Shown in pieces: positions 1-64,000 of a DNA stretch of 64,000 nucleotides. Positions within the stretch are counted from its first letter, which is position 1, and every line of letters begins with the position of its first letter. The notes beneath the pieces were generated by a model, which saw only the letters and a program-made list of their open reading frames with translations, was not told the origin of the DNA and searched no databases. Location: the NCBI GenBank assembly GCA_001800315.1, contig MGVE01000001.1, positions 121,749-185,748 on the forward strand, given 5' to 3'. The stretch comes from Elusimicrobia bacterium RIFOXYA2_FULL_47_53. GTDB lineage: Bacteria; Elusimicrobiota; Endomicrobiia; Endomicrobiales; XYA2-FULL-47-53. A program made the position numbers and the translations under genes.

Positions 1-609
1 CATAATATCTTTAACCCTGACTGTAAGTTTTTTTCCGAGTCCGCCGGCCGGATGGAACTTAGCCAGAGTTTCTTTTTTAAAACCTTTCTTTTCTGAGGCG
101 CAAAGCGCGATAGCGTCGCCTAAGGCCAGCATGGCTGATGTTGAAGCCGTGGGAGCCAGGTTATAGGGGCAGGCCTCTTTTTCTATGTGGGAGTTAATAA
201 TCAGGTCGGCGTATTTCCAGGGCTTTGCCGACGGGCGCCCGGTCATGACAATGACCCGAATGCCCATATTCTTAATGACGGGCAGAACTTTTTTAATTTC
301 GTCGGTTTCTCCCGTGTAGGAAAGCAGAAGGACAATGTCGTTAGGCATAAGCATGCCGATGTCACCGTGCAGGCACTCGGCAGGGTGCAGAAAAACCGAA
401 GGTATGCCCATAGAGGACATGGTAGCCGCTATCTTCCTTCCGATAAGCCCGGATTTTCCCACGCCCATTATTACAATTCTTCCCGAACATTCCGCGATAA
501 TGCCGACGGCCTGAAAGAATTCGTCGTCTAAATGTTTCAGCTGGCTCTTTACTGCATTTGCCTCAATAATAAGTGTCTGTCTGGCCCGTTCAATTAAGTT
601 TGCGCTCAT
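1..609 (-). CDS. kdsD: KpsF/GutQ family arabinose-5-phosphate isomerase (5' part; runs off window edge)
   Basis: Not in ORF track. Manual translation from ATG at 609: MSANLIERARQTLIIEA...GVGKSGLIGRKIAAT...HPAECLHGDIG...EACPYNLAPTAST...FHPAGGLG, which are SIS-domain KdsD motifs. Confidence 0.93.
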   Translation of the reverse strand, partial: MSANLIERARQTLIIEANAVKSQLKHLDDEFFQAVGIIAECSGRIVIMGVGKSGLIGRKIAATMSSMGIPSVFLHPAECLHGDIGMLMPNDIVLLLSYTGETDEIKKVLPVIKNMGIRVIVMTGRPSAKPWKYADLIINSHIEKEACPYNLAPTASTSAMLALGDAIALCASEKKGFKKETLAKFHPAGGLGKKLTVRVKDIM

Positions 610-619
610 ATTTTCCTTT

Positions 620-1252
620 CTAGGCACGCCTCGCCGCCGTAATAAAGTTTTTCATTTTATCGTAATCTTTTCTGCGCTGGAGCCGTTCCACTCCCGAGGC
701 CGCGTCAACCCCGAAAGGCCTTACTTTTTCAACCGCGTCGGCGACATTTTCCGGAGCCAGTCCGCCCGCCAGAAAAAACGGCTTGTTCAAATCCCTGGCC
801 TTCAGCGCGATATCCCAGTTAAAAACTTTTCCCGTGCCGCCTGCCGCGTCTTCGGAAAAAGCGTCAAGCAAAAAGAAGTCGGCGCAGTTTAAGTAATTTT
901 TCATTTCCTCAACTACCGAGTCATCCTTCACCCTGAAAGCTTTTATTATCGGCAATGATGTCTTTGAAAATACGGTGGCGCAGTACTCGGGCGATTCTGA
1001 GCCGTGCAGCTGAATGTATTTTAGAGCGCATTTCTTCGCCGCCTTCACCAGGGCATCCAAATCCTCGTCGGCGAAAACTCCGACGCTGGCGACAAAGCCC
1101 GGCAAAGACGATATTACTTCAGAAGCGAGTTTTACCGAAACTTTTCTGGGGCTCTCTTTAACGAAATTAAAACCCACTAAATCGGCGCCGAGGTTGGCGG
1201 CAAGCATTGCGTCTTCCGCGTTTGTAATGCCGCAAATCTTTATTTTTATCAT
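620..1252 (-). CDS. trpF: Phosphoribosylanthranilate isomerase
   Basis: KICGIT, QLHG, GGTGK.F.W, LAGGL, GVD.ASGVE motifs; in trp cluster. Confidence 0.97.
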   Translation of the reverse strand: MIKIKICGITNAEDAMLAANLGADLVGFNFVKESPRKVSVKLASEVISSLPGFVASVGVFADEDLDALVKAAKKCALKYIQLHGSESPEYCATVFSKTSLPIIKAFRVKDDSVVEEMKNYLNCADFFLLDAFSEDAAGGTGKVFNWDIALKARDLNKPFFLAGGLAPENVADAVEKVRPFGVDAASGVERLQRRKDYDKMKNFITAARRA

Positions 1253-2031
1253 GTTCTTAACTCTCTTAATGTGGATTTTGGGTCAGCGCTTCTCATAAGC
1301 GTTTCGCCAATCAAAAAATTGCCGGCGCCTAACGCGGCAAAACGGTTGATATCGCCTTTCCCGCTGATGCCGCTTTCAATTACAATCAGCTTATCTTTTG
1401 GCACTTTAGGGATAAGCCGCTCGGAGACTGAGAGGTCAACCTTAAAATCGTTGAGGTTGCGGTTGTTAATCCCGACTATGCGCGCGCCGCAGTCAATAAC
1501 TGTTTTTAATTCCTCTTCGTCGTGAATCTCAAAAAGGCAGTCCATGTCAAGCGCCGAGGCAACTCTAAAAAGTTCTCTTAAGGCATCGGCCTTAAGAAGC
1601 GCGGCTATCAGCAGGACAGCGTCGGCGCCGGCATAATAAGATTCGTAGAGCTGATACACTTCAGTAATAAAGTCTTTGCGCAAAACAGGAATTGATACGC
1701 CTGTCTTTACGGCCGTCAGGTATTCCAGGCTTCCTAAAAAAAATGTTTCCTCTGTGAGCACCGATATGGCTGCCGCGCCGCCCGACTCATAGGTTTTAGC
1801 GATAGCTAAAGGGTCAAAACTTTCCGTCAGCAGGCCTTTTGAAGGGCTGGCGCGTTTTATTTCAGCGATAATGTTGGGCCCGGAGCTTTTAAGAGCGTCG
1901 TAGAGTCCGGCTCTTTTGACATTCTTTTTTACGGCGCAAAGTTCTTTGAGCCTGTCCGCGGGAAGAAGTTTTTTCTTTTCCTCAACCGCGGCGGTTTTTG
2001 AAGCTACGATTTCTTTTAATATTGAGTGCAT
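1249..2031 (-). CDS. trpC: Indole-3-glycerol phosphate synthase
   Basis: IIAEIKRASPSKG, ISVLTE, LRKDF, GINNRNL, ESGI motifs. Confidence 0.97.
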   Translation of the reverse strand: MHSILKEIVASKTAAVEEKKKLLPADRLKELCAVKKNVKRAGLYDALKSSGPNIIAEIKRASPSKGLLTESFDPLAIAKTYESGGAAAISVLTEETFFLGSLEYLTAVKTGVSIPVLRKDFITEVYQLYESYYAGADAVLLIAALLKADALRELFRVASALDMDCLFEIHDEEELKTVIDCGARIVGINNRNLNDFKVDLSVSERLIPKVPKDKLIVIESGISGKGDINRFAALGAGNFLIGETLMRSADPKSTLRELRT

Positions 2032-3080
2032 TATGAGTTTGTGAGCCTGACTAATTCTTCCAGTTTATTTAGAGCAAGCCCCCGCTCAAGCGAGTCGGCG
2101 GCTAATCTGACGCCGTGAGCCATATCTGTTGCTTTTCCGCCCACCAAAAGCGCCGCGGCGGAATTAAGAATGACCACATCGGCCCTGGGGCCTTTCGCGC
2201 CTTTAAATATTTCCCTGAGTATCGCCGCGTTTTGAACGGCGTTTCCGCCTTTAATTTGATCAATGCCGGCGCGCTTAAGCCCGAAATCCTCAGGAGTAAT
2301 CTTAAATGATATAACCTCACCGGCGTTAAGCTCCGCCACATGGGTTACTCCCGATATGGATATCTCGTCCATGCCGTCCTCGCCGTGAACAACCCAGGCT
2401 CGCTTTGAGCCGAGGTTGCTGAGCACCTGCGCGAGCATCTCAACGAGATTCCTGGAATATACTCCGAGAACCTGTGCCGTTGCTCCTGCGGGATTTGTCA
2501 AAGGGCCCAGCACGTTAAATATGGTCCTGATGCCAATTTGGCGCCTGGGGTTAATCGCGTGTTTCATGGCTCCGTGCAGTGAAGTCGCGAAAAGAAACCC
2601 TATGCCTATTTTGCTGATGCATTCCTCTACTTTTTCCGGGGCTATGTTAATGTTGACACCAAGAGCCTCAAGCACATCGGCGCTGCCGCAGGCGCTTGAA
2701 ACGGAGCGGTTGCCGTGTTTGGCTACGGTCAGACCGCAGGAGGCGACCACAAAAGCCGTGGCCGTGGAGATGTTGAATGTTGAGGTGCCGTCACCGCCTG
2801 TGCCGCAGGTGTCCAGTATGGTTTCAGCGTCAATGTTAATGTCGTCTCTGTCAATGTCAAGCGCGGCTTTTACTCTTATTGGCGTCGCGAAACGGCGCAT
2901 CACCCTGGCGCAGCCTGTAATCTCTGAAATTGTTTCGCCCTTCATTCTAAGCGCCGTAATAAATGCCGCTATCTGAGCGTCGGTAGCTTCACCGCCCATA
3001 ATCTCGGCCATTACATCGGAGGCTTCTTTTTCCGTAAGGTCCTGCCCGTTTACGGCCTTATTTATTGCCTCTTTTATCAT
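2031..3080 (-). CDS. trpD: Anthranilate phosphoribosyltransferase
   Basis: [34 protein letters not shown] motifs. Confidence 0.97.
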
Positions 3081-3658
3081 CTTTTCAGCCTTTTGCAGTT
3101 ATTAAAGAAATTGCGCAGCAGCTTCTTGCCTTCATGGGTAAGAATAGATTCCGGATGGAACTGAACGCCTTCAACCATGAGAGTTTTGTGCCTCAGGCCC
3201 ATTATCTCGCCGTCTTTTGTCACGGCGCTGACCTTAAGGCAGTCCGGAAGCGTTTTTTTATCCACCAGCAGCGAATGGTAACGCGTAGCCTCAAAGGGGT
3301 TTGGCAGATTTTTGAATATTGTTTTGCCGTCATGTTTTATCATGGAGGTTTTGCCGTGCATAAGCGTTTTGGCGCGCACTATTCTGCCTCCGAAAGCCTC
3401 TCCTATGCACTGAAGGCCCAGGCAGACGCCGAAAATAGGAATTTTACCGGCGAAACGCTTTATGAGATCCAGAGATATGCCGGCCTGTTTCGGGTTGCCG
3501 GGGCCCGGAGAAATCAATATCCAGTCCGGGTTCATGCGCTCAATTTCTTCAAGGGAAATCTCGCTGTTTCTGAAAACTCTAATATTTTTTTCCCATTCTC
3601 CGAGGTACTGGACAATGTTGTAAACGAAAGAATCGTAGTTGTCAATAACGAGTATCAT
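3077..3658 (-). CDS. trpG: Anthranilate synthase component II (glutamine amidotransferase)
   Basis: IDNYDSF, SPGPG, GVCLG, RYHSL, QFHPES; between trpE and trpD. Confidence 0.95.
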
Positions 3659-5151
3659 CAGATCAAACCTTTTTCGGCTTTTTCTATCGCAGAGAAAAGA
3701 GCCGCCGCTTTGTTTTTTGATTCCTGAAGCTCTTTTGAAGGCACGGAATCTGCGACTATTCCGGCTCCGGCCTGGGCATAAGCCACGCCTTTCTTAAGGA
3801 CTAAGGTCCTTATCGTTATCGCCATGTCCATATTGCCTGAATAGGAAAAGTATCCCACCGCGCCGGCGTAGGGCCCGCGAGCCTCGGGTTCCAGTTCGTC
3901 AATTATTTCCATGGCGCGAACCTTGGGAGCGCCTGAAACCGTTCCGGCCGGAAAGCAGGCCCTGAAAAGGTCAAAGCTGTCCATGCCGGGTTTAAGCGTT
4001 CCGGTTACGGAAGAAACTATATGTATTACATGTGAGTATTTCTCTATGGTCATAAGCTGTGGGACCCTGACACTCGCGCTTTTGCATACCCGGCCCAGGT
4101 CATTTCTTCCGAGGTCCACAAGCATAATATGTTCCGCGCGCTCCTTCGGATCCGCCAGAAGTTCACGGGAAAGGCGCGTTTCTTCAGCCTCATCTTTTCC
4201 CCTGGGCCTTGTGCCGGCTATAGGCCTGGTCTCGGCGAAATCGTCTTCTTTGCGCACAAGTATCTCAGGCGAAGAGCCGATAATCTCAAAATCGCCCATT
4301 TTAAGAAAGTACATGTAAGGCGACGGGTTTACAAGCCTTAGCGCCCTGTAAATATCAAATGCGCCCGCGGCGGTTTTCTTTGAAAACCTTTGAGACAGAA
4401 CTACCTGTATTATGTCGCCTTTTTTAATATATTCCTTTGCCCTGTCAACATTATGCTTGAATGTTTTCTCGGAAAGATTAGATTCCACCAAAGAATGTTT
4501 TAGCGCGCGGCGCTTAGCGTCTCTGAGCGGTTTTCTTAAAAGAGAAATAATCTCGCTTATCTGCGCGGCTGCCCCGGCATACGCCGCCTTCAGGTTTGTT
4601 TTTTCCGAGGCTTCAACGCAGACAACTATTTTTACCGAGTGGCTCAGATGGTCAAAAATAACCAGCTTGTCATTGAGGGTGAACAGCGAATCCGGAAGGT
4701 TAAGGGCTTCTTTCGGTTTATTCGGCAGTTTCTCAATAAAGCGAATCATATCGTAGGAAGCAAACCCTACCGCGCCCCCCCAGAACCTCGGAAGGCCGCG
4801 TACCTCCACGGGATTATATTCGGACATAAGCCTTTTTATTTCATTTATCGGGTCAGGGGACGGTTTCCAGTCTGTTTTGCCCGGCTGGCGCGAAACCGAA
4901 TACTGGCCTCCCTTTGACTGAAAGTAAAGTTTTGGATTCCAGGAAATAAAAGAATACCTGCCCCACCGTTCCCCGCCTTCAACGCTTTCAAGGAGGTAGG
5001 CGTAAGGGTGGGCGTCAGCCAGTTTCAGAAAAGTGGATACCGGGGTTTCCAGATCGGCCAAAATTTCGCTGTAAACCGGTATTATGTTTCCTTTCTTTGA
5101 TAGAAGGCGGAACTCGTTGAACTCCGGAATAATTTTAAAGTTAGCGTTCAT
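3658..5151 (-). CDS. trpE: Anthranilate synthase component I
   Basis: LLESVEGG, NPSPYM, GSSPE, PIAGT, EHIMLVDLGRND, PAGTVSGAPK. Confidence 0.96.
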   Translation of the reverse strand: MNANFKIIPEFNEFRLLSKKGNIIPVYSEILADLETPVSTFLKLADAHPYAYLLESVEGGERWGRYSFISWNPKLYFQSKGGQYSVSRQPGKTDWKPSPDPINEIKRLMSEYNPVEVRGLPRFWGGAVGFASYDMIRFIEKLPNKPKEALNLPDSLFTLNDKLVIFDHLSHSVKIVVCVEASEKTNLKAAYAGAAAQISEIISLLRKPLRDAKRRALKHSLVESNLSEKTFKHNVDRAKEYIKKGDIIQVVLSQRFSKKTAAGAFDIYRALRLVNPSPYMYFLKMGDFEIIGSSPEILVRKEDDFAETRPIAGTRPRGKDEAEETRLSRELLADPKERAEHIMLVDLGRNDLGRVCKSASVRVPQLMTIEKYSHVIHIVSSVTGTLKPGMDSFDLFRACFPAGTVSGAPKVRAMEIIDELEPEARGPYAGAVGYFSYSGNMDMAITIRTLVLKKGVAYAQAGAGIVADSVPSKELQESKNKAAALFSAIEKAEKGLI

Positions 5152-5159
5152 ATAGCGTC

Positions 5160-5669
5160 TTAATTTATCCTTATAACTCTGCCTTTAATATTTGACAAGG
5201 GAAGAAAATAAATGTGTTCTCCGGTCGCGCTGTTTATCCAGTCGCGGCTGTCGTTTGACTCATCCCTGTTGTCGCCCATTACAAAAACTGTTGAGGCCGG
5301 AACCGTAAGCCTGTTTATATTGTCTCCGCTCAAAAGCTCCGAAGCCCTTGTGTGTTTTACATAGTCTTCTTTTGCCGGAGCGCCGTTAATAAATACTTCT
5401 TTTTCTTTTATTTCCACGGTGTCGCCAGCGACGGCGATAACTCTTTTGATAAGTTCTTTTTCGTCAACCGGAGATTTGAAGACTATGATCTCTCCGCGCT
5501 TCGGTTTTACCAGCCAGCGGCTAATCTTTTCTTCAAGCATCAACTCGCCGACTTTCAGCGTTGGCTCCATGGATGCCGAAGCGACATAAACAGTTTCTAT
5601 GACAAAGGTTCTAATAAACATCGCCGCAAGAACCGCGGCGGAAACTATAAAGGCCAGTCTTTTTATCAT
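5160..5669 (-). CDS. lepB: Signal peptidase I
   Basis: N-terminal TM, S.SMEPTL catalytic Ser, LIKRVI catalytic Lys, MGDNR..S.DSR. Confidence 0.92.
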   Translation of the reverse strand: MIKRLAFIVSAAVLAAMFIRTFVIETVYVASASMEPTLKVGELMLEEKISRWLVKPKRGEIIVFKSPVDEKELIKRVIAVAGDTVEIKEKEVFINGAPAKEDYVKHTRASELLSGDNINRLTVPASTVFVMGDNRDESNDSRDWINSATGEHIYFLPLSNIKGRVIRIN

Positions 5670-6061
5670 TTATATATGTCTTTGGGATTAAAAACTCTTT
5701 TTCCGCAAACCGTGTGCTTGCCGGCGGAAGAAATCTTTGTAAAAAAACAGCTCCTGTATCCCGTGTGGCAGGCCGCACCGCCAACCTGAACAGCTTTAAC
5801 CAGCAGGGCGTCTTTATCGCAATCGTAAGAGACTTCTTTGACTTTCTGAATATTGCCGGAGGTCTCACCCTTTACCCAGAATTTTTTGCGTGAACGGCTC
5901 CAGAAAGTCGCTTTCCTGGTTTTCAAGGTCAGTTCAACCGCTTTGGAGTTCATGTAGGCGAGCATAAGAACCTGGTTGTCTTTATAGTCCTGCACAATGA
6001 CAGGGATAAGGCCGTTAGCGTCGTATTTCAGGCTTTTCGCGAATTTGGTTATCTCAGACAT
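5666..6061 (-). CDS. hisI: Phosphoribosyl-AMP cyclohydrolase
   Basis: WSRSR..W.KGETSG, DCD.D, ACHTG..SCF; no HisE domain fused. Confidence 0.96.
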   Translation of the reverse strand: MSEITKFAKSLKYDANGLIPVIVQDYKDNQVLMLAYMNSKAVELTLKTRKATFWSRSRKKFWVKGETSGNIQKVKEVSYDCDKDALLVKAVQVGGAACHTGYRSCFFTKISSAGKHTVCGKRVFNPKDIYK

Positions 6062-6069
6062 TTTATCTC

Positions 6070-6825
6070 CTATATTCTTACGGGAACTTTTTTTGATTTA
6101 AGGTATTTTTTAAGTCCGTTTATTGGCAATTCCCTGAAGTGGAAAAGGGACGCGGCAAGAACGGCCGAGGCTCCGCAGCGGTAGGCGTCAAAAAAATGCT
6201 GTTTTTTTCCGGCTCCGCCGGAAGCTATTACGGGAATGCTTACCGCACTGCTTACGGCTTTCAGTAATGCGTTGTCGTAGCCGTTTTTTGTGCCGTCGGC
6301 ATCCATGCTGGTGAGCAGTATTTCACCGGCGCCGAGCTTCTCGGCTTTCCTGGCCCAGGCCACGGCATCCAGGCCGGTTGCCTTTCTGCCTCCGTGGGTA
6401 TAAACTTCCCAACTGTTTTTTGCGGTTCTTTTCGCGTCAATCGCGACAACTATGCACTGGTTGCCGAACTTCCTGCTGGATTCTCTGATAAGGGGTGGGT
6501 TTTGCACCGCCGATGTGTTTAAAGATACTTTATCCGCGCCCGCTTTGAGAAGTTTTCTGATATCTTCAATTGTTTTAAGCCCGCCTCCGACAGTCAGCGG
6601 AATAAAAACCTGCTCGGCGGTTTTTTTTACCACATCAAGCATTATGGGCCTGCCGTGGGCCGACGCGGTGATGTCTAAGAAAACCAGCTCGTCGGCGCCT
6701 TCCACATTGTATCTTTTCGCGACTTCAACGGGGTCTCCCGCGTCGCGCAGATTTAAAAACTTTGTGCCTTTTACGACGCGCCCGGCGTCCACATCAAGGC
6801 ACGGTATGACTCTTAAGGAAAGCAT
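6070..6825 (-). CDS. hisF: Imidazole glycerol phosphate synthase cyclase subunit
   Basis: [41 protein letters not shown]. Confidence 0.97.
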
Positions 6826-6826
6826 T

Positions 6827-7552
6827 TTATTTTCCGCCGATCTTTATGGCTTCTTCAAGCTTGATGGCGTCGGTATAGAGTGCCTTGCCAATTACCGCTC
6901 CCATAATCCCCTCTTTTTCGTACTCTTTGAGCTTCCTGATATCGTCAAGGCTGGATATGCCGCCGGAGGCTATAACGCCGATGCGCGCGGCCTTAGCTAT
7001 CAATCTTAATCCTTCAATGTTGGGGCCTTCCATCATGCCGTCTTTTTTTACATCGGTAGAGAGTATCTCTTCAATGCCCATGTCTTTTAACTTTACGGCC
7101 AGGTCGGTGGCTTCAACGGAGGTAGTTTCTTTCCAGCCGCCGATAGCGACCTTGTTGTCAACGACATCAACGGCAACTATCAGTTTCCTGCCGTGCTTTT
7201 CAATTGCCTGCCTGATAATATCGGGATTATAAATAGCGAGAGTGCCGACAATAATCCTGTCAATGCCGATATCAAAAAGCGTATCTATGGTATTTAGGCT
7301 TCTCACTCCGCCGCCAAGCTGAATAGGAATTGATATCCCGGCCCTGATCCTTTTAATTATCTCAAGGTTTTGCGGCGATCCTCCGAAGGCGCCGTCTAAA
7401 TCCACGACATGCAGGCGCGAAGCTCCTTTGGCCTGCCACAGCTTGGCCATGAAGACAGGGTCCTTGGAATAGACAGTCTCGGCGTCAATCTTGCCCTGTT
7501 TAAGCATTACGCAGTTTCCCGCCCTTATGTCAATAGCCGGTATTATAAGCAT
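6827..7552 (-). CDS. hisA: ProFAR isomerase
   Basis: [31 protein letters not shown]. Confidence 0.97.
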
Positions 7553-8178
7553 TTTTTAACCTCTCTTGTGAAATTGCCAAGGAGTTTAAGCCCGTATTTA
7601 GAGCTTTTCTCCGGATGGAACTGGCAGGCCCAGACATTGTCTTTGCAGATGCTTGAGCAGAACTTTATTCCGTAGGCGGTCGTGGAACCGGAAAAACTTT
7701 TATCCTTCGGTATCCCGTAATAGGAATGAACAAAATAAAAATAACTTGAGGCCGGTATCCCGGAAAACATGGTTTCAGCCGCGTTCTTTGAAACGCTCAG
7801 CGTGTTCCAGCCCATATGAGGGATCTTGAAAGGAGGTTTCAAGTTAAACCTCAAGACCTCTCCGGGCACCACTTCAAGGCCGGCATGGGACCCTTCCTCC
7901 GAGCTTTTATCAAAAAGAAGCTGGAACCCGAGACAGAGCCCGAGAAAGTGTTTGCCGCCGGCGATTTGTTTTTTTAGGAAATTAAAAAGCCCCTTCTTCT
8001 TAAGATAGTCTGCGGCGGGCTTAAACGAACCCACTCCCGGCAGAACTATGGCGTCGCAATCAGCTATGCGCTGTTTGCTGTCGGAAACCAGCACATCCGC
8101 GCCGACAGCCTCAAGCGCTTTGGAAACGCTTCTTAAATTCCCCATTCCATAATCAACGACTGCTATTTTTGGCTGCAT
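7543..8178 (-). CDS. hisH: Imidazole glycerol phosphate synthase glutaminase subunit
   Basis: DYGMGNL.SV, LPGVG, GLCLG, PHMGWN, YFVHSY, QFHPEKS. ATG at 8178 preferred over the track start (8193), which falls inside the repeat end. Confidence 0.96.
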   Translation of the reverse strand: MQPKIAVVDYGMGNLRSVSKALEAVGADVLVSDSKQRIADCDAIVLPGVGSFKPAADYLKKKGLFNFLKKQIAGGKHFLGLCLGFQLLFDKSSEEGSHAGLEVVPGEVLRFNLKPPFKIPHMGWNTLSVSKNAAETMFSGIPASSYFYFVHSYYGIPKDKSFSGSTTAYGIKFCSSICKDNVWACQFHPEKSSKYGLKLLGNFTREVKKCL

Positions 8179-8184
8179 AATAAT

Positions 8185-8331
8185 TTGAGTCAATTGAAAA
8201 ACCTTATTAATGCCCTGTCATTGCGAACCCGCAGGGTGAAGCAATCTCGCTTTTTAGTCGGCAACTACGGGATTGCTTCGTCGTTGCACTCCTCGCAAAG
8301 ACTGCCTGAAACACTTTTTCAACTGACTTAA
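8185..8331. repeat. MITE/REP-like palindromic element with 17-bp imperfect terminal inverted repeats
   Basis: TTGAGTCAATTGAAAAA (8185-8201) vs TTTTTCAACTGACTTAA (8315-8331), 15/17 inverted match. Nested pairs: GTCATTGCGA/TCGCAAAGAC and GAAGCAATCTCG/CGGGATTGCTTC. Confidence 0.75.
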
Positions 8332-8338
8332 TATAGGT

Positions 8339-8926
8339 TTACAGGCTGCCTTTCGTTGAAGGAATACCCTTTGTTGACCTGCTTTTAGAGACCGCCTGAG
8401 AAAGCGCCCTGCCGAAGCCCTTGAAAATAGATTCGGCGATATGATGATTATTGCGCCCCTTTTTCAGCGCGATATGAAGCGTTATCCCGGCATTTACGGC
8501 CAGCGCGTAGAAAAATTCATTTAATAGGCCGAAATCAAAATTTTCTCTGCCGGCGGCCGCTTTGAATTTTACATCATACTCAAGGTAGGGCCGGCCCGAT
8601 ATATCCATGGCGACATAAGAGAGCGCTTCGTCCATTGGCAGAAGAAAGTTGCCGTAGCGGTTTATCCCCTTCTTGTCGCCTAAAGCTATTTTTAGAGCTT
8701 TTCCTACGGTTATGCCCAGGTCTTCCACCAGGTGGTGGTCGTCAATGTGCGTGTCTCCCGCGGCAGATACCACAAGGCTTATTCCGGCATGGTGAGCGAA
8801 AAGCTCAAGCATGTGGTCTATAAAAGGGATGGTCGTTGCTATCTTAACCGGTTTATTCTTTTTAAGGTTAAGCGCAACCTTTATGGAAGTTTCCTTTGTT
8901 ATTCTTGAGACAGTTCCGGATTTCAT
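8339..8926 (-). CDS. hisB: Imidazoleglycerol-phosphate dehydratase
   Basis: R.TKET, DHML, DDHHLVED, PMDEAL, NNHHIAE, PSTKG. Confidence 0.97.
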   Translation of the reverse strand: MKSGTVSRITKETSIKVALNLKKNKPVKIATTIPFIDHMLELFAHHAGISLVVSAAGDTHIDDHHLVEDLGITVGKALKIALGDKKGINRYGNFLLPMDEALSYVAMDISGRPYLEYDVKFKAAAGRENFDFGLLNEFFYALAVNAGITLHIALKKGRNNHHIAESIFKGFGRALSQAVSKSRSTKGIPSTKGSL

Positions 8927-8928
8927 TA

Positions 8929-9132
8929 TTAATGCCTCAGCCCGTTTAATCCGAGTTCAGATAGGTCTATAGTCAGCTTATTCTGTTTTAAGGCCATTTC
9001 AAGTTTTGAAATAATAGAAAGCTCTTCCGAAGAAAATACGGCCGAACCTTCAAATTCAAAATCGGAAGCGGCTACATCGTTTAGTATGAGCAGTATAAGC
9101 TCAATTTCTCTGGGCGTCAAGTCAACTTTCAT
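8929..9132 (-). CDS. Small acidic hypothetical protein (67 aa)
   Basis: Fills the hisD-hisB gap co-directionally; GAAAGGA SD upstream of ATG; stop is 2 nt before the hisB start. Confidence 0.7.
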   Translation of the reverse strand: MKVDLTPREIELILLILNDVAASDFEFEGSAVFSSEELSIISKLEMALKQNKLTIDLSELGLNGLRH

Positions 9133-9153
9133 GATTGTTTTCCTTTCTTGTAA

Positions 9154-10326
9154 TCACTGCCTTATTTTTGCCGACAGGGCGTGAAAGCTAAGCCCCTCGG
9201 CGGCGGCTATAGCCACAATATCTTTCCTTCCGGAAAGCCTTCTTTTTCCGGCGCTGATGTAGCTGATTTTTTTTATGAATGTCGCGCAGGATAACCCGCC
9301 CGAAAAACGCGCTGTGCCGTTTGTGGGCAGAACATGCGAGGGGCCGGCTATATAATCTCCCGCGGCGGTCGGGGTGTTGCCTCCGACAAAAACCGCGCCG
9401 GCATTCTGAATCTTTTTAACTATTGTTTCCGGGTTTGCTGTCATGATTTCAAGGTGTTCGGGGGCAATTTCATTTACTCGCTTAACCGCTTCGGGAACGG
9501 AGGATTTAAAGATAGTTATCTGTTTTGTATTCTCTCCCGACAGAAGCACCCTGACCGTGGCGATAATTTCATCCGATTCGCAGAAAAGGTAGGCCTTTGC
9601 CATGCTGTCATGTTCGGCCTGGGCCAGCAGGTCAGCGGCTATGTGCTCGGGATTGGCGTATCTGTCCGCTATGATAGCTACTTCGCTTGGGCCCGCAAGA
9701 GAGTCAATACCGCAGACATCAAGGATCTGGCGTTTGGCTTCGTTAATATAGGCGTTTCCGGGGCCGACAATTATGTCAACTTTGGGTATAGTTTTAGTGC
9801 CGTATGCCATGGCGGCTATGGAAGCCGGGCCGTTAACCGCGTAAATCTCGTCAACCCCGCAGATTTTTGCCGCGAAAAGAACCGCAGGGGTCAGATTCTT
9901 CGGAGGCGTGGCCATGATTATTCTTTTTACTCCAGCTATTCTCGCGGGTATAGCCGTCATAAGCACCGTTGAAGGGTAAGAATAGTACTTCCCGCCGGGA
10001 ACATAGAGGCCGGCGGTTTCAACCGGTTTGTAAATAAAACCGGTGGCTGTTCCTGCTATGTTTATCCTCCAGCTTTTCGGAAGCCTGGAGAACTCTTCCT
10101 TGTGAAAGCGGGTTATATTCTGAGCGGCCTTTTTGAGCGCTTTCGCCAAATCCGGACTTATTCTGGATGCCATGGCGTCAACAAGGGTTTTGGAAACTCT
10201 GAAGGATGAGGGTTTGATGTTTTTTCCGTCAAATTTGGCCGTAAAATATGAGACAGCGCTATCGCCGTCTTTAAGGACGCGCTTTATAATTGATGAGACC
10301 TGAGCAGCGGTATTTTTCATATTCAA
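9154..10326 (-). CDS. hisD: Histidinol dehydrogenase
   Basis: GLYVPGG, GPGNAY, AGPSE, AQAEHD, APEHL, GDY.AGPSHVLPT; start may be ATG 10320. Confidence 0.96.
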   Translation of the reverse strand: MNMKNTAAQVSSIIKRVLKDGDSAVSYFTAKFDGKNIKPSSFRVSKTLVDAMASRISPDLAKALKKAAQNITRFHKEEFSRLPKSWRINIAGTATGFIYKPVETAGLYVPGGKYYSYPSTVLMTAIPARIAGVKRIIMATPPKNLTPAVLFAAKICGVDEIYAVNGPASIAAMAYGTKTIPKVDIIVGPGNAYINEAKRQILDVCGIDSLAGPSEVAIIADRYANPEHIAADLLAQAEHDSMAKAYLFCESDEIIATVRVLLSGENTKQITIFKSSVPEAVKRVNEIAPEHLEIMTANPETIVKKIQNAGAVFVGGNTPTAAGDYIAGPSHVLPTNGTARFSGGLSCATFIKKISYISAGKRRLSGRKDIVAIAAAEGLSFHALSAKIRQ

Positions 10327-10353
10327 GTATTCTATAAAAAAACGAATATAAAA

Positions 10354-11610
10354 TCAATAAGAAATGCGTCGTACCCTGGCGCCAAGTTTTCTGAGTTTTT
10401 GTTCAAGTTTTTCGTAGCCGCGGTCTAAGTGGTAAACCCTCAAAACCTCGGTTTTTCCCCCGGCTGCCAGGCCAGCTATTATAAGCGCGGCGCCGGCCCG
10501 AAGGTCTGATACCATTATGGGGGCTCCGGAGAGCCGTTTGACGCCGTTAATAATAACTCTGCTGCCCCTGATCCTTAAGTCAGCGCCCAGCCTTTGAAGT
10601 TCTCCGACATGCAGGAACCTGTTCTCAAAGACAGTTTCCTCTATGTAAGAGCTGCCGGGAACCAGAGCCATAAGCGCCATCCACTGAGCCTGAACATCCG
10701 TAGGAAAGTCAGGGTAAACGGCGGTGCGGATATTCTGAGGCTTCAGGTTTTTTGTCCATTTAGCAGATATATAGTCCGGGCCCTCCGTGATCTTCAAGCC
10801 CGCTGAAACCAGCTTCCTGACAATGGCCTTAATAAACGAAGAGTTGGTGTGGAGCAGTTTTACGCTTCCCTTTGTCACCGCGGCCGCGATAAGATAGGTA
10901 GCCGTTTCTATTCTGTCGGGTATTACTTCATGCTTGAACCCGCCAAGTTTATCTACGCCGTGTATGTGAATAGTGGACTGGCCCGCTCCGGTAATTTTTG
11001 CCCCCATCTTATTGAGGACATCCGCGAGGTCAATGATTTCAGGTTCTCTGGCGGCATTTTCAATTATTGTAGGGCCTTTTGCCAGGACACTGGCCAGCAG
11101 TAAATTTTCCGTGGCCCCCACGCTCGGGTAGCGGAAAACAATTCTTGCTCCGGAGAGTTCCTTTGCTTTTACCTCCACATAGCCGCCGCTGAGCTCAATT
11201 TCGGCGCCCATTTTTGAAAAACCGTCCAGATGAATATCAATGGGCCTGGCTCCTATGGCGCAGCCGCCCGGCAGAGAGACTTTTACATGGCCGAGCCTGG
11301 CCAGAAGAGGCCCCATTACCAGCACGCTGGCCCTCATTTTCCGCACAAGATCGTATGGGGCTGTATCGCTGAGCCGCTGCTTGTCCGGGCTTATGATTAC
11401 CTTGTTAGGGCGCCTCTCAACTTTCTTTCCGATAAATTCAAGCAGAGCAACCGTCGTGCCTATATCGGCAAGGTCGGGCACATTGTCGGCCTCACAAACC
11501 TCGTCGGTAAGCAGGCTCGCGGCCAGTATGGGCAGGGCGGCGTTTTTGGAGCCGGAAATCCTTATGGTTCCGTTTAGTTTCCTGCCGCCGTGAATAATTA
11601 TTTTGTCCAT
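10354..11610 (-). CDS. murA: UDP-N-acetylglucosamine 1-carboxyvinyltransferase
   Basis: SGSKNAALP, LPGGCAIGARP (active Cys), PDRIE, FENRF, DLRAGA. Confidence 0.98.
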   Translation of the reverse strand: MDKIIIHGGRKLNGTIRISGSKNAALPILAASLLTDEVCEADNVPDLADIGTTVALLEFIGKKVERRPNKVIISPDKQRLSDTAPYDLVRKMRASVLVMGPLLARLGHVKVSLPGGCAIGARPIDIHLDGFSKMGAEIELSGGYVEVKAKELSGARIVFRYPSVGATENLLLASVLAKGPTIIENAAREPEIIDLADVLNKMGAKITGAGQSTIHIHGVDKLGGFKHEVIPDRIETATYLIAAAVTKGSVKLLHTNSSFIKAIVRKLVSAGLKITEGPDYISAKWTKNLKPQNIRTAVYPDFPTDVQAQWMALMALVPGSSYIEETVFENRFLHVGELQRLGADLRIRGSRVIINGVKRLSGAPIMVSDLRAGAALIIAGLAAGGKTEVLRVYHLDRGYEKLEQKLRKLGARVRRISY

Positions 11611-12500
11611 TATTTTCCTCTTATTGTCGCGCTTAATACTCTTTCAAGCCCGGAGTAATCTTTTGTTATGTTGTCCACGCGGAAACCGCTTTTTTTAAAC
11701 AGTGAAGCGATCTCGCCGGGCCTGGTGGAGCTCAGCTCTACAAAAACCGCGCCGCCCTTTATTAAATATTCACCCGCGCCGGAAACGAGCTTTTTGTAGA
11801 AATCCAGCCCGTCCTCCCCTCCGTAGAGAGCGCCCGCCGGCTCAAAGGAAAGCTCCGGCTCAAGCTCTTTCATTTCCGGGGCTGACACATAAGGCGGGTT
11901 GGAAACGATAACATCTACTTTGCCCTCAAGCCCTTCGTTTATGAAGGCGCCAAGCATGTCCCCGCGCTTAAGAAAAATCCGGCCGGAGAGAGAATTTCTG
12001 TCAATGTTCTGCTGGGCAACCTTCAGGGCTTCAATGGAAATGTCTGAGGCGTACACCGAGCAGCCCTTCACGAAACTTGCAATTCCGACAGCGATATTTC
12101 CGGAACCGGTGCAGACATCCAATACCAGGGAAGACTTGTTTTTCTTTATATAGTCACAGGCTTCCTCTACAAGCAGTTCGGTTTCAGGCCTCGGAATAAG
12201 CGTGTCGGGTGTAACTTTAAAATCAAGCCCCATAAATTCCGATTGCCCCAGGATATAGGCTATCGGGAGCCGTGACTGCCTTTTGCCGATCAATTCTTTG
12301 TATTGAGCAAGCTGTTTTTCGTTTAACAGTTCGTCACGCTTAAGTATCAGGTCAAGCCTTTTTAAGCGAAGCGCGTGCGCCAGAAGTATCTCGGCGTCAG
12401 CTCTGGGGTTTGAAATTCCGTGTTTTCCGAAATAGCCGGCTGTCCACTCAAGAGTATCGGCTATGGTCCATTTTTTCGCGGGAGCGCCTTTTGCTTTCAT
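11610..12500 (-). CDS. prmC: Release factor glutamine methyltransferase
   Basis: LIPRPETE, D.CTGSG, SNPPY, GG.DGL; directly downstream of prfA. Confidence 0.96.
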   Translation of the reverse strand: MKAKGAPAKKWTIADTLEWTAGYFGKHGISNPRADAEILLAHALRLKRLDLILKRDELLNEKQLAQYKELIGKRQSRLPIAYILGQSEFMGLDFKVTPDTLIPRPETELLVEEACDYIKKNKSSLVLDVCTGSGNIAVGIASFVKGCSVYASDISIEALKVAQQNIDRNSLSGRIFLKRGDMLGAFINEGLEGKVDVIVSNPPYVSAPEMKELEPELSFEPAGALYGGEDGLDFYKKLVSGAGEYLIKGGAVFVELSSTRPGEIASLFKKSGFRVDNITKDYSGLERVLSATIRGK

Positions 12501-13570
12501 TATTCTTTTATGTCCGTCAGCTGAGCTGCCTGGTCTGCCGCTATAAGCGCGTTTATCATCTCGTCAAGATCACCCTCAAGCACCTCTTTGAGCCTGTGAG
12601 TCGTGTAATTGATCCTGTGGTCGGTAATGCGGTTTTGAGGAAAATTATAGGTCCTGATTTTTTCGGATCTGTCGCCGGAACCTATCTGGTTGCGGCGTTC
12701 GCTTATGATGGCGTCTTCCTGAGCCTTTTGCCTTGATTCGTAAAGTTTTGCCAGCATAAGCTTCATGGCTTTAGCCCTGTTTTTCATCTGGCTTCGCTCG
12801 TCCTGGCAGGCGACTACAAGCCCTGTCGGAATATGGGTAATTCTAATGGCAGACTCTGTTTTATTTACATGCTGGCCGCCGGCTCCCGAAGCTCTGTAAG
12901 TGTCTATCCTTATCTCGTCGGGTTTTATGCCTACTTCAACCTCTTCGGCTTCCGGTAAAACCGCCACGCTGATGGCGGATGTATGTATGCGGCCCGAAGC
13001 CTCCGTTTCAGGGACTCTCTGGACTCTGTGGACACCGCGTTCATACTTTAAAAATTTCCAGACTTTTTCCCCCGAAAGCCCGAAAACCACTTCCTTAAAA
13101 CCGCCAAGACCGGTCGGATTTGAATCCATTATGTCAACTTTCCAGCGCCTGGTGTCGGCGTAGCGGCAGTACATCCGAAACAGGTCGCCGGCAAAAAGCG
13201 CGGCCTCTTCACCGCCGGTGCCGGCCCTTATTTCAATTATGATATTTTTCTCTTCGTTGGGGTCTTTTGGCAGGAGCAGGACTTTAAGCTCGTCTGTCAT
13301 CAGAGCCTTCTTTCTGGAAAGCTCCTCCAGTTCGCTCTGTGCCATAAGCTTCATTTCCAGGTCACTGGATTCTTTAAGCGATTCCAGGCCTTTTATCTCG
13401 TCAAGCAGGCGTTTGTAGTCGCGGTATTTGTGAATCAGGGGTTGTAAGGCGGAATGTTCCTTAGACAGGTTTTTGTAATCGTCAACCCGGGAAGTTATCC
13501 CGTGGTCGCTTAATTGCTTTTCAACTTCAAGAAAGCGTTTTTCAATATTTTCTAATTTGTTTTCAATCAT
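12500..13570 (-). CDS. prfA: Peptide chain release factor 1
   Basis: GGQ motif, PxT (VPET) anticodon-mimic, EIRAGTGG, RTYNFPQ. Confidence 0.98.
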   Translation of the reverse strand: MIENKLENIEKRFLEVEKQLSDHGITSRVDDYKNLSKEHSALQPLIHKYRDYKRLLDEIKGLESLKESSDLEMKLMAQSELEELSRKKALMTDELKVLLLPKDPNEEKNIIIEIRAGTGGEEAALFAGDLFRMYCRYADTRRWKVDIMDSNPTGLGGFKEVVFGLSGEKVWKFLKYERGVHRVQRVPETEASGRIHTSAISVAVLPEAEEVEVGIKPDEIRIDTYRASGAGGQHVNKTESAIRITHIPTGLVVACQDERSQMKNRAKAMKLMLAKLYESRQKAQEDAIISERRNQIGSGDRSEKIRTYNFPQNRITDHRINYTTHRLKEVLEGDLDEMINALIAADQAAQLTDIKE

Positions 13571-13741
13571 AAACCGTTCTTTATTTAAAATTATGCGTGT
13601 CCAAACAGGGCAACATGAATTTTGAGGTTTAAAATCATAAACTCAGCTTGTCGTACCGGAAATGGATGAAAGGCAGAAAAATTCGGGCATAAGACCAAAG
13701 AGATAATTGAGTCATCAATGATTCTTACACTTTACTGCCAT

Positions 13742-13784
13742 AAAAAAATGACAGAGATACCCGAAAGGATGATCTCTGTCATTT
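13742..13784 (-). terminator. Intrinsic terminator after rpmE
   Basis: 13-bp perfect stem AAATGACAGAGAT/ATCTCTGTCATTT ending in a T-run on the minus strand. Confidence 0.85.
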
Positions 13785-13794
13785 ATATTTTAAG

Positions 13795-14151
13795 CTATTT
13801 GCTTTCTTTTTTTGGTTCAGCCTTTTTGGGCGCTGCCGCTTTGGGCGCCGCGGCCGACTTCTTTCTGCGAGGCGCGGTTGAAAGTATCTTTGATTTCGGT
13901 TTCTTTGCAACAACCGGTTTCGCCTTTTTTACGGCTTTCACTGTTTTGCCCTCGGTTTTCGCGAAGCGTTTGTGGAAGCGTTCCACGGTTCCGGCGCTGT
14001 CAACAAGTTTCTGTTTTCCGGTGAAGAAAGGATGGCAATGCGAGCAGATTTCAAGCCTTATTACCGGTTTTGTTGAACGGGTCTTGAAAGTATAACCACA
14101 GGCGCAGGTTACCGTTGATTCTACATAGTTTGGGTGAATTCCTTCTCTCAT
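13795..14151 (-). CDS. rpmE: 50S ribosomal protein L31 (Zn-binding C+ type) with Lys/Ala/Pro-rich tail
   Basis: [24 protein letters not shown]; AGGAG SD. Confidence 0.97.
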
Positions 14152-14203
14152 TTGAGTCTCCTGTAAACGCCAAAACGGCGTGTTTAATTTTTATTGAAGC
14201 AGA

Positions 14204-14232
14204 ATTATCGCAAAAATACACTAATTTGTCAA
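14204..14232 (-). promoter_or_regulatory. sigma70-type promoter for rpmE
   Basis: TTGACA-17 nt-GATAAT with extended -10 TG. Confidence 0.75.
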
Positions 14233-14262
14233 ATTTCTGGCAATAAGGCCGGAAACAAACTC

Positions 14263-15543
14263 TTATCTTTCAGCCATCTCCATGGACTTAAGGAAATCTT
14301 TGTTTGATTTCGTCGCGGAGAGTTTTTCCACCAGAAGTTCCATGGCTTCAACCGGGGTCATGGTGCTTATAACTTTCCTGATAACCCAGACTTTGTTGAG
14401 TTCGTCTTCCGTAAGAAGCAGTTCTTCCTTCCTGGTTCCGGAACGGGTAATATCAATGGCAGGGAATATTCTGCGGTCCGCGAGTTTTCTGTCAAGGTAA
14501 ACCTCGCAGTTGCCGGTGCCTTTAAATTCTTCAAATATGACATCGTCCATTCTGCTGCCGGTCTCCACGAGAGCGGTTGCTATAATGGTGAGACTGCCGC
14601 CTTCCTCAATGTTTCTGGCGGCTCCGAAGAATCTTTTTGGGCGCTGCAGCGCGTTTGAATCAAGCCCTCCGGAAAGCACTCTTCCGCTGGACGGCGTTAC
14701 GGTATTATAGGCTCTCGCCAGCCTTGTTATGGAGTCAAGCAGTATTACCACATCCTTGCCGTGCTCTACATGGCGCTTGGCTTTTTCTATAACCATCTCG
14801 GCTACCTGAATATGCCTTTCAGCGGGTTCGTCAAAGGTGGAAGAAATTACCTCGCCCTTCACGGAACGCTGCATATCCGTCACTTCTTCGGGGCGTTCGT
14901 CAATAAGCAGAACCATAAGCACGACCTCGGGATGGTTCGTGGTCACGGCGTTGGCGATTTTCTGCATTATGACTGTTTTACCCGTTCTCGGCGCAGCGTT
15001 GACAAGCATTCTCTGGCCTTTGCCAAGAGGCGTCACCAGATCCAATATCCTTGTTGAAAGCTCGTCTTTTTTTGTTTCAAGCGTGATCTTTTTATTTGGG
15101 TAAAGGGGTGTCAGGTTGTCAAAGAGCGCTCTTTCGCGGATGTTTTCAAGGTCCTGCCCGTTGACGGATTTGACCTGAAGCAGGGCAAAGAAGCGCTCCT
15201 GCTCTTTAGGAGGCCTGACATAGCCGGCGACCGTGTCGCCTTTTCTTAAAGCGAATTTTTTAATCTGCGACGGAGATATATAGATGTCGTCGGGGCCCGG
15301 AAGATAATTGTAGTTGGGAGAACGCAGGAAACCGAAGCCGTCCGGAAGGATTTCCAGCACACCCTCATCGTATACAAGGTTGTTTTCTTTAGTCTGCGCC
15401 TCAAGGATCTTGGCTATCAGTTCCTGCTTGCGCAGACCGGAAACCGTTTCAAGTTTCAGGTCCTTCGCGATTTTGGTCAGCTCTGTAATAGTGCGGTTTG
15501 ACAAAGCTGTAACATCCATTGAACGATCCATCAATTCCTCCAC
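14263..15543 (-). CDS. rho: Transcription termination factor Rho
   Basis: [52 protein letters not shown]. Confidence 0.98.
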
Positions 15544-15659
15544 AGTGTTATGTATTGTTTGAAATTCATAGGTGTGTTAAGGGGGTTACGCAATTTGGTT
15601 TGAGTGATTAATACGCTTGTGATTTTGAATAATTTGTTTTCAGGTAAGACCCTTTAGAA

Positions 15660-16310
15660 TTACTTGAGGTGCCTGCTTTTGGCTTGTTGACCGTGATTAT
15701 ACTTAAGTTTCATTTCGTTTGTCAAGCCCCGGTAAAGTTTTTTGACATCTTTTTTAAGTTCTTCCAGAGTTCCCGAATTCTCAACAATATAATCCGCTCT
15801 GGACAGCTTTGCGCGCAGAGGCAGCTGGGCGTTGATCCTTTTTTTTATTTCATTCGGGCGCAGTTTGTCCCTTCCGGCCGCCCTTTTCTCCTGTTGCTGC
15901 CGGGAAGAATTAACGACGACAATCTTATCAAAAAGGCTCTCGGCCCCGGCCTCAAACAGCAGAGGCGCCTCAACAACCACAAGCCCCCCTCTCTTTTGCT
16001 TTTTAATTATATTTTTTATCTCTGTAATTATAGCGGGGTGCGTTATCTTTTCAAGCAGGATTTTTTTTGCGGGATCGGCAAAGACAATTCCTGCCAGCAG
16101 TTTTCTGTTGATTTTCAGCTTTGAGTCCAGAATCTTTGAGCCGAACTCATTGACTATTTTAAGGTAAGCCGGCCTGCCGGGCCTTACTATTTCCCTGGCG
16201 ATGAGGTCGGAGTCTACCACTGCCGCTCCCAGTTTTTTAAGCGCTGCGCAGGCTGTTGATTTGCCGCTTGCCAGCCCTCCCGTGAGCCCTACAATAAACG
16301 GATCGTTCAT
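15660..16310 (-). CDS. coaE: Dephospho-CoA kinase
   Basis: GLTGGLASGKST P-loop, I.HP, PLLFE; follows polA. Confidence 0.95.
   Translation of the reverse strand: MNDPFIVGLTGGLASGKSTACAALKKLGAAVVDSDLIAREIVRPGRPAYLKIVNEFGSKILDSKLKINRKLLAGIVFADPAKKILLEKITHPAIITEIKNIIKKQKRGGLVVVEAPLLFEAGAESLFDKIVVVNSSRQQQEKRAAGRDKLRPNEIKKRINAQLPLRAKLSRADYIVENSGTLEELKKDVKKLYRGLTNEMKLKYNHGQQAKSRHLK
15696..15725 (-). promoter_or_regulatory. sigma70 promoter for rho embedded in coaE 3' end
   Basis: Perfect TTGACA and TATAAT hexamers, 18-nt spacer, about 150 nt upstream of rho. Confidence 0.7.
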
Positions 16311-19024
16311 CTAACCGCCTCCAGATCAGCCCAATTGGTTCCTGTCTTAACTTCAACGGTCAAAGGAACGCTTAATTTCACGGCGTTTTCCATTTTTTCT
16401 TTTACCAGCTTAACCGCTCCCGCGGCATTGTCCCGCTCGGACACAAAAAGCAGGTCATCGTGAACCTGCATGAGCATTTTAGCCTTTAAGGTTCCGTTCC
16501 TGTAGCATTTAAACAGGTCTATCATGGCTATTTTAATAATGTCTGCCGAAGTTCCCTGTATCTGAGTGTTTATCGCGATCCGCTCGGCGAACTTCTTTGC
16601 CTGTTTATTTCCTGAGTTGATATCCGGTATATGCCTTATCCTTCCCGCCAGCGTCTTTACATGTCCGTTTTTTGAGGCCTCAATGAGAGACCGGCCTATC
16701 CACTCGCGCACGCCGCTGTATCTTTTGAAATAGTTGTCTATAAACTCCTGCGCCTGCTGGTTGGATATGCCGAGCTGCTGGGAGAGCCCGAAGGCCGAGA
16801 GGCCGTAGATTACCCCGAAATTAATTGTTTTGGCCACCCTTCTGTCGTTCTCGTCAATTTGGGACGCGCTCTTTCCGAATATCTCCGCGGCCGTGGCGGT
16901 GTGAATGTCCTCGCCGTTTATAAATGCGCTGATAAGCGATTGATCCTGCGAAATGTGCGCAAGAACCCTCAGGTCAATCTGGGAATAATCCGCCGAAACA
17001 AACAGGTTCCCCGGCCCGCTTATAAAAGCCCTTCTTATCTGGCGGCCGTAGCCGCTCCGTATAGGAATATTCTGCAAGTTTGGGTCGCTGGAAGAAAGCC
17101 GGCCTGTCGCGGTGCCGGTCTGATTTAGTGAAGTGTGAATCCTTCGGTTATTTTTATCGGTCAGCTCAATTATGCTGTCAATATAGGTGGATTTTAATTT
17201 TTGAAGTTCCCTGTATTCAAGCAGTGTTGCCGGAAGTTTATGCAAAGGGGCCAGGGCCGAGAGCGCCTCCTCGTCGGTAGAAAAACCGGTTTTTGTTTTC
17301 CTCTGGACGGGAAGTTTTAATCTGGTGAATAGAATCTCAGCAAGCTGTTTAGTGGAGTTAGGGTTAAATTCCCCGCCGGCAGATTCAAATATTTTAGATT
17401 TGAGGCTTTCAATAGCCGCGTCAAAATCCAAGGCAAGTTTATTTAAGTACTCCAGGTCCACCTCAATGCCTTCATTTTCCATAAAGGCAAGAATTTTTAC
17501 CAGCGGCATCTCAATATCGTTGAAGAGGCCGTTTAAACCCGCCTCTTTAAGCTTCGGAGCGAAATACTCGGCTAATTTGACGACAGCCGCGGCATCGGCG
17601 CACGCGTATGGGGCGGCTTTATCTATCGCGACAGAACTCATGGTGGTTTGCTGTTTGCCGCTGCCGATAAGCTCTGATATTTCAGTCATCTTTTCGGATA
17701 AGAAGTCCGACGACAGTTTCTTAAGGCCGAAAGACGCTCTTGAAGGATCCAGGCAGTAAGCGGCCAGCATTGTGTCAAAGCTGAGATTTGCCGGTTCAAT
17801 ACCGTGGCGCTTCAAAATCAAATAGTCAAACTTGATGTTTTGCCCGTAAATCCTGACCTTGTCGTCCTCCAGCACTTCCTTAAGCTTCTCCAGGGTATCT
17901 CTCAGGTCCAGCTGTTTATCAACACCCAGATAGAAGTGTCCCAGAGGTATATAAAAGGCGCGGCCCTTCTCATACGAGAGAGAAATTCCCACAATGTCGG
18001 CAGCGTAAGTGTTTAAGGAAGTTGTTTCCAGGTCTATGGCCGCGAACCCCGCTTTTCTTATGCCGGTTATCAGCGATTTAAGCGACGAAGTGCTATTTAC
18101 GATTTCAAAGTCAAAAGCGGGCGGCTTTAATTGCCGTTCTTCAGGAGTAAAATCCGCCGAAACGGCCGCGGCTGCTGAGCCGGCGCCTAACTCCGGTATA
18201 AGGCTTTTAAAACCCATGGAGCTGAAAAAATCCAGGGCTGACGCGGAGTCCGGGCTTTGTGTCTTAAGCTCGGAAAGCCGGATATCAAGAGGCACATCGT
18301 CGCGTAGTGTGACCAGGCTCTTGCTTAAAATAATATTGTCTTTTGAAGAGAGAATATTGTCCTTTAATTTTCCTTCAAGCTTTTGCGTGTTGTTTAGAAG
18401 ATTGTCAATGGAAGAGAATTGCTGAATCAGCTTTACGGCGGTTTTCTCGCCGATGCCTTTGGCCCCCGGCACATTGTCGGAGGAGTCGCCCATTAAGGCG
18501 AACATATCGTTGAGCTGGGCGGGTTTAAGCGAATACTTCTCTATTACCACGGCTTCATCAAACATTATGTTTTTATGCTCATTCCAGACTTTAATGTTTC
18601 CGCCGACCAGCTGCAGCGCGTCTTTGTCGCCGGTTACTATAACCACATCCAGGCCTTCCGCGGATGATCTTTTCGCCAGAGTGGCTATTACATCATCGGC
18701 TTCAAAGCCTTCTTTTTCTATTACGGGGATGTTTATGGCCTTCATGGCCTCTCGCGCGAGGGGCATTTGAAACTTAAGATCGGGTTCGGTTTCTTTGCGG
18801 TGCGATTTGTAGTCAAGATATTGCTTGTGCCTGAAGGTGGGAGCCGGAAAGTCAAAGCAAACGACGGTGTAGTCAGGTTTATGAGCCTTCATCAGCTTAA
18901 AAATAAATTTCAAAAATCCAAAAACTGCCCCTATCGGCTCACCTCTGGAATTTGTCAGAGGAGGCAGCGCGTGATAAGCTCTGTGAAGGTAGGCATTGCC
19001 GTCAATAATGTAAATTTTAGGCAT
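16307..19024 (-). CDS. polA: DNA polymerase I
   Basis: 5'-3' exonuclease (EADDVI, GDKD, GD.SDN.PG), 3'-5' exonuclease (DLETT, YACAD), polymerase (TGRLSS, DYSQI.LR, K..NFG..YG). Confidence 0.98.
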   Translation of the reverse strand: MPKIYIIDGNAYLHRAYHALPPLTNSRGEPIGAVFGFLKFIFKLMKAHKPDYTVVCFDFPAPTFRHKQYLDYKSHRKETEPDLKFQMPLAREAMKAINIPVIEKEGFEADDVIATLAKRSSAEGLDVVIVTGDKDALQLVGGNIKVWNEHKNIMFDEAVVIEKYSLKPAQLNDMFALMGDSSDNVPGAKGIGEKTAVKLIQQFSSIDNLLNNTQKLEGKLKDNILSSKDNIILSKSLVTLRDDVPLDIRLSELKTQSPDSASALDFFSSMGFKSLIPELGAGSAAAAVSADFTPEERQLKPPAFDFEIVNSTSSLKSLITGIRKAGFAAIDLETTSLNTYAADIVGISLSYEKGRAFYIPLGHFYLGVDKQLDLRDTLEKLKEVLEDDKVRIYGQNIKFDYLILKRHGIEPANLSFDTMLAAYCLDPSRASFGLKKLSSDFLSEKMTEISELIGSGKQQTTMSSVAIDKAAPYACADAAAVVKLAEYFAPKLKEAGLNGLFNDIEMPLVKILAFMENEGIEVDLEYLNKLALDFDAAIESLKSKIFESAGGEFNPNSTKQLAEILFTRLKLPVQRKTKTGFSTDEEALSALAPLHKLPATLLEYRELQKLKSTYIDSIIELTDKNNRRIHTSLNQTGTATGRLSSSDPNLQNIPIRSGYGRQIRRAFISGPGNLFVSADYSQIDLRVLAHISQDQSLISAFINGEDIHTATAAEIFGKSASQIDENDRRVAKTINFGVIYGLSAFGLSQQLGISNQQAQEFIDNYFKRYSGVREWIGRSLIEASKNGHVKTLAGRIRHIPDINSGNKQAKKFAERIAINTQIQGTSADIIKIAMIDLFKCYRNGTLKAKMLMQVHDDLLFVSERDNAAGAVKLVKEKMENAVKLSVPLTVEVKTGTNWADLEAVR

Positions 19025-19057
19025 ACAAGAAGGGTTATTAAAGATGGGTGTGATAGA

Positions 19058-20005
19058 CTATTTGTAAGATGTTCCGAGTATGTTCTCCACATACTCCTGA
19101 GCCGCGAAAGCCGCGGTAGCCCCGTCGCCGGCAGCCGTTACAACCTGTCTTAATAACTTGTTTCTTGAGTCTCCGCAGCAAAATATGCCTGGAACGCTGG
19201 TGCCCATGTCGTTGTCCGTAAAAATATACCCTTTGTCATCCATCTTCAGTAAACCGGAAAACGGCACGGTGTTTGGCGAATGGCCGACAAAAATAAAAAC
19301 GCCTCCGCAGGCTATTTCGCTTTCCACCCCGGAAACGACATTCTTTATAGATATTGCCTCTACTTTGTCTTTGCCGGATATTTTAACGGCTGTAGAATTC
19401 CATACAACCTGAATTTTGTTGTTTGAAAGCGCCCTGTCCGAAAGAATCTTGGTCGCTCTGAAACGGTCTCTGCGGTGCACGATAGTGACTTTTGAAGCAA
19501 AGCGGGTTAAATAGATTGCTTCCTGTACCGCGGAATCCCCTCCGCCCACGACAACCACCTCTTTCCCCCTGAAAAAAGGGCCGTCGCAGGTCGCGCAGTA
19601 GGATACGCCCCTGCCCCTTAAATCAAGTTCGCCGGGAATATCCAGCATTTTGTATTCCGCTCCGGAAGCGATTATGACGGAATAGGCGCTGTATTGGTTC
19701 TCGGCCGTTTTAAGGGTTTTGATCCGCGAGTCCGCGTCAACAGAAACACTCTTTACTTCCTCAAAAGCAATTTTTAACCCGAATTTCTTGGCCTGCTCCT
19801 CAAATTTTCCCGAAAGCTCAAAACCGGAAATGCCTTCCGGAAAGCCCGGATAATTTTCAATCCAGTCGGTTATGGCGTTCTGGCCGCCGCAGCCCATTTT
19901 CTCTATCAAAAGGACATTCATTCTGGCGCGCGCGGCATAAATACCGGCCGTGAGCCCCGAGGGGCCTCCGCCTATTATGATGATATCAAGAATATTTTCA
20001 GGCAT
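19058..20005 (-). CDS. trxB: Thioredoxin-disulfide reductase
   Basis: GGGPSG FAD site, CATC, GGGDSA NADPH site, HRRD. Confidence 0.96.
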   Translation of the reverse strand: MPENILDIIIIGGGPSGLTAGIYAARARMNVLLIEKMGCGGQNAITDWIENYPGFPEGISGFELSGKFEEQAKKFGLKIAFEEVKSVSVDADSRIKTLKTAENQYSAYSVIIASGAEYKMLDIPGELDLRGRGVSYCATCDGPFFRGKEVVVVGGGDSAVQEAIYLTRFASKVTIVHRRDRFRATKILSDRALSNNKIQVVWNSTAVKISGKDKVEAISIKNVVSGVESEIACGGVFIFVGHSPNTVPFSGLLKMDDKGYIFTDNDMGTSVPGIFCCGDSRNKLLRQVVTAAGDGATAAFAAQEYVENILGTSYK

Positions 20006-20006
20006 T

Positions 20007-20540
20007 TTATTTGGAGAGCTTTTTTGAGGGAGTTTTGGAGCCTTTCGGCGCCGCTTCTTTTAAGAGGGTTTCAATGGCCTCATCCCAATGGTTTACATAC
20101 TCAGGATCGTAACCCGCGTAATTAGAGTGCACTTCCCCGGCCTTGTTAATTATGAAAAATGAAGGTATACCTCTAACTTCGTAGTAGGCCGAAGCTTTTC
20201 TATCGTCAAACAAAACCGTGTATTTCATGGAATTCTTCTCAATAAACTTTCTTATCGCGGGGGTGTTCCCCTCAAGGTTTATGCCGTAAAATTCCACATC
20301 TTTCCCTTTGTATTTATCATAAAGCTTTTCAACCGCCGGTATGGAAGCTCTGCAGGGCGGGCACCAGGAAGCCCAGAAATCAATAAAAACTACCTTTCCG
20401 CGGGCTTCGGAAAGAGTAACTTTTTTTCCGTTTACATCAAGAAGAGTAAAATCCGGAGCTTTAATATTTTCGGCGAACGCAAACGAGGCAAGAGACGCCA
20501 TGGTAATCGCCGCGGCAATAACCGTTTTAAAGTAAAGCAT
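20007..20540 (-). CDS. TlpA/ResA-like exported thioredoxin
   Basis: Signal peptide, APDFTL, FWASWCPPC, GIP cis-Pro. Confidence 0.9.
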   Translation of the reverse strand: MLYFKTVIAAAITMASLASFAFAENIKAPDFTLLDVNGKKVTLSEARGKVVFIDFWASWCPPCRASIPAVEKLYDKYKGKDVEFYGINLEGNTPAIRKFIEKNSMKYTVLFDDRKASAYYEVRGIPSFFIINKAGEVHSNYAGYDPEYVNHWDEAIETLLKEAAPKGSKTPSKKLSK

Positions 20541-20847
20541 CTATAACCTTCTTTAGTTCAATTTTAGGTTTAAAACCGACTATCTTTTGCACCGGTTTCC
20601 CGTCTTTGAAAATCAAAAGAGAGGGAATGGAAGTTATCTGAAACTTGCTTGCCAGGTCTAAATTCTCGTCCGTGTTTAGTTTCGCGACTTTAAGCTTGCC
20701 CGCGTATTCGGAGGCAAGTTCGGCCACTACAGGGGCAATCATTTTGCACGGCCCGCACCAGGGAGCCCAAAAATCCACTAAAACCGGCAACGCGCTTTTG
20801 CTGACTTCCGCCTCAAAATTGCTCTGATTAAGCTCAATCTCTGCCAT
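20527..20847 (-). CDS. trxA: Thioredoxin
   Basis: DFWAPWCGPC; GGAGG SD. Confidence 0.97.
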   Translation of the reverse strand: MAEIELNQSNFEAEVSKSALPVLVDFWAPWCGPCKMIAPVVAELASEYAGKLKVAKLNTDENLDLASKFQITSIPSLLIFKDGKPVQKIVGFKPKIELKKVIDALL

Positions 20848-20874
20848 ATTTCCTCCGACGGTATTTGATGCGCC

Positions 20875-20903
20875 ATTTTACCAAAGTATGAGGATGTTGT
20901 CAA
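20875..20903 (-). promoter_or_regulatory. sigma70 promoter for trxA-tlpA-trxB-polA-coaE
   Basis: TTGACA-17 nt-TAAAAT with extended -10 TG. Confidence 0.75.
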
Positions 20904-20973
20904 CTTTTTGGTGTTTCGTTAATCATCCGACAGTGCCGTGTTTTGATGGTAAAGATTTCACCGGTTAAGTTGA

Positions 20974-21054
20974 GTCACCCTGAACAAAGTGAAGGGTCTG
21001 GCTTTTCATACTACGACGAGATTCTTCGTCCGCCGCGGCGGACTCAAGAATGAC
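20974..21054. repeat. REP-like palindromic element (GTCA..CTGA...AGAATGAC type)
   Basis: GTCACCCTGA...GAAGGGTCT...AGATTCTTC...CTCAAGAATGAC nested imperfect inverted repeats, with a perfect 16-bp palindrome GTCCGCCGCGGCGGAC (21028-21043). Confidence 0.7.
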
Positions 21055-21094
21055 TGCGACGCCTGGTGTTTCGCGAAATGCAGGGACGGCGTTT

Positions 21095-23758
21095 TCAGCC
21101 GGCAGCCCTACCGGAGCCTGCTTTTCCGTCCAATGTGTCTCTAACCTTATTCAGTATTTCTCCGATCTGATAGGGCTTTTGGATAAAAACAGAACCGCCG
21201 TTTTTGACGAGATCCTGCGACTTTGCGTCCTGATTCATCCCTGAGGAGAATATGACTTTTACCTCCGGATTAATCTCTTTCAGCTTTACATAAGTTTCAT
21301 AACCGGACATTTTAGGCATGATCATATCAAGAATAACCAGTCCAATCTTTGATGAGTTGCTTTTATAAATTTCCGCCGCTTCCAGTCCGTTTTCCGCGAG
21401 CATAACCTTATACCCGTAAGTTTCAAGCATGTTTTTCGCGAAGGACCTTATGTATTTCTCGTCATCGGCGATCAGGATGGTTTCGCTGCCTCTTGGAATT
21501 TCACCGGGTTTTTTCTGGGGTTCCTCTTTAACTTCATTAGACATGCTGGCAGGAATATATATTTCAAAAGTTGAACCTTCCCCGGGTTCGCTGTAGACAT
21601 TTATAAAGCCGTTATGGCTCTTTATGATGCTGTAAGCCATAAATAGCCCTAGCCCCACTGATTTGTCGTTGTCCTTTGTGGTGAAGAACGGTTCAAAAAG
21701 CTTATCTCTGGTTTTCGCGTCAATGCCCTGTCCGGTGTCGGTAATGGAAAGCGTAACATAGGAGCCGGGTTTTATATCGGTATGCTGTCTGGCCAGGTCA
21801 TCGGTTATCATGCTTATGCCGGTGATTAAAACAAGTTTTCCGCCTGATGGCATGGCCTCTTTTGAATTTATACATATATTCATGAGGGCCTGCTGGATCT
21901 GGGAAGCGTCGGCGTCAATGGCGGGAAGCCCGGAATAGAGATTGTTCTCAACTTCAATATTTTTGTCAAAAGTAGAGGAAATTATCTTTAAAGTTTCTTT
22001 TACTATCTGGTTAAGGTTCACGCTGTGAAGTTTGTATTTGCCCCCCCTGGCAAAAGTCAAAAGCTGGGTTGTCAGAGAAGCGGCACGCCGGGCGTTATCT
22101 TCAATTATCTGGATTCCTTCAAAAAACTTATTGTCGCTGGCGATATTGTTCTTTATAAATGAAGCATAGCCGAGAATTCCGGTTAAAAGGTTGTTAAATT
22201 CATGGGAAATGCCGCCGGCGAGCAGGCCCAGTGATTCCATTCTTTGAGACTGCAGCAGCTGGTGCTCTATCTTCTTTCTCTCGGTAACATCTCTGATTAT
22301 GCAGCGGTATTCGGTTACATTGTTTTTTTTGTCTGTCACGGCGGTTCCCGACAGCTGAATATATATCTGGTGCCCGTCCTTGAGTTTCAGCACCATCTCA
22401 AAGTCTTTTATAAAACCTTTAGAGCCGGCCAGGGCTTTAAAATTTACACATTCCGTATCGGAACAATTAAAGTCGTTAAAGAAATTAATGTTTCGTGCCT
22501 GCTCTATGGAATCTATCCTGAACAGGTCAAGGCCGCTGGGGTTTATGTCCGTAATCTCGCCGGCAGGTTTAAAAATAACAATGACATCCTTGGAGTCCTC
22601 AAACAGTTTTCTGTATTTCTCCTCTGATTTTCTAAGCGCTTCTTCCAGCACTATTTTGTTTGTTATGTCTTCCGCTATTCCCAGAAGATACTGCGGGTTG
22701 CCGTTTTCGTCCAGTATAGGCAGTTTTTTAGTGTTTAGAATTTTCTTTTTTTTATCTTTTGTTATAATTGTTTCATCGGGGATCTCTAACATCTTTTTTG
22801 TTCTTATCACTTCTCTGTCTTTCTCTCTTAACTGGTCGGCTCTTTCCGCTGGAAAAATGTCGTAGTCATTTTTTCCGATGAGCGCGTTTTTCGGGTAGCC
22901 GAGGAGGTGTTCGGCTGCCTTATTGAACTGAACAAATTTAAAGTCCCGTGCGCTTTTTAAAAATATAGCGTGAGGTATGTTTTCAAAAATAGAATTTATC
23001 AGCGCATGGGAGTGCTGTATCTCGTCCTCATTTCTCTTTCGCTCGGTTATGTCGCGGGCTACAACCACGGCATGGGTTATGGACTTTGATTTTGTTCCCG
23101 CGTAGGGGTAGTATGAAACATCAAAGAATCTTTCCCCGGCTATCGGTAGTTCAACCCGCTCCTGATAATGCACCTCATGGCCGCCGAAACATTTATCAAG
23201 GTAAATCTTGGTGATGGATCTAAACATTTTATCGCCAAAAACATCCGAAACCGATTTTCCTATGAAATGCTCGCGTTTTTTATTGTGAGCGCTGATAAGC
23301 GACTCATTCACGGCCTCATAAATATAGTTGCGGCTTATCAGAGACATGAACTCTTTTGATGTGTTGATGATAAATTCATATTTTTTCCAGGTGTCCTCAA
23401 TGGAGAGATGCTGGGTAATGTCCTGTCCCGAGCAGAAAATAGAAGAAATCTTTCCGCTTTCGTCGCTCTGCGAAATCAAATTCCATAGAAATATTTTCTC
23501 GGCCCCCGTTTTAGTTAAAAAAGGAGTCTCAAAGCTTTCCGACGAGCTTTCCCTGGAACGAAACATTCTTTTAAGTATGTCATGAGACTCCGCCCTGGCC
23601 CTTTCCGGCATAAGGTCAAAAACAAAGCTTCTGCCGAGAATATCCTTTTCATTGTATCCGAGGATTCCCTTCGCCGCGTGATTGGCAAAGGTCACATTGA
23701 GCCCGGAATCAATGATAATAAAAGCTGAGCCGATTTTGTTAAAATGATGAAGTTCCAT
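21095..23758 (-). CDS. Cytoplasmic hybrid histidine kinase (4x PAS-HisKA-HATPase-REC)
   Basis: Repeated PAC ends (QDIT, RDITE, EDIT, RDVTE), H-box GGISHEFNN, FEPFFTTK, GLGL, C-terminal receiver (ADDE/LDMIMP/KP). Confidence 0.93.
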   Translation of the reverse strand: MELHHFNKIGSAFIIIDSGLNVTFANHAAKGILGYNEKDILGRSFVFDLMPERARAESHDILKRMFRSRESSSESFETPFLTKTGAEKIFLWNLISQSDESGKISSIFCSGQDITQHLSIEDTWKKYEFIINTSKEFMSLISRNYIYEAVNESLISAHNKKREHFIGKSVSDVFGDKMFRSITKIYLDKCFGGHEVHYQERVELPIAGERFFDVSYYPYAGTKSKSITHAVVVARDITERKRNEDEIQHSHALINSIFENIPHAIFLKSARDFKFVQFNKAAEHLLGYPKNALIGKNDYDIFPAERADQLREKDREVIRTKKMLEIPDETIITKDKKKKILNTKKLPILDENGNPQYLLGIAEDITNKIVLEEALRKSEEKYRKLFEDSKDVIVIFKPAGEITDINPSGLDLFRIDSIEQARNINFFNDFNCSDTECVNFKALAGSKGFIKDFEMVLKLKDGHQIYIQLSGTAVTDKKNNVTEYRCIIRDVTERKKIEHQLLQSQRMESLGLLAGGISHEFNNLLTGILGYASFIKNNIASDNKFFEGIQIIEDNARRAASLTTQLLTFARGGKYKLHSVNLNQIVKETLKIISSTFDKNIEVENNLYSGLPAIDADASQIQQALMNICINSKEAMPSGGKLVLITGISMITDDLARQHTDIKPGSYVTLSITDTGQGIDAKTRDKLFEPFFTTKDNDKSVGLGLFMAYSIIKSHNGFINVYSEPGEGSTFEIYIPASMSNEVKEEPQKKPGEIPRGSETILIADDEKYIRSFAKNMLETYGYKVMLAENGLEAAEIYKSNSSKIGLVILDMIMPKMSGYETYVKLKEINPEVKVIFSSGMNQDAKSQDLVKNGGSVFIQKPYQIGEILNKVRDTLDGKAGSGRAAG

Positions 23759-23769
23759 AAGTTTTCCGC

Positions 23770-26700
23770 TTAATTCAGCACTTCTCTTACTTTTTTTAAG
23801 AGGTCAAACGGTGAAAACGGTTTTTGAATAAAATGGCTGTTCTCAATCTTCGCTACTTCTTCGGCGATATTCGGGAAACCCGAAAAAACTATTATTTTAG
23901 TGCTCTTATCGTTTCGCCGTATAGTTCTGGCGAGGTCGGTTCCGTTTATTTTAGGCATTACGGCGTCGCTTAAAAAAAGTTTCAGCCCCTTATTCATGTT
24001 TTCCTGATATAATCTCATGGCTGTTTCGCCGTCCATAGCCTCAATGACCCGGTAACCCTGTTCTTTCAGCACCCTTGATGTCAGGTTCATTACCGTAACA
24101 TCATCCTCGGCGAGTAAAATAGTCTCGTTCCCCTTGGTATAGTCTACAATATTATCAGCGACTTGAGTAGTGTCTTCTGCCGCTTCAGCCGCGGGAAGAT
24201 ATATTTTAATTGTAGTCCCCTTGTTAAGCTCGCTGGAAATGATTATGTTGCCTCCGCTCTGCTTAATGATGCCAAAGCAGGTCGCCAATCCCAGTCCGGT
24301 GCCTTTTCCTTTCTCTTTTGTGGTAAAAAACGGCTCAAAAAGATGATTTTTAACTTCCTCGCTCATTCCGGAACCATGGTCCGTGACACTCAATAACACA
24401 TAGTTGCCGGGTGGAATGTCTCCCATAAGATCAAAAATAGGAGCCGTGATTTTCACATTTGAAGTCGCGAGCTCTATAGTGCCTCCGTTTTGCATGGCGT
24501 CTTTGGCGTTAATAACAAGATTTGTAAGCACCTGATCAATCTGTGACGGGTCAACATTTACATTTTTCAAGCCGGTATCCAGGTTCAGGTCCAGCCGGTT
24601 GCCCGCGCCGATGAGTTTATTCAGCATTTTTTGTATATTAAGAATCAGAGTGTTTATGTTTATAACGGATGGATTTAATGTCTGTCTGCGCGAAAAGGCA
24701 AGAAGCTGTTTTGTGAAAACAGAAGCCCTTTCGGCGGTTAAAAATATTTCCTTCGCGTCTTCATGAGCCGGATCGGCTTCATTTAGGGTATTTAACAGGA
24801 GCTGCGAATAGCCGATTATCGGCGTCATCAGGTTGTTGAGGTCATGGGCCACGCTTCCGGCCAGCCTGCCGACGGTTTCAATTTTCTGAGATTGAAATAA
24901 CTGCATTTCAAGCTTAGTATGCTCAATAGAGTTAATGAATACCTCTCCCAAGAGGCTCAAAAGCGAGAAATCCCTGTGGTCAAACGGGTTCTTTGGATAA
25001 AATGAGGCGAATCCGTAAAAACCTCTTAAGGTATCTTTGAAATACATTGGTAGCATTGTAATGAATTTAATAGTCTGCTCTCCGCTTTCCGCCAAAAACT
25101 TCAGGTCGTCCTGGGAGATAAGGTTGTTTTCGGTAAGGTTCATGCTGACATATTCATCCCTCTTGAAAAAATTCATCAGCCATTGAATGTCTTTAACCTC
25201 AAGGAGTTTGCTGAAGGACAGCCCCGCATCGTTGTGCGGAGGAGTTGAAGCGAATAACTCTGCTTTTGTGATTGAAGTATTGAAAAGGTATAAAAACGAA
25301 TGTTCAATGGAAAAAAATCTGGAGATCTTACCGAGCGAAGCAGCCAGTTCGGTGTTAATTTCGCCAGAGCGGATGTTGATGAATTTAGCGGAAATCTCAG
25401 AGACCTTCTGTTCAAATTCAAGGCGCTGCTTTAACGCTTCTTCGGTTTTTTTTCGTTCAATAACACCGGCCAGGGTATTCGCTATTGCGGTTAAAAAAGC
25501 AATGTCATTTTCATTGTATTTGTAGCCATGAGCGAGGTAAAGGTTAATAACGCCGAGCATTTTTTCGCCAGAAATAATCGGCACGCAATAGTGGCCGTGA
25601 TCGTGGATTCCCGGGTAATTTACGGAATGTCTGGCATCCAGGGCGCTTGAAAATACAACCTTTTTTTCTTTAGCGGCTATCCCGCAGAGGCACTTGCCGA
25701 AGGGAAGTGAGGAACAGCTGGTTAACAAAGAATCGCTGAGCCCGGTCTGGGTCTTCATTATCAGGGTTTCGCCGGATTCGTTTGCAAGGAAAATGCAGCC
25801 CTTGGACTCAAGGGAAAGCCAGGAAACGGAGATTATAATGGAAAGCGCTTCCTCAAGCAGCTTGTCAATGGATATATTTTCAAGAGATTTTGACAGCAGG
25901 TTGTTTATTGCTGATTCTGTCTCGTAATTTCTAATCACCTTTTCCTGGTATTCAAATCTCTGAGTTATATCTTTTTGCATGCCCCGGTACCCAATAAGTT
26001 CTCCGGATTCGGATAACATAGGCATGGCGTTGGATTCATGGATTTGAACGCGCCCGCTTTTATGGATATTTCTGCAGACAATATTTTTAAAAACAACTTT
26101 ATTCTCAAACCCCTTAAAAAGCTCCGGCGCAAGGTTTTTTCTGTCACCTTCCGTGAAAAAGTCATAAAAATATTTTCCAATAACCTCTTCTCGGCTATAG
26201 CCAAGAATATCAAAAACAGTGTCGTTGGAATATGTGTATTTTCCTGCGGCGTCAACTTCCCATATCCACTCGCCGGAAAGTTCCGACAGCTGTCTGAAAC
26301 GCTCCTCCGAGTATCTCAGGCGGCTCTCTGCTTTCTTGAACTCCGATAAATCTTCTCCTGAACTGAGTATGGCATAAGTGTCGCCGTTATTGTCTTTCAG
26401 CAGGCTGTTGTGCCATAAAAATTCCTTTTCCGAACCATCTCTGCGGAGGATGGAATTTTCATGATACTCGTATTTCCCCAAATCACCGTTAAAAAGGGTG
26501 TCAATTGCTGAAATTATGCCGGCCCTTGACTTTTCTGGGATAAAAAGCGCTGCCCAGTCTTTTCCAATGACTTCATTGGGGTCAGAGAATCCCAGTATTT
26601 CCACGCCCTTTTTGTTTATGCTGGATATTTTCCCGTCTCTGCCGATAGTTATGATAAATGAGCCAGAGACTTCAAACAGGTTGTTATTTTTACTCAGTTC

Positions 26701-26958
26701 CCTGGCAAGAGTTGACTCGGCGATAATGTTTTTTTTGAATATTATATACAAAGCCGCTGAGTAACCGGAAATAAAAACGATGGCAAGAATCCTCATCCAT
26801 AAAATATCAACATCACCAGTAAATATTGTCTGAACGAAATTGCCTTCCTTTAAAATAACGGTGTCAAACAACGAGTCCAGTATCCAGTAGAGCAGGGACG
26901 CTGCCAGCGCGGTAATAGACAAAAAAATGAGAGTTTTCCTTTTATCGTGTTTTTTCAT
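23770..26958 (-). CDS. Membrane hybrid histidine kinase (2 TM-PAS-PAS-GAF-GAF-like-HisKA-HATPase-REC)
   Basis: Two N-terminal TMs, PAS/PAC motifs, GAF (CLCG..A, HYCVPI), AHDLNN, GKGTGLGL, receiver domain. Confidence 0.92.
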   Translation of the reverse strand: MKKHDKRKTLIFLSITALAASLLYWILDSLFDTVILKEGNFVQTIFTGDVDILWMRILAIVFISGYSAALYIIFKKNIIAESTLARELSKNNNLFEVSGSFIITIGRDGKISSINKKGVEILGFSDPNEVIGKDWAALFIPEKSRAGIISAIDTLFNGDLGKYEYHENSILRRDGSEKEFLWHNSLLKDNNGDTYAILSSGEDLSEFKKAESRLRYSEERFRQLSELSGEWIWEVDAAGKYTYSNDTVFDILGYSREEVIGKYFYDFFTEGDRKNLAPELFKGFENKVVFKNIVCRNIHKSGRVQIHESNAMPMLSESGELIGYRGMQKDITQRFEYQEKVIRNYETESAINNLLSKSLENISIDKLLEEALSIIISVSWLSLESKGCIFLANESGETLIMKTQTGLSDSLLTSCSSLPFGKCLCGIAAKEKKVVFSSALDARHSVNYPGIHDHGHYCVPIISGEKMLGVINLYLAHGYKYNENDIAFLTAIANTLAGVIERKKTEEALKQRLEFEQKVSEISAKFINIRSGEINTELAASLGKISRFFSIEHSFLYLFNTSITKAELFASTPPHNDAGLSFSKLLEVKDIQWLMNFFKRDEYVSMNLTENNLISQDDLKFLAESGEQTIKFITMLPMYFKDTLRGFYGFASFYPKNPFDHRDFSLLSLLGEVFINSIEHTKLEMQLFQSQKIETVGRLAGSVAHDLNNLMTPIIGYSQLLLNTLNEADPAHEDAKEIFLTAERASVFTKQLLAFSRRQTLNPSVININTLILNIQKMLNKLIGAGNRLDLNLDTGLKNVNVDPSQIDQVLTNLVINAKDAMQNGGTIELATSNVKITAPIFDLMGDIPPGNYVLLSVTDHGSGMSEEVKNHLFEPFFTTKEKGKGTGLGLATCFGIIKQSGGNIIISSELNKGTTIKIYLPAAEAAEDTTQVADNIVDYTKGNETILLAEDDVTVMNLTSRVLKEQGYRVIEAMDGETAMRLYQENMNKGLKLFLSDAVMPKINGTDLARTIRRNDKSTKIIVFSGFPNIAEEVAKIENSHFIQKPFSPFDLLKKVREVLN

Positions 26959-27052
26959 AATTTCTCCTCAATGCTGTCGGCATCCATGCAACGAAATCAG
27001 TGTTTTTGAAATGTATTACTGGCAAAATATAACAGCCATGATTCATCTAAGA

Positions 27053-28369
27053 TCATAATATCCATTCACCTTTTGTTTTTTCATCGTTTAAACAATTTAA
27101 TATCTTTTCCTGATCCGAAGCGCTCAGAGATGTTTTATCAAAGTTTGTTCTGCCGGCCATTGTTTTAAAGTTCTTTAATACTTCTCTTTTTACGGTGCTA
27201 TCGCTGTCGTTGTACAGGTCAAATAATATTTTAATCGTATCGGGATTGGCTATCAGCGCCAGGGCACGCACAACATTGGATCTTATCTGAGGGTTCTCGT
27301 TTTTTGACATTTTTTTTAGAAAATCAAGCGCCGAGCCCGGCGCGTACTCATAGAGGTTTTGCGCCATCGCGGCGATTCTTTCCCGGGCCGATTCAAGAGC
27401 CGGAGAAGCAAATTCACCGGTGCTTATGTCTCCGTCAAGAATTTCAAGAATCCTGGCCTGCTGCTGGTGAAAAAAAGCTTCCTGTGGGGCGGCATTCCTG
27501 CCGTATTTAGCTATCATTTCGGAACGGAGCCTTTCTTCAATCTGCCTGGTTTTCTGCTCCAGTTCTATTTTAAGCCTTTCTTCTTCCTTCCTTGATCTTT
27601 GCTTAAGTTCAACCCTGAACTGCTCGGCGATCTGATGCTCGTATTTGATTTTCTCTTTATGTTTTTCAAGTTCAATAGATACATTGTTCTTTTCTTTAGA
27701 AAGCGTTTTAAACTCCTCTTCAACCTTTAACAGGCTGGCCCTTACTTTTTTCAGGGAAATTGATTCAATTATCAGGGAGGCCAAAAGAACAATAAACCCG
27801 AGAAAGAAAACGGACGCGGCTCCCGCAAAAATAAAAAAGTATCTTATCTTGTAATCATTTGACTTGTCCCGATAAACCGCGTTAAGAGGCGCCCTCTGCT
27901 CGGCCGTTCGCTTCACGGGAGCTTCCGCCTTTACCGCCGGCTTATACTGTTTTGTAACCTGAGTCTGCGGTTCAGGATAGCTTTTTCGCTCTTTTGATTC
28001 TCCCGGTTTATTGTATTCCTGGGCGGTGTTCATCAGGTCGTTCGTAAGCTTGTATAATTCCTGAACCCTCTGGTTTTGCGGAGCGAAAGCGTTCGCTCTG
28101 CTGATGTATTCCAGGGCCTGCCTGTAGTTTCTGTTCATGTGAGCCTGGGTCGTAGCCTCAATAAGTATTTTAATAATAAATTCCCGAATTTTGGCGTTAG
28201 AAGGGTCTAATTTTTGAGCCTTTTCAAGATTTTCAACGGCTTCAGCGAAATTACCCTGCAGATATTTCTCGGTACCGGCGTTGAAATACAAATTGGAATC
28301 TTCCGATGAGAATATCGTCCCGAGCGAGAAAAAAATAATTAAAATAATTGAAGCGGTTATTTTTATCAT
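27053..28369 (-). CDS. Signal peptide-TPR-TM-coiled coil-HEAT repeat membrane protein
   Basis: N-terminal signal; TPRs (YLQGNFAEAVENLEKAQKLDP); Pro/Lys linker; TM (FFIFAGAASVFFLGFIVLL); coiled coil; HEAT-like repeats (NPQIRSNVVRAL, DSTVKREV). Confidence 0.8.
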   Translation of the reverse strand: MIKITASIILIIFFSLGTIFSSEDSNLYFNAGTEKYLQGNFAEAVENLEKAQKLDPSNAKIREFIIKILIEATTQAHMNRNYRQALEYISRANAFAPQNQRVQELYKLTNDLMNTAQEYNKPGESKERKSYPEPQTQVTKQYKPAVKAEAPVKRTAEQRAPLNAVYRDKSNDYKIRYFFIFAGAASVFFLGFIVLLASLIIESISLKKVRASLLKVEEEFKTLSKEKNNVSIELEKHKEKIKYEHQIAEQFRVELKQRSRKEEERLKIELEQKTRQIEERLRSEMIAKYGRNAAPQEAFFHQQQARILEILDGDISTGEFASPALESARERIAAMAQNLYEYAPGSALDFLKKMSKNENPQIRSNVVRALALIANPDTIKILFDLYNDSDSTVKREVLKNFKTMAGRTNFDKTSLSASDQEKILNCLNDEKTKGEWIL

Positions 28370-28402
28370 AATATTAACCTCTTGGAGCCATATTGAGTCA
28401 AA

Positions 28403-29863
28403 TTACTGAGATATTTCCAGAATTGTCTGTATTCTCTTAAGGAGCAGAGAGGCCTCCGTGTTTTGCGGATCAATCTTCATAACCTCTATTAATTCGCCTT
28501 TAGCGTCATTATATTTCTGTTCACCCAGATATAGCTGCGCCTGAGAGAGAAAACCCATGACCCTAACTTCCGTGTTATCGGGTTGAATATCCAGCAGGTA
28601 ATTAATGTCGCTCATGGCGGCCTCGTACTTCCCTTGTTTATAGTTTGCCCGTATTTCCTTGAGCCTTCGGACAATTGTTTCGCTGTTCATTCTTGATCTA
28701 ATTTCCGCGAGCAGAGCTTTTGCCTCTTCCTGGGCAGGATCGGATTTCAGAATCGCCTCAAGAATTTCAGCGGACGCGCTGTATTGTTTTTTCTCGTATT
28801 TATCCCTCGCGTCTATAAACATTATTATCAGCTTTGAGGAGGTTTTTAAGCGCTCTTTTTCAAAGCGGATCCGCTCCAGTTCGTTAGCCGATTTGTTTTC
28901 AAATTCAATCCTTTCATTCTTAAGGTTTTCCCACTCGCTTTTTACCCTCTCCTCGGCCTCGGTCAATATAAAGCCGTAACGGACAGTAAGCGTGAAAGAA
29001 TGAATCAAATCAAGCGGATGGTATATGATAGCATAGTCAAAATCAATCTGCCTTGTTGAAAATCCGAAACCCGCGGAAAACTGCTTCTGATTCGCCCCCA
29101 CGCGCCAGTGAGCCATTTTAGGATAATCGTACTCCAGGCCCGCAAACCATCTGGAAACCAGATTCCCGCTCTGGAATAAATTTAAGATATGCAGGTCAAC
29201 AGCCGCCGTAAGTTTCCCCGGAATCAGTATACGGCTGTATCCGGCTTTGGGGACAAATTCAAATACATCCGTGCCCAGCCGGGCCGGGATGATATTAGAC
29301 AAGGTCAGCCCCCAGCTGTCCGCGGGAGAGGTCTTGATAATAAGGCCGGCGTCGGCTCCGGCTCCGCGCGCGGAATAATAATCAATATCCTGGGAAATAA
29401 ACTTTGCTCCGCCCCCCGCGAAAATGTTTTTTGAAAGCTTGCGCGAGTATACGGCCATTATCGTTGTGTTGACATCCGCGAAGCTTCCCAAAGTTTCTCC
29501 GAGAGCGTTGGTCTTTTCGGCATCGGAAGAGGAAAGCCTTATCAGCGAAAGCCCGAACGAATGTTTTTCGTTGAACGGATAACCGTAGCTCATAGCTATG
29601 AACTGACCCTGGGCGAACAGAGGGGTCACATTAAAGCTTGCTTCTTTCCACCAGAGGCTGGCCAGGCTGGCCGGGTTTGAATAAATCAGCTCTGCTTTGC
29701 CGTCAAGCCCTGTCCCCGCGAGCCCGAGAGAGGCGCCTCTGGCGCCTCCGGAAAACGCGTTAAGGTATTCTCCCGCGTAGCCGCTGTAGTCCTGCTGCAG
29801 CCAGGAAAATGAATCTGATGAGAGTAGCAGTAGCAGCATGATAGCCGGCGCGAGCCTTTTCAT
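28403..29863 (-). CDS. PorV/FadL-like outer-membrane beta-barrel fused to coiled coil + TPRs
   Basis: Signal peptide; GARGASLG.A...NPASL N-terminal motif; amphipathic strands ending SAGFGF...FDYA...HSFTLTVRY; C-terminal TPRs. Confidence 0.8.
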   Translation of the reverse strand: MKRLAPAIMLLLLLSSDSFSWLQQDYSGYAGEYLNAFSGGARGASLGLAGTGLDGKAELIYSNPASLASLWWKEASFNVTPLFAQGQFIAMSYGYPFNEKHSFGLSLIRLSSSDAEKTNALGETLGSFADVNTTIMAVYSRKLSKNIFAGGGAKFISQDIDYYSARGAGADAGLIIKTSPADSWGLTLSNIIPARLGTDVFEFVPKAGYSRILIPGKLTAAVDLHILNLFQSGNLVSRWFAGLEYDYPKMAHWRVGANQKQFSAGFGFSTRQIDFDYAIIYHPLDLIHSFTLTVRYGFILTEAEERVKSEWENLKNERIEFENKSANELERIRFEKERLKTSSKLIIMFIDARDKYEKKQYSASAEILEAILKSDPAQEEAKALLAEIRSRMNSETIVRRLKEIRANYKQGKYEAAMSDINYLLDIQPDNTEVRVMGFLSQAQLYLGEQKYNDAKGELIEVMKIDPQNTEASLLLKRIQTILEISQ

Positions 29864-29865
29864 AG

Positions 29866-30240
29866 TTATTGGCGCTGCAAAATCTCGTTAACCGTTGAAA
29901 GCAGGGTGGCGACTTTAAAGGGCTTCTCAAGATAGGCGGCAACACTGACGCCTTCTCTTGCTTTAAGAAATTCCTGCATATGCCCTTTGCCCGTGACAAT
30001 TACAACGGGAATGCCGGCTGTTTCCGGGTTTTCCCTGAGCCTGAGATTCACGGAATAACCGTCCAGCACAGGCATCATAATGTCAAGAATTATCAAATCC
30101 GGCTTAAAGGACGCGACTTTTTTAAGAGCCTCTAAACCGTCGGCCGCGCTGTCGGTTATATAGCCGGAACCGTCCAGGGCGGATTTCAGGACGAAAACAA
30201 TGTCTTTTTCGTCATCAACCACAAGCACTTTTTTGGACAT
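29866..30240 (-). CDS. Stand-alone response regulator receiver (CheY-like)
   Basis: VVDDE, LDIMMP phosphoacceptor, T, KPF; GGAGGGG SD. Confidence 0.93.
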   Translation of the reverse strand: MSKKVLVVDDEKDIVFVLKSALDGSGYITDSAADGLEALKKVASFKPDLIILDIMMPVLDGYSVNLRLRENPETAGIPVVIVTGKGHMQEFLKAREGVSVAAYLEKPFKVATLLSTVNEILQRQ

Positions 30241-30254
30241 ATCCCCTCCACGAC

Positions 30255-33200
30255 TTATTTTACAACCCCAATCTTCCTTAACTGCTTTTCGGAGCCGCTT
30301 TTAATCTCAAGCAGATAGATGCCGTTGGCCACATATCTCCCGGAGTTATTTTTACCGTCCCATTTTATCTCATTGGAATAGCCGGTCGGCTGGCCCTTTG
30401 CGCCTTCCGAGCCTGAAGGATAATTTCTTTCAAGCACCAGATCCCCCAGCTGTGTGTATATTTTAATGGTCGTATCGTGATTTTCCGTTAACACATAAAG
30501 AATCCTGGTCTCCTCTTTGCCGGCCGCGAAAGGGTTTGGAAAATTTGTTACGCCGGAAATCGCGGAAACAGGCGCGAGAGCCCCTACAAGAGTTATCACG
30601 CCTAATTTTGATATCGCTGTTCTAACTGCGCCGGCGCCTGAGTCAATAGAAGGGAAATCAGGAGCCGTTTCCCATTTGCCGGCATTTTCATTGAGCAGGG
30701 CGCATCTTAAGTTTTTCAGGGGCACGCTTGTGCCGTCATAATAGTTGTCTTTGTTGCTGTTGCGATATCTGAATTTAATTTCGCATTTGGGATTATCAAC
30801 GGGAAGCACGCTATCGTCCGCCGCGCAAACGCTTAATCTGTATGAGTCTTCATTCAGCGGTTTAATAAGCCTGTCGGCCAGCGTAAATTCATCAGCCATG
30901 GCTATGGCCTTGAGCTCGGACGACTGAACCTTTACAATTTTCAGGTAGCCGTTGTCAGGAAGGCCCTGCGTGATTTCAGCGTACAATTTGGAATCCGTGC
31001 TGGTGGTTTTGAAACGGCTTAAAACAAAAGCCCAGCCCGAGCCGGAACTGATTTTTTCAAGTCCCAGAGGGTCTTTTGCCACTACTCTCCAGAAGTAAGT
31101 GGTTTCCTGGGTTAAACTTAACGGGGAAAGCCTGTAAGTGTTTGTGCTTATGCCTTCAACAACAAAGGATGGAGTGAAGTTCTCGGCTGTGCTGATGACA
31201 AGAGAAAACGAGATAATATCTTCAGGGTTCGGGTCCCCGTTATTTTCCCAGGCGAAATCAAGATTCAGCTGCGAGACATTATCCCCGCTGGCCGGATAGA
31301 TAATTGAAAAATCCATCGGAGGAAAGTTCTGGTTATTAACCGAAATATCGGCTGTTGAAAGGGCCTCAGCGGAGAGCGGAGGAGCGCCGTTGTCAGTGAC
31401 AATAATTTTAATCCGGTAGTTCGGGCCGTTTGGGATAGTTCTTGTATTTAACTGGTAATAAGTCGCGTTAACCGTTGATAACAGCGAGAAATTTTCTCCG
31501 CTGTCATTTGAAATATATACGGCTGAGGAGTGAGAGTCGGCGAGATTTGGGTCGGATACGGACCAGGAAATTTGAACCGTACCGCTGATGGTTGTGCCTC
31601 CCGCGGGTGTCTGAAGCGACACCGAAGGAGCCTCGTTAATATTGGAAATCTGAAAGTTCGCGGCGGAAGCAGTTGAAAAATTCAGGCCCCTTTCGTCCGT
31701 TGCGGTTATTTTTATTTTGTGTTCGGCGCCGTTGCAGGTCTGCCGGGTATTCCATAGGTAATGGGTGGTTCCGTTTGGCAGGCCGGAGGCTACAGTAACA
31801 GGGAAAGTAAGCCCGCCGTCAAAAGATTCGTATATTGAAAACACCCTTGTGTCTCCCGGGTTAGGATCTGCCGAACTCCAGAGAATATCCTGTTCCGCGG
31901 CCCAGTTTTCCCCTCCGGACGGCGCTATAATGGTTACTAAGGGAGGAGCATTGGTTAAAGCGCTCGCCTGTGGAGAAGAGATTGTTGAAGAATTGCCGGC
32001 GATATCGTACAGCTTCACCGCGAAATAGTAGGTTGTGGAATTGTTTAAACCGTCAACGGCGACATTCTCATGATGCCCCTGCGGCGAGTTGGCGAAGCTG
32101 CCGGTGTTTTGCCCGGGAGTTGAGTCAAAGCTTCCCGCTGTAATGGCTGAAATTGAACTGTGCCTGATGTCATAGGCCTTAAAATAGGTGTTTCCGGAGG
32201 GGCTTGAATCCCACGGAGAGGTCCAGGAAAGAATTATCTGTCCGTTGGAATAGCCTATAGAAGCTGAAAGGTCGGTTATAGGGTTTGGAGCGATCGTGTC
32301 AACATAAAGAGTATAACTGTCAGACCAGTCGCCGTAAGCGGTGGCGTCAAAGGCTCTTACCTGCCAGTACCAGGTGCCCGGGGTCAGGAGCGAGGTGGTT
32401 CCGGAAGTCAGAAAAGATGTGGTATTGAGCCCAGAGGTGCTTATTTCGGGGCTTGAGAAAGCAGGAGCGTTGTCAACCTGCAGATGGTATGTGATAATAT
32501 CTCCCGTGTCAGAGTCCTGCGAGTCTAACCAGGAAAAGACGGGCCTGGAAAAATTTGTGGTGGCGCCGGTGAGCGGCGAAAGCAGTGTTACTTTATTCGG
32601 GGCGGAATTGTATGTTACGGTTACCGACTTTATGACAGGAGTTTTGGGAAGCGTTGTCGCGTCAAAATATGCTTTATATTTTATAAATCTCCTGTTGTTA
32701 TGCACTGTCGTGCCGATAGAATAAGGCGGCATGCCGGTGAAAAAAGTATTCGTATTGCCGTCCGGCCCCCTGAAACTATCCCAGTTAGCGTTGTCAGTTG
32801 ACGATGCCAGCTGGAATTTTAAGGTAGTACCTGTTATAACCTGAGGGTTATCCGTGACGCTGAGCTGTTTCCACTGCAAAGATGTCGTAAAAGGCACATC
32901 AATATAGGCCGATTCAAAACTGCCGGAGGCGCGGTAAACGAAATATCTCGTTTCCTGAAGATTCGCGGTATCACTGCCGCCGAAAAAAAATGATTTTCTT
33001 TGAGAAGGAATATAGACAGCGGACTGTCCGTATCTGGCGGTAATTACATTTAACGGCGCTTCATTGCTCAGGGCCCAGGAATTTGTTATCGGCACAAAAT
33101 ACCTGATATCATTGTAACGAGTCGTATTGAATATTCCTCCCGTGACGACTATACAGGAAGAAGTAAAAGAGTTATACGCGTCGTAGAACATTGATGAATC

Positions 33201-34046
33201 CGTCCTTGCTTCAGGCGCGTTACTGGCAGCGTTATAAACATACCAGGAGCTTGAAACTACATCGTAGGACCATAGATCCTGCATCTCCGCATTGGAAATA
33301 TTAACGCCTCCGAATATAAACACTTTACCGGCATTATCGTAAGCTATTGAGGCGCCGGTGCGCGCCGCCGGCGCGGTTTGAGGCGAGGCCAGGCTCCAGG
33401 TTTTTGCGGCTATATCGTAAAACCAGGTTTCGTTTGATTTGGTTCCCTCGGTGTTGCCGCCAAAAAGAACCACCTTGGATTGATTATCAACCCTTGCCAT
33501 GGAAAAGAAAGCCCTGTTTGAAGGTGAGGTTGAGACGGACTGTTCCTCCCATTTTGTTGTGCTGCAATTGTAGAACCAGGTGTCTCCGTAGTAAGTTCCA
33601 GCCTCATTTTTACCGCCAAACAGAAGTATCCTGTTTGAGTCAAGAGGCACAATGGTGTGTCCGTATCTTGCCTGGGGCGCCACAGTGCTTGTAATTATGT
33701 GCTGGTTCCATAAATTATTTGAGGAATTGTATTCCCAGACATCATTAAATTCACTCCCTGAATTGTATCCGCCAAAAACTATCATGGATGAATTTGATGC
33801 CGGATTCAGGCAGGCAGAATGCCAGCGTCTTGGGGAAGGGCTTAAGGCGGGAGTCAGGTCTGAAGACCACTGAAAACTCAGCTGTATGCTGTCAGTCGCG
33901 GCGTCAACAACCTGAACCTGATCCTGCTTCCCTGAATTAAACTGGTTGTACGAGTTTTGAGTAGAAGAATTGGCAAACACAAGAGAGTCAGCCGCGCATG
34001 AGAGCAACAGGATAAGCGTATAAAATGAATGACGAATATTTCTCAC
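30255..34046 (-). CDS. Large secreted protein: Kelch beta-propeller + Ig/FN3-like repeats + T9SS-type/FlgD-Ig C-terminal domain
   Basis: Signal peptide; six GG..W Kelch blades; N.AP/PP...P..G Ig repeats; C-terminal NFPNPF...IKIYT..G.LV...WDGKN..G..VANGIYL...RKIGVVK. Confidence 0.85.
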   Translation of the reverse strand: MRNIRHSFYTLILLLSCAADSLVFANSSTQNSYNQFNSGKQDQVQVVDAATDSIQLSFQWSSDLTPALSPSPRRWHSACLNPASNSSMIVFGGYNSGSEFNDVWEYNSSNNLWNQHIITSTVAPQARYGHTIVPLDSNRILLFGGKNEAGTYYGDTWFYNCSTTKWEEQSVSTSPSNRAFFSMARVDNQSKVVLFGGNTEGTKSNETWFYDIAAKTWSLASPQTAPAARTGASIAYDNAGKVFIFGGVNISNAEMQDLWSYDVVSSSWYVYNAASNAPEARTDSSMFYDAYNSFTSSCIVVTGGIFNTTRYNDIRYFVPITNSWALSNEAPLNVITARYGQSAVYIPSQRKSFFFGGSDTANLQETRYFVYRASGSFESAYIDVPFTTSLQWKQLSVTDNPQVITGTTLKFQLASSTDNANWDSFRGPDGNTNTFFTGMPPYSIGTTVHNNRRFIKYKAYFDATTLPKTPVIKSVTVTYNSAPNKVTLLSPLTGATTNFSRPVFSWLDSQDSDTGDIITYHLQVDNAPAFSSPEISTSGLNTTSFLTSGTTSLLTPGTWYWQVRAFDATAYGDWSDSYTLYVDTIAPNPITDLSASIGYSNGQIILSWTSPWDSSPSGNTYFKAYDIRHSSISAITAGSFDSTPGQNTGSFANSPQGHHENVAVDGLNNSTTYYFAVKLYDIAGNSSTISSPQASALTNAPPLVTIIAPSGGENWAAEQDILWSSADPNPGDTRVFSIYESFDGGLTFPVTVASGLPNGTTHYLWNTRQTCNGAEHKIKITATDERGLNFSTASAANFQISNINEAPSVSLQTPAGGTTISGTVQISWSVSDPNLADSHSSAVYISNDSGENFSLLSTVNATYYQLNTRTIPNGPNYRIKIIVTDNGAPPLSAEALSTADISVNNQNFPPMDFSIIYPASGDNVSQLNLDFAWENNGDPNPEDIISFSLVISTAENFTPSFVVEGISTNTYRLSPLSLTQETTYFWRVVAKDPLGLEKISSGSGWAFVLSRFKTTSTDSKLYAEITQGLPDNGYLKIVKVQSSELKAIAMADEFTLADRLIKPLNEDSYRLSVCAADDSVLPVDNPKCEIKFRYRNSNKDNYYDGTSVPLKNLRCALLNENAGKWETAPDFPSIDSGAGAVRTAISKLGVITLVGALAPVSAISGVTNFPNPFAAGKEETRILYVLTENHDTTIKIYTQLGDLVLERNYPSGSEGAKGQPTGYSNEIKWDGKNNSGRYVANGIYLLEIKSGSEKQLRKIGVVK

Positions 34047-34115
34047 CCCTGTTTTCGTTGTGCCTAAGCCGGATATAATAATTTTTACGGCCGACGCGCG
34101 TTTACCGGGACAGGC

Positions 34116-34490
34116 TTACTCAAGAAGTTTTGCCATTACGGCCTGCCTTAAGTATTTAAGGTCAAACGGCTTGAAAATGCAGTCAAAAGCGCCGATGCGA
34201 AAGGCATCAACAACTTTTTCGGCGTCGCGGTAAGCGGTAATCATAATAACAGGCAGGTCGGGCTGAATTTTTTTTAATTCTCTCAAAGTTTCAATGCCGT
34301 TCATGCCCGGCATTGCCATATCCAGAAGAACCAGATTCGCCTTCATTTCATGAAGTTTGTCAACGGCCTGCTGTCCGCTCTTAGCCGTCAACACCTTAAA
34401 CCCCTCACTACTGAGAAACTCGCCAAGAATCATTAATATGTCCGGCTCGTCGTCAACAATCATGATGCTGCTCTTTTTAGTTTCTGCCAC
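34116..34490 (-). CDS. Stand-alone response regulator receiver
   Basis: IVDDE, LDMAMP, TA, KPFD. Start reassigned to GTG 34490 behind GGAGG (track start 34535 abuts the repeat). Confidence 0.92.
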   Translation of the reverse strand: MAETKKSSIMIVDDEPDILMILGEFLSSEGFKVLTAKSGQQAVDKLHEMKANLVLLDMAMPGMNGIETLRELKKIQPDLPVIMITAYRDAEKVVDAFRIGAFDCIFKPFDLKYLRQAVMAKLLE

Positions 34491-34536
34491 AATAACCTCC
34501 CCGGTTAGCCACCCCTTCGCATCTTTGCTGCTCAAA

Positions 34537-34654
34537 TTGAGTCTGTTGAAAAACCCTTAAAACGACCCGTCATTGCGATCTCCCGCAGGGAGAGAAGCAA
34601 TCTTGAAGTTTCGTTGTTGTCGTTGCGAGCGACTGAAAGGAGCGTGGCAATCCC
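34537..34654. repeat. Second copy of the 8.2-kb repeat family (left end + two tandem half-units)
   Basis: TTGAGTCTGTTGAAAAACC...GTCATTGCGA..CCCGCAGGG..GAAGCAATCT matches 8185-8247; a second half-unit GTCGTTGCGAG...GTGGCAATCCC at 34619-34654. Confidence 0.75.
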
Positions 34655-34711
34655 GCAGTTTTCGCCGGACTATTCGGTGCGATTTTGACACGCAGGGCAG
34701 CTTTAAAAGGT

Positions 34712-36304
34712 TCAGGCTTCCTGATTTACAGGAAGCCTGACAAAAAACTTTGAGCCCTTGCCTTTTTCCGACTCAGCCCAGATAGCGCCCCTGTGTTTTT
34801 CAACTATTGATTTAACAATGGCCAGGCCGAGGCCAAACCCGGCGTGGGTTCTTGAAACCGAACCGTCCACCTGGAAAAACTTTTCAAAAATCCTACCAAT
34901 CTTGTCAGCGGGTATGCCTTCGCCGTTGTCACTTACGACCAGCAGGACAGTCTTGCCGCCTTCTTCAATTTTGGCGCTTATTATTACTTCTCCTCCCGAG
35001 TGAGTGAATTTTAATGCGTTGCCGATAAGGTTTACAATTACCTGTTTTATGCGTTCATTATCGCCGAATATTTCAATTTTCCCGTCAGAATGCTTGAAAA
35101 TAAGTTCAATGTTCTTTTCTTTCGCTCTTAAATGAAGGTCCTGAAGGGTTTCGTCAATAAGAACTTTTAAATTAAACCATGAAGGCATGAGGTTAAGTTT
35201 ATTTGTCTCCATACGGGAAAAATCAAGCAGGTCGTTTACCAGGAGCTGCATTCTTGTTGAATTTCTCTTAATGAGGTCAAAAAACATGGTGACTTTGTCA
35301 TTGTCCTTTAAAATGGACATATAGGGGTAAAGCAGTTCAATTGCTCCGCCGATAGACATTAAGGGAGTCCTCAGCTCGTGCGAAACATTGGACATAAACT
35401 CTGAGCGCAGTTCGTCAAGCTGTCTTTGCGCCTCGCGGTACTGCATGGCTGAAATCAGCAGAGTGGAGTGCACGCCAAAGACCTTGAGCGAATCAAGGTC
35501 ATTCTGGGTAAACTGGTAATTGGTCTGAGAAACCAGCCTGTTAAGGCATATCACCCCTATAAGGGCGTCTTCATTTATCAACGGACAGATTAGAGAGGAG
35601 ACTATTTCAGACCTTGAGGGAAGCTCGGCAAACTGCGGCGCGTTCTCAAACCCACTTTGAATAAGAACGGCCTCCCTGTTCTTGGCGACCCACCCGACTA
35701 TTTTTTCGCCGTAACCGACTCTGGTCAGTTCCTCCTCATTCAGGCCGAAGGAAGCCACTGAAGCAAGCTGATTGCTGTCCAGAACAAGCATAAAAATGGA
35801 TCCGGTATCCGCCTTTAGCGTTTTTATGGCTCTTTCCAGTATCAGGTTAAGCAGTTCTTTCTGGGTGTTATTTTTCGTGGCCTGCTGGGCGAGTTGATAC
35901 AGGTGAGTGGTTTCCCTGTAAATATTCTCTTTGCGTGAGAGTTTGGCGTGTTCCAGGCACTTTCTGACATTCACAAGAACATCTTCAATATTGAATGGTT
36001 TCAGCAGATAGGCGAAAGCGCCGCTTTTAATTGAGGCTATGGCGGACTCTATTGTGGCCTGGCCGGTCATTATTATTACTTCTGTCTGAGGTTTTATAAG
36101 GCGGATTTTGTTGAGGATTTCCATGCCGTTGCAGTCCGGCATTTTCAGGTCGGTCAGCACAAGATCAAAAAAAGTCGTGGAAATTAACGAGTCAAGATTG
36201 GCGCAGGAATTAAGGGTGGTTACCTTGTACCCCTCCGCTTCTAATACTTTGCTCAGCAGCTTAAGTATTCCTTCTTCGTCGTCAATGATTAATACGCTTT
36301 CCAT
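34712..36304 (-). CDS. Hybrid kinase REC-GAF-HisKA-HATPase
   Basis: N-terminal receiver (IDDE, TDLKMP, KPF), GAF, SHELRTPL, NLIGNALKFT, D.GEGI, G.GLGLAI. Confidence 0.93.
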   Translation of the reverse strand: MESVLIIDDEEGILKLLSKVLEAEGYKVTTLNSCANLDSLISTTFFDLVLTDLKMPDCNGMEILNKIRLIKPQTEVIIMTGQATIESAIASIKSGAFAYLLKPFNIEDVLVNVRKCLEHAKLSRKENIYRETTHLYQLAQQATKNNTQKELLNLILERAIKTLKADTGSIFMLVLDSNQLASVASFGLNEEELTRVGYGEKIVGWVAKNREAVLIQSGFENAPQFAELPSRSEIVSSLICPLINEDALIGVICLNRLVSQTNYQFTQNDLDSLKVFGVHSTLLISAMQYREAQRQLDELRSEFMSNVSHELRTPLMSIGGAIELLYPYMSILKDNDKVTMFFDLIKRNSTRMQLLVNDLLDFSRMETNKLNLMPSWFNLKVLIDETLQDLHLRAKEKNIELIFKHSDGKIEIFGDNERIKQVIVNLIGNALKFTHSGGEVIISAKIEEGGKTVLLVVSDNGEGIPADKIGRIFEKFFQVDGSVSRTHAGFGLGLAIVKSIVEKHRGAIWAESEKGKGSKFFVRLPVNQEA

Positions 36305-36359
36305 TTCTCCCGCTTTTCAATCTGTCGTGTAATATGTTAAAAGACTTACCAAGATTAGT

Positions 36360-36386
36360 GCGCCCCCGTGGGGGGGACGGGGGCGC
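36360..36386 (-). other. GC-rich hairpin with C7 loop in leader/putative sRNA
   Basis: Minus strand GCGCCCCCGT-CCCCCCC-ACGGGGGCGC, perfect 10-bp stem. Confidence 0.7.
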
Positions 36387-36450
36387 TGGGGATATTGAAA
36401 AATATTATTATGATCGCTGGATGGAGCAATACTGCTAAACTCTCACATGA

Positions 36451-36479
36451 ATTATAACAGAAGCTTTACCTGTTGTCAA
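36451..36479 (-). promoter_or_regulatory. Perfect-consensus sigma70 promoter upstream of signalling/surface-protein cluster
   Basis: TTGACA-17 nt-TATAAT, with TG at the extended -10. Confidence 0.85.
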
Positions 36480-36538
36480 GCGGTAAGTTTGCACAAATTT
36501 TAAGATACGCGTTATCGGAATGTGACTGTATTTTAGGT

Positions 36539-38338
36539 TCATTTCTTGTTTTTGTCCGGCTGTGCCGCGGCGCGCTTATTGTTTTTCTCATGAGCAGTTA
36601 AAAGCTTTGATTCAGCGTTTTCACGGCGCTCAGTTTCTTTCGCGAGCAGCTGCTTAAGCCGGTCGTTTTCCTCTTTTAACCGCGCGAAGCGTTCCGTGCT
36701 GTTTTCCTGCCTGTTCTTTATCAAAGCGGAATCGTGCTTATTCTGAGCGTCCATAAGCTGAGAGTTTTTAATCGCTAAATCCCGCTTAATTTTCTGCAGT
36801 ATCTCCTTCTGTTCGGCCTGAGCTGTCTGAGCGGCCGCGAGCTCCGCGTTCAGCCTTGAAATCTCGTTGTCCCTGGACTCAATCTGGATGTTAAACTTAT
36901 TTCTGCCGTCATCAAGCTGTTTTTTGTAGAGTTCCTTTTCTTTTGACAGAGTCTCCTGCCAGTGAAGGTCATTTTTACCGTTGTATTCGTTCAGCCTGCT
37001 ATTTTCCGACTCAGTGGATCTTAGTTTTGCCGCCAGAACGGCCAATTCTTCTTTCGCGCGCGATAAATCATCCTTCAGGGCGGACAATAAATCCTCCAGC
37101 AATTTCTTTTCGCCTTTTAATGCGGACTGGTCTATTTCAGACTGAGCGCTCATGCCGGACAGCTCTTTGGCGAAAGCCCCCTCTTTCTCGCGCAGAATGG
37201 ATTCAAAGCCTGCTGTTTTATTGGCAGATTCGGCCAGAAGTTTCTGAATTTTTGACTCGGCTTCAATAAGGCGAGAGTCTTTCTCGTTAATTTTAGCTTC
37301 CAGTTCGGCGCGCAATTTCTTCTCGTCGTCCAGCTGCTGTTCAAACATCTCAGCCGACTGCGCCAGCCTCTTTATCTGCTCAAGGTGGTCATTTTTTAAT
37401 ACCTCAATCTGCCTGGAAGCTTCTTCCTTTGATTCAGTGGCGCTTCTCTGCGCGTCAAGACGAATTTTCTCGGCTTCTATCTTTTCGTGCTCCGATAAAA
37501 GCTTAAGCTGAGCGACAAGGGTTTCTTTGCCCGCGAGCTCTTCTTTATAAGAAACGGCCTGCTGCTGCAGAGCTTCATTGGAATTTCTCAGGGCATTGAG
37601 CTGAATTATCGTGTCCTGCAGGGCGTTCTGAAGCTTCTGAATATCCGAATCCTTCTTTTCAGCGGATTTTTTGATATTCTCCATTTCAAAGCCGTGCGTT
37701 TTAGCAAGCTGTTCTATCTTAGCCTTTAACTCAAACAGCTCATTGTCTTTATCGGAAGCGGCTTTTAAGAGGGAGGTTTCTTTTTTGTAAATATTGTCCC
37801 TGAGCGCGCGCAGTTCATCATCGCGTTTTTTTAACTCGTCGTTCAGCCTTTTTACGGCTTCCTCATGGGCTCTCTTTATGTGTATTATGCGCTCGCGTTC
37901 CGCGGCAAGCGCCTTTTCCGATATTTCGGACGCGGCCTTATAGTCTTTCAGTTTCTCGGAGATTTCATCCCATTTCTTCTTTTCCGTGATCCTTCGCAGT
38001 TCGGCTTCCCTGGACTTTTCCTCCAGCCTGACGATGTCAAGCGACCTTTCGTCGTTAAGCCTCTGCTTGGCGGCCTTAAGGATGTTTTCCGTCTCTTCCA
38101 GCTTTGAACGGAGCGATAAAATTATGCTTTCTTTTTCAGAAATGATTTTAGTCCAGCCCTCTTTTTCCTTCTCGTGGCGGGAGCGGACAAGGCGGAGTGT
38201 TTCGGATGAAATTTCTTTCTCCGTGTTTAACAGGTCCTGGACTATCTTATCGGGATTATCGGGCGTAACGGGCCGGGGAGTAGTTTCTTTTTGAATGCTG
38301 AAATTCATGAAGGAGTTGTTTTTATCGTCAATTGCCAT
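36539..38338 (-). CDS. Long soluble coiled-coil protein (599 aa), unknown function
   Basis: E/K/L/A/Q-rich heptads throughout, no TM or enzymatic motif; starts 9 nt after the motB2 stop. Confidence 0.85.
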   Translation of the reverse strand: MAIDDKNNSFMNFSIQKETTPRPVTPDNPDKIVQDLLNTEKEISSETLRLVRSRHEKEKEGWTKIISEKESIILSLRSKLEETENILKAAKQRLNDERSLDIVRLEEKSREAELRRITEKKKWDEISEKLKDYKAASEISEKALAAERERIIHIKRAHEEAVKRLNDELKKRDDELRALRDNIYKKETSLLKAASDKDNELFELKAKIEQLAKTHGFEMENIKKSAEKKDSDIQKLQNALQDTIIQLNALRNSNEALQQQAVSYKEELAGKETLVAQLKLLSEHEKIEAEKIRLDAQRSATESKEEASRQIEVLKNDHLEQIKRLAQSAEMFEQQLDDEKKLRAELEAKINEKDSRLIEAESKIQKLLAESANKTAGFESILREKEGAFAKELSGMSAQSEIDQSALKGEKKLLEDLLSALKDDLSRAKEELAVLAAKLRSTESENSRLNEYNGKNDLHWQETLSKEKELYKKQLDDGRNKFNIQIESRDNEISRLNAELAAAQTAQAEQKEILQKIKRDLAIKNSQLMDAQNKHDSALIKNRQENSTERFARLKEENDRLKQLLAKETERRENAESKLLTAHEKNNKRAAAQPDKNKK

Positions 38339-38347
38339 AGGTAAGCC

Positions 38348-39067
38348 TCACTGGGCGGCTTGTTTTCTGGCGGTAAGTATGTCAATTTCTATGCGCCTGT
38401 TCTGAGAGCGGTTCTCTTCGGTGTCATTGGATAAAACAGGGCGGAATTCCCCATACCCCGCTGCGGCGAACCTCCGCGGGTCTAATCCTTCATTTTTTAC
38501 AAAGTAGTTAACCACTTCCATGGCTCTGGCTATTGAAAGCTCCCAGTTGGATTTAAATTTGCCGCCGTGGATGGGAAGATTGTCGGTATGGCCTTCAACT
38601 ATTATCTCATTATCCGTCTGCTTCAGGATTATCTGGGCCATCTCGTGCATCAGTTCTTTTGATTCCTTTTTAAGCTCAAACTGGCCTACATCAAAAAGTA
38701 TAGGGTTCGCGAAAACAACCTTGATATGATCCGCCGCGCTGTTAACCGTGATGAAGTTTTTAAGATGCAGTTTTTCTATCATGTCGTCAAATTTTGAGAC
38801 TATCTGGTCATTTTTATCCTGTTCCACCATTTTTTCAATAAGGTCTTTATTTACCTCTCCGCCCATCTCCGCCTGAATGTCGGCCACTATCTTCTGGAAG
38901 CTTTTATCCTGTTTTGAATTATAGGCGAACGCGAACATCAGAAGAAAGAATATCATTAAAACCGTCATGAAGTCCGCGTATGGAACTATCCATAGGTCTC
39001 CGAGATCGGTCTGGTGATCTTCTTCTCTTGTGGCATTCTCCCAGTCTCTTGACGAGTATTTAGACAT
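38348..39067 (-). CDS. motB: MotB/PomB-like stator subunit 2 (TM + OmpA-like PG-binding domain)
   Basis: WIVPYADFMT TM with conserved Asp; VEGHTD, NWELS..RA, GYGEFRP, NRRIEI. Confidence 0.9.
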   Translation of the reverse strand: MSKYSSRDWENATREEDHQTDLGDLWIVPYADFMTVLMIFFLLMFAFAYNSKQDKSFQKIVADIQAEMGGEVNKDLIEKMVEQDKNDQIVSKFDDMIEKLHLKNFITVNSAADHIKVVFANPILFDVGQFELKKESKELMHEMAQIILKQTDNEIIVEGHTDNLPIHGGKFKSNWELSIARAMEVVNYFVKNEGLDPRRFAAAGYGEFRPVLSNDTEENRSQNRRIEIDILTARKQAAQ

Positions 39068-39072
39068 AGCCC

Positions 39073-39762
39073 CTACTTTATTTTGATAATGCTGATTTCT
39101 ATTCTTCTGTTTATCATTCTGTTTTCCGGATTGTCATTGGGCGCCTTGGGCCTGAACTCGCCATAGCCAAGGGCCGAAATCCTTTTTGGCTCAATACCCT
39201 CTTTGTCTATCAGGTATTGTATGACGCTAAAGGCCCGGGCGGCCGAAAGTTCCCAATTTGAGGCGTATTCGCCCCCGGCAGTTATCGCGATGTTGTCCGT
39301 ATGCCCTTCAACAACAACTCTGTTTGTGGTATTTTTTATAAGGTTTGAAATTTCGCTCAGCGTTTTTATGGTCGCGGCCTTAAGCTCGGCGCTGCCGGAA
39401 TCAAAGAGAACGGGGCTTGGCAGGACTATTTTTATTTTTTCTTCGTTTATTTCAACATTGGCGAACTGCTGTTTTGCTTTTTTCTCCAGGTCTTCCTGTT
39501 CTTCCATCTGAGTCTGCCGCTTCTTTTCCAGGCCCTTTTCAGTTTCCATTACCTCGTTTTTCTGTCCGCCGAAAGTTTCGGCGAATGAAGAGGCCGCCAG
39601 CTGCCTGTCGCTTTCATCCAGCCAGGTCAGGCAATAGGACATAAGGAAAAATATCATGAGATTGGTGATCATATCGGTGTATATGATCATCCAAAGCGGC
39701 GCTTTCAGGTCAGAATCCACGCCTCTGACATTGTCGTAGTTAGGCGAAAACGGGTCTGACAT
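39073..39762 (-). CDS. motB: MotB/PomB-like stator subunit 1
   Basis: WMIIYTDMIT TM with conserved Asp; VEGHTD, NWELSAARA, GYGEFRP, NRRIEI. Confidence 0.9.
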   Translation of the reverse strand: MSDPFSPNYDNVRGVDSDLKAPLWMIIYTDMITNLMIFFLMSYCLTWLDESDRQLAASSFAETFGGQKNEVMETEKGLEKKRQTQMEEQEDLEKKAKQQFANVEINEEKIKIVLPSPVLFDSGSAELKAATIKTLSEISNLIKNTTNRVVVEGHTDNIAITAGGEYASNWELSAARAFSVIQYLIDKEGIEPKRISALGYGEFRPKAPNDNPENRMINRRIEISIIKIK

Positions 39763-39765
39763 TAA

Positions 39766-40542
39766 TTACTCCCGGACGGGTTTTTTGCTGCGCAGCTTCG
39801 CGGCCATGAAAGCCTGAAGTTTCCTGTTTAAAATAATAGGTATGTCGCCTTTCTGAATGGAAAGAATTCCTTCTATCATAACTTCTTTAATCAGGAGTTC
39901 TTCCTCGGTGTGGGCGTCCAGTTTGTTCGCCATGGGAAGGAAAAGAAAGTTCGCGGCGGAGATGCCGTAAAATGTTCCGGTAACGGCGATCGCCATTGAG
40001 TGGCCGAGGTTTTTCGGGTCGCTTATGCTTTTAAGCACCTGCACAACGCCGAGCAGTGTCGCCAGAAGGCCGAAGATCGGAGAGAAAGTTCCCAGCGAGC
40101 GGATAACATTGCTTACCTGGTGATGGCGTTTCCTGATAAAGGTGATTTCTTTTAAAAGATTCTCGCGCACCATCTGAGGCTCAAGGCCGTCAATGAGCAT
40201 TAAAATTCCGTCGGCAAGAAATCTGTCCTTTACCCTGCCTACATCTTCCTGCAGGGAGTATATGCCTTCTCTTTTGGCTTTTTCAGAAAAATTTACCAGA
40301 GACGAGATAACATCATTTGGTTTAAGAGTTTTTCTGGCAAGGAATACATTAAGAAGCGCTCCGGGCAGCCTGAGCACAACTTCCATAGGGGTTGAGATAA
40401 GCATAGAGGCGAAAGTCCCGCCGAAAACCAGCACAAACGCGTCCCTGTGCCAGAGCAGATGAGATGTTCCGCCCCAGTACATTACGATGTAAACAGCTCC
40501 GAAACCAAGGCCTAATCCAAGCAGTGTCATGAAATCAAGCAT
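39766..40542 (-). CDS. motA: MotA/PomA-like stator subunit
   Basis: VFGGT, AKREG..SL, P.FG...T..G, GTFYG..ANF.F.P, EGILSIQ.G..P. Confidence 0.92.
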   Translation of the reverse strand: MLDFMTLLGLGLGFGAVYIVMYWGGTSHLLWHRDAFVLVFGGTFASMLISTPMEVVLRLPGALLNVFLARKTLKPNDVISSLVNFSEKAKREGIYSLQEDVGRVKDRFLADGILMLIDGLEPQMVRENLLKEITFIRKRHHQVSNVIRSLGTFSPIFGLLATLLGVVQVLKSISDPKNLGHSMAIAVTGTFYGISAANFLFLPMANKLDAHTEEELLIKEVMIEGILSIQKGDIPIILNRKLQAFMAAKLRSKKPVRE

Positions 40543-40633
40543 TATTTCTTCTCCCTGAGTGAAGTATAATATTTAAAATACATTTAAAATATAGCATATT
40601 TTTCCGCGATTCAAAAGGGTTTTGTGTTTTTGC

Positions 40634-41737
40634 TCAGGCCTGTTTGATTACCCTCTTCAAAGGAAGGCCGTGTTTTAAGGCTTTTCTTTTTGCCTCTTCA
40701 AATTCTATCCTGATTTTTTTAGTTCCGCCGGGCATAAATATCGTTTTACGCGAGCCGTCAGTGGATCTGTTGAGCAGGTATCTTTTGGCCGGGAGGGATC
40801 TTACCCCGATTGTGGTTGTTTCGTCAAAAAGTATTGAGGCCATTTTTGCCTCGTCTTTTGTATCGCAGAGCACGCCTATCTTGGTGCCGGGCCTGCCTTT
40901 TTTCATCATAATCTGCTCAAGCCATACATCCTTGGCTCCGGCTTTAAGCAGTTGCTCGGAAACATAGGGATAGATTCTTGGGTCCATGTCGTCAATGTTG
41001 GTTTCAAGCACCGCGATCTCTTCCTGCCTGAAATCGTATTTATCCCCCGCGGCGCCGGGCTCGCCTACCAGGATATTTAAAACATTGGGTTTGCCGTCTA
41101 TGTCATTTTCTCCGGCTCCAAAACCGGATTTCGTCACGATTAACGAAGGCATGGCGCCGAAATTCAAACAGAGGCTTCCTATCAGGGCCATCCCCGTCGG
41201 CGTAGCGAGCTCATGGTTTGAATCATCGGAGAAAACCGGCACCTTCATCGCTTTCGCGAGTTCAATAGCCGCGGGAGCCGGCCTGCCGAGATTAACTTCG
41301 GAGGCGAATAACCGCTTTATACCGAGAAGCTGCAAAGCAAGGCAGACACCGGAAATATCCACCAGGGTGTCAATATCCGCGAGCTGATGAAAATGAGTGC
41401 CGTCTACGGGCCTTCTGTGCACGGAAGCCTCGGCGGCGGCAAGCGAACGCATGGCCGCAAGCGCGTTTGACTTGACTTCACCGGGCAGCGAGGACCTGTT
41501 CAGGGCGCTGATAAGCTTCAGCGGAGTATCAAACTTTATGTTTCCCTCCACTCGCAGAGTTTTGGCCGGGAAGTGATACCTGTTTGTAGTTCTTACAGTC
41601 AGCCTAAAATCACCTATGTTTAAGCGCTTTTTAAGAGTCCCGGCAAAAGCCGAAGGATTTAAGCCGGCATCTATTAGCGCGGAGAGCAGCATATCGCCTG
41701 ATACGCCCCGCGAACAGTTTATGTAGGCTATGCTCAT
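40634..41737 (-). CDS. larC: LarC-family nickel-pincer cofactor biosynthesis protein (divergent)
   Basis: G.SGDM, AEA.VH, HFH, PAPA, EL.TPTG, ETNIDD, MKKGRP, ETTTIGVR. Confidence 0.85.
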   Translation of the reverse strand: MSIAYINCSRGVSGDMLLSALIDAGLNPSAFAGTLKKRLNIGDFRLTVRTTNRYHFPAKTLRVEGNIKFDTPLKLISALNRSSLPGEVKSNALAAMRSLAAAEASVHRRPVDGTHFHQLADIDTLVDISGVCLALQLLGIKRLFASEVNLGRPAPAAIELAKAMKVPVFSDDSNHELATPTGMALIGSLCLNFGAMPSLIVTKSGFGAGENDIDGKPNVLNILVGEPGAAGDKYDFRQEEIAVLETNIDDMDPRIYPYVSEQLLKAGAKDVWLEQIMMKKGRPGTKIGVLCDTKDEAKMASILFDETTTIGVRSLPAKRYLLNRSTDGSRKTIFMPGGTKKIRIEFEEAKRKALKHGLPLKRVIKQA

Positions 41738-42390
41738 TTCTTTCCTCCGCCGTTTATCAGCCCGGCTATAACACCGGCCCCAAAACCGTCGTCAATATTT
41801 ACCACGCTCACATTTGCCGCGCAGGAATTTAACATGCTCATTAAAGCCGAGACACCGCCGAAAGATACTCCGTATCCCACGGAGGTAGGAACGCCTATAA
41901 CCGGACAGGCGACCAAACCGCCCACCACGCTGGCCAGAGCGCCCTCCATGCCAGCGCAGACGACGGCACAAGAGGCGTTTTTTAAAAGCTTATCGTATTT
42001 AAAAAGCCTGTGTATTCCGGCAACACCGACATCGTAAACTCTTTCAACTCTATTTCCCAGAATCTCCGCTGTAACCGCGGCTTCTTCCGCCACCCTAATG
42101 TCGGAAGTTCCAGCAGTAACCACGCAGATATACCCGCCTGGCCTGCCGATTTTATGCTTTCTGTTGAAAAGTATTATCCCCGCGCTTTCATAGTATTTGG
42201 AACCCCGAAAAGAGCGGCGAATCTTTTGGTAAAGATCCGGCTGAACTCTTGTGGCTATGACAGGGCCGCCGCCATTGACAAGTTCCCTGGCTATAGAAAT
42301 TATCTGCTTTACCGTCTTTCCGGGAGCATAGATAGCCTCGGGAAAGTTCTGCCGCAGGTACCTGTGCCCGTCAGCGTGAAAATGTTTCAT
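41734..42390 (-). CDS. larB: Nickel-pincer cofactor biosynthesis protein LarB
   Basis: PE.I...KT, AGTSD..VAEEA, DVGVAGIHR, AGMEGAL, PTSVGYG, ML.SC, VVNID.GFG. Confidence 0.92.
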   Translation of the reverse strand: MKHFHADGHRYLRQNFPEAIYAPGKTVKQIISIARELVNGGGPVIATRVQPDLYQKIRRSFRGSKYYESAGIILFNRKHKIGRPGGYICVVTAGTSDIRVAEEAAVTAEILGNRVERVYDVGVAGIHRLFKYDKLLKNASCAVVCAGMEGALASVVGGLVACPVIGVPTSVGYGVSFGGVSALMSMLNSCAANVSVVNIDDGFGAGVIAGLINGGGKK

Positions 42391-43409
42391 ATTTTTCCCT
42401 CAAAGTACGGGGCATGCCATACCTTATTGAGAAGCTCGGTCAATTCCGCGAGGTTTTGCGCCTTATTGAACTTGTTCCTGATGGCTGAGGCGTTCGGAAG
42501 CCCTTTGAGGTAATAGGCGGCAATTTTTCTAAGCAGAATGACTCCTTTTTTCTCTCCGTAATAGGCGCTGGCGATAAGCGCGTGTTTCTTTAAATACCTT
42601 AGCCTGTCTTCCCATGAGGGGTGAGGCAGAATGTTTCCGGAGTTAATATAGTATTCTATTCGCTTGAATATATCAAAGTTGCCTATCGCGGCTCTTCCGA
42701 TCATAATGCCGGCACAGCCTGTTTTTTCAACAAAGTTCACCGCGGACAATTCGTCTACTATCCCGCCGTTGCCTATCACGGGTATTTTTGAGGTTTCAAC
42801 CACGGCGCGAATGGCGTCAAGGTCCGGGCTTCCGCTGTGTACAGCCTCAGCGGTCCTGCCGTGTACTGTTATGGCGCTTACTCCGGCCTCGCGGGCTATT
42901 TTCGCGAGCCTTGAAGCCGTATTTTCGCCTCCGTTTGATCCGATCCGGACTTTTATAGTTACGGGAACCTTCACGGCGGAAACAGTTTTCTCCATTACCC
43001 TGATTAAATGCGCCTCGTTCTCTATAAGTTTTACCCCCGCCCCTGAACGCACGATCTTTCTTACCGGGCAGCCAAGGTTAATGTCAATAATATCGGCTCC
43101 GGCCCCTTCTGAAATTCTTGCGGCTTCCGCAATAACTTCAGGCTTCGCGCCGAATAGCTGAACTCCGGCGGGATATTCGGATTTTGAAATTCTCAGCATT
43201 TTTGAGGTCCGCTCGTCTTTATGCACAAGCGCGTTGGCCGAGATCATTTCCGTAAACACAAGGCCGGCCCCGCCTTCCTTGGCAAGAGACCTGAACGGAA
43301 GGTCCGTTATCCCCGCCATCGGGGCCATAACCATGTTTCTTTTTATGTATACTCCGCCAATAAAAAGAGGCGTGGAGAATATTTTTTCCTGTTTTCGCAA
43401 AGCCGTCAT
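42387..43409 (-). CDS. dusB: tRNA-dihydrouridine synthase
   Basis: APMAGITD.PFR, QLFG, DINLGCP, HGRT, GNG.I, MIGR; ATG at 43409 overlaps the tsaD stop (TAATG). Confidence 0.93.
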   Translation of the reverse strand: MTALRKQEKIFSTPLFIGGVYIKRNMVMAPMAGITDLPFRSLAKEGGAGLVFTEMISANALVHKDERTSKMLRISKSEYPAGVQLFGAKPEVIAEAARISEGAGADIIDINLGCPVRKIVRSGAGVKLIENEAHLIRVMEKTVSAVKVPVTIKVRIGSNGGENTASRLAKIAREAGVSAITVHGRTAEAVHSGSPDLDAIRAVVETSKIPVIGNGGIVDELSAVNFVEKTGCAGIMIGRAAIGNFDIFKRIEYYINSGNILPHPSWEDRLRYLKKHALIASAYYGEKKGVILLRKIAAYYLKGLPNASAIRNKFNKAQNLAELTELLNKVWHAPYFEGKI

Positions 43410-44452
43410 TAATATTTCCAATCCGAAAGAATCAGGCCGGGATCACTTGCGAGGGTATCCGCTCCGGCATAAGCCTTATCACCGGTATTCTTTAATTTCA
43501 GATAGCCGGCGTAGGCTATCATAGCGGCGTTATCGGTGCACAAAAGTGTGCCCGGCATAAAAACCCTGAAAGCGTTGGCTTTTGAGGCGCTCGTGAACGC
43601 TCTTCTTAAAGCTGAGTTAGAGCTGACGCCGCCGCCTAAAGCCAGCCGCGAAATCCCGAATTGCTTCATGGCTGTTACGGCTTTGGATACAAGAGTGTCA
43701 ACAACGGAGTTTTGAAAAGCTGAGGCCACCGCTGTTTTGTTTTTTAAGGAATTTTGATAGGAACCGCTCTTTGAGTTTAAGTGGTTAACAACCGCGGTTT
43801 TAAGCCCCGAAAACGAAAAGTCCCAGGTGCCTTTTAAATAAGGGCGTGGAAAATTAATTAAGTCTCTTACGGCGTTTTTTGAGAGCCTGTCAATAACAGG
43901 CCCGCCCGGATACCCCAGGGAAAGCAGTTTGGCAACCTTATCGTAGGCTTCGCCGGCAGCGTCATCCCTTGTGCCGCCAAGAATCTCGTATTTTCCCGGG
44001 GCGCGAACGATTATCAGTTCGGTGTGCCCGCCTGATACGACAAGCGCCATAAACGGCGGTTTTAAATCCTTATTCTCTATCATAGCCGAATATATGTGCC
44101 CTTCAAGGTGATTGACCTGAATAAGCGGCAGGTTGTTAATGTATGAAAGTGTTCTGGCGCAAACAGCCCCTACAAGCAGAGAACCGGCGAGGCCGGGGCC
44201 CGCCGTGTAGGCGATGGCCGAGACCCTGTCCATGCCCAGGCCCGAACTCTTCAGCGCCCGAGAGACAACCGTGTTGACGCTTTCCAGATGGGCCCTGCTG
44301 GCCAGTTCGGGAACCACACCGGAATATTTTCTGTGTATGCCGATCTGTGACAGGATAACATTTGAAAGCACCCTGCCGTCAATTAACAGTGAAGCGGATG
44401 TTTCATCGCAGGAGGTTTCAATCCCGAGTATTATAATGTTATTTTTTTTCAT
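43409..44452 (-). CDS. tsaD: tRNA N6-adenosine threonylcarbamoyltransferase
   Basis: GIETSCDET, GVVPELASRAH, HLEGH, SGGHT, DDAAGEAYDK, FSFSGLKT, TDNAAMI. Confidence 0.97.
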   Translation of the reverse strand: MKKNNIIILGIETSCDETSASLLIDGRVLSNVILSQIGIHRKYSGVVPELASRAHLESVNTVVSRALKSSGLGMDRVSAIAYTAGPGLAGSLLVGAVCARTLSYINNLPLIQVNHLEGHIYSAMIENKDLKPPFMALVVSGGHTELIIVRAPGKYEILGGTRDDAAGEAYDKVAKLLSLGYPGGPVIDRLSKNAVRDLINFPRPYLKGTWDFSFSGLKTAVVNHLNSKSGSYQNSLKNKTAVASAFQNSVVDTLVSKAVTAMKQFGISRLALGGGVSSNSALRRAFTSASKANAFRVFMPGTLLCTDNAAMIAYAGYLKLKNTGDKAYAGADTLASDPGLILSDWKY

Positions 44453-45548
44453 ATAGATCCGAAAGATATATGAATTCAGCCCCGGATTGCCTGACTTTTG
44501 GAATGTACTTTGATAGTGAGCCGAGCAGATATTTTTTCTGAATGTGGCCTATGGCGATGACCGTATCATGTTTTTTGAGCCTGTTTAAAAGAATATCAAG
44601 CTGTCTGTCTATTGAGGCGGTATCGTCCGAATTGTCCAGAAAAAGGCCGTTCTCAATCAAAAGCATGCCTTCAGCCTTTGCCGCGGCCGCGGCTTTTGAT
44701 TTAGTCGTGGTGTAAGAGTCAAAAAAGAAAAGGCCGTGTTTTTTTACAAGCGAAAGCAGGTATTTCATTTTTTCATAATCGGCAGTAAACCTGGACCCCA
44801 TATGATTGGAAACTCCGGCGGCTCCCGGCACAGTTTTGAGGTTTGATTCAAAGATACTTTTAATTTCGGCATCGCTCATTGTTGAAAGAATCGCGGCTTT
44901 CCCCGGGTTAACCTTCGGGTAAGCCTCCGGTTCAAGAGGAAGATGCATAATAAACGGAATCCCTTTTTTGGCAAGCTCTTTTGCTATGGAAACCGAAAAT
45001 CTTTCCTTCGGCAGAACGGCGAAGGTCACCGGTATGCCGAGTTCGGAAAATCCGTTTAAGCCTTTATAATACCCCACATCGTCTATTACAAGGACGACGC
45101 GTTTCTTATTGGAAACGGAAGAGACCGGCGGTAACAGAACTATCCTTGAGAGAATTTTCCCCTCGGCGGAGGCCTCAATGGAAATAGAATTGTCGGCAAG
45201 TTTGCTCTTTTTCAGGGTTAGTTTATATCTTTCCGCTAATTCACCGACCCTGCTGATGAAGGCGTCAAGATCAAACCCTTTTCTAATCCTTATCTTTTTG
45301 TAATTCTCAATCCACAAGGAGCCCGCGGACCTCTTTTCTTCCCTGGATTGGGAAATAATGTCGGAGTCCGAGATTTTTAATGAAAATAAAATATCGGTTA
45401 TTCCGGCGTCAACTCTCGCGGATTGAAGAGTCAGGTCGCTTCCGGAGTACCTGAAAAATACCCAGGAGAGCGCTCCGAAAAGCATCAGAAGAGCTATAAA
45501 TACGGCTTTAATCGGTCCGGAGTTCCCGGGCTTCTTATTTTTATCCAT
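44439..45548 (-). CDS. Divergent polysaccharide deacetylase family protein (YibQ-like)
   Basis: N-terminal TM; IDDVG, HLPLEP, NHMGS, F.DS.T, FLD, AIGH; follows ctpA. Confidence 0.9.
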   Translation of the reverse strand: MDKNKKPGNSGPIKAVFIALLMLFGALSWVFFRYSGSDLTLQSARVDAGITDILFSLKISDSDIISQSREEKRSAGSLWIENYKKIRIRKGFDLDAFISRVGELAERYKLTLKKSKLADNSISIEASAEGKILSRIVLLPPVSSVSNKKRVVLVIDDVGYYKGLNGFSELGIPVTFAVLPKERFSVSIAKELAKKGIPFIMHLPLEPEAYPKVNPGKAAILSTMSDAEIKSIFESNLKTVPGAAGVSNHMGSRFTADYEKMKYLLSLVKKHGLFFFDSYTTTKSKAAAAAKAEGMLLIENGLFLDNSDDTASIDRQLDILLNRLKKHDTVIAIGHIQKKYLLGSLSKYIPKVRQSGAEFIYLSDLYEKK

Positions 45549-45557
45549 TATTTTATG

Positions 45558-46820
45558 TTATTTCTTGTTTATGAATATTTCCCTGATCTTCAGGTATTCA
45601 ACAGCTCTTTTAAGCGCTTCGTCTTCAACTCTTTCCTGTTTCTTAAGAGCCGGTTCCGGTGTCTTGCCGGGCGCGAAGATTTCCTCGGACTGGGCGTAGA
45701 GTTTTGCCTCAACTTCACGGGGCACCTCTATGATAACATCGGGCATTATTCCTCCGGCTCCGGTATCTTCGTTGCGGTGTATGCTTCTGCCGGAAGGTGT
45801 ATAGTACTTGGCGGTCGTAAGCCTCAGCGCGTTTCCTTCCGTCAGAGGGAAGACGGACTGAACGCTTCCTTTCCCGAAGGTGGTCGTTCCCACTATCAGG
45901 GCTCTTTTTAAATCCTGCATAGCGCCCGCGACGATTTCGGAACCCGAAGCCGACCCTCTGTTTACCAGCAGAACTATGGGCAGGTCCTCGTATGGCGCCT
46001 TGTCATAGGCGTTATAGTCCTTTCTTGTTTCCTTATGCCTGCCCTGGGTGAAAACTATTACTTTGTTTCCTCCGATAAATTCCCTGCAGACATTGACAGC
46101 GGTATCCAAAAGCCCTCCGGGGTTGTTCCTTAAATCAAACACAAGAGATTTCATGCCTTTTTTGGAAAGCTCGCTGAGCGCCTTATCAAGGTCTTTGTCG
46201 GAACTGGCGTTAAACTCTGTAAGCTGAATGTAGCCCACATCTCCATTCAGCATCTTGCTTCTGATGGTTTCTATCTTAATTATCTCTCTGGTAATAGTGA
46301 AATCAATCAGTTCCTTTGCTCCCTCGCGGGCGATGGTAATGGAAACCTTTGTGCCGGGCGTGCCGCGCAGTTTCTTTACGGCATCTTCTATGGATATTCC
46401 CTCAGTGGATTTCCCCTCAATCTTTACAATTCTGTCGTCGGGCAGAATGCCAATTCTGTAAGCCGGCGTGCCGAGCAGAGGCGTAATAACGGTGAGCCAG
46501 TTATTTTTAAGCGAAATTCTGATTCCGAGGCCGCCAAACTGGCCCTCGGTCTCGGTTTTCATTTCTTTATAGGCTTCGGGTTCCATAAACTGGGAGAAAG
46601 GGTCAAGAACTCTTACCATGCCGTTAATGGCGCCTGTAAGAAGTTTCTTCGGTTCTCTTTCCTCTACATAATTCTCCTGAATTATGCCCATGATATCCAC
46701 AAGAAGCCTTATCTGTTCATAGGTTGTATTAACATTCACTTTTACCTGCGGTATGGCCGTATAAGTAAGCGTTCCGATTAATACAAAAGCCGCCAGCAGG
46801 GACAACAGTTTTCTTCTCAT
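45558..46820 (-). CDS. ctpA: C-terminal processing peptidase, S41 family
   Basis: LDP.S, GLGI PDZ, DLRNNPGG, SASGSEI, TFGKGSVQ, YYTPSG. Confidence 0.94.
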   Translation of the reverse strand: MRRKLLSLLAAFVLIGTLTYTAIPQVKVNVNTTYEQIRLLVDIMGIIQENYVEEREPKKLLTGAINGMVRVLDPFSQFMEPEAYKEMKTETEGQFGGLGIRISLKNNWLTVITPLLGTPAYRIGILPDDRIVKIEGKSTEGISIEDAVKKLRGTPGTKVSITIAREGAKELIDFTITREIIKIETIRSKMLNGDVGYIQLTEFNASSDKDLDKALSELSKKGMKSLVFDLRNNPGGLLDTAVNVCREFIGGNKVIVFTQGRHKETRKDYNAYDKAPYEDLPIVLLVNRGSASGSEIVAGAMQDLKRALIVGTTTFGKGSVQSVFPLTEGNALRLTTAKYYTPSGRSIHRNEDTGAGGIMPDVIIEVPREVEAKLYAQSEEIFAPGKTPEPALKKQERVEDEALKRAVEYLKIREIFINKK

Positions 46821-46840
46821 CTAAACCTCCGTTAAGTAAT

Positions 46841-47971
46841 TTATCTCAACCAAAGCAATGGGTTTTCCGGTTTGCCGCCTGATCTAACCTCAAAATACAG
46901 ATCAGGGTCTCCTGTTCCAGCAATCTTTCCTATGACCGTGTCTTCTCTGACTTTTTGTTTTTCTTCAACGGCTATCTCGCCCAACAGGCCGTAAATCGTG
47001 TAAAATCCGCCGCCGTGGTCAACAATTATCATAAGGCCGTAAGCGCGGAACTCGCCGCTGAATATTACCTCTCCTCTGCTTACGGGTTTTACGGCATTAT
47101 TCCGCACAGACCTGATTTTAATGCCGTTGCTTATAATGAAGGTGTCAAGTTCAGGGTGCTTGTTCTTTCCGAAGGCCGTTATTACTTTGCCTTCAACGGG
47201 CCAGGGAAGCTTATTTTTCTTTTCGGCAAAACTCTTTCTTGCAAGAGCGTCCTGTTCCGTCTGCTTCTTTTTCTTTACCAGCTCAAAGATAACATCTTCA
47301 AGCGCCCTGGCCGATTCAACCAGGCCTTTTATCTCGTTCTCCGCCACAATGCGTTTTCCAACGGTAGTCCCTAACAATTTCTGTTTTTGCGCCTTTATCA
47401 GCTCATTTTCCTTAAAGGAGTTCTCCTGCTGAGCTTTAAGTCCCATCAATTCCGTCTTGTAGCGGCGCCAATTCCCCAATGAAACCTTTGAGTTCTCTTC
47501 CTTAATCCTGGCGCCGTCAATATAAGACTTCTTCTGTCTTATCGCCTCAAGACTCTGTACATCAAGCGGAATATCATTTAAAAAAGAGTGATACGCCTTG
47601 TGCGCCCGGAACCAAAGACGGGATTCCGCGGCATAGAGTTCTATCCACTGATTTTTTTCCAAATTGGCGGCCTTAAGTTCATTGTCCGCCTTAGTGAGAT
47701 TTTTCTCGGTTGCCAATATTTTTTTTCGGATAACTTCTCTCTGTTTCTGCAGGCGCGCGAGTTCTTTTTCTATCTTTGACAGTTCGGCTTTAATTTTCTT
47801 CTCGTCCTGCGCTATGCGCTCTTTTTCGGCTTTTTTGTCATCAATAGTTTTTTTCAGCTGCTTGAGGCTTTGATTTTCTTTTTCAATTTCTTTTTGATAC
47901 TGTCTGGCGCTTTTCGCGTAAGCGCCGGAGGCGGAAAGCAGAATAATCAGAACTAACAGAAGGCGCCTCAT
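46841..47971 (-). CDS. envC: EnvC-like coiled-coil + degenerate M23 amidase activator
   Basis: Signal peptide, long coiled coil, LPWPV.G, YG..I..DHG, LYFEVR; Zn ligands replaced (NGIKI, DLY). Confidence 0.85.
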   Translation of the reverse strand: MRRLLLVLIILLSASGAYAKSARQYQKEIEKENQSLKQLKKTIDDKKAEKERIAQDEKKIKAELSKIEKELARLQKQREVIRKKILATEKNLTKADNELKAANLEKNQWIELYAAESRLWFRAHKAYHSFLNDIPLDVQSLEAIRQKKSYIDGARIKEENSKVSLGNWRRYKTELMGLKAQQENSFKENELIKAQKQKLLGTTVGKRIVAENEIKGLVESARALEDVIFELVKKKKQTEQDALARKSFAEKKNKLPWPVEGKVITAFGKNKHPELDTFIISNGIKIRSVRNNAVKPVSRGEVIFSGEFRAYGLMIIVDHGGGFYTIYGLLGEIAVEEKQKVREDTVIGKIAGTGDPDLYFEVRSGGKPENPLLWLR

Positions 47972-47974
47972 TTT

Positions 47975-48691
47975 TTAGAGGTTCTCCCAAAGCAAAACGC
48001 CCGTAAAACCCGGGATCATCAGATACATCAGGTAGTGCGACGGCAGGGCTAAACTGCTTGAATGAAAGAAAATGTTCACAATCAGGAAATAAACCCAGGA
48101 ACCGGCAAGGCCGCTCGCCAGAGCGAAGGCCGCGGTTTTAACCTGTTCCTTCGCGTTAAAACCTGAACGGTAAACAATAACCGCGTATTTCGCGGCTATA
48201 ACCAGCAACACGAGCAGTAAAGTCAGTTTGGAGAAAGATTTGACAGAATTGATTATCCCGGTCAGGGCGAAAACTATCTGAGGGATATTTTCGTCGTAAC
48301 GAATCTCTTCAACGCCGCTGATTTTGCTGAGGTTGTTTTTAAGGTTCTCAACTAACCCCGGATTAACCGAGTCGGGATAAACGATAAAATACGGCGTGAA
48401 CGGGTTATCTGAACCGATTAATATCTCTTTGGCCCTGGGAGAGTCTTTTATAGCCCGTTCAAAAACCGCGTCTGCCGGTATCAGCTCGGATTTTTTTACC
48501 CCGTCGCTGTTTACAATATGCTCGGCGACAACCTCCGGCGCCGCAGTCTTATCTATGAACACGGCCATCTGAAACTTTGGCGCGACAATATCCCTGTAGG
48601 TTTTGGCCTGATGATAATAACTCAAGACAAGACCGGCCGGCAGGCATGTCAGTATTCCGGACAGCACAACAAACAGATATTTAATTTTCAT
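47975..48691 (-). CDS. ftsX: FtsX-like permease (shortened)
   Basis: TM1, extracellular domain (VFI, NPF, GVEEIRY), three TMs; directly upstream of envC. Confidence 0.7.
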   Translation of the reverse strand: MKIKYLFVVLSGILTCLPAGLVLSYYHQAKTYRDIVAPKFQMAVFIDKTAAPEVVAEHIVNSDGVKKSELIPADAVFERAIKDSPRAKEILIGSDNPFTPYFIVYPDSVNPGLVENLKNNLSKISGVEEIRYDENIPQIVFALTGIINSVKSFSKLTLLLVLLVIAAKYAVIVYRSGFNAKEQVKTAAFALASGLAGSWVYFLIVNIFFHSSSLALPSHYLMYLMIPGFTGVLLWENL

Positions 48692-48711
48692 GTATTCCCC
48701 TTCAACTTTCT

Positions 48712-49782
48712 CTATTTAAGTTTCGCGGCCGGATTAATCTCGTTTCCGAAAATCTCCGCCGTCATCTTTGAACGCAGCTGCAATGAGGGCAGAATATTAG
48801 AAACATTCTTAATGAACTCATCGCGCCATTCCCAGACATCGGCGATAACCGCCAGAAGCGAATACGGATTAGTTTCCGCGGAAATAGCTATGTTCTTCTG
48901 CCCCAGCTCCCTGAGGTAGCGTTCCAGCTTGGAGTCGTCGGAGATGCCGACCAATGGTATCCTGTAAAGCGACGCGAGTATCAGCCCGTGCAGCCTCTGG
49001 CTTACGACCATGTCAATTTCGCTGAAGATGTTATAGAGATCATTGGGTTTGTTCCATTGCACCAGCCTGGCCGTGGAGCGCATGGAATTCATCACGGAGA
49101 GAGTGAATCCCAGGTCCTTTTCTATATGAAACGGGATGAATATTATTTTCGCGGATATTCTCTGGCTCAAAGAGTCGCAGAGTTTTGAAAACATGCCCGC
49201 CGAGGCAGCCACTTCGGTTCTGGGAGGGCGGAGCACAAAAGCGATCTTTGGCTGGGGGCGTTTTGCATTTACATAAGGCACTTCCCTGTGAAGCACAGGA
49301 TCGGCAGTGACATCCATTTTCGCCTGAGAAACACCCCATCTGACCAGCATGTCAAACGAGTAGTTTTCCCTGACGGTGATCCTGTCGCATAATTTCAGCG
49401 TAAACGCCGTAAAAAACCTGTTTATCAGCTTAAGTTCATTTATGCCGACGGCGTATATGAACACCTTTTTTCGCAGCAGCTTAGCGGTTAATATCGTAAG
49501 CAGGTAGTAATACAGGCTCGGGCTGCCGGTCATGTCCTGAAACAACCCGCCACCGCCTGAGATTAATATATCCGAACGGTAGATAGCCCAGAAAGATTTA
49601 AACGGGTTCCATCTGTTAATTGAACGCACTTTATAAAATGACGAAGTCTTCTCCGGCTGAACGGAAAGCACCGTAATGTTAAGGCCCGGCTCTTTTGACC
49701 TGATTTGCGTTATTATGGCGTCAAGAATCAGCTCGTCGCCGGCGTTGCCAAAACCGTAATATCCCGAAATAACAACTTTCAT
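48712..49782 (-). CDS. csaB: Polysaccharide pyruvyl transferase CsaB
   Basis: ISGYYGFGNAGDE, SGGGGLFQD.T..SL.YY, VRE..S, ADP, RLHG.I. Confidence 0.9.
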   Translation of the reverse strand: MKVVISGYYGFGNAGDELILDAIITQIRSKEPGLNITVLSVQPEKTSSFYKVRSINRWNPFKSFWAIYRSDILISGGGGLFQDMTGSPSLYYYLLTILTAKLLRKKVFIYAVGINELKLINRFFTAFTLKLCDRITVRENYSFDMLVRWGVSQAKMDVTADPVLHREVPYVNAKRPQPKIAFVLRPPRTEVAASAGMFSKLCDSLSQRISAKIIFIPFHIEKDLGFTLSVMNSMRSTARLVQWNKPNDLYNIFSEIDMVVSQRLHGLILASLYRIPLVGISDDSKLERYLRELGQKNIAISAETNPYSLLAVIADVWEWRDEFIKNVSNILPSLQLRSKMTAEIFGNEINPAAKLK

Positions 49783-51500
49783 AGTTTAAACCCTAAATTA
49801 AAATGCCTGTGTAGATATTTAATCAGCAGGACAAATATATACCCGATAAGCAAACCCATCCAAATCCCGTTAACGGTTCTTATCAGGGAAATCGTTACCG
49901 GGGTGTGCGCGTGCATAAAAGTATTGAGTATGGATACCTGTCCTATCATGCCAAACCAGATCAGAACCGGTTTTTTGAATACAAAGCCCGCCAGCAGCAT
50001 AGGATGGCCGAAAAGAAATTCTTTTGTGCGCGGCCTGACAAAAAGCAGTTGTTCCAGCAATTCCCTGAGTTTCTGCTCGGGCGCGAAAAGAAAATTGGAA
50101 TTGTTGCCGGTGCGTATAAGTATAACGGCCGCTGCCGCTATCAGCGCGCCGGCTATAACCAGGTGTTTGACCCTCAGGTTTTTATTCCAGGTTTTTTTCA
50201 AAACATCAAACGGGAATACGATAAATAGAGCCAGTACCATCGGCAGCAATAAGGAAAGTTTAACTCCGGGCATGTCGGATATTTTCTGCATAAAGAAAAC
50301 ATCTCCAAGCACGGCGGCGACGACAAGCCCGCCTAAAAGAGAAACGGAATTCGCGGTAACAAAAGCATGTATAGGATTGTTTATTTTTCTGGCGTTCAGC
50401 ACAGCGACAAGCGGGAATATAATAGTCGCCGTCAAAGCCAGATAAATCCGGAAAGTTCTGTTGCCCTTGTTGGGAAAGCCGGGCGGCTCGCTTAAAGCGA
50501 GAGTAAAACCATTTTTCTTTAAAACCCTGGAGAGTTCCCGTAAGTACTCCAGATTCTGTTCAATTCCCTTGTTGGCAAAGAAATGAAAATAGGCAAACCT
50601 GATATTTCTTTCGGAAACGGCTCTCACCCACCTGTTTATCCATTGGGAGTTGTTTGGATCCCTGGACAGCTCAACGACGCTGATAGAGTGGGCTCGTACG
50701 GTTTTGTCAGGGAGAAGCCCGAAAAATGCCCCCCCACCGTAGAGTGACTGGAATTCCATGTTGATAAGTTTTACATTCGCGTCCTTGAATTTTGCCGCGG
50801 CTTTGCCGCCCGCGCCGGGGTAGCCGGGGGTTTCTTTCTCAAATATCAGGCCGGAAAGATCGTCTGTATTAAGAGCTAAAAGCCACGACGGGTCGCCGTA
50901 ATTCTGCGCTTTTAATACCAGTTTAAACCCACGGTCTTTAATGTATGAAGCCCTGGCGGCTGAGGGGCCCATAAAGGTGTCATTTCTGAATACCGGGGAA
51001 CCGAATAAAGGCTGATGTGTGGAGTAAACCACGAAATACTTCCCGGCCGCGAACGCCTGCGCGGGCAGGCCGTACCTTATTTGCAGTTGAGCCATCAGCT
51101 GGTCTCTCTGCTCGCGGTTTGCCGTGAGAAAACAATTCTCTTTTAATTTTGAGGATTCGGGTACCAGGTCAAGCAGGCGAAGCTGCTGAAAATCATTTCT
51201 TGAAACAAAAAGAGCCTCGCCCGAGGTTGTAAGCGAGCCGATATTTTCCTCGCTTAAAGACAGGCTTGAGACGCCAATGGCGCGGCACCTTTCCAGGAAA
51301 CTTTCAAGGGGATAGCCGTTTCTGGCGCAGATATCCGCCGCCTCTTCAAAATCAAGGCAGAGCTCAACGGTTTTGTTGCCGTTTTCGGACTGCGCCCGCT
51401 TAAATACTGCAAACGCAACCAGGGCAAGCAGGGCAAACGCGAGAACAAGCGCTGTTTTCTGTCCGAAGCTTAGCCTGCCAATCAGATTTGATATCTTCAT
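49779..51500 (-). CDS. DUF5693-like membrane protein (csaB partner)
   Basis: N-terminal TM, VRAHSI, RAVSERNIR, GVKL, RTGN, RPRTKEFLFGHP, SILNTF.H.HTP...S..R; coupled to csaB. Confidence 0.8.
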   Translation of the reverse strand: MKISNLIGRLSFGQKTALVLAFALLALVAFAVFKRAQSENGNKTVELCLDFEEAADICARNGYPLESFLERCRAIGVSSLSLSEENIGSLTTSGEALFVSRNDFQQLRLLDLVPESSKLKENCFLTANREQRDQLMAQLQIRYGLPAQAFAAGKYFVVYSTHQPLFGSPVFRNDTFMGPSAARASYIKDRGFKLVLKAQNYGDPSWLLALNTDDLSGLIFEKETPGYPGAGGKAAAKFKDANVKLINMEFQSLYGGGAFFGLLPDKTVRAHSISVVELSRDPNNSQWINRWVRAVSERNIRFAYFHFFANKGIEQNLEYLRELSRVLKKNGFTLALSEPPGFPNKGNRTFRIYLALTATIIFPLVAVLNARKINNPIHAFVTANSVSLLGGLVVAAVLGDVFFMQKISDMPGVKLSLLLPMVLALFIVFPFDVLKKTWNKNLRVKHLVIAGALIAAAAVILIRTGNNSNFLFAPEQKLRELLEQLLFVRPRTKEFLFGHPMLLAGFVFKKPVLIWFGMIGQVSILNTFMHAHTPVTISLIRTVNGIWMGLLIGYIFVLLIKYLHRHFNLGFKL

Positions 51501-52957
51501 TTTTCGTTTTTTTGTTTTACGGCGTGCGTATAGAGCTTAACATACTGTCCGACCGTTTTTGACCAGGAAAAATCGCTTTTCATGGCGTTTGAGACAAGTT
51601 TGTTCCACTGTTTTCTGTTCTTAAAAAATCCGTAGGCCTTAAGGACGGCTTTGACAAAAGCTTCGGTTGTCAAAGGCCTGAATGAAATTCCGTTTCCCTC
51701 GCCTGTTTTCGCGTTGTAATCGGCTATCGTATCGGCAAGGCCGCCCGTCTTGTGAACAATCGGGATTGTGCCGTAAGCAAGAGCAATCATTTGGCCCAGG
51801 CCGCAGGGTTCAAACCTTGACGGCATCAGAAAGGAGTCCGAACCCGCGTATATCTTATGAGCCAGAGGATTGTTAAATCCCGGATTAAAACTCGCTCTGC
51901 CGGGAAACTTAGCCATGGACAGCGCGAGCTGTTCCTGAAGTTTTCTGTCTCCGCTGCCCAGCACCACAACCTGAATATTGTTCTTAAGCAGTTCGGCTAT
52001 GGAATCGGCCAGCAGGTCGCAGCCTTTTTGAGGGTCTACGCGGGAAACCATTCCGAGCACAAAAGCGTTCCTGTCCGCCTGCAGGCCGGCGGTTTTCTGG
52101 AGTTCCAGCCTGCACAGCTGTTTCCCGTCCATGCTGGAAGAGTCGTAAACCGCCTTTATGTGCTGATCCTCAGCCGGGTTCCATTCCTGATAATCCAGGC
52201 CGTTCAATATGCCGAAAAGATCTCCTGACCTGTATCTTAAAGTCGGTTCCATGCCGCGGCCCTCTTCGGTAAGAAGGATTTCCTTGGCGTAAGTAGGGCT
52301 TACGGTTGATATGGCCTCAGAATAAACTATTCCTGATTTTAAAAGGTTTACCTTGCCGAAATACTCAAGCTTGTCCCAGGTAAATTCCGTCTGCGGAATG
52401 CCGGCTATCTTTAGAATATCCTGAGTGAACAAACCCTGATAGGCGATATTGTGTATAGTGAATACGGAGGCCGTTTTAAGAAAAAACGCGTCAAAAGAAT
52501 AAGCGGTTTTCAAAAGAGCCGGGACTATGCCCGTCTGCCAGTCGTGGCAGTGGATGACATCAGGCTGAAAATTTATCAGTTTGGCGGCTTCAAGCACGGC
52601 CTTGGAGAAAAACACAAACCGCTCTTTGTTGTCGTTATAGTCTCCGTCGGGAGTTCCGTAAATTCCGGGCCGCGCGAAATATTTGTCGCTGTCCACGAAA
52701 TATACCGGAACACCGTTATCCATAGTGCTTTCAAATATCCGCGCCGGTTCATTTCTTCCGCCGAGCAGTATTTTGAATTCACGGCCCAGCGGCCTTAAGG
52801 AATAGCCGGCCGCGTCTATTTTTGAATACTTGGGCAGAATAACCCTCACATCGTGTTTGGCTTTTCTTAGATGTTTAGGCAAAGTGCCTATCACATCCGC
52901 CAGGCCGCCGACTTTTACGAATGGAGCGCATTCCGATGCCGCTATCAGTATTTTCAT
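51497..52957 (-). CDS. glgA: Glycogen synthase
   Basis: KVGGLADV, HCHDWQT, TIHNIAYQG, MPSRFEPCGL, TGGLADT. Confidence 0.97.
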   Translation of the reverse strand: MKILIAASECAPFVKVGGLADVIGTLPKHLRKAKHDVRVILPKYSKIDAAGYSLRPLGREFKILLGGRNEPARIFESTMDNGVPVYFVDSDKYFARPGIYGTPDGDYNDNKERFVFFSKAVLEAAKLINFQPDVIHCHDWQTGIVPALLKTAYSFDAFFLKTASVFTIHNIAYQGLFTQDILKIAGIPQTEFTWDKLEYFGKVNLLKSGIVYSEAISTVSPTYAKEILLTEEGRGMEPTLRYRSGDLFGILNGLDYQEWNPAEDQHIKAVYDSSSMDGKQLCRLELQKTAGLQADRNAFVLGMVSRVDPQKGCDLLADSIAELLKNNIQVVVLGSGDRKLQEQLALSMAKFPGRASFNPGFNNPLAHKIYAGSDSFLMPSRFEPCGLGQMIALAYGTIPIVHKTGGLADTIADYNAKTGEGNGISFRPLTTEAFVKAVLKAYGFFKNRKQWNKLVSNAMKSDFSWSKTVGQYVKLYTHAVKQKNEK

Positions 52958-52975
52958 GGCTTTAACCTGACTCCG

Positions 52976-53968
52976 TTAAATTTCCCGCAAAAACTTCGCC
53001 GCTTCTTCCGGCGGAGTCGGGTTGATATAAAAACCGCTTCCCCACTCAAAACCAGCTACATTGGACAGTTTGGGTATTATCTCAATGTGCCAGTGGTAAT
53101 ACGGCAGGCGTGATTCTTTAAGCGGCGCCGTATGAATGACATAGTTGTACGAGGGGTTATCAAGGACTCGGTTAATCCTGCCTAACACATCCTTAAGAAC
53201 CACCGCAAGGTTGACGGCCTCGTGCTTCTGAATATCCTCAAAGTCGGAGTCATGTAATTTAGGAAGTATCCAGGTCTCAAATGGGAACCTGGAAGCGAAA
53301 GGGCAGAGAGCAACGAAATCCTCGTTCTCGGACACTATTCTCTGGCCAAACTGCGTCTCCTGCTTAATGATGTCGCAGAACACGCAGCGCTCTTTGTACT
53401 CAAAATAATCTTTAGAACCGTTGACCTCTTCCCGCACCCTTTTAGGCACTATGGGCGTGGCTATGAGCTGAGAATGAGGATGAGCAAGCGTCGCTCCCGC
53501 GGAATGGCCGTGGTTTTTGAATATCATGGCGTACTCAAGCCTGATATCTCTCTTTAAATCCATAATCCGGTCGCGGTAGGCCCAGATAATATCTTCAACA
53601 TGCTTGTCGGGCAGGTCCGGTATCTGCTTTGTGTGATGAGGGGATTCTACTATCACCTCGTGAGCGCCGAGGCCGTTCATCTTGTCGTACATCCCCTCGC
53701 CCTGGCGGTTGAGCGTTCCCTCAACCTTGAGCGCCGGGAATTTATTGGGTATTACCCTGAGCCACCATCCGTCGGAATCTTTAGGCTTGGCGGTTTCGCG
53801 GTACGCGAGAATCTCGCGGGGAGTCATGTTCTCGTTGCCCATGCAGAACGGACAGCTCTGATCCGACGTTTTCTCAAATTCCTTTTTGTTTTCCAGAAGC
53901 CTCTTGGCTCGTTCAGTGGATATGATCACCCACCTGCCTATGATGGGATCTCTCCTTAATTCGGACAT
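52976..53968 (-). CDS. galT: GalT-family hexose-1-phosphate nucleotidyltransferase
   Basis: CPFC.GNE, NKFPAL, G.HEVI.E, AGA.L.HPHSQ, YHWH.E. Confidence 0.9.
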   Translation of the reverse strand: MSELRRDPIIGRWVIISTERAKRLLENKKEFEKTSDQSCPFCMGNENMTPREILAYRETAKPKDSDGWWLRVIPNKFPALKVEGTLNRQGEGMYDKMNGLGAHEVIVESPHHTKQIPDLPDKHVEDIIWAYRDRIMDLKRDIRLEYAMIFKNHGHSAGATLAHPHSQLIATPIVPKRVREEVNGSKDYFEYKERCVFCDIIKQETQFGQRIVSENEDFVALCPFASRFPFETWILPKLHDSDFEDIQKHEAVNLAVVLKDVLGRINRVLDNPSYNYVIHTAPLKESRLPYYHWHIEIIPKLSNVAGFEWGSGFYINPTPPEEAAKFLREI

Positions 53969-53984
53969 TTTTCCTCCGGACTGC

Positions 53985-54905
53985 TCAGTTAATTATTTGC
54001 CTGTCAGTTAAATATTTTACCGCGTTTTTCAGTTCGCCGGCCGTTGACTTGGCGTGCGCTTCAATAACAAGCAGGGTTTCCTTGCCTATGTAAGCCTTCA
54101 GCCGCGAAAAGTCAAAATCCCCGCTGCCGGGAGCGAAATGGTCTTCAAGGCCGTTAATGTCATGCAGGTGCATGCCGAAAATATGTTTTGACAGCGGTTT
54201 TAAAAAATCATCCTGAGAAGCCGCGAGCCCGAGCCTTACAAAAACCTCGGCGTGGCCGTTGTCATGCCAATAGGCAAGAGGGGCGCCCTTGAACTTGTCT
54301 ATGAGCATCAGGGTTTCCTCAACGGAGGGTATCTCGTGAGGGTAAAGCCGGTTTTCAAGGCAAAGAGTCACATTTCTTTTTGACGCGGCGTTGAGGCACT
54401 GGTCCATAGACCTCATCAGGTTGTCTAAATATTTTGGGGCGAGTTTATTTCTTGCGCTTAAAACCGTGGACTTATATTTTTCAAAAAGCATGCCTTTTAT
54501 TCCGAACTTCACGGCGTAATTATAAAGCTCCACCCCGGAAAGCTCCATGGGCACGGTTCCGGCGTGAATAACGACCGCCCTGGCGTTGACCCTGGCGGCG
54601 AAATCAATGGTTTTAAGGGTGTTTTGCACAGCGAGGGCGAATTCGCCCGGATCGTCGGAAGAAAGAAAATATCCGGAATATATTGACCTGTTTTCCGGAA
54701 GGTTTTCCAGTTTGGGGCAGTAGTTGTGCAGGCTTGAAACAGAAATCTCGCCGGAAGCCACGGACTTGACAATATCGCCAAACCAGGCCTCGGGCACCTG
54801 GACATTGAGCTCAACGCTGTTGATGCCGAAACCAAGCACCTCGTCTCGGAGCGAGTTCCAGGACTCATGCCTGCGTATGTTGTAAGCGGTTGAAAGGGAT
54901 AACAT
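53985..54905 (-). CDS. Sugar phosphate isomerase/epimerase (xylose-isomerase-like TIM barrel)
   Basis: SLHN, VVIHAG, LENR, HD.GHA, HLHD...DH.APG.G..DF, E metal-ligand pattern. Confidence 0.85.
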   Translation of the reverse strand: MLSLSTAYNIRRHESWNSLRDEVLGFGINSVELNVQVPEAWFGDIVKSVASGEISVSSLHNYCPKLENLPENRSIYSGYFLSSDDPGEFALAVQNTLKTIDFAARVNARAVVIHAGTVPMELSGVELYNYAVKFGIKGMLFEKYKSTVLSARNKLAPKYLDNLMRSMDQCLNAASKRNVTLCLENRLYPHEIPSVEETLMLIDKFKGAPLAYWHDNGHAEVFVRLGLAASQDDFLKPLSKHIFGMHLHDINGLEDHFAPGSGDFDFSRLKAYIGKETLLVIEAHAKSTAGELKNAVKYLTDRQIIN

Positions 54906-55486
54906 TATTGCTGGCCCTGGTTCTCTAATTCCTCCGGCACCGCTTCGGGCAGTGTTTCCTCCGGCGGAGTTACTTCCTCAATGGCAGGCAGCTCGCTTAA
55001 ATGGCCCAGCCCGAAATGCCTGAGAAACTCGGTGGTCGTGCCGTAAAGAAGCGGACGGCCTATGGTTTCTTTTCTTCCCACTATGTGTACCAGTTTGCGT
55101 TCCAGGATGGTTTCAAGAACCGAAGTTATCTCAACGCCGCGGATCTCCTCAATTTCGGACCTTGTAATCGGCTGTTTGTAGGCGATTATGGAAAGGGTTT
55201 CCAAGGCCGAGGTTGAAAGGCGCAGCATGGTCCTTTCTTTATACAGGCGCTTGATAAACGGCGAAAACTCTTTTTTAGACGAAAACTGCCAGCCCTCGGC
55301 CACAAACCTCAGCTCAATGGGGCTGTTTCTCTGCTTATAATCCTCGGCTATCTCTTTGATCAGCTGTTCAATATCATGCCCTTCGCTGACATCGCCCAGA
55401 ATGGATTTAATGTTTTTAATGCTGAGCGCCCGGTCCGACATAAACAGCAGAGATTCAACAATTTGCTTTACCTGATTAGATTCCAT
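54905..55486 (-). CDS. scpB: SMC-Scp complex subunit ScpB
   Basis: ESLLF, ALETL.IIAYKQPITR.EIE.IRGV, GRP.LYGTT..FL..FGL. Confidence 0.96.
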   Translation of the reverse strand: MESNQVKQIVESLLFMSDRALSIKNIKSILGDVSEGHDIEQLIKEIAEDYKQRNSPIELRFVAEGWQFSSKKEFSPFIKRLYKERTMLRLSTSALETLSIIAYKQPITRSEIEEIRGVEITSVLETILERKLVHIVGRKETIGRPLLYGTTTEFLRHFGLGHLSELPAIEEVTPPEETLPEAVPEELENQGQQ

Positions 55487-55517
55487 AAGTATCCCGTATT
55501 TTTATTTCACCGCACTC

Positions 55518-56252
55518 TCAGGCCTCGGGCGCCGTTTCCTGCGCCTGAACCTGATCAAAGGGTGCTATTTTATATATTCTGATCTCGTCAAATATATCCG
55601 ATTGCTTCGCGACGATTTGCTTTAGCCTTATCAACTCAAGGATAGCAAGGAAACTGACTATCAGCGCCATGCGGGAAGGCTGTTTTTTTAATATTTCGCC
55701 GAAGGAAATATACTCGCAGCCCTCCATGAGGTCAAGGACCTCGCGAATCTTTTCTTCTATAGGTATTTCTTTAAAAACTATCTCCTTGACATCTTTGGGG
55801 AGTTCCTGGATAACATTCTTGAATTTGTCAAGAAGATCAAAAAGCGAGACATCAAGGACAAAATCGTCTTTTTCAAACGACGGGGAAGGCCGGTAGTAGA
55901 GGTTGGCGAACTCTTCCTCCCTGCCGGAAAGAGTCTGTGCGACTTCTTTATATTTCTGGTATTCCAGGAGCCTGGCTTTGAGTTCCTCCAGCGGATCCGG
56001 GCCTTCTTCGCCCTCAACCTCCGGCGCCGGCAAAAGCATCCTTGCCTTTATCTGCATAAGCGTGGAGGCCATCACAAGAAATTCGCCGGCGACATCAAGG
56101 TTCATCTCTTTCATAAGCGCAAGGCACTCAAGGTACTCGGCCGTGATGCCGGATATGGGTATCTCGGCTATCTCAAGGTCATTCTTTTTAATGAGAAAAA
56201 GAAGCAGGTCCAGAGGCCCTTCAAAATTTTCCAAATGCACATCGTATGCCAT
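55518..56252 (-). CDS. scpA: Segregation/condensation protein A
   Basis: FEGPLDLLL, EFLVMASTL..IKA..LLP, FLAILEL. Confidence 0.96.
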   Translation of the reverse strand: MAYDVHLENFEGPLDLLLFLIKKNDLEIAEIPISGITAEYLECLALMKEMNLDVAGEFLVMASTLMQIKARMLLPAPEVEGEEGPDPLEELKARLLEYQKYKEVAQTLSGREEEFANLYYRPSPSFEKDDFVLDVSLFDLLDKFKNVIQELPKDVKEIVFKEIPIEEKIREVLDLMEGCEYISFGEILKKQPSRMALIVSFLAILELIRLKQIVAKQSDIFDEIRIYKIAPFDQVQAQETAPEA

Positions 56253-56261
56253 ATTTGCCTT

Positions 56262-57242
56262 TTATCTGTGGAGAACGGTTTTTCTTACTTCAGACATCGT
56301 CTGCTGAGCGAAAGCCTTTGCTTTTTTATTGCCGGCGCTTAGTATGTCGTCAACCAGGTTCTTGTCTTTGAGAATGGAGTTTCTCTTTTCCCTTAACGGT
56401 TCCATGGCTTTGTCCATGAGGCTGACCAGCTGGGCCTTGCAGGCGACACAGCCTATCTGAGAGTTTTTGCATTCCACTTCCCTCTGCTTGCCTTCGGGGT
56501 TGAATATTGAGTGAAAAGCAAAAACCACGCAGCCTTCGGGGTGCCCGGGGTCGTTGGCCCTTATTTTCTGAGGGTCGGTGAACATCTTCTGAACTTTCTG
56601 TTTAATAACAGCCGCGTCCTCGGCTATGCTTATGGAGTTGCCGTAGGATTTAGACATCTTCCTTGCGTCTATGCCCGGGACTCTCGCCGATTTTGTCAGC
56701 CTGGCCTGAGGCTCCGGAAATATATCGCCGTAGAAATTGTTAAATCTTCTTACTATCTCCCTTGTTAACTCAAGGTGAGGCAGCTGATCCTCTCCTACCG
56801 GCACGGCGTGAGCTTTATAGATCATTATATCCGCGGCCTGAAGGACCGGATATCCGAGAAAGCCGAGGTTATGAAGGTCTTTGTCCTTAATTTCCGAAAG
56901 CTGTTCTTTATAGGTCGGGCAGCGGAACAACCATCCAAGTGGCGTAACCATGCCAAGCAAAAGGTTTAACTCGGCGTGTTCAATCACCTCGGATTGAGTG
57001 AAAATTGTACACTTGTCCGGGTCAATGCCGGCCGTCAGCCAGTCAATGACCATCTCCCTGATATTGGACGGTATCGCGGCTGTGTTGGCGTAATCCGTGG
57101 TAAGCGCGTGCCAGTCGGCCACCATGTAGTAGCATTCGTATTCATCCTGCAGAGAGGCCCAGTTATTCAGGGCCCCGTAAAGATGCCCGAGATGAAGCCT
57201 TCCTGTCGGGCGCATTCCAGATAAAATCCGTTTTTTATTCAT
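56262..57242 (-). CDS. trpS: Tryptophan--tRNA ligase
   Basis: SGMRPTG.LHLGH, YPVLQAADI, VPVGEDQ, KMSKS; ATG 57242 preferred. Confidence 0.97.
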   Translation of the reverse strand: MNKKRILSGMRPTGRLHLGHLYGALNNWASLQDEYECYYMVADWHALTTDYANTAAIPSNIREMVIDWLTAGIDPDKCTIFTQSEVIEHAELNLLLGMVTPLGWLFRCPTYKEQLSEIKDKDLHNLGFLGYPVLQAADIMIYKAHAVPVGEDQLPHLELTREIVRRFNNFYGDIFPEPQARLTKSARVPGIDARKMSKSYGNSISIAEDAAVIKQKVQKMFTDPQKIRANDPGHPEGCVVFAFHSIFNPEGKQREVECKNSQIGCVACKAQLVSLMDKAMEPLREKRNSILKDKNLVDDILSAGNKKAKAFAQQTMSEVRKTVLHR

Positions 57243-57243
57243 A

Positions 57244-57879
57244 TCAGATGTAAGCTGTCCCTCCAAGATGGAAAATAATAAAATTTGCTATCGGCCCTAA
57301 TATCCCCCACAAAATACCGGAAGAAAGCAGGATTATAATAATAAAAAAACCGTATTGTTCCAGCATAGCGTACCTGTACGCCAGTCCGGAAGGCAGAAAA
57401 CCAGCCAGAACGCGGCTTCCGTCAAGAGGCGGCAGAGGAAAGAGGTTAAAGACCGGCAGTATTACATTAATCACAAGTACCATTCTCATAAGTTCATGGA
57501 TTGATATGGCCATTGAGGCGCCCATGATATCATAACTGCGGACAATCCACATGATAAAGGCCGCGCCTGCGGCCAAAGCGATGTTTGAGGCCGGCCCGGC
57601 GAGCGAAACCCAGATGATATCGCGCGAGGGATTATTTAACCTGTAGGTATTAACGGGCACCGGTTTAGCCCAGCCGAAAACAGGGGCTCCGGTTATAAGC
57701 GAAAGGCCGGGAAGTATTATGGTTCCGAAAAGGTCTATATGAGGGATGGGGTTTAGCGTAAGCCTGCCCATAACCCTGGCGGTGTCGTCTCCGAATTTAT
57801 CAGCCGTCCAGCCATGAGCGACTTCATGAATTATAACGGAAAAAAGCAGCACGGGCAGTTGAACCAGTATATTAATCAC
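57244..57879 (-). CDS. Site-2 protease (M50) family
   Basis: HEVAH, AGP.SN, NLFPLPPLDG. Confidence 0.93.
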   Translation of the reverse strand: MINILVQLPVLLFSVIIHEVAHGWTADKFGDDTARVMGRLTLNPIPHIDLFGTIILPGLSLITGAPVFGWAKPVPVNTYRLNNPSRDIIWVSLAGPASNIALAAGAAFIMWIVRSYDIMGASMAISIHELMRMVLVINVILPVFNLFPLPPLDGSRVLAGFLPSGLAYRYAMLEQYGFFIIIILLSSGILWGILGPIANFIIFHLGGTAYI

Positions 57880-57923
57880 AGGGTATCGTCCTATTTGTAT
57901 TTTAGATTGAAATTTGACTAATT

Positions 57924-58952
57924 TTATCTATTTTTGGGGAATTTGTCAAACAGGAGGGAAATGGCGTCTTTTTTTGACTTGAAAGCGCCGTTATTTATGG
58001 CAGTCAGAATATCCTTAAAAGAGGGCCCGGGCTTATAGCCGAGATTAATCAAGTCCTTTCCGGTGAGCAGGGGTTTCTTATTTTTGCCGGCAATAGCGCG
58101 TACCCCCGACTTTAAACCGCGAGCTATCCTGAGATCCTTTAAAACCTTCTCCCGGGTTCCGCTGTCCAAATGAGCCGTTAATGCACGCAGTTTGACGGCG
58201 ATAGAAGCCCCGGTTTTTACGCCCTTTAATGCGGAAACACCGGCTTGAGGAAATACGACACTTAAGACCCCCCACTTTACCAGCAGTTTCATGGCTGCGT
58301 AAGGATTATTATCTTCCAGAATCTCCAAAATCTCTTCCCGCACTCTTTCCGCTGAAAGCCCTGACACAAAAGTACAGGATTCGGCAGCCAGCTTTGCTGT
58401 TTTTCCTTCAATCCTGTAACCTCTGGACGCAAAACGCGCCAGGCGGAAAATCCTGGTCGGATCATCGCGGAAACTGTTGCCGTGAATAACTCTGAGAGTT
58501 TTGGCTCCGAGATCTTTTAATCCGCCCGTAAAATCGCTGACTGTTCCAAAATCGGAACCGGAGAGAGAGGCAGCCAGAGCGTTTATAGTGAAATCGCGCC
58601 GCAGCATGTCATCGCGGAGCGTGCCCGGCGCCACGACGGGAAGCCTGGCCGGGGCAGGATAAACCTCGTTTCTCGCCGTTACAAAATCTATATGGGCGTT
58701 TTTGGCCGGAGAAAGAGTATATGTCATAAACCGCGGGTGCGATACAACTTTTACGCGCCATTTCTCAGACAGGTATTTAACCAGTTTGTGCGGGTTTATC
58801 TCGGAAACGACATCAATATCGCGGGTTTTTCCTCCCAGGAGAATATCCCTTACGGCTCCGCCCACAAGATAGGTCCTGATGCCGAGTTTGTCCGAAGCAA
58901 AGGATATGTCTTTAAGATACCTGTTGTTAAACCTGTTTTTGTTTATTTTCAT
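57924..58952 (-). CDS. tRNA nucleotidyltransferase (class II CCA family)
   Basis: VGGAVRD, DID, RRDFTINA, SF.DDPTRI.R..RF, ER. Confidence 0.9.
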   Translation of the reverse strand: MKINKNRFNNRYLKDISFASDKLGIRTYLVGGAVRDILLGGKTRDIDVVSEINPHKLVKYLSEKWRVKVVSHPRFMTYTLSPAKNAHIDFVTARNEVYPAPARLPVVAPGTLRDDMLRRDFTINALAASLSGSDFGTVSDFTGGLKDLGAKTLRVIHGNSFRDDPTRIFRLARFASRGYRIEGKTAKLAAESCTFVSGLSAERVREEILEILEDNNPYAAMKLLVKWGVLSVVFPQAGVSALKGVKTGASIAVKLRALTAHLDSGTREKVLKDLRIARGLKSGVRAIAGKNKKPLLTGKDLINLGYKPGPSFKDILTAINNGAFKSKKDAISLLFDKFPKNR

Positions 58953-59262
58953 TTTGTTTGCCGCGCCGCCTTATAAAATAGTATGCCGCCGCCGCTGCCA
59001 GCAGCGCTACCGGAAGAAGTTTCCAGCCGTATTTTGCCGAGAGTCTTTTGGCCAAACTCATGCCTTCCGGTCCGGCAAGATAAAACCCCAGGGCGAGCAT
59101 TCCCCACGATATGGCGTAAACGGCGGTTCCAATCGCGATATAATATTTTTTGCCGGTTTTTTTCGCGAGATAAGCGAAATAAATAATGCCCCCCCAGCCT
59201 ACCGGCTGGTTAGTCACAAGCAGTATAAGGCCGGCGATAAAGCGCGTCGTCATGTGTTCCAT
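58927..59262 (-). CDS. Small membrane hypothetical protein
   Basis: Three hydrophobic segments; start overlaps the ATPase stop (TAATG). Confidence 0.7.
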   Translation of the reverse strand: MEHMTTRFIAGLILLVTNQPVGWGGIIYFAYLAKKTGKKYYIAIGTAVYAISWGMLALGFYLAGPEGMSLAKRLSAKYGWKLLPVALLAAAAAYYFIRRRGKQNENKQKQV

Positions 59263-61973
59263 TATTGATTGGCCGCCTGTGAGGGGCTCATTTTCTTTCT
59301 GATAAAAGCCTTCGCTGCTTCCATGGAAACGAAAACCGCGGCTCCCAGATAGAAGATCAGGCTTAAGTCGCGAAATGAAGGCATGTTAATTCCGAAGGAT
59401 GACCTTACCGACGGTATCTGCACCAGCGCGAAAAGAAGCGCCAGCTCCCAGAAAATCGCAATCAAAAGCCATTTGTGAGGCGGAGCCTTAAAGACGCTGT
59501 ATTTCATGGACCGGAAGTTCAGCGCTATTATAAGTTCAACTATTATAAACATAAAAAACATTTCCGTCCGCGCGTGGGCGATATCGGTCAGGTCATGAAA
59601 AAATATAAAGTAAAAGAAAGGTATCTCTATAAACAGCGCCAGGGCGATAAAAGCCTTAACATCAAAAGAAAACACGCTCTCGCGGGGATTTCTCGGCGGC
59701 CTGTTCATGATATCCGGGTCGGCCGGTGCCACGCCTAAAGCCAGAGCCGGGAGTCCGTCAGTGCCGAGGTTGATATAAAGAATGGCGGCCGGCAAAAGGG
59801 GCAGGTATTCCGGCCCCAGTATAAGAACCACCCCTCCGATAACCACGACCTCCACTATATTACAGCGCAGCAGGTAGGTGAGATATTTTTTTATATTGTC
59901 GTAGATCCATCTGCCCAATTCAATGGCCTTGACGATGGTCGCGAAATTGTCGTCGTTTAGCACCATGTCGGCCGCTTCCTTTGTAACCTCGGTTCCGGTA
60001 ATTCCCATGGCGATGCCGATATCGGCGTGTTTTAAAGCCGGCGCGTCATTGACTCCGTCACCGGTCATGGCGACCACTTCGCCGCACTTCTTCCAGGCGT
60101 TGACAATTTTAAGCTTGTCCATGGGCGAAACGCGCGCGTAAACCGAAACTTTTCGCACGATTTTTTGCAGGTCCTCGTCAGACATTTTTTCAAGTTCTTC
60201 TCCGGTTAAGACCAGGTCCCCCTCAGTGTAAAAACCAATTTCTCTGGCGACAGAGACCGCGGTAAGCTTATGGTCTCCTGTTATCATAACAGGTTTAATG
60301 TGAACCCGCCTGCAGATTTTAGTGGCCTCAATAACCTCGGCCCTGGGAGGGTCCATCATGCCCGCGAGACCGATAAAAACCATATCACTTTCTATGGCCT
60401 CTTCGGAATAACTCTGCTGTTCGCCTATCACCTTATAAGAAAGGCCGAGAACTCTCAGCGCGTTTTTGGCAAATTCTTCATTGGTGTATAATAGTTTTTT
60501 TCGGCTCTCGTCAGTTAAGTCAGATTCTCCCGCGCCTTCTGATATTTTGGCGCACCTGCCTAAAATAGTTTCCGGGGCCCCTTTCATAAAGGCGACAACT
60601 CTGCCGTCGGCCATTTTGTGAACGGTTGTCATCCTCTTTCTCTCGGAGCTGAAAGGGAATTCGTGTATTCGTTTGTTTGATTTCTTTAACTCATCAACAG
60701 ACAATCCCTTTTTGGAAGCCGCCACAAGCAGAGCCGCCTCCGTTGAATCTCCCTTTACGGACCATTTTCCGTCATCAAGAGAAAGCTCGGAATCGTTGCA
60801 TAAAACGCCGCATAACAGGAGCAGTTTTAATTTTTCTTCGTCTTCGTTCTTAAGCCCGACAAATTCTCCCTCGGGCGCGTAGCCCGAACCCGTAACCCCA
60901 ACGGTTCCGCTGCCCAGCGCGATATTTCTTATAGTCATTTCGCCTTTGGTAAGCGTGCCGGTTTTGTCCGAGCAGATTACGGTGGTGCAGCCCAGGGTTT
61001 CCACGGCGGGCATTTTTCTTACAAGAGCGTTGTTTTTTGCCATTTTATGCATGCCTATAGCCAGAGCGCCTGTTACTATAGCGGCCAGCGCCTCCGGCAC
61101 GGCGGCAACCGCCAGGGCAATGCCGAACATGGTAATTTTGACGACAAAACTCAGATTGACGCTTCCACCCAGGTATTCTCTTATTATGCTGACCGCAATT
61201 ACTATCAGGCAGATGGCTATTGAGGAAATGCTGAGCCATTTGCCTATCTCGTCAGTCCTTTTTTCAAGAGGAGTTTTTTCGGTTTTTATTGCCGTGACCT
61301 CACGGGCGATCTTGCCGAATTCCGTGTTCATGCCGGTGGAGGTGACCACAGCCATGCCTCTTCCGTAGGTCACGGTGGTTCCGGCAAAGAGCATATTGCT
61401 TCTGTCGTTTACGGGCGCGCTCTCGTCAACCGGCGTAGTTTCTTTTTCCGCGGGAAAGGATTCCCCTGTTAGGGATGCCTCGTCGCATTTAAGGGAGTGT
61501 GCTTTTATCAGCCTCGCGTCAGCCGGCACCTTGTCGCCTGCTTCAAGCAGGAGAATGTCTCCCGGCACCAGCTCCTTGGAAGGCACCTTTTGTCTGGACG
61601 AACCCCTTAGAACCGTGGTAGTGGGCGAAAGCATTTTTTTGAGGGCGTCTAAAGCTTTCTCTGCCCTGTATTCCTGAATAAAACCCAGTATTGCCACAAA
61701 AAAAACAATCAACGCTATGATGCCGGCATCAATGTATTCCCCCACAAGCGCGGAAAGCACAATAGCGACAAGCAGGATTATAACGAGCACATTGTTGAAT
61801 TGATTGATGAATGTTTTAAAAGCCGAGGTTTTCTCTTCCTTACTGAGCTCGTTAAGCCCGTATTTTTGCGCGCGGATACCGACTTCCGCGTCACTTAAGC
61901 CCGTTTCGGAGTTTGTGTTCAGTTCGCTTAAAACACCGGCGGTTTCAATCGCATGCCACGCTTTAGAATCCAT
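59262..61973 (-). CDS. P-type ATPase, SERCA-like type IIA (probable Ca2+)
   Basis: TGES, PEAL, DKTGTLT, KGAPE, MDPPR, TGDGVNDAPAL, NLGTD. Confidence 0.92.
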   Translation of the reverse strand: MDSKAWHAIETAGVLSELNTNSETGLSDAEVGIRAQKYGLNELSKEEKTSAFKTFINQFNNVLVIILLVAIVLSALVGEYIDAGIIALIVFFVAILGFIQEYRAEKALDALKKMLSPTTTVLRGSSRQKVPSKELVPGDILLLEAGDKVPADARLIKAHSLKCDEASLTGESFPAEKETTPVDESAPVNDRSNMLFAGTTVTYGRGMAVVTSTGMNTEFGKIAREVTAIKTEKTPLEKRTDEIGKWLSISSIAICLIVIAVSIIREYLGGSVNLSFVVKITMFGIALAVAAVPEALAAIVTGALAIGMHKMAKNNALVRKMPAVETLGCTTVICSDKTGTLTKGEMTIRNIALGSGTVGVTGSGYAPEGEFVGLKNEDEEKLKLLLLCGVLCNDSELSLDDGKWSVKGDSTEAALLVAASKKGLSVDELKKSNKRIHEFPFSSERKRMTTVHKMADGRVVAFMKGAPETILGRCAKISEGAGESDLTDESRKKLLYTNEEFAKNALRVLGLSYKVIGEQQSYSEEAIESDMVFIGLAGMMDPPRAEVIEATKICRRVHIKPVMITGDHKLTAVSVAREIGFYTEGDLVLTGEELEKMSDEDLQKIVRKVSVYARVSPMDKLKIVNAWKKCGEVVAMTGDGVNDAPALKHADIGIAMGITGTEVTKEAADMVLNDDNFATIVKAIELGRWIYDNIKKYLTYLLRCNIVEVVVIGGVVLILGPEYLPLLPAAILYINLGTDGLPALALGVAPADPDIMNRPPRNPRESVFSFDVKAFIALALFIEIPFFYFIFFHDLTDIAHARTEMFFMFIIVELIIALNFRSMKYSVFKAPPHKWLLIAIFWELALLFALVQIPSVRSSFGINMPSFRDLSLIFYLGAAVFVSMEAAKAFIRKKMSPSQAANQ

Positions 61974-62021
61974 AAAGTTCCTTCCTTAAGATTATGAATG
62001 TTTTTAACGAAATAAGGCGGG

Positions 62022-62678
62022 TTATTCACTGACAACAAGTTTCTTGTCTAATTTCCATTTTTTGTCGTGCTCAAGAAGCTGCAGGAATTTTCTGTATGAC
62101 GAGAGATGCTGGTTGTGTTTGATGAGGCAGGAAAGGCCTGCGATAAAGTCGTCTCTTTCCGATGCTTTGCTGGCTTTCGGTTTCGGGAGAACTCTCGGCA
62201 TGTCTTTAGGCCTTGCCAGAGCGGGATGAAGTTTAATCAGGGCCAGTTCCAGCTCTTTGGCCATATGTTCAAGTATTCTTACTTCGTCGTTAAAGGCATC
62301 GTCATTTTTTATAATTTCAACAAGCGTATCCATCCCGAAAACAAGCATGGGTTCGTATTTTATGGATTTTGTGTCCCCGAGCTCGGACATCGCGTTCTTG
62401 AAATCCTTTTCCATTTTATCGCGCCAGTGCGCGGCCTGATGAGAAAAACTTGACGGATAGACAAAAGCGATGAGCTCTGAGGCGGGGTCATGATAAAGCA
62501 CAAAATGCTCGGCGTAAAAAATCTCTCTGCAGTTCGGGCAGCAGACAACATTGACCTCGCCGGCTATAAGAGATTCTTTCAGCTCAGGGTCTTCGTTTAC
62601 ATTTATGGCGTTGTAGAGCTCGGCCTCAAAAACTTCTCCGCACGGGCATACAATCTCTTCAAGTTTTAAAAATGACAT
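62022..62678 (-). CDS. CpXC domain-containing (Zn-ribbon) protein
   Basis: CPCG...INV..DPEL...CPNC...LYHDP. Confidence 0.8.
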   Translation of the reverse strand: MSFLKLEEIVCPCGEVFEAELYNAINVNEDPELKESLIAGEVNVVCCPNCREIFYAEHFVLYHDPASELIAFVYPSSFSHQAAHWRDKMEKDFKNAMSELGDTKSIKYEPMLVFGMDTLVEIIKNDDAFNDEVRILEHMAKELELALIKLHPALARPKDMPRVLPKPKASKASERDDFIAGLSCLIKHNQHLSSYRKFLQLLEHDKKWKLDKKLVVSE

Positions 62679-62701
62679 ATTCCCTCGTAAATTACAGGGA
62701 T

Positions 62702-62730
62702 ATAATAACAGAAAAAATATATTAAATCAA
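62702..62730 (-). promoter_or_regulatory. Probable sigma70 promoter
   Basis: TTGATT-17 nt-TATTAT with extended -10 TG. Confidence 0.5.
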
Positions 62731-62763
62731 TAGAATAACGGCCGCGGCTTACGAAAATACTCC

Positions 62764-62808
62764 AAAACAAAGCGCCTCTGTTCTGTTTAAGAGAACCGAG
62801 GCGCTTTG
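62764..62808 (-). terminator. Intrinsic terminator after YeiH-like gene
   Basis: Stem CAAAGCGCCTC/GAGGCGCTTTG (plus inner GTTCT/AGAAC) followed by TTTT on the minus strand. Confidence 0.8.
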
Positions 62809-62829
62809 TGAAACTTTTAAGAGCTTAAA

Positions 62830-63870
62830 TCAGATAATCGTCATGAAAATCCCGAATCCGACCGCGAAGGCTATAAGAGAGACCGCGAGCGGCACCCATA
62901 GCTTTTTAAAGACGCCGAGAAAATTCGCGTTCATTCCGACAGAAGCGAGTACGGTCGCGAGCGAAATAGTTCCGATCTGGCCCGCAAGCTCGGAGATAGC
63001 CTTATTCTTGCCGATGTCCGAGTAGGTCCAGTACAATCCGAAGGCCACAAAGACAAGCAAAAACCACGGCAGTACTATTTTTCTGCGCAATATAAAGGTA
63101 ACACACGGGATGTAGAGCACCAGCAGGGCCACTCTCATGGATTTAAGCGCCATTCCGGCTTTCACCAAAGGCGCTTCAAGAGGAGACAAGCCTACTTTGC
63201 AAAAACCCGTCTGCTGGACGAAGAAGCCGACTGCCTGGGCGTACAACTCAGGGGCGAGCCATTTCAACACGAAAGTCAGCATAAAGAATGTTGTTATTAC
63301 TGTCAGGATGGTGTTTAACACAAGCGCTGTGGCGGTGTCGTCGGGCTCGGCTTCCACAAAGGGGCTTGTCATGGCTATCGCAGAGGCTCCGCACACAGCC
63401 GAACCAAAACCCAGGAGGAAGCACAGTTTTTCGCCTAACCCGAATTTCCTGCCGACAAAATAAATTATCGCGAAGGTCAGGATCATCGTTCCCACAAGGC
63501 CGAGAAGCACTAAAGGGTTTATCTCGGTCAACAGCTTGAAGTTAAGGCTCTTGCCGTAAAAAATAATTCCGATGGGAATAAAGAATACCTGCGCCATCAA
63601 GATGCCGGGAAGCACCTTAAAATATGTTTTGCTTGTGCCGATTATCATTCGTATCAACAGCCCGATTAATATCGCGACCACCATAGCGTCAAACAGATTG
63701 CCGGCATGTCCGCCAACGGCATTTTTTCCCCAGGCGGCTATGAGGGGCGCGGAATATCCGAGGCCAAGAGAGAGCAGAAAGCCTATCCACACATCTTTAA
63801 GCAGGTTGCCGATGTTGACATTTGAAAAATTCATCTGAGACGGAAAGAATACCTCTTTAATGCTGCCCAT
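62830..63870 (-). CDS. YeiH/UPF0324 (putative sulfate exporter) membrane protein
   Basis: About 10 TMs, GSAVCGASAI, K..RV..L, LPWFL..F. Confidence 0.85.
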   Translation of the reverse strand: MGSIKEVFFPSQMNFSNVNIGNLLKDVWIGFLLSLGLGYSAPLIAAWGKNAVGGHAGNLFDAMVVAILIGLLIRMIIGTSKTYFKVLPGILMAQVFFIPIGIIFYGKSLNFKLLTEINPLVLLGLVGTMILTFAIIYFVGRKFGLGEKLCFLLGFGSAVCGASAIAMTSPFVEAEPDDTATALVLNTILTVITTFFMLTFVLKWLAPELYAQAVGFFVQQTGFCKVGLSPLEAPLVKAGMALKSMRVALLVLYIPCVTFILRRKIVLPWFLLVFVAFGLYWTYSDIGKNKAISELAGQIGTISLATVLASVGMNANFLGVFKKLWVPLAVSLIAFAVGFGIFMTII

Positions 63871-63879
63871 TTTGGCCTC

Positions 63880-63999
63880 CTATTTTAGATTTGCTGGCAG
63901 GACAATACCTGAATCGTTGGCGTAAGGAGCTATGGCGCCTTTCATAAGCATTAAGGCAACCGTTCCGGCTATTTTCTCGTAGGAAGCAACAACCGCCGT
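63880..63999 (-). CDS. 3' end of an unidentified CDS entering from the window edge
   Basis: Open frame ...TAVVASYEKIAGTVALMLMKGAIAPYANDSGIVLPANLK*, whose stop abuts the GGAGG SD of the next gene. Confidence 0.55.
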   Translation of the reverse strand, partial: TAVVASYEKIAGTVALMLMKGAIAPYANDSGIVLPANLK

Positions 64000-64000
64000 A

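Follow-up and report, generated by a model that had tools for sequence, protein, structure and literature searches.

The question raised by this locus is whether a single MotA encoded together with two different MotB proteins forms one asymmetric stator, A5:B1:B2, or is served by B subunits that can be swapped, these being the two readings offered by the original prediction. The window, i.e. the whole stretch of 64,000 nucleotides that was analyzed, carries on its minus strand motA (39766-40542, 258 aa), motB1 (39073-39762, 229 aa) and motB2 (38348-39067, 239 aa), and the ORF coordinates bear out the predicted tight spacing, with 3 nt between motA and motB1 (39763-39765) and 5 nt between the two motB genes (39068-39072). 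No strong promoter or terminator site was found at motA in a scan for both. The MotA protein matches the Pfam family MotA_ExbB above cut-off and displays full-length homology to 9lu9 (E 4.5e-48) and PomA (E 2e-36), with 8gqy, which we take to be Aquifex MotA, among the weaker PDB matches; its NCBIfam matches all score under the equivalog cut-offs, and the tree places it in a clade that accompanies two B genes. Both MotB proteins match Pfam MotB_plug and the full OmpA domain (profile 1-98 of 98) above cut-off, and both possess a transmembrane (TM) aspartate, D30 in B1 (codon 39673-39675, minus strand) and D32 in B2 (codon 38972-38974, minus strand), that aligns with the Asp of C. sporogenes MotB. 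The intact OmpA-like domain of B1 is a wall-binding domain, and that of B2 is likewise intact. With an identity of 41% across 209 residues and of 10/24 in the TM segment, the two are also as clearly diverged from each other as had been claimed alongside the retention of the Asp and the OmpA-like domain. The full-length homology of A and B, together with the TM Asp, plug and OmpA-like domain, relates the trio to the MotA5MotB2 and PomA5PomB2 stators (6ysf, 6ysl, 8bri); it differs from them in its two unlike B genes, the lack of a flagellum, a Gln at the E98-equivalent of MotA and a second B that is Asp-less in half of the family.

The trio is real and conserved. In a search of 30 relatives, 16 of which belong to a family (f10) that has no trio, a tandem of B1 (57-70% identity) and B2 was recovered in seven genomes spanning six families. 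A wider collection, in which loci with MotB or FliG hits were pooled with the best 80 of 210 stretches bearing a MotA motif and loci sharing identical MotA C-termini were counted once, contained at least 90 distinct A-B1-B2 loci, mostly from Elusimicrobiota and Nitrospirota. Hence, the survey that had been proposed for a conserved motA-motB-motB triplet returns a positive answer. Among the best 80 of 210 loci selected by the MotA motif alone, a set that is unbiased as to neighbors and takes in Nitrospirota as well as records titled Clostridia, two B genes were present in every one of the 72 loci that were not truncated at a contig boundary, and the order of B1 and B2 was never flipped among the loci read. 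Relative to the closest relative of the window, pN is 0.13 for A and 0.22 for each of B1 and B2, and pS is 0.77-0.83. The succession of B1 and B2 in six families and pN values far under pS exclude the second motB being a sporadic recent duplicate. In one member of the same MotA clade, L078, MotA is accompanied by only one B, whose TM is of the B1 type, and a search of the complete genome found no second B in tandem; B2 is therefore not always required. Apparent B1-B2 or A-B fusions (L126, L058, L110, L156, L165 and L166) were dismissed as artefacts of N gaps or overlapping frames, and a tandem pair of OmpA proteins in L017, which are lipoprotein-like and devoid of the MotB TM, was excluded. 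A separate arrangement was observed in L173:1790-4136 (G014), where a MotA of another clade is followed by two MotB-like genes, the second without the Asp, and is preceded by a gene that by its appearance is a candidate hook gene.

The two B subunits fall into separate classes. For 179 of 180 B proteins the nearest neighbor belongs to the same class, and on a FastTree phylogeny from which 8 short or gapped B rows were excluded each B1/B2 label needs 3 changes, versus about 68 in shuffles. A reduced IQ-TREE analysis joined all B1 and B2 proteins apart from the single B genes (support 98) and grouped 18 of 20 B2 proteins (support 95), with the monophyly of B1 not resolved (4 changes). The marks of the classes lie in the channel helix: 1) Asn at Asp+4 in 86/88 B1 proteins and 2) Pro at Asp-3 in 66/89 B2 proteins, both of which are seen in the respective window proteins. 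Held-out profiles separated the TM parts of the window B1 and B2 by 23-26 bits and their much longer periplasmic parts by 8-20 bits; across the family the identity between the TMs of B1 and B2 has a median of 42% and a maximum of 67%. Judged by these sequence comparisons, the B1 and B2 classes are ancient and tied to gene position, and they diverge chiefly in the channel helix. A one-motA/two-motB operon (motA/motB1/motB2) has been described in Aquifex aeolicus (Takekawa 2015, PMC4525482; also PMC4987623), and shares with the trio the succession of one motA and two tandem motB genes. However, its pattern of divergence is the opposite, since in the available text its B TMs are given as 97% identical and the periplasmic parts as 23%, against the 10/24 of the window TMs; moreover, Aquifex is flagellated whereas the present genome lacks a flagellum, and the TM difference here is fixed by class.

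If the B subunits were swappable, MotA would assemble with homodimers of either B1 or B2 to give stator types differing in ion, load response or anchoring. We consider this unlikely, although both window copies retain the Asp, the full OmpA domain and intact wall-binding motifs, such that each could work alone, the two Aquifex proteins each function alone as chimeras (PMC4525482, available text), and L078 manages with one B. The divergence concentrated in the TM, the reverse of Aquifex, and the unflipped gene order already speak against it, and the distribution of the TM Asp does so as well: it is retained in 87 of 88 readable B1 proteins and lost in 43 of 89 B2 proteins. In the latter the position is occupied by Asp in 46 cases, Asn in 30, Thr in 9, Ala in 2 and Ser in 2, i.e. 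the D32 codon corresponds to a neutral residue in about half of the family, and the D30 codon is invariant in all 42 rows of alignment A3. Mapped onto the MotA tree, the state of B2 has switched 9 times or more, and none of the loci in the 90-locus set is without the Asp in both B subunits. The sole B1 without it, in L144, is accompanied by a B2 with the Asp and, coming from a single MAG, may reflect a sequencing error. A complementary loss is seen once in 90 loci, in the second trio of this genome (L001, contig C8), where B1 has the Asp and a degenerate wall-binding motif, and B2 has the motif and no Asp.

The TM Asp is the key ion-binding residue of stators (bioRxiv 2020.05.12.089201, available text), and consequently a B2 without it would be unable to power a motor alone. 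Such a subunit is readily explained as a regulator or as one of the two subunits of a mixed axle, and poorly explained as an alternative power unit. Because B2 often lacks the Asp and B1 almost never does, a mixed unit is favored over swappable B subunits, and we regard an A5:B1:B2 heterodimer as fairly probable. Of the two options in the original prediction the asymmetric motor is thus the stronger, and exchange of B subunits keeps a small share of the probability given that both Asps are kept in the window. Indeed, both B subunits keep the Asp throughout the window's own sub-clade, so that for the window itself the argument for a mixed axle rests on the family. The heterodimer must also be weighed against B2 as a regulator that would act as a brake or decoy, tying up MotA pentamers or restricting ion leakage, with A5B1(2) doing the work of the motor. 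Asp-to-Asn mutants of B subunits are dominant negative, the repeated loss of the Asp is confined to B2, and a single B of the B1 type exists in L078, all of which would suit such a role; the retention of the Asp in 46 of 89 B2 proteins, the window included, the conserved wall-binding motifs of B2 and a co-transcription with 5-nt spacing that suits a fixed stoichiometry argue against it, and we hold it to be improbable. A precedent for two unlike small subunits beside one large subunit comes from the Myxococcus gliding motor, for which an AglR5-AglQ-AglS heterodimer has been predicted (PMC11761067, available text), though the AglQ-AglS heterodimer is called unsettled in the accessible part of PMC9389320. 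The likeness ends there, as the Agl proteins are of the TolQR/ExbBD type and have neither an OmpA domain nor a FliG rotor, whereas the window B1 and B2 match MotB_plug and OmpA, with no ExbD family in their Pfam listing.

The coupling ion can be approached through the pore residues of MotA. The sodium signature comprises the pore threonines T158, T185 and T186 of PomA and a small residue at position 190 (PMC10374538, available text). The equivalent positions in the window MotA are T162, G189, T190 and I194 (A190 in PomA), and it shares with PomA the counterparts of T158 and T186. As the sequence T, G, T, I departs from the signature, the window motor is likely to be proton-driven. Thr occupies position 185 in 48 of 90 family MotAs, and a B2 without the Asp is found in 40 of 48 loci with this Thr versus 3 of 41 without it. 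Column 185 ranks first of 253 MotA columns for association with the loss of the Asp from B2, by the small margin of 0.47 versus 0.45. As the independent pairs behind this link are too few (just 4, p 0.25), we retain as a lead the suggestion that members of the sodium type can function with a second site that is neutral. With respect to torque generation, two charge pairs between stator and rotor have been defined (PMC12505986, available text). The MotA residue at the E. coli R90 position is K90 in the window and is basic (K or R) in 85/90. At the E. coli E98 position the window has Q, as do 44/90 members, and E is seen in 15/90. On the FliG side of the same charge pair, located by the E. coli FliG numbering, Arg is changed to Gly in 71/80. 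This pair has changed in both stator and rotor; the second one is retained.

The genome that harbors the window (G000) is 100% complete, and searches for FlhA, FliP, FliM/N (FliMN_C), the rod (Flg_bb_rod) and flagellin gave no match in it, while four control genomes were positive each time. It contains three MotA loci, namely the window, the second A-B-B trio on contig C8 and an A-B pair on contig C20, and four FliG_C proteins, three of which are long fusions. A structural model of one such fusion from a relative (mean pLDDT 80) displays a periplasmic alpha/beta domain, a membrane helix and the FliG middle and C-terminal domains; by fold it matches FliG structures (E 1e-11) and FliF ring structures (E ~3e-3), and by profile it matches FliF (E 8e-6). 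Such a partner, with the ring-building domain of FliF, a TM and the FliG middle and C-terminal domains, parallels the flagellar MS-ring and switch, from which it differs in being a natural single chain without the N-terminal part of FliF and without FliM/N, export gate, rod or filament. On contig C8, 24 nt separate the fusion from the motA that follows it, and within the best 80 of 210 MotA-selected loci a fusion rotor is directly upstream of motA in 70 of 74 with room for it. The 4 exceptions are close orthologs of the window, and in one of these the rotor is a neighbor encoded on the opposite strand. The fusion on contig C17 (G000 C17:3026-4483) groups with the rotors that stand beside orthologs of the window trio (support 96), and that on contig C6 with the rotors of single-B loci like the one on C20, making it plausible that the three rotors of this genome match its three stators. 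We regard the trio as the probable stator of a rotary machine that works without a flagellum. Our main reading, with a rough probability of 0.6, is that the three genes specify an ion motor whose axle is mixed, and that this motor likely drives a ring of fused FliF-FliG in a cell devoid of a flagellum.

In a phylum sample of 151 genomes FliG_C is found in 56, MotB_plug in 61 and FlhA in 4. Families f10 and f20, which we take to be animal-gut families, have FliG_C in 1 of 90 genomes, and the remaining genomes in 55 of 61. These counts bear on the proposal that the trio is what remains of a flagellum that was lost, or a duplicate of recent origin that is heading to decay. All its parts are homologs of flagellar components and FlhA does persist in the 4 genomes mentioned, but outside f10 and f20 those 4 stand against 55 with FliG_C, the rotor is a rebuilt fusion, the pN values given above are a fraction of pS, and the rotor-stator unit also occurs in Nitrospirota, with FlhA in 0 of 5 genomes checked outside the phylum (Nitrospirota or Clostridia-titled, of completeness not established). 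A remnant is accordingly extremely improbable.

Several further configurations of the fusion came to light. In L001:5182-10828 (G000 C8) a CTD protein, a PorV-TPR protein, the FliF-FliG fusion, MotA, B1 and B2 follow a 5966-aa CTD protein. A second type of module, split in this genome over two contigs (L177, G000 C6:75268-87728, and L002, G000 C20:39555-41030) and contiguous in L067-L077, comprises CTD, PorV-TPR, a FliF-FliG protein of 600-690 aa, long coiled-coil genes, MotA and a single MotB, the MotB having Glu at Asp+4 and the MotA having Ala at positions 185 and 186. A third type (L025, L079-L083) consists of a FliF-FliG protein of ~635 aa, a 360-400-aa protein, a TPR protein, MotA and a single MotB. 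L006 (G000 C15:22335-23375) encodes stand-alone FliG middle and C-terminal domains with TPRs and no FliF part; it is 65% identical to the C6 fusion and sits between parA- and parB-like genes. The Atlas matches of L008:11218-12708 also include FliF-FliG-like clusters for Cloacimonadota, Bdellovibrionota, Bacteroidota and Balneolota. A natural FliF-FliG fusion has reportedly been described from Chlorobium, which our literature search did not confirm.

A specific TPR module, occurring free or fused to a PorV-like barrel, accompanies the motor. It was detected in 51 of 151 phylum genomes, all within the 56 with FliG_C, by means of a profile built from rotor-adjacent genes; given that origin of the profile, its silence in genomes lacking FliG is the unbiased part of the result. 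Of the 64 trios seen in full, 52 have the module at their flank. In the window and 3 of its close orthologs the trio has neither the rotor nor the TPR module next to it. On the proposed mechanism, the MotA pentamer would assemble around a mixed MotB1-MotB2 axle, with B1 as the constant ion-carrying subunit and B2 as a second wall anchor and plug whose Asp would often be dispensable. The stator would turn a fused FliF-FliG ring, for the window presumably the one encoded elsewhere in the genome at G000 C17:3026-4483. Torque from this ring might travel by way of the periplasmic TPR module to a partner in the outer membrane, which in many Elusimicrobiota would be a PorV-like barrel, and that partner might in turn move a surface-displayed protein. 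We put forward such movement of a surface protein as a tentative output.

The same mixed stator could instead serve another output, with sensing as the main alternative: it may act as a surface or load sensor for two-component and cyclic-nucleotide signaling, or as an energizer of T9SS-like export in place of GldLM. Genes for kinases, receivers, GGDEF proteins and adenylate cyclases are frequent neighbors of the loci, a PorV-like gene immediately precedes the rotor at 19 of 65 loci compared with 32 of 2079 ORFs genome-wide, and this genome encodes a 1768-aa SprA/Sov-like protein (L178:6173-11479; TIGR04189, E 6.6e-49, below cut-off). On the other hand, the signaling neighbors vary among loci, and we likewise see these outputs as possible at best. 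The T9SS motor GldL5GldM2 is comparable in being a 5:2 ion motor that goes together with PorV, CTD cargo and SprA; there is no sequence relation and the link here consists of gene neighborhood only, the GldL/GldM-motor profile TIGR03517 having no match in G000 nor in any control genome. PorV-like genes are present in 142 of 151 phylum genomes and SprA-like genes (Pfam SprA_N) in 41, including families without the motor. In the motor-poor f10 and f20 PorV-like genes persist in 36/45 and 45/45 genomes and SprA-like genes in 14/45 and 0/45, respectively. Since such genes occur without the motor, export itself can probably proceed in its absence, and the candidacy of the trio as an export energizer is weakened.

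Orphan motAB and fliG genes of Elusimicrobiota have been noted with their role left open, and neither the fusion nor the twin B is mentioned in the available text of that report (bioRxiv 2022.07.08.499144); the main reading would provide these genes with a concrete architecture. The accessible part of PMC12505986 likewise has no occurrence of "Elusimicrob-" or "heterodimer", and a literature search covering main texts and few subscription papers did not turn up any account of a stator with a MotB heterodimer, of a second MotB lacking the Asp or of this FliF-FliG fusion module. In the standard model of 5:2 ion motors two identical Asp residues bind ions in turn, each with a 36-degree step (bioRxiv 2020.05.12.089201, PMC9389320, available texts). 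If the main reading is right, motors with an Asp-less B2 might run on a single acidic ion site, against this alternating two-site model. The family offers natural Asp/Asp (in the window), Asp/Asn, Asp/Thr and Asp/Ala pairs on one type of MotA, which makes the need for two acidic sites, and its dependence on the coupling ion, directly testable. The main reading would further imply that the torque-making core of the flagellar motor has been kept without a flagellum in most free-living lineages of a phylum. The broadest formulation, namely that in free-living Elusimicrobiota and some Nitrospirota an obligate A5:B1:B2 turns a FliF-FliG ring geared by TPRs to surface movement, and that the half with an Asp-less B2, mostly with Thr185, is single-site, is best treated as a speculative possibility.

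Immediately following the trio, 9 nt after motB2 on the same minus strand, is a gene for a charged, coiled-coil-like protein of 599 aa without a TM segment (36539-38338). It belongs to no Pfam or NCBIfam family and an Atlas search gave generic coiled coils only; homologs stand beside the trio in L007, L008, L011, L012, L029 and L031, suggesting that it is likely a co-transcribed accessory of the window sub-clade. Further downstream lie a Kelch/Ig protein with a T9SS-like C-terminal tail (30255-34046, minus strand), whose place in the gene order is the same in L007 and whose link to the motor is conjectural, and a PorV/PorQ-family barrel with TPRs (28403-29863, minus strand; NF033709, 94.5 bits against a cut-off of 90), which is not among the matches of the TPR-module profile and not of the rotor-tracking subtype. 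The whole downstream array (27053-36304), consisting of a TPR-HEAT protein, PorV-TPR, receiver, Kelch-CTD, receiver and hybrid kinase, retains its order in L007. Directly upstream of motA (40634-42390) are larC-like (Ni_insertion) and larB-like (AIRC) genes, which also neighbor the trio in L010-L012, with larC alone seen in L007; these are probably unrelated neighbors. A perfect sigma-70 consensus (12/12, with TG) is located at 36451-36479, upstream of the hybrid kinase gene.
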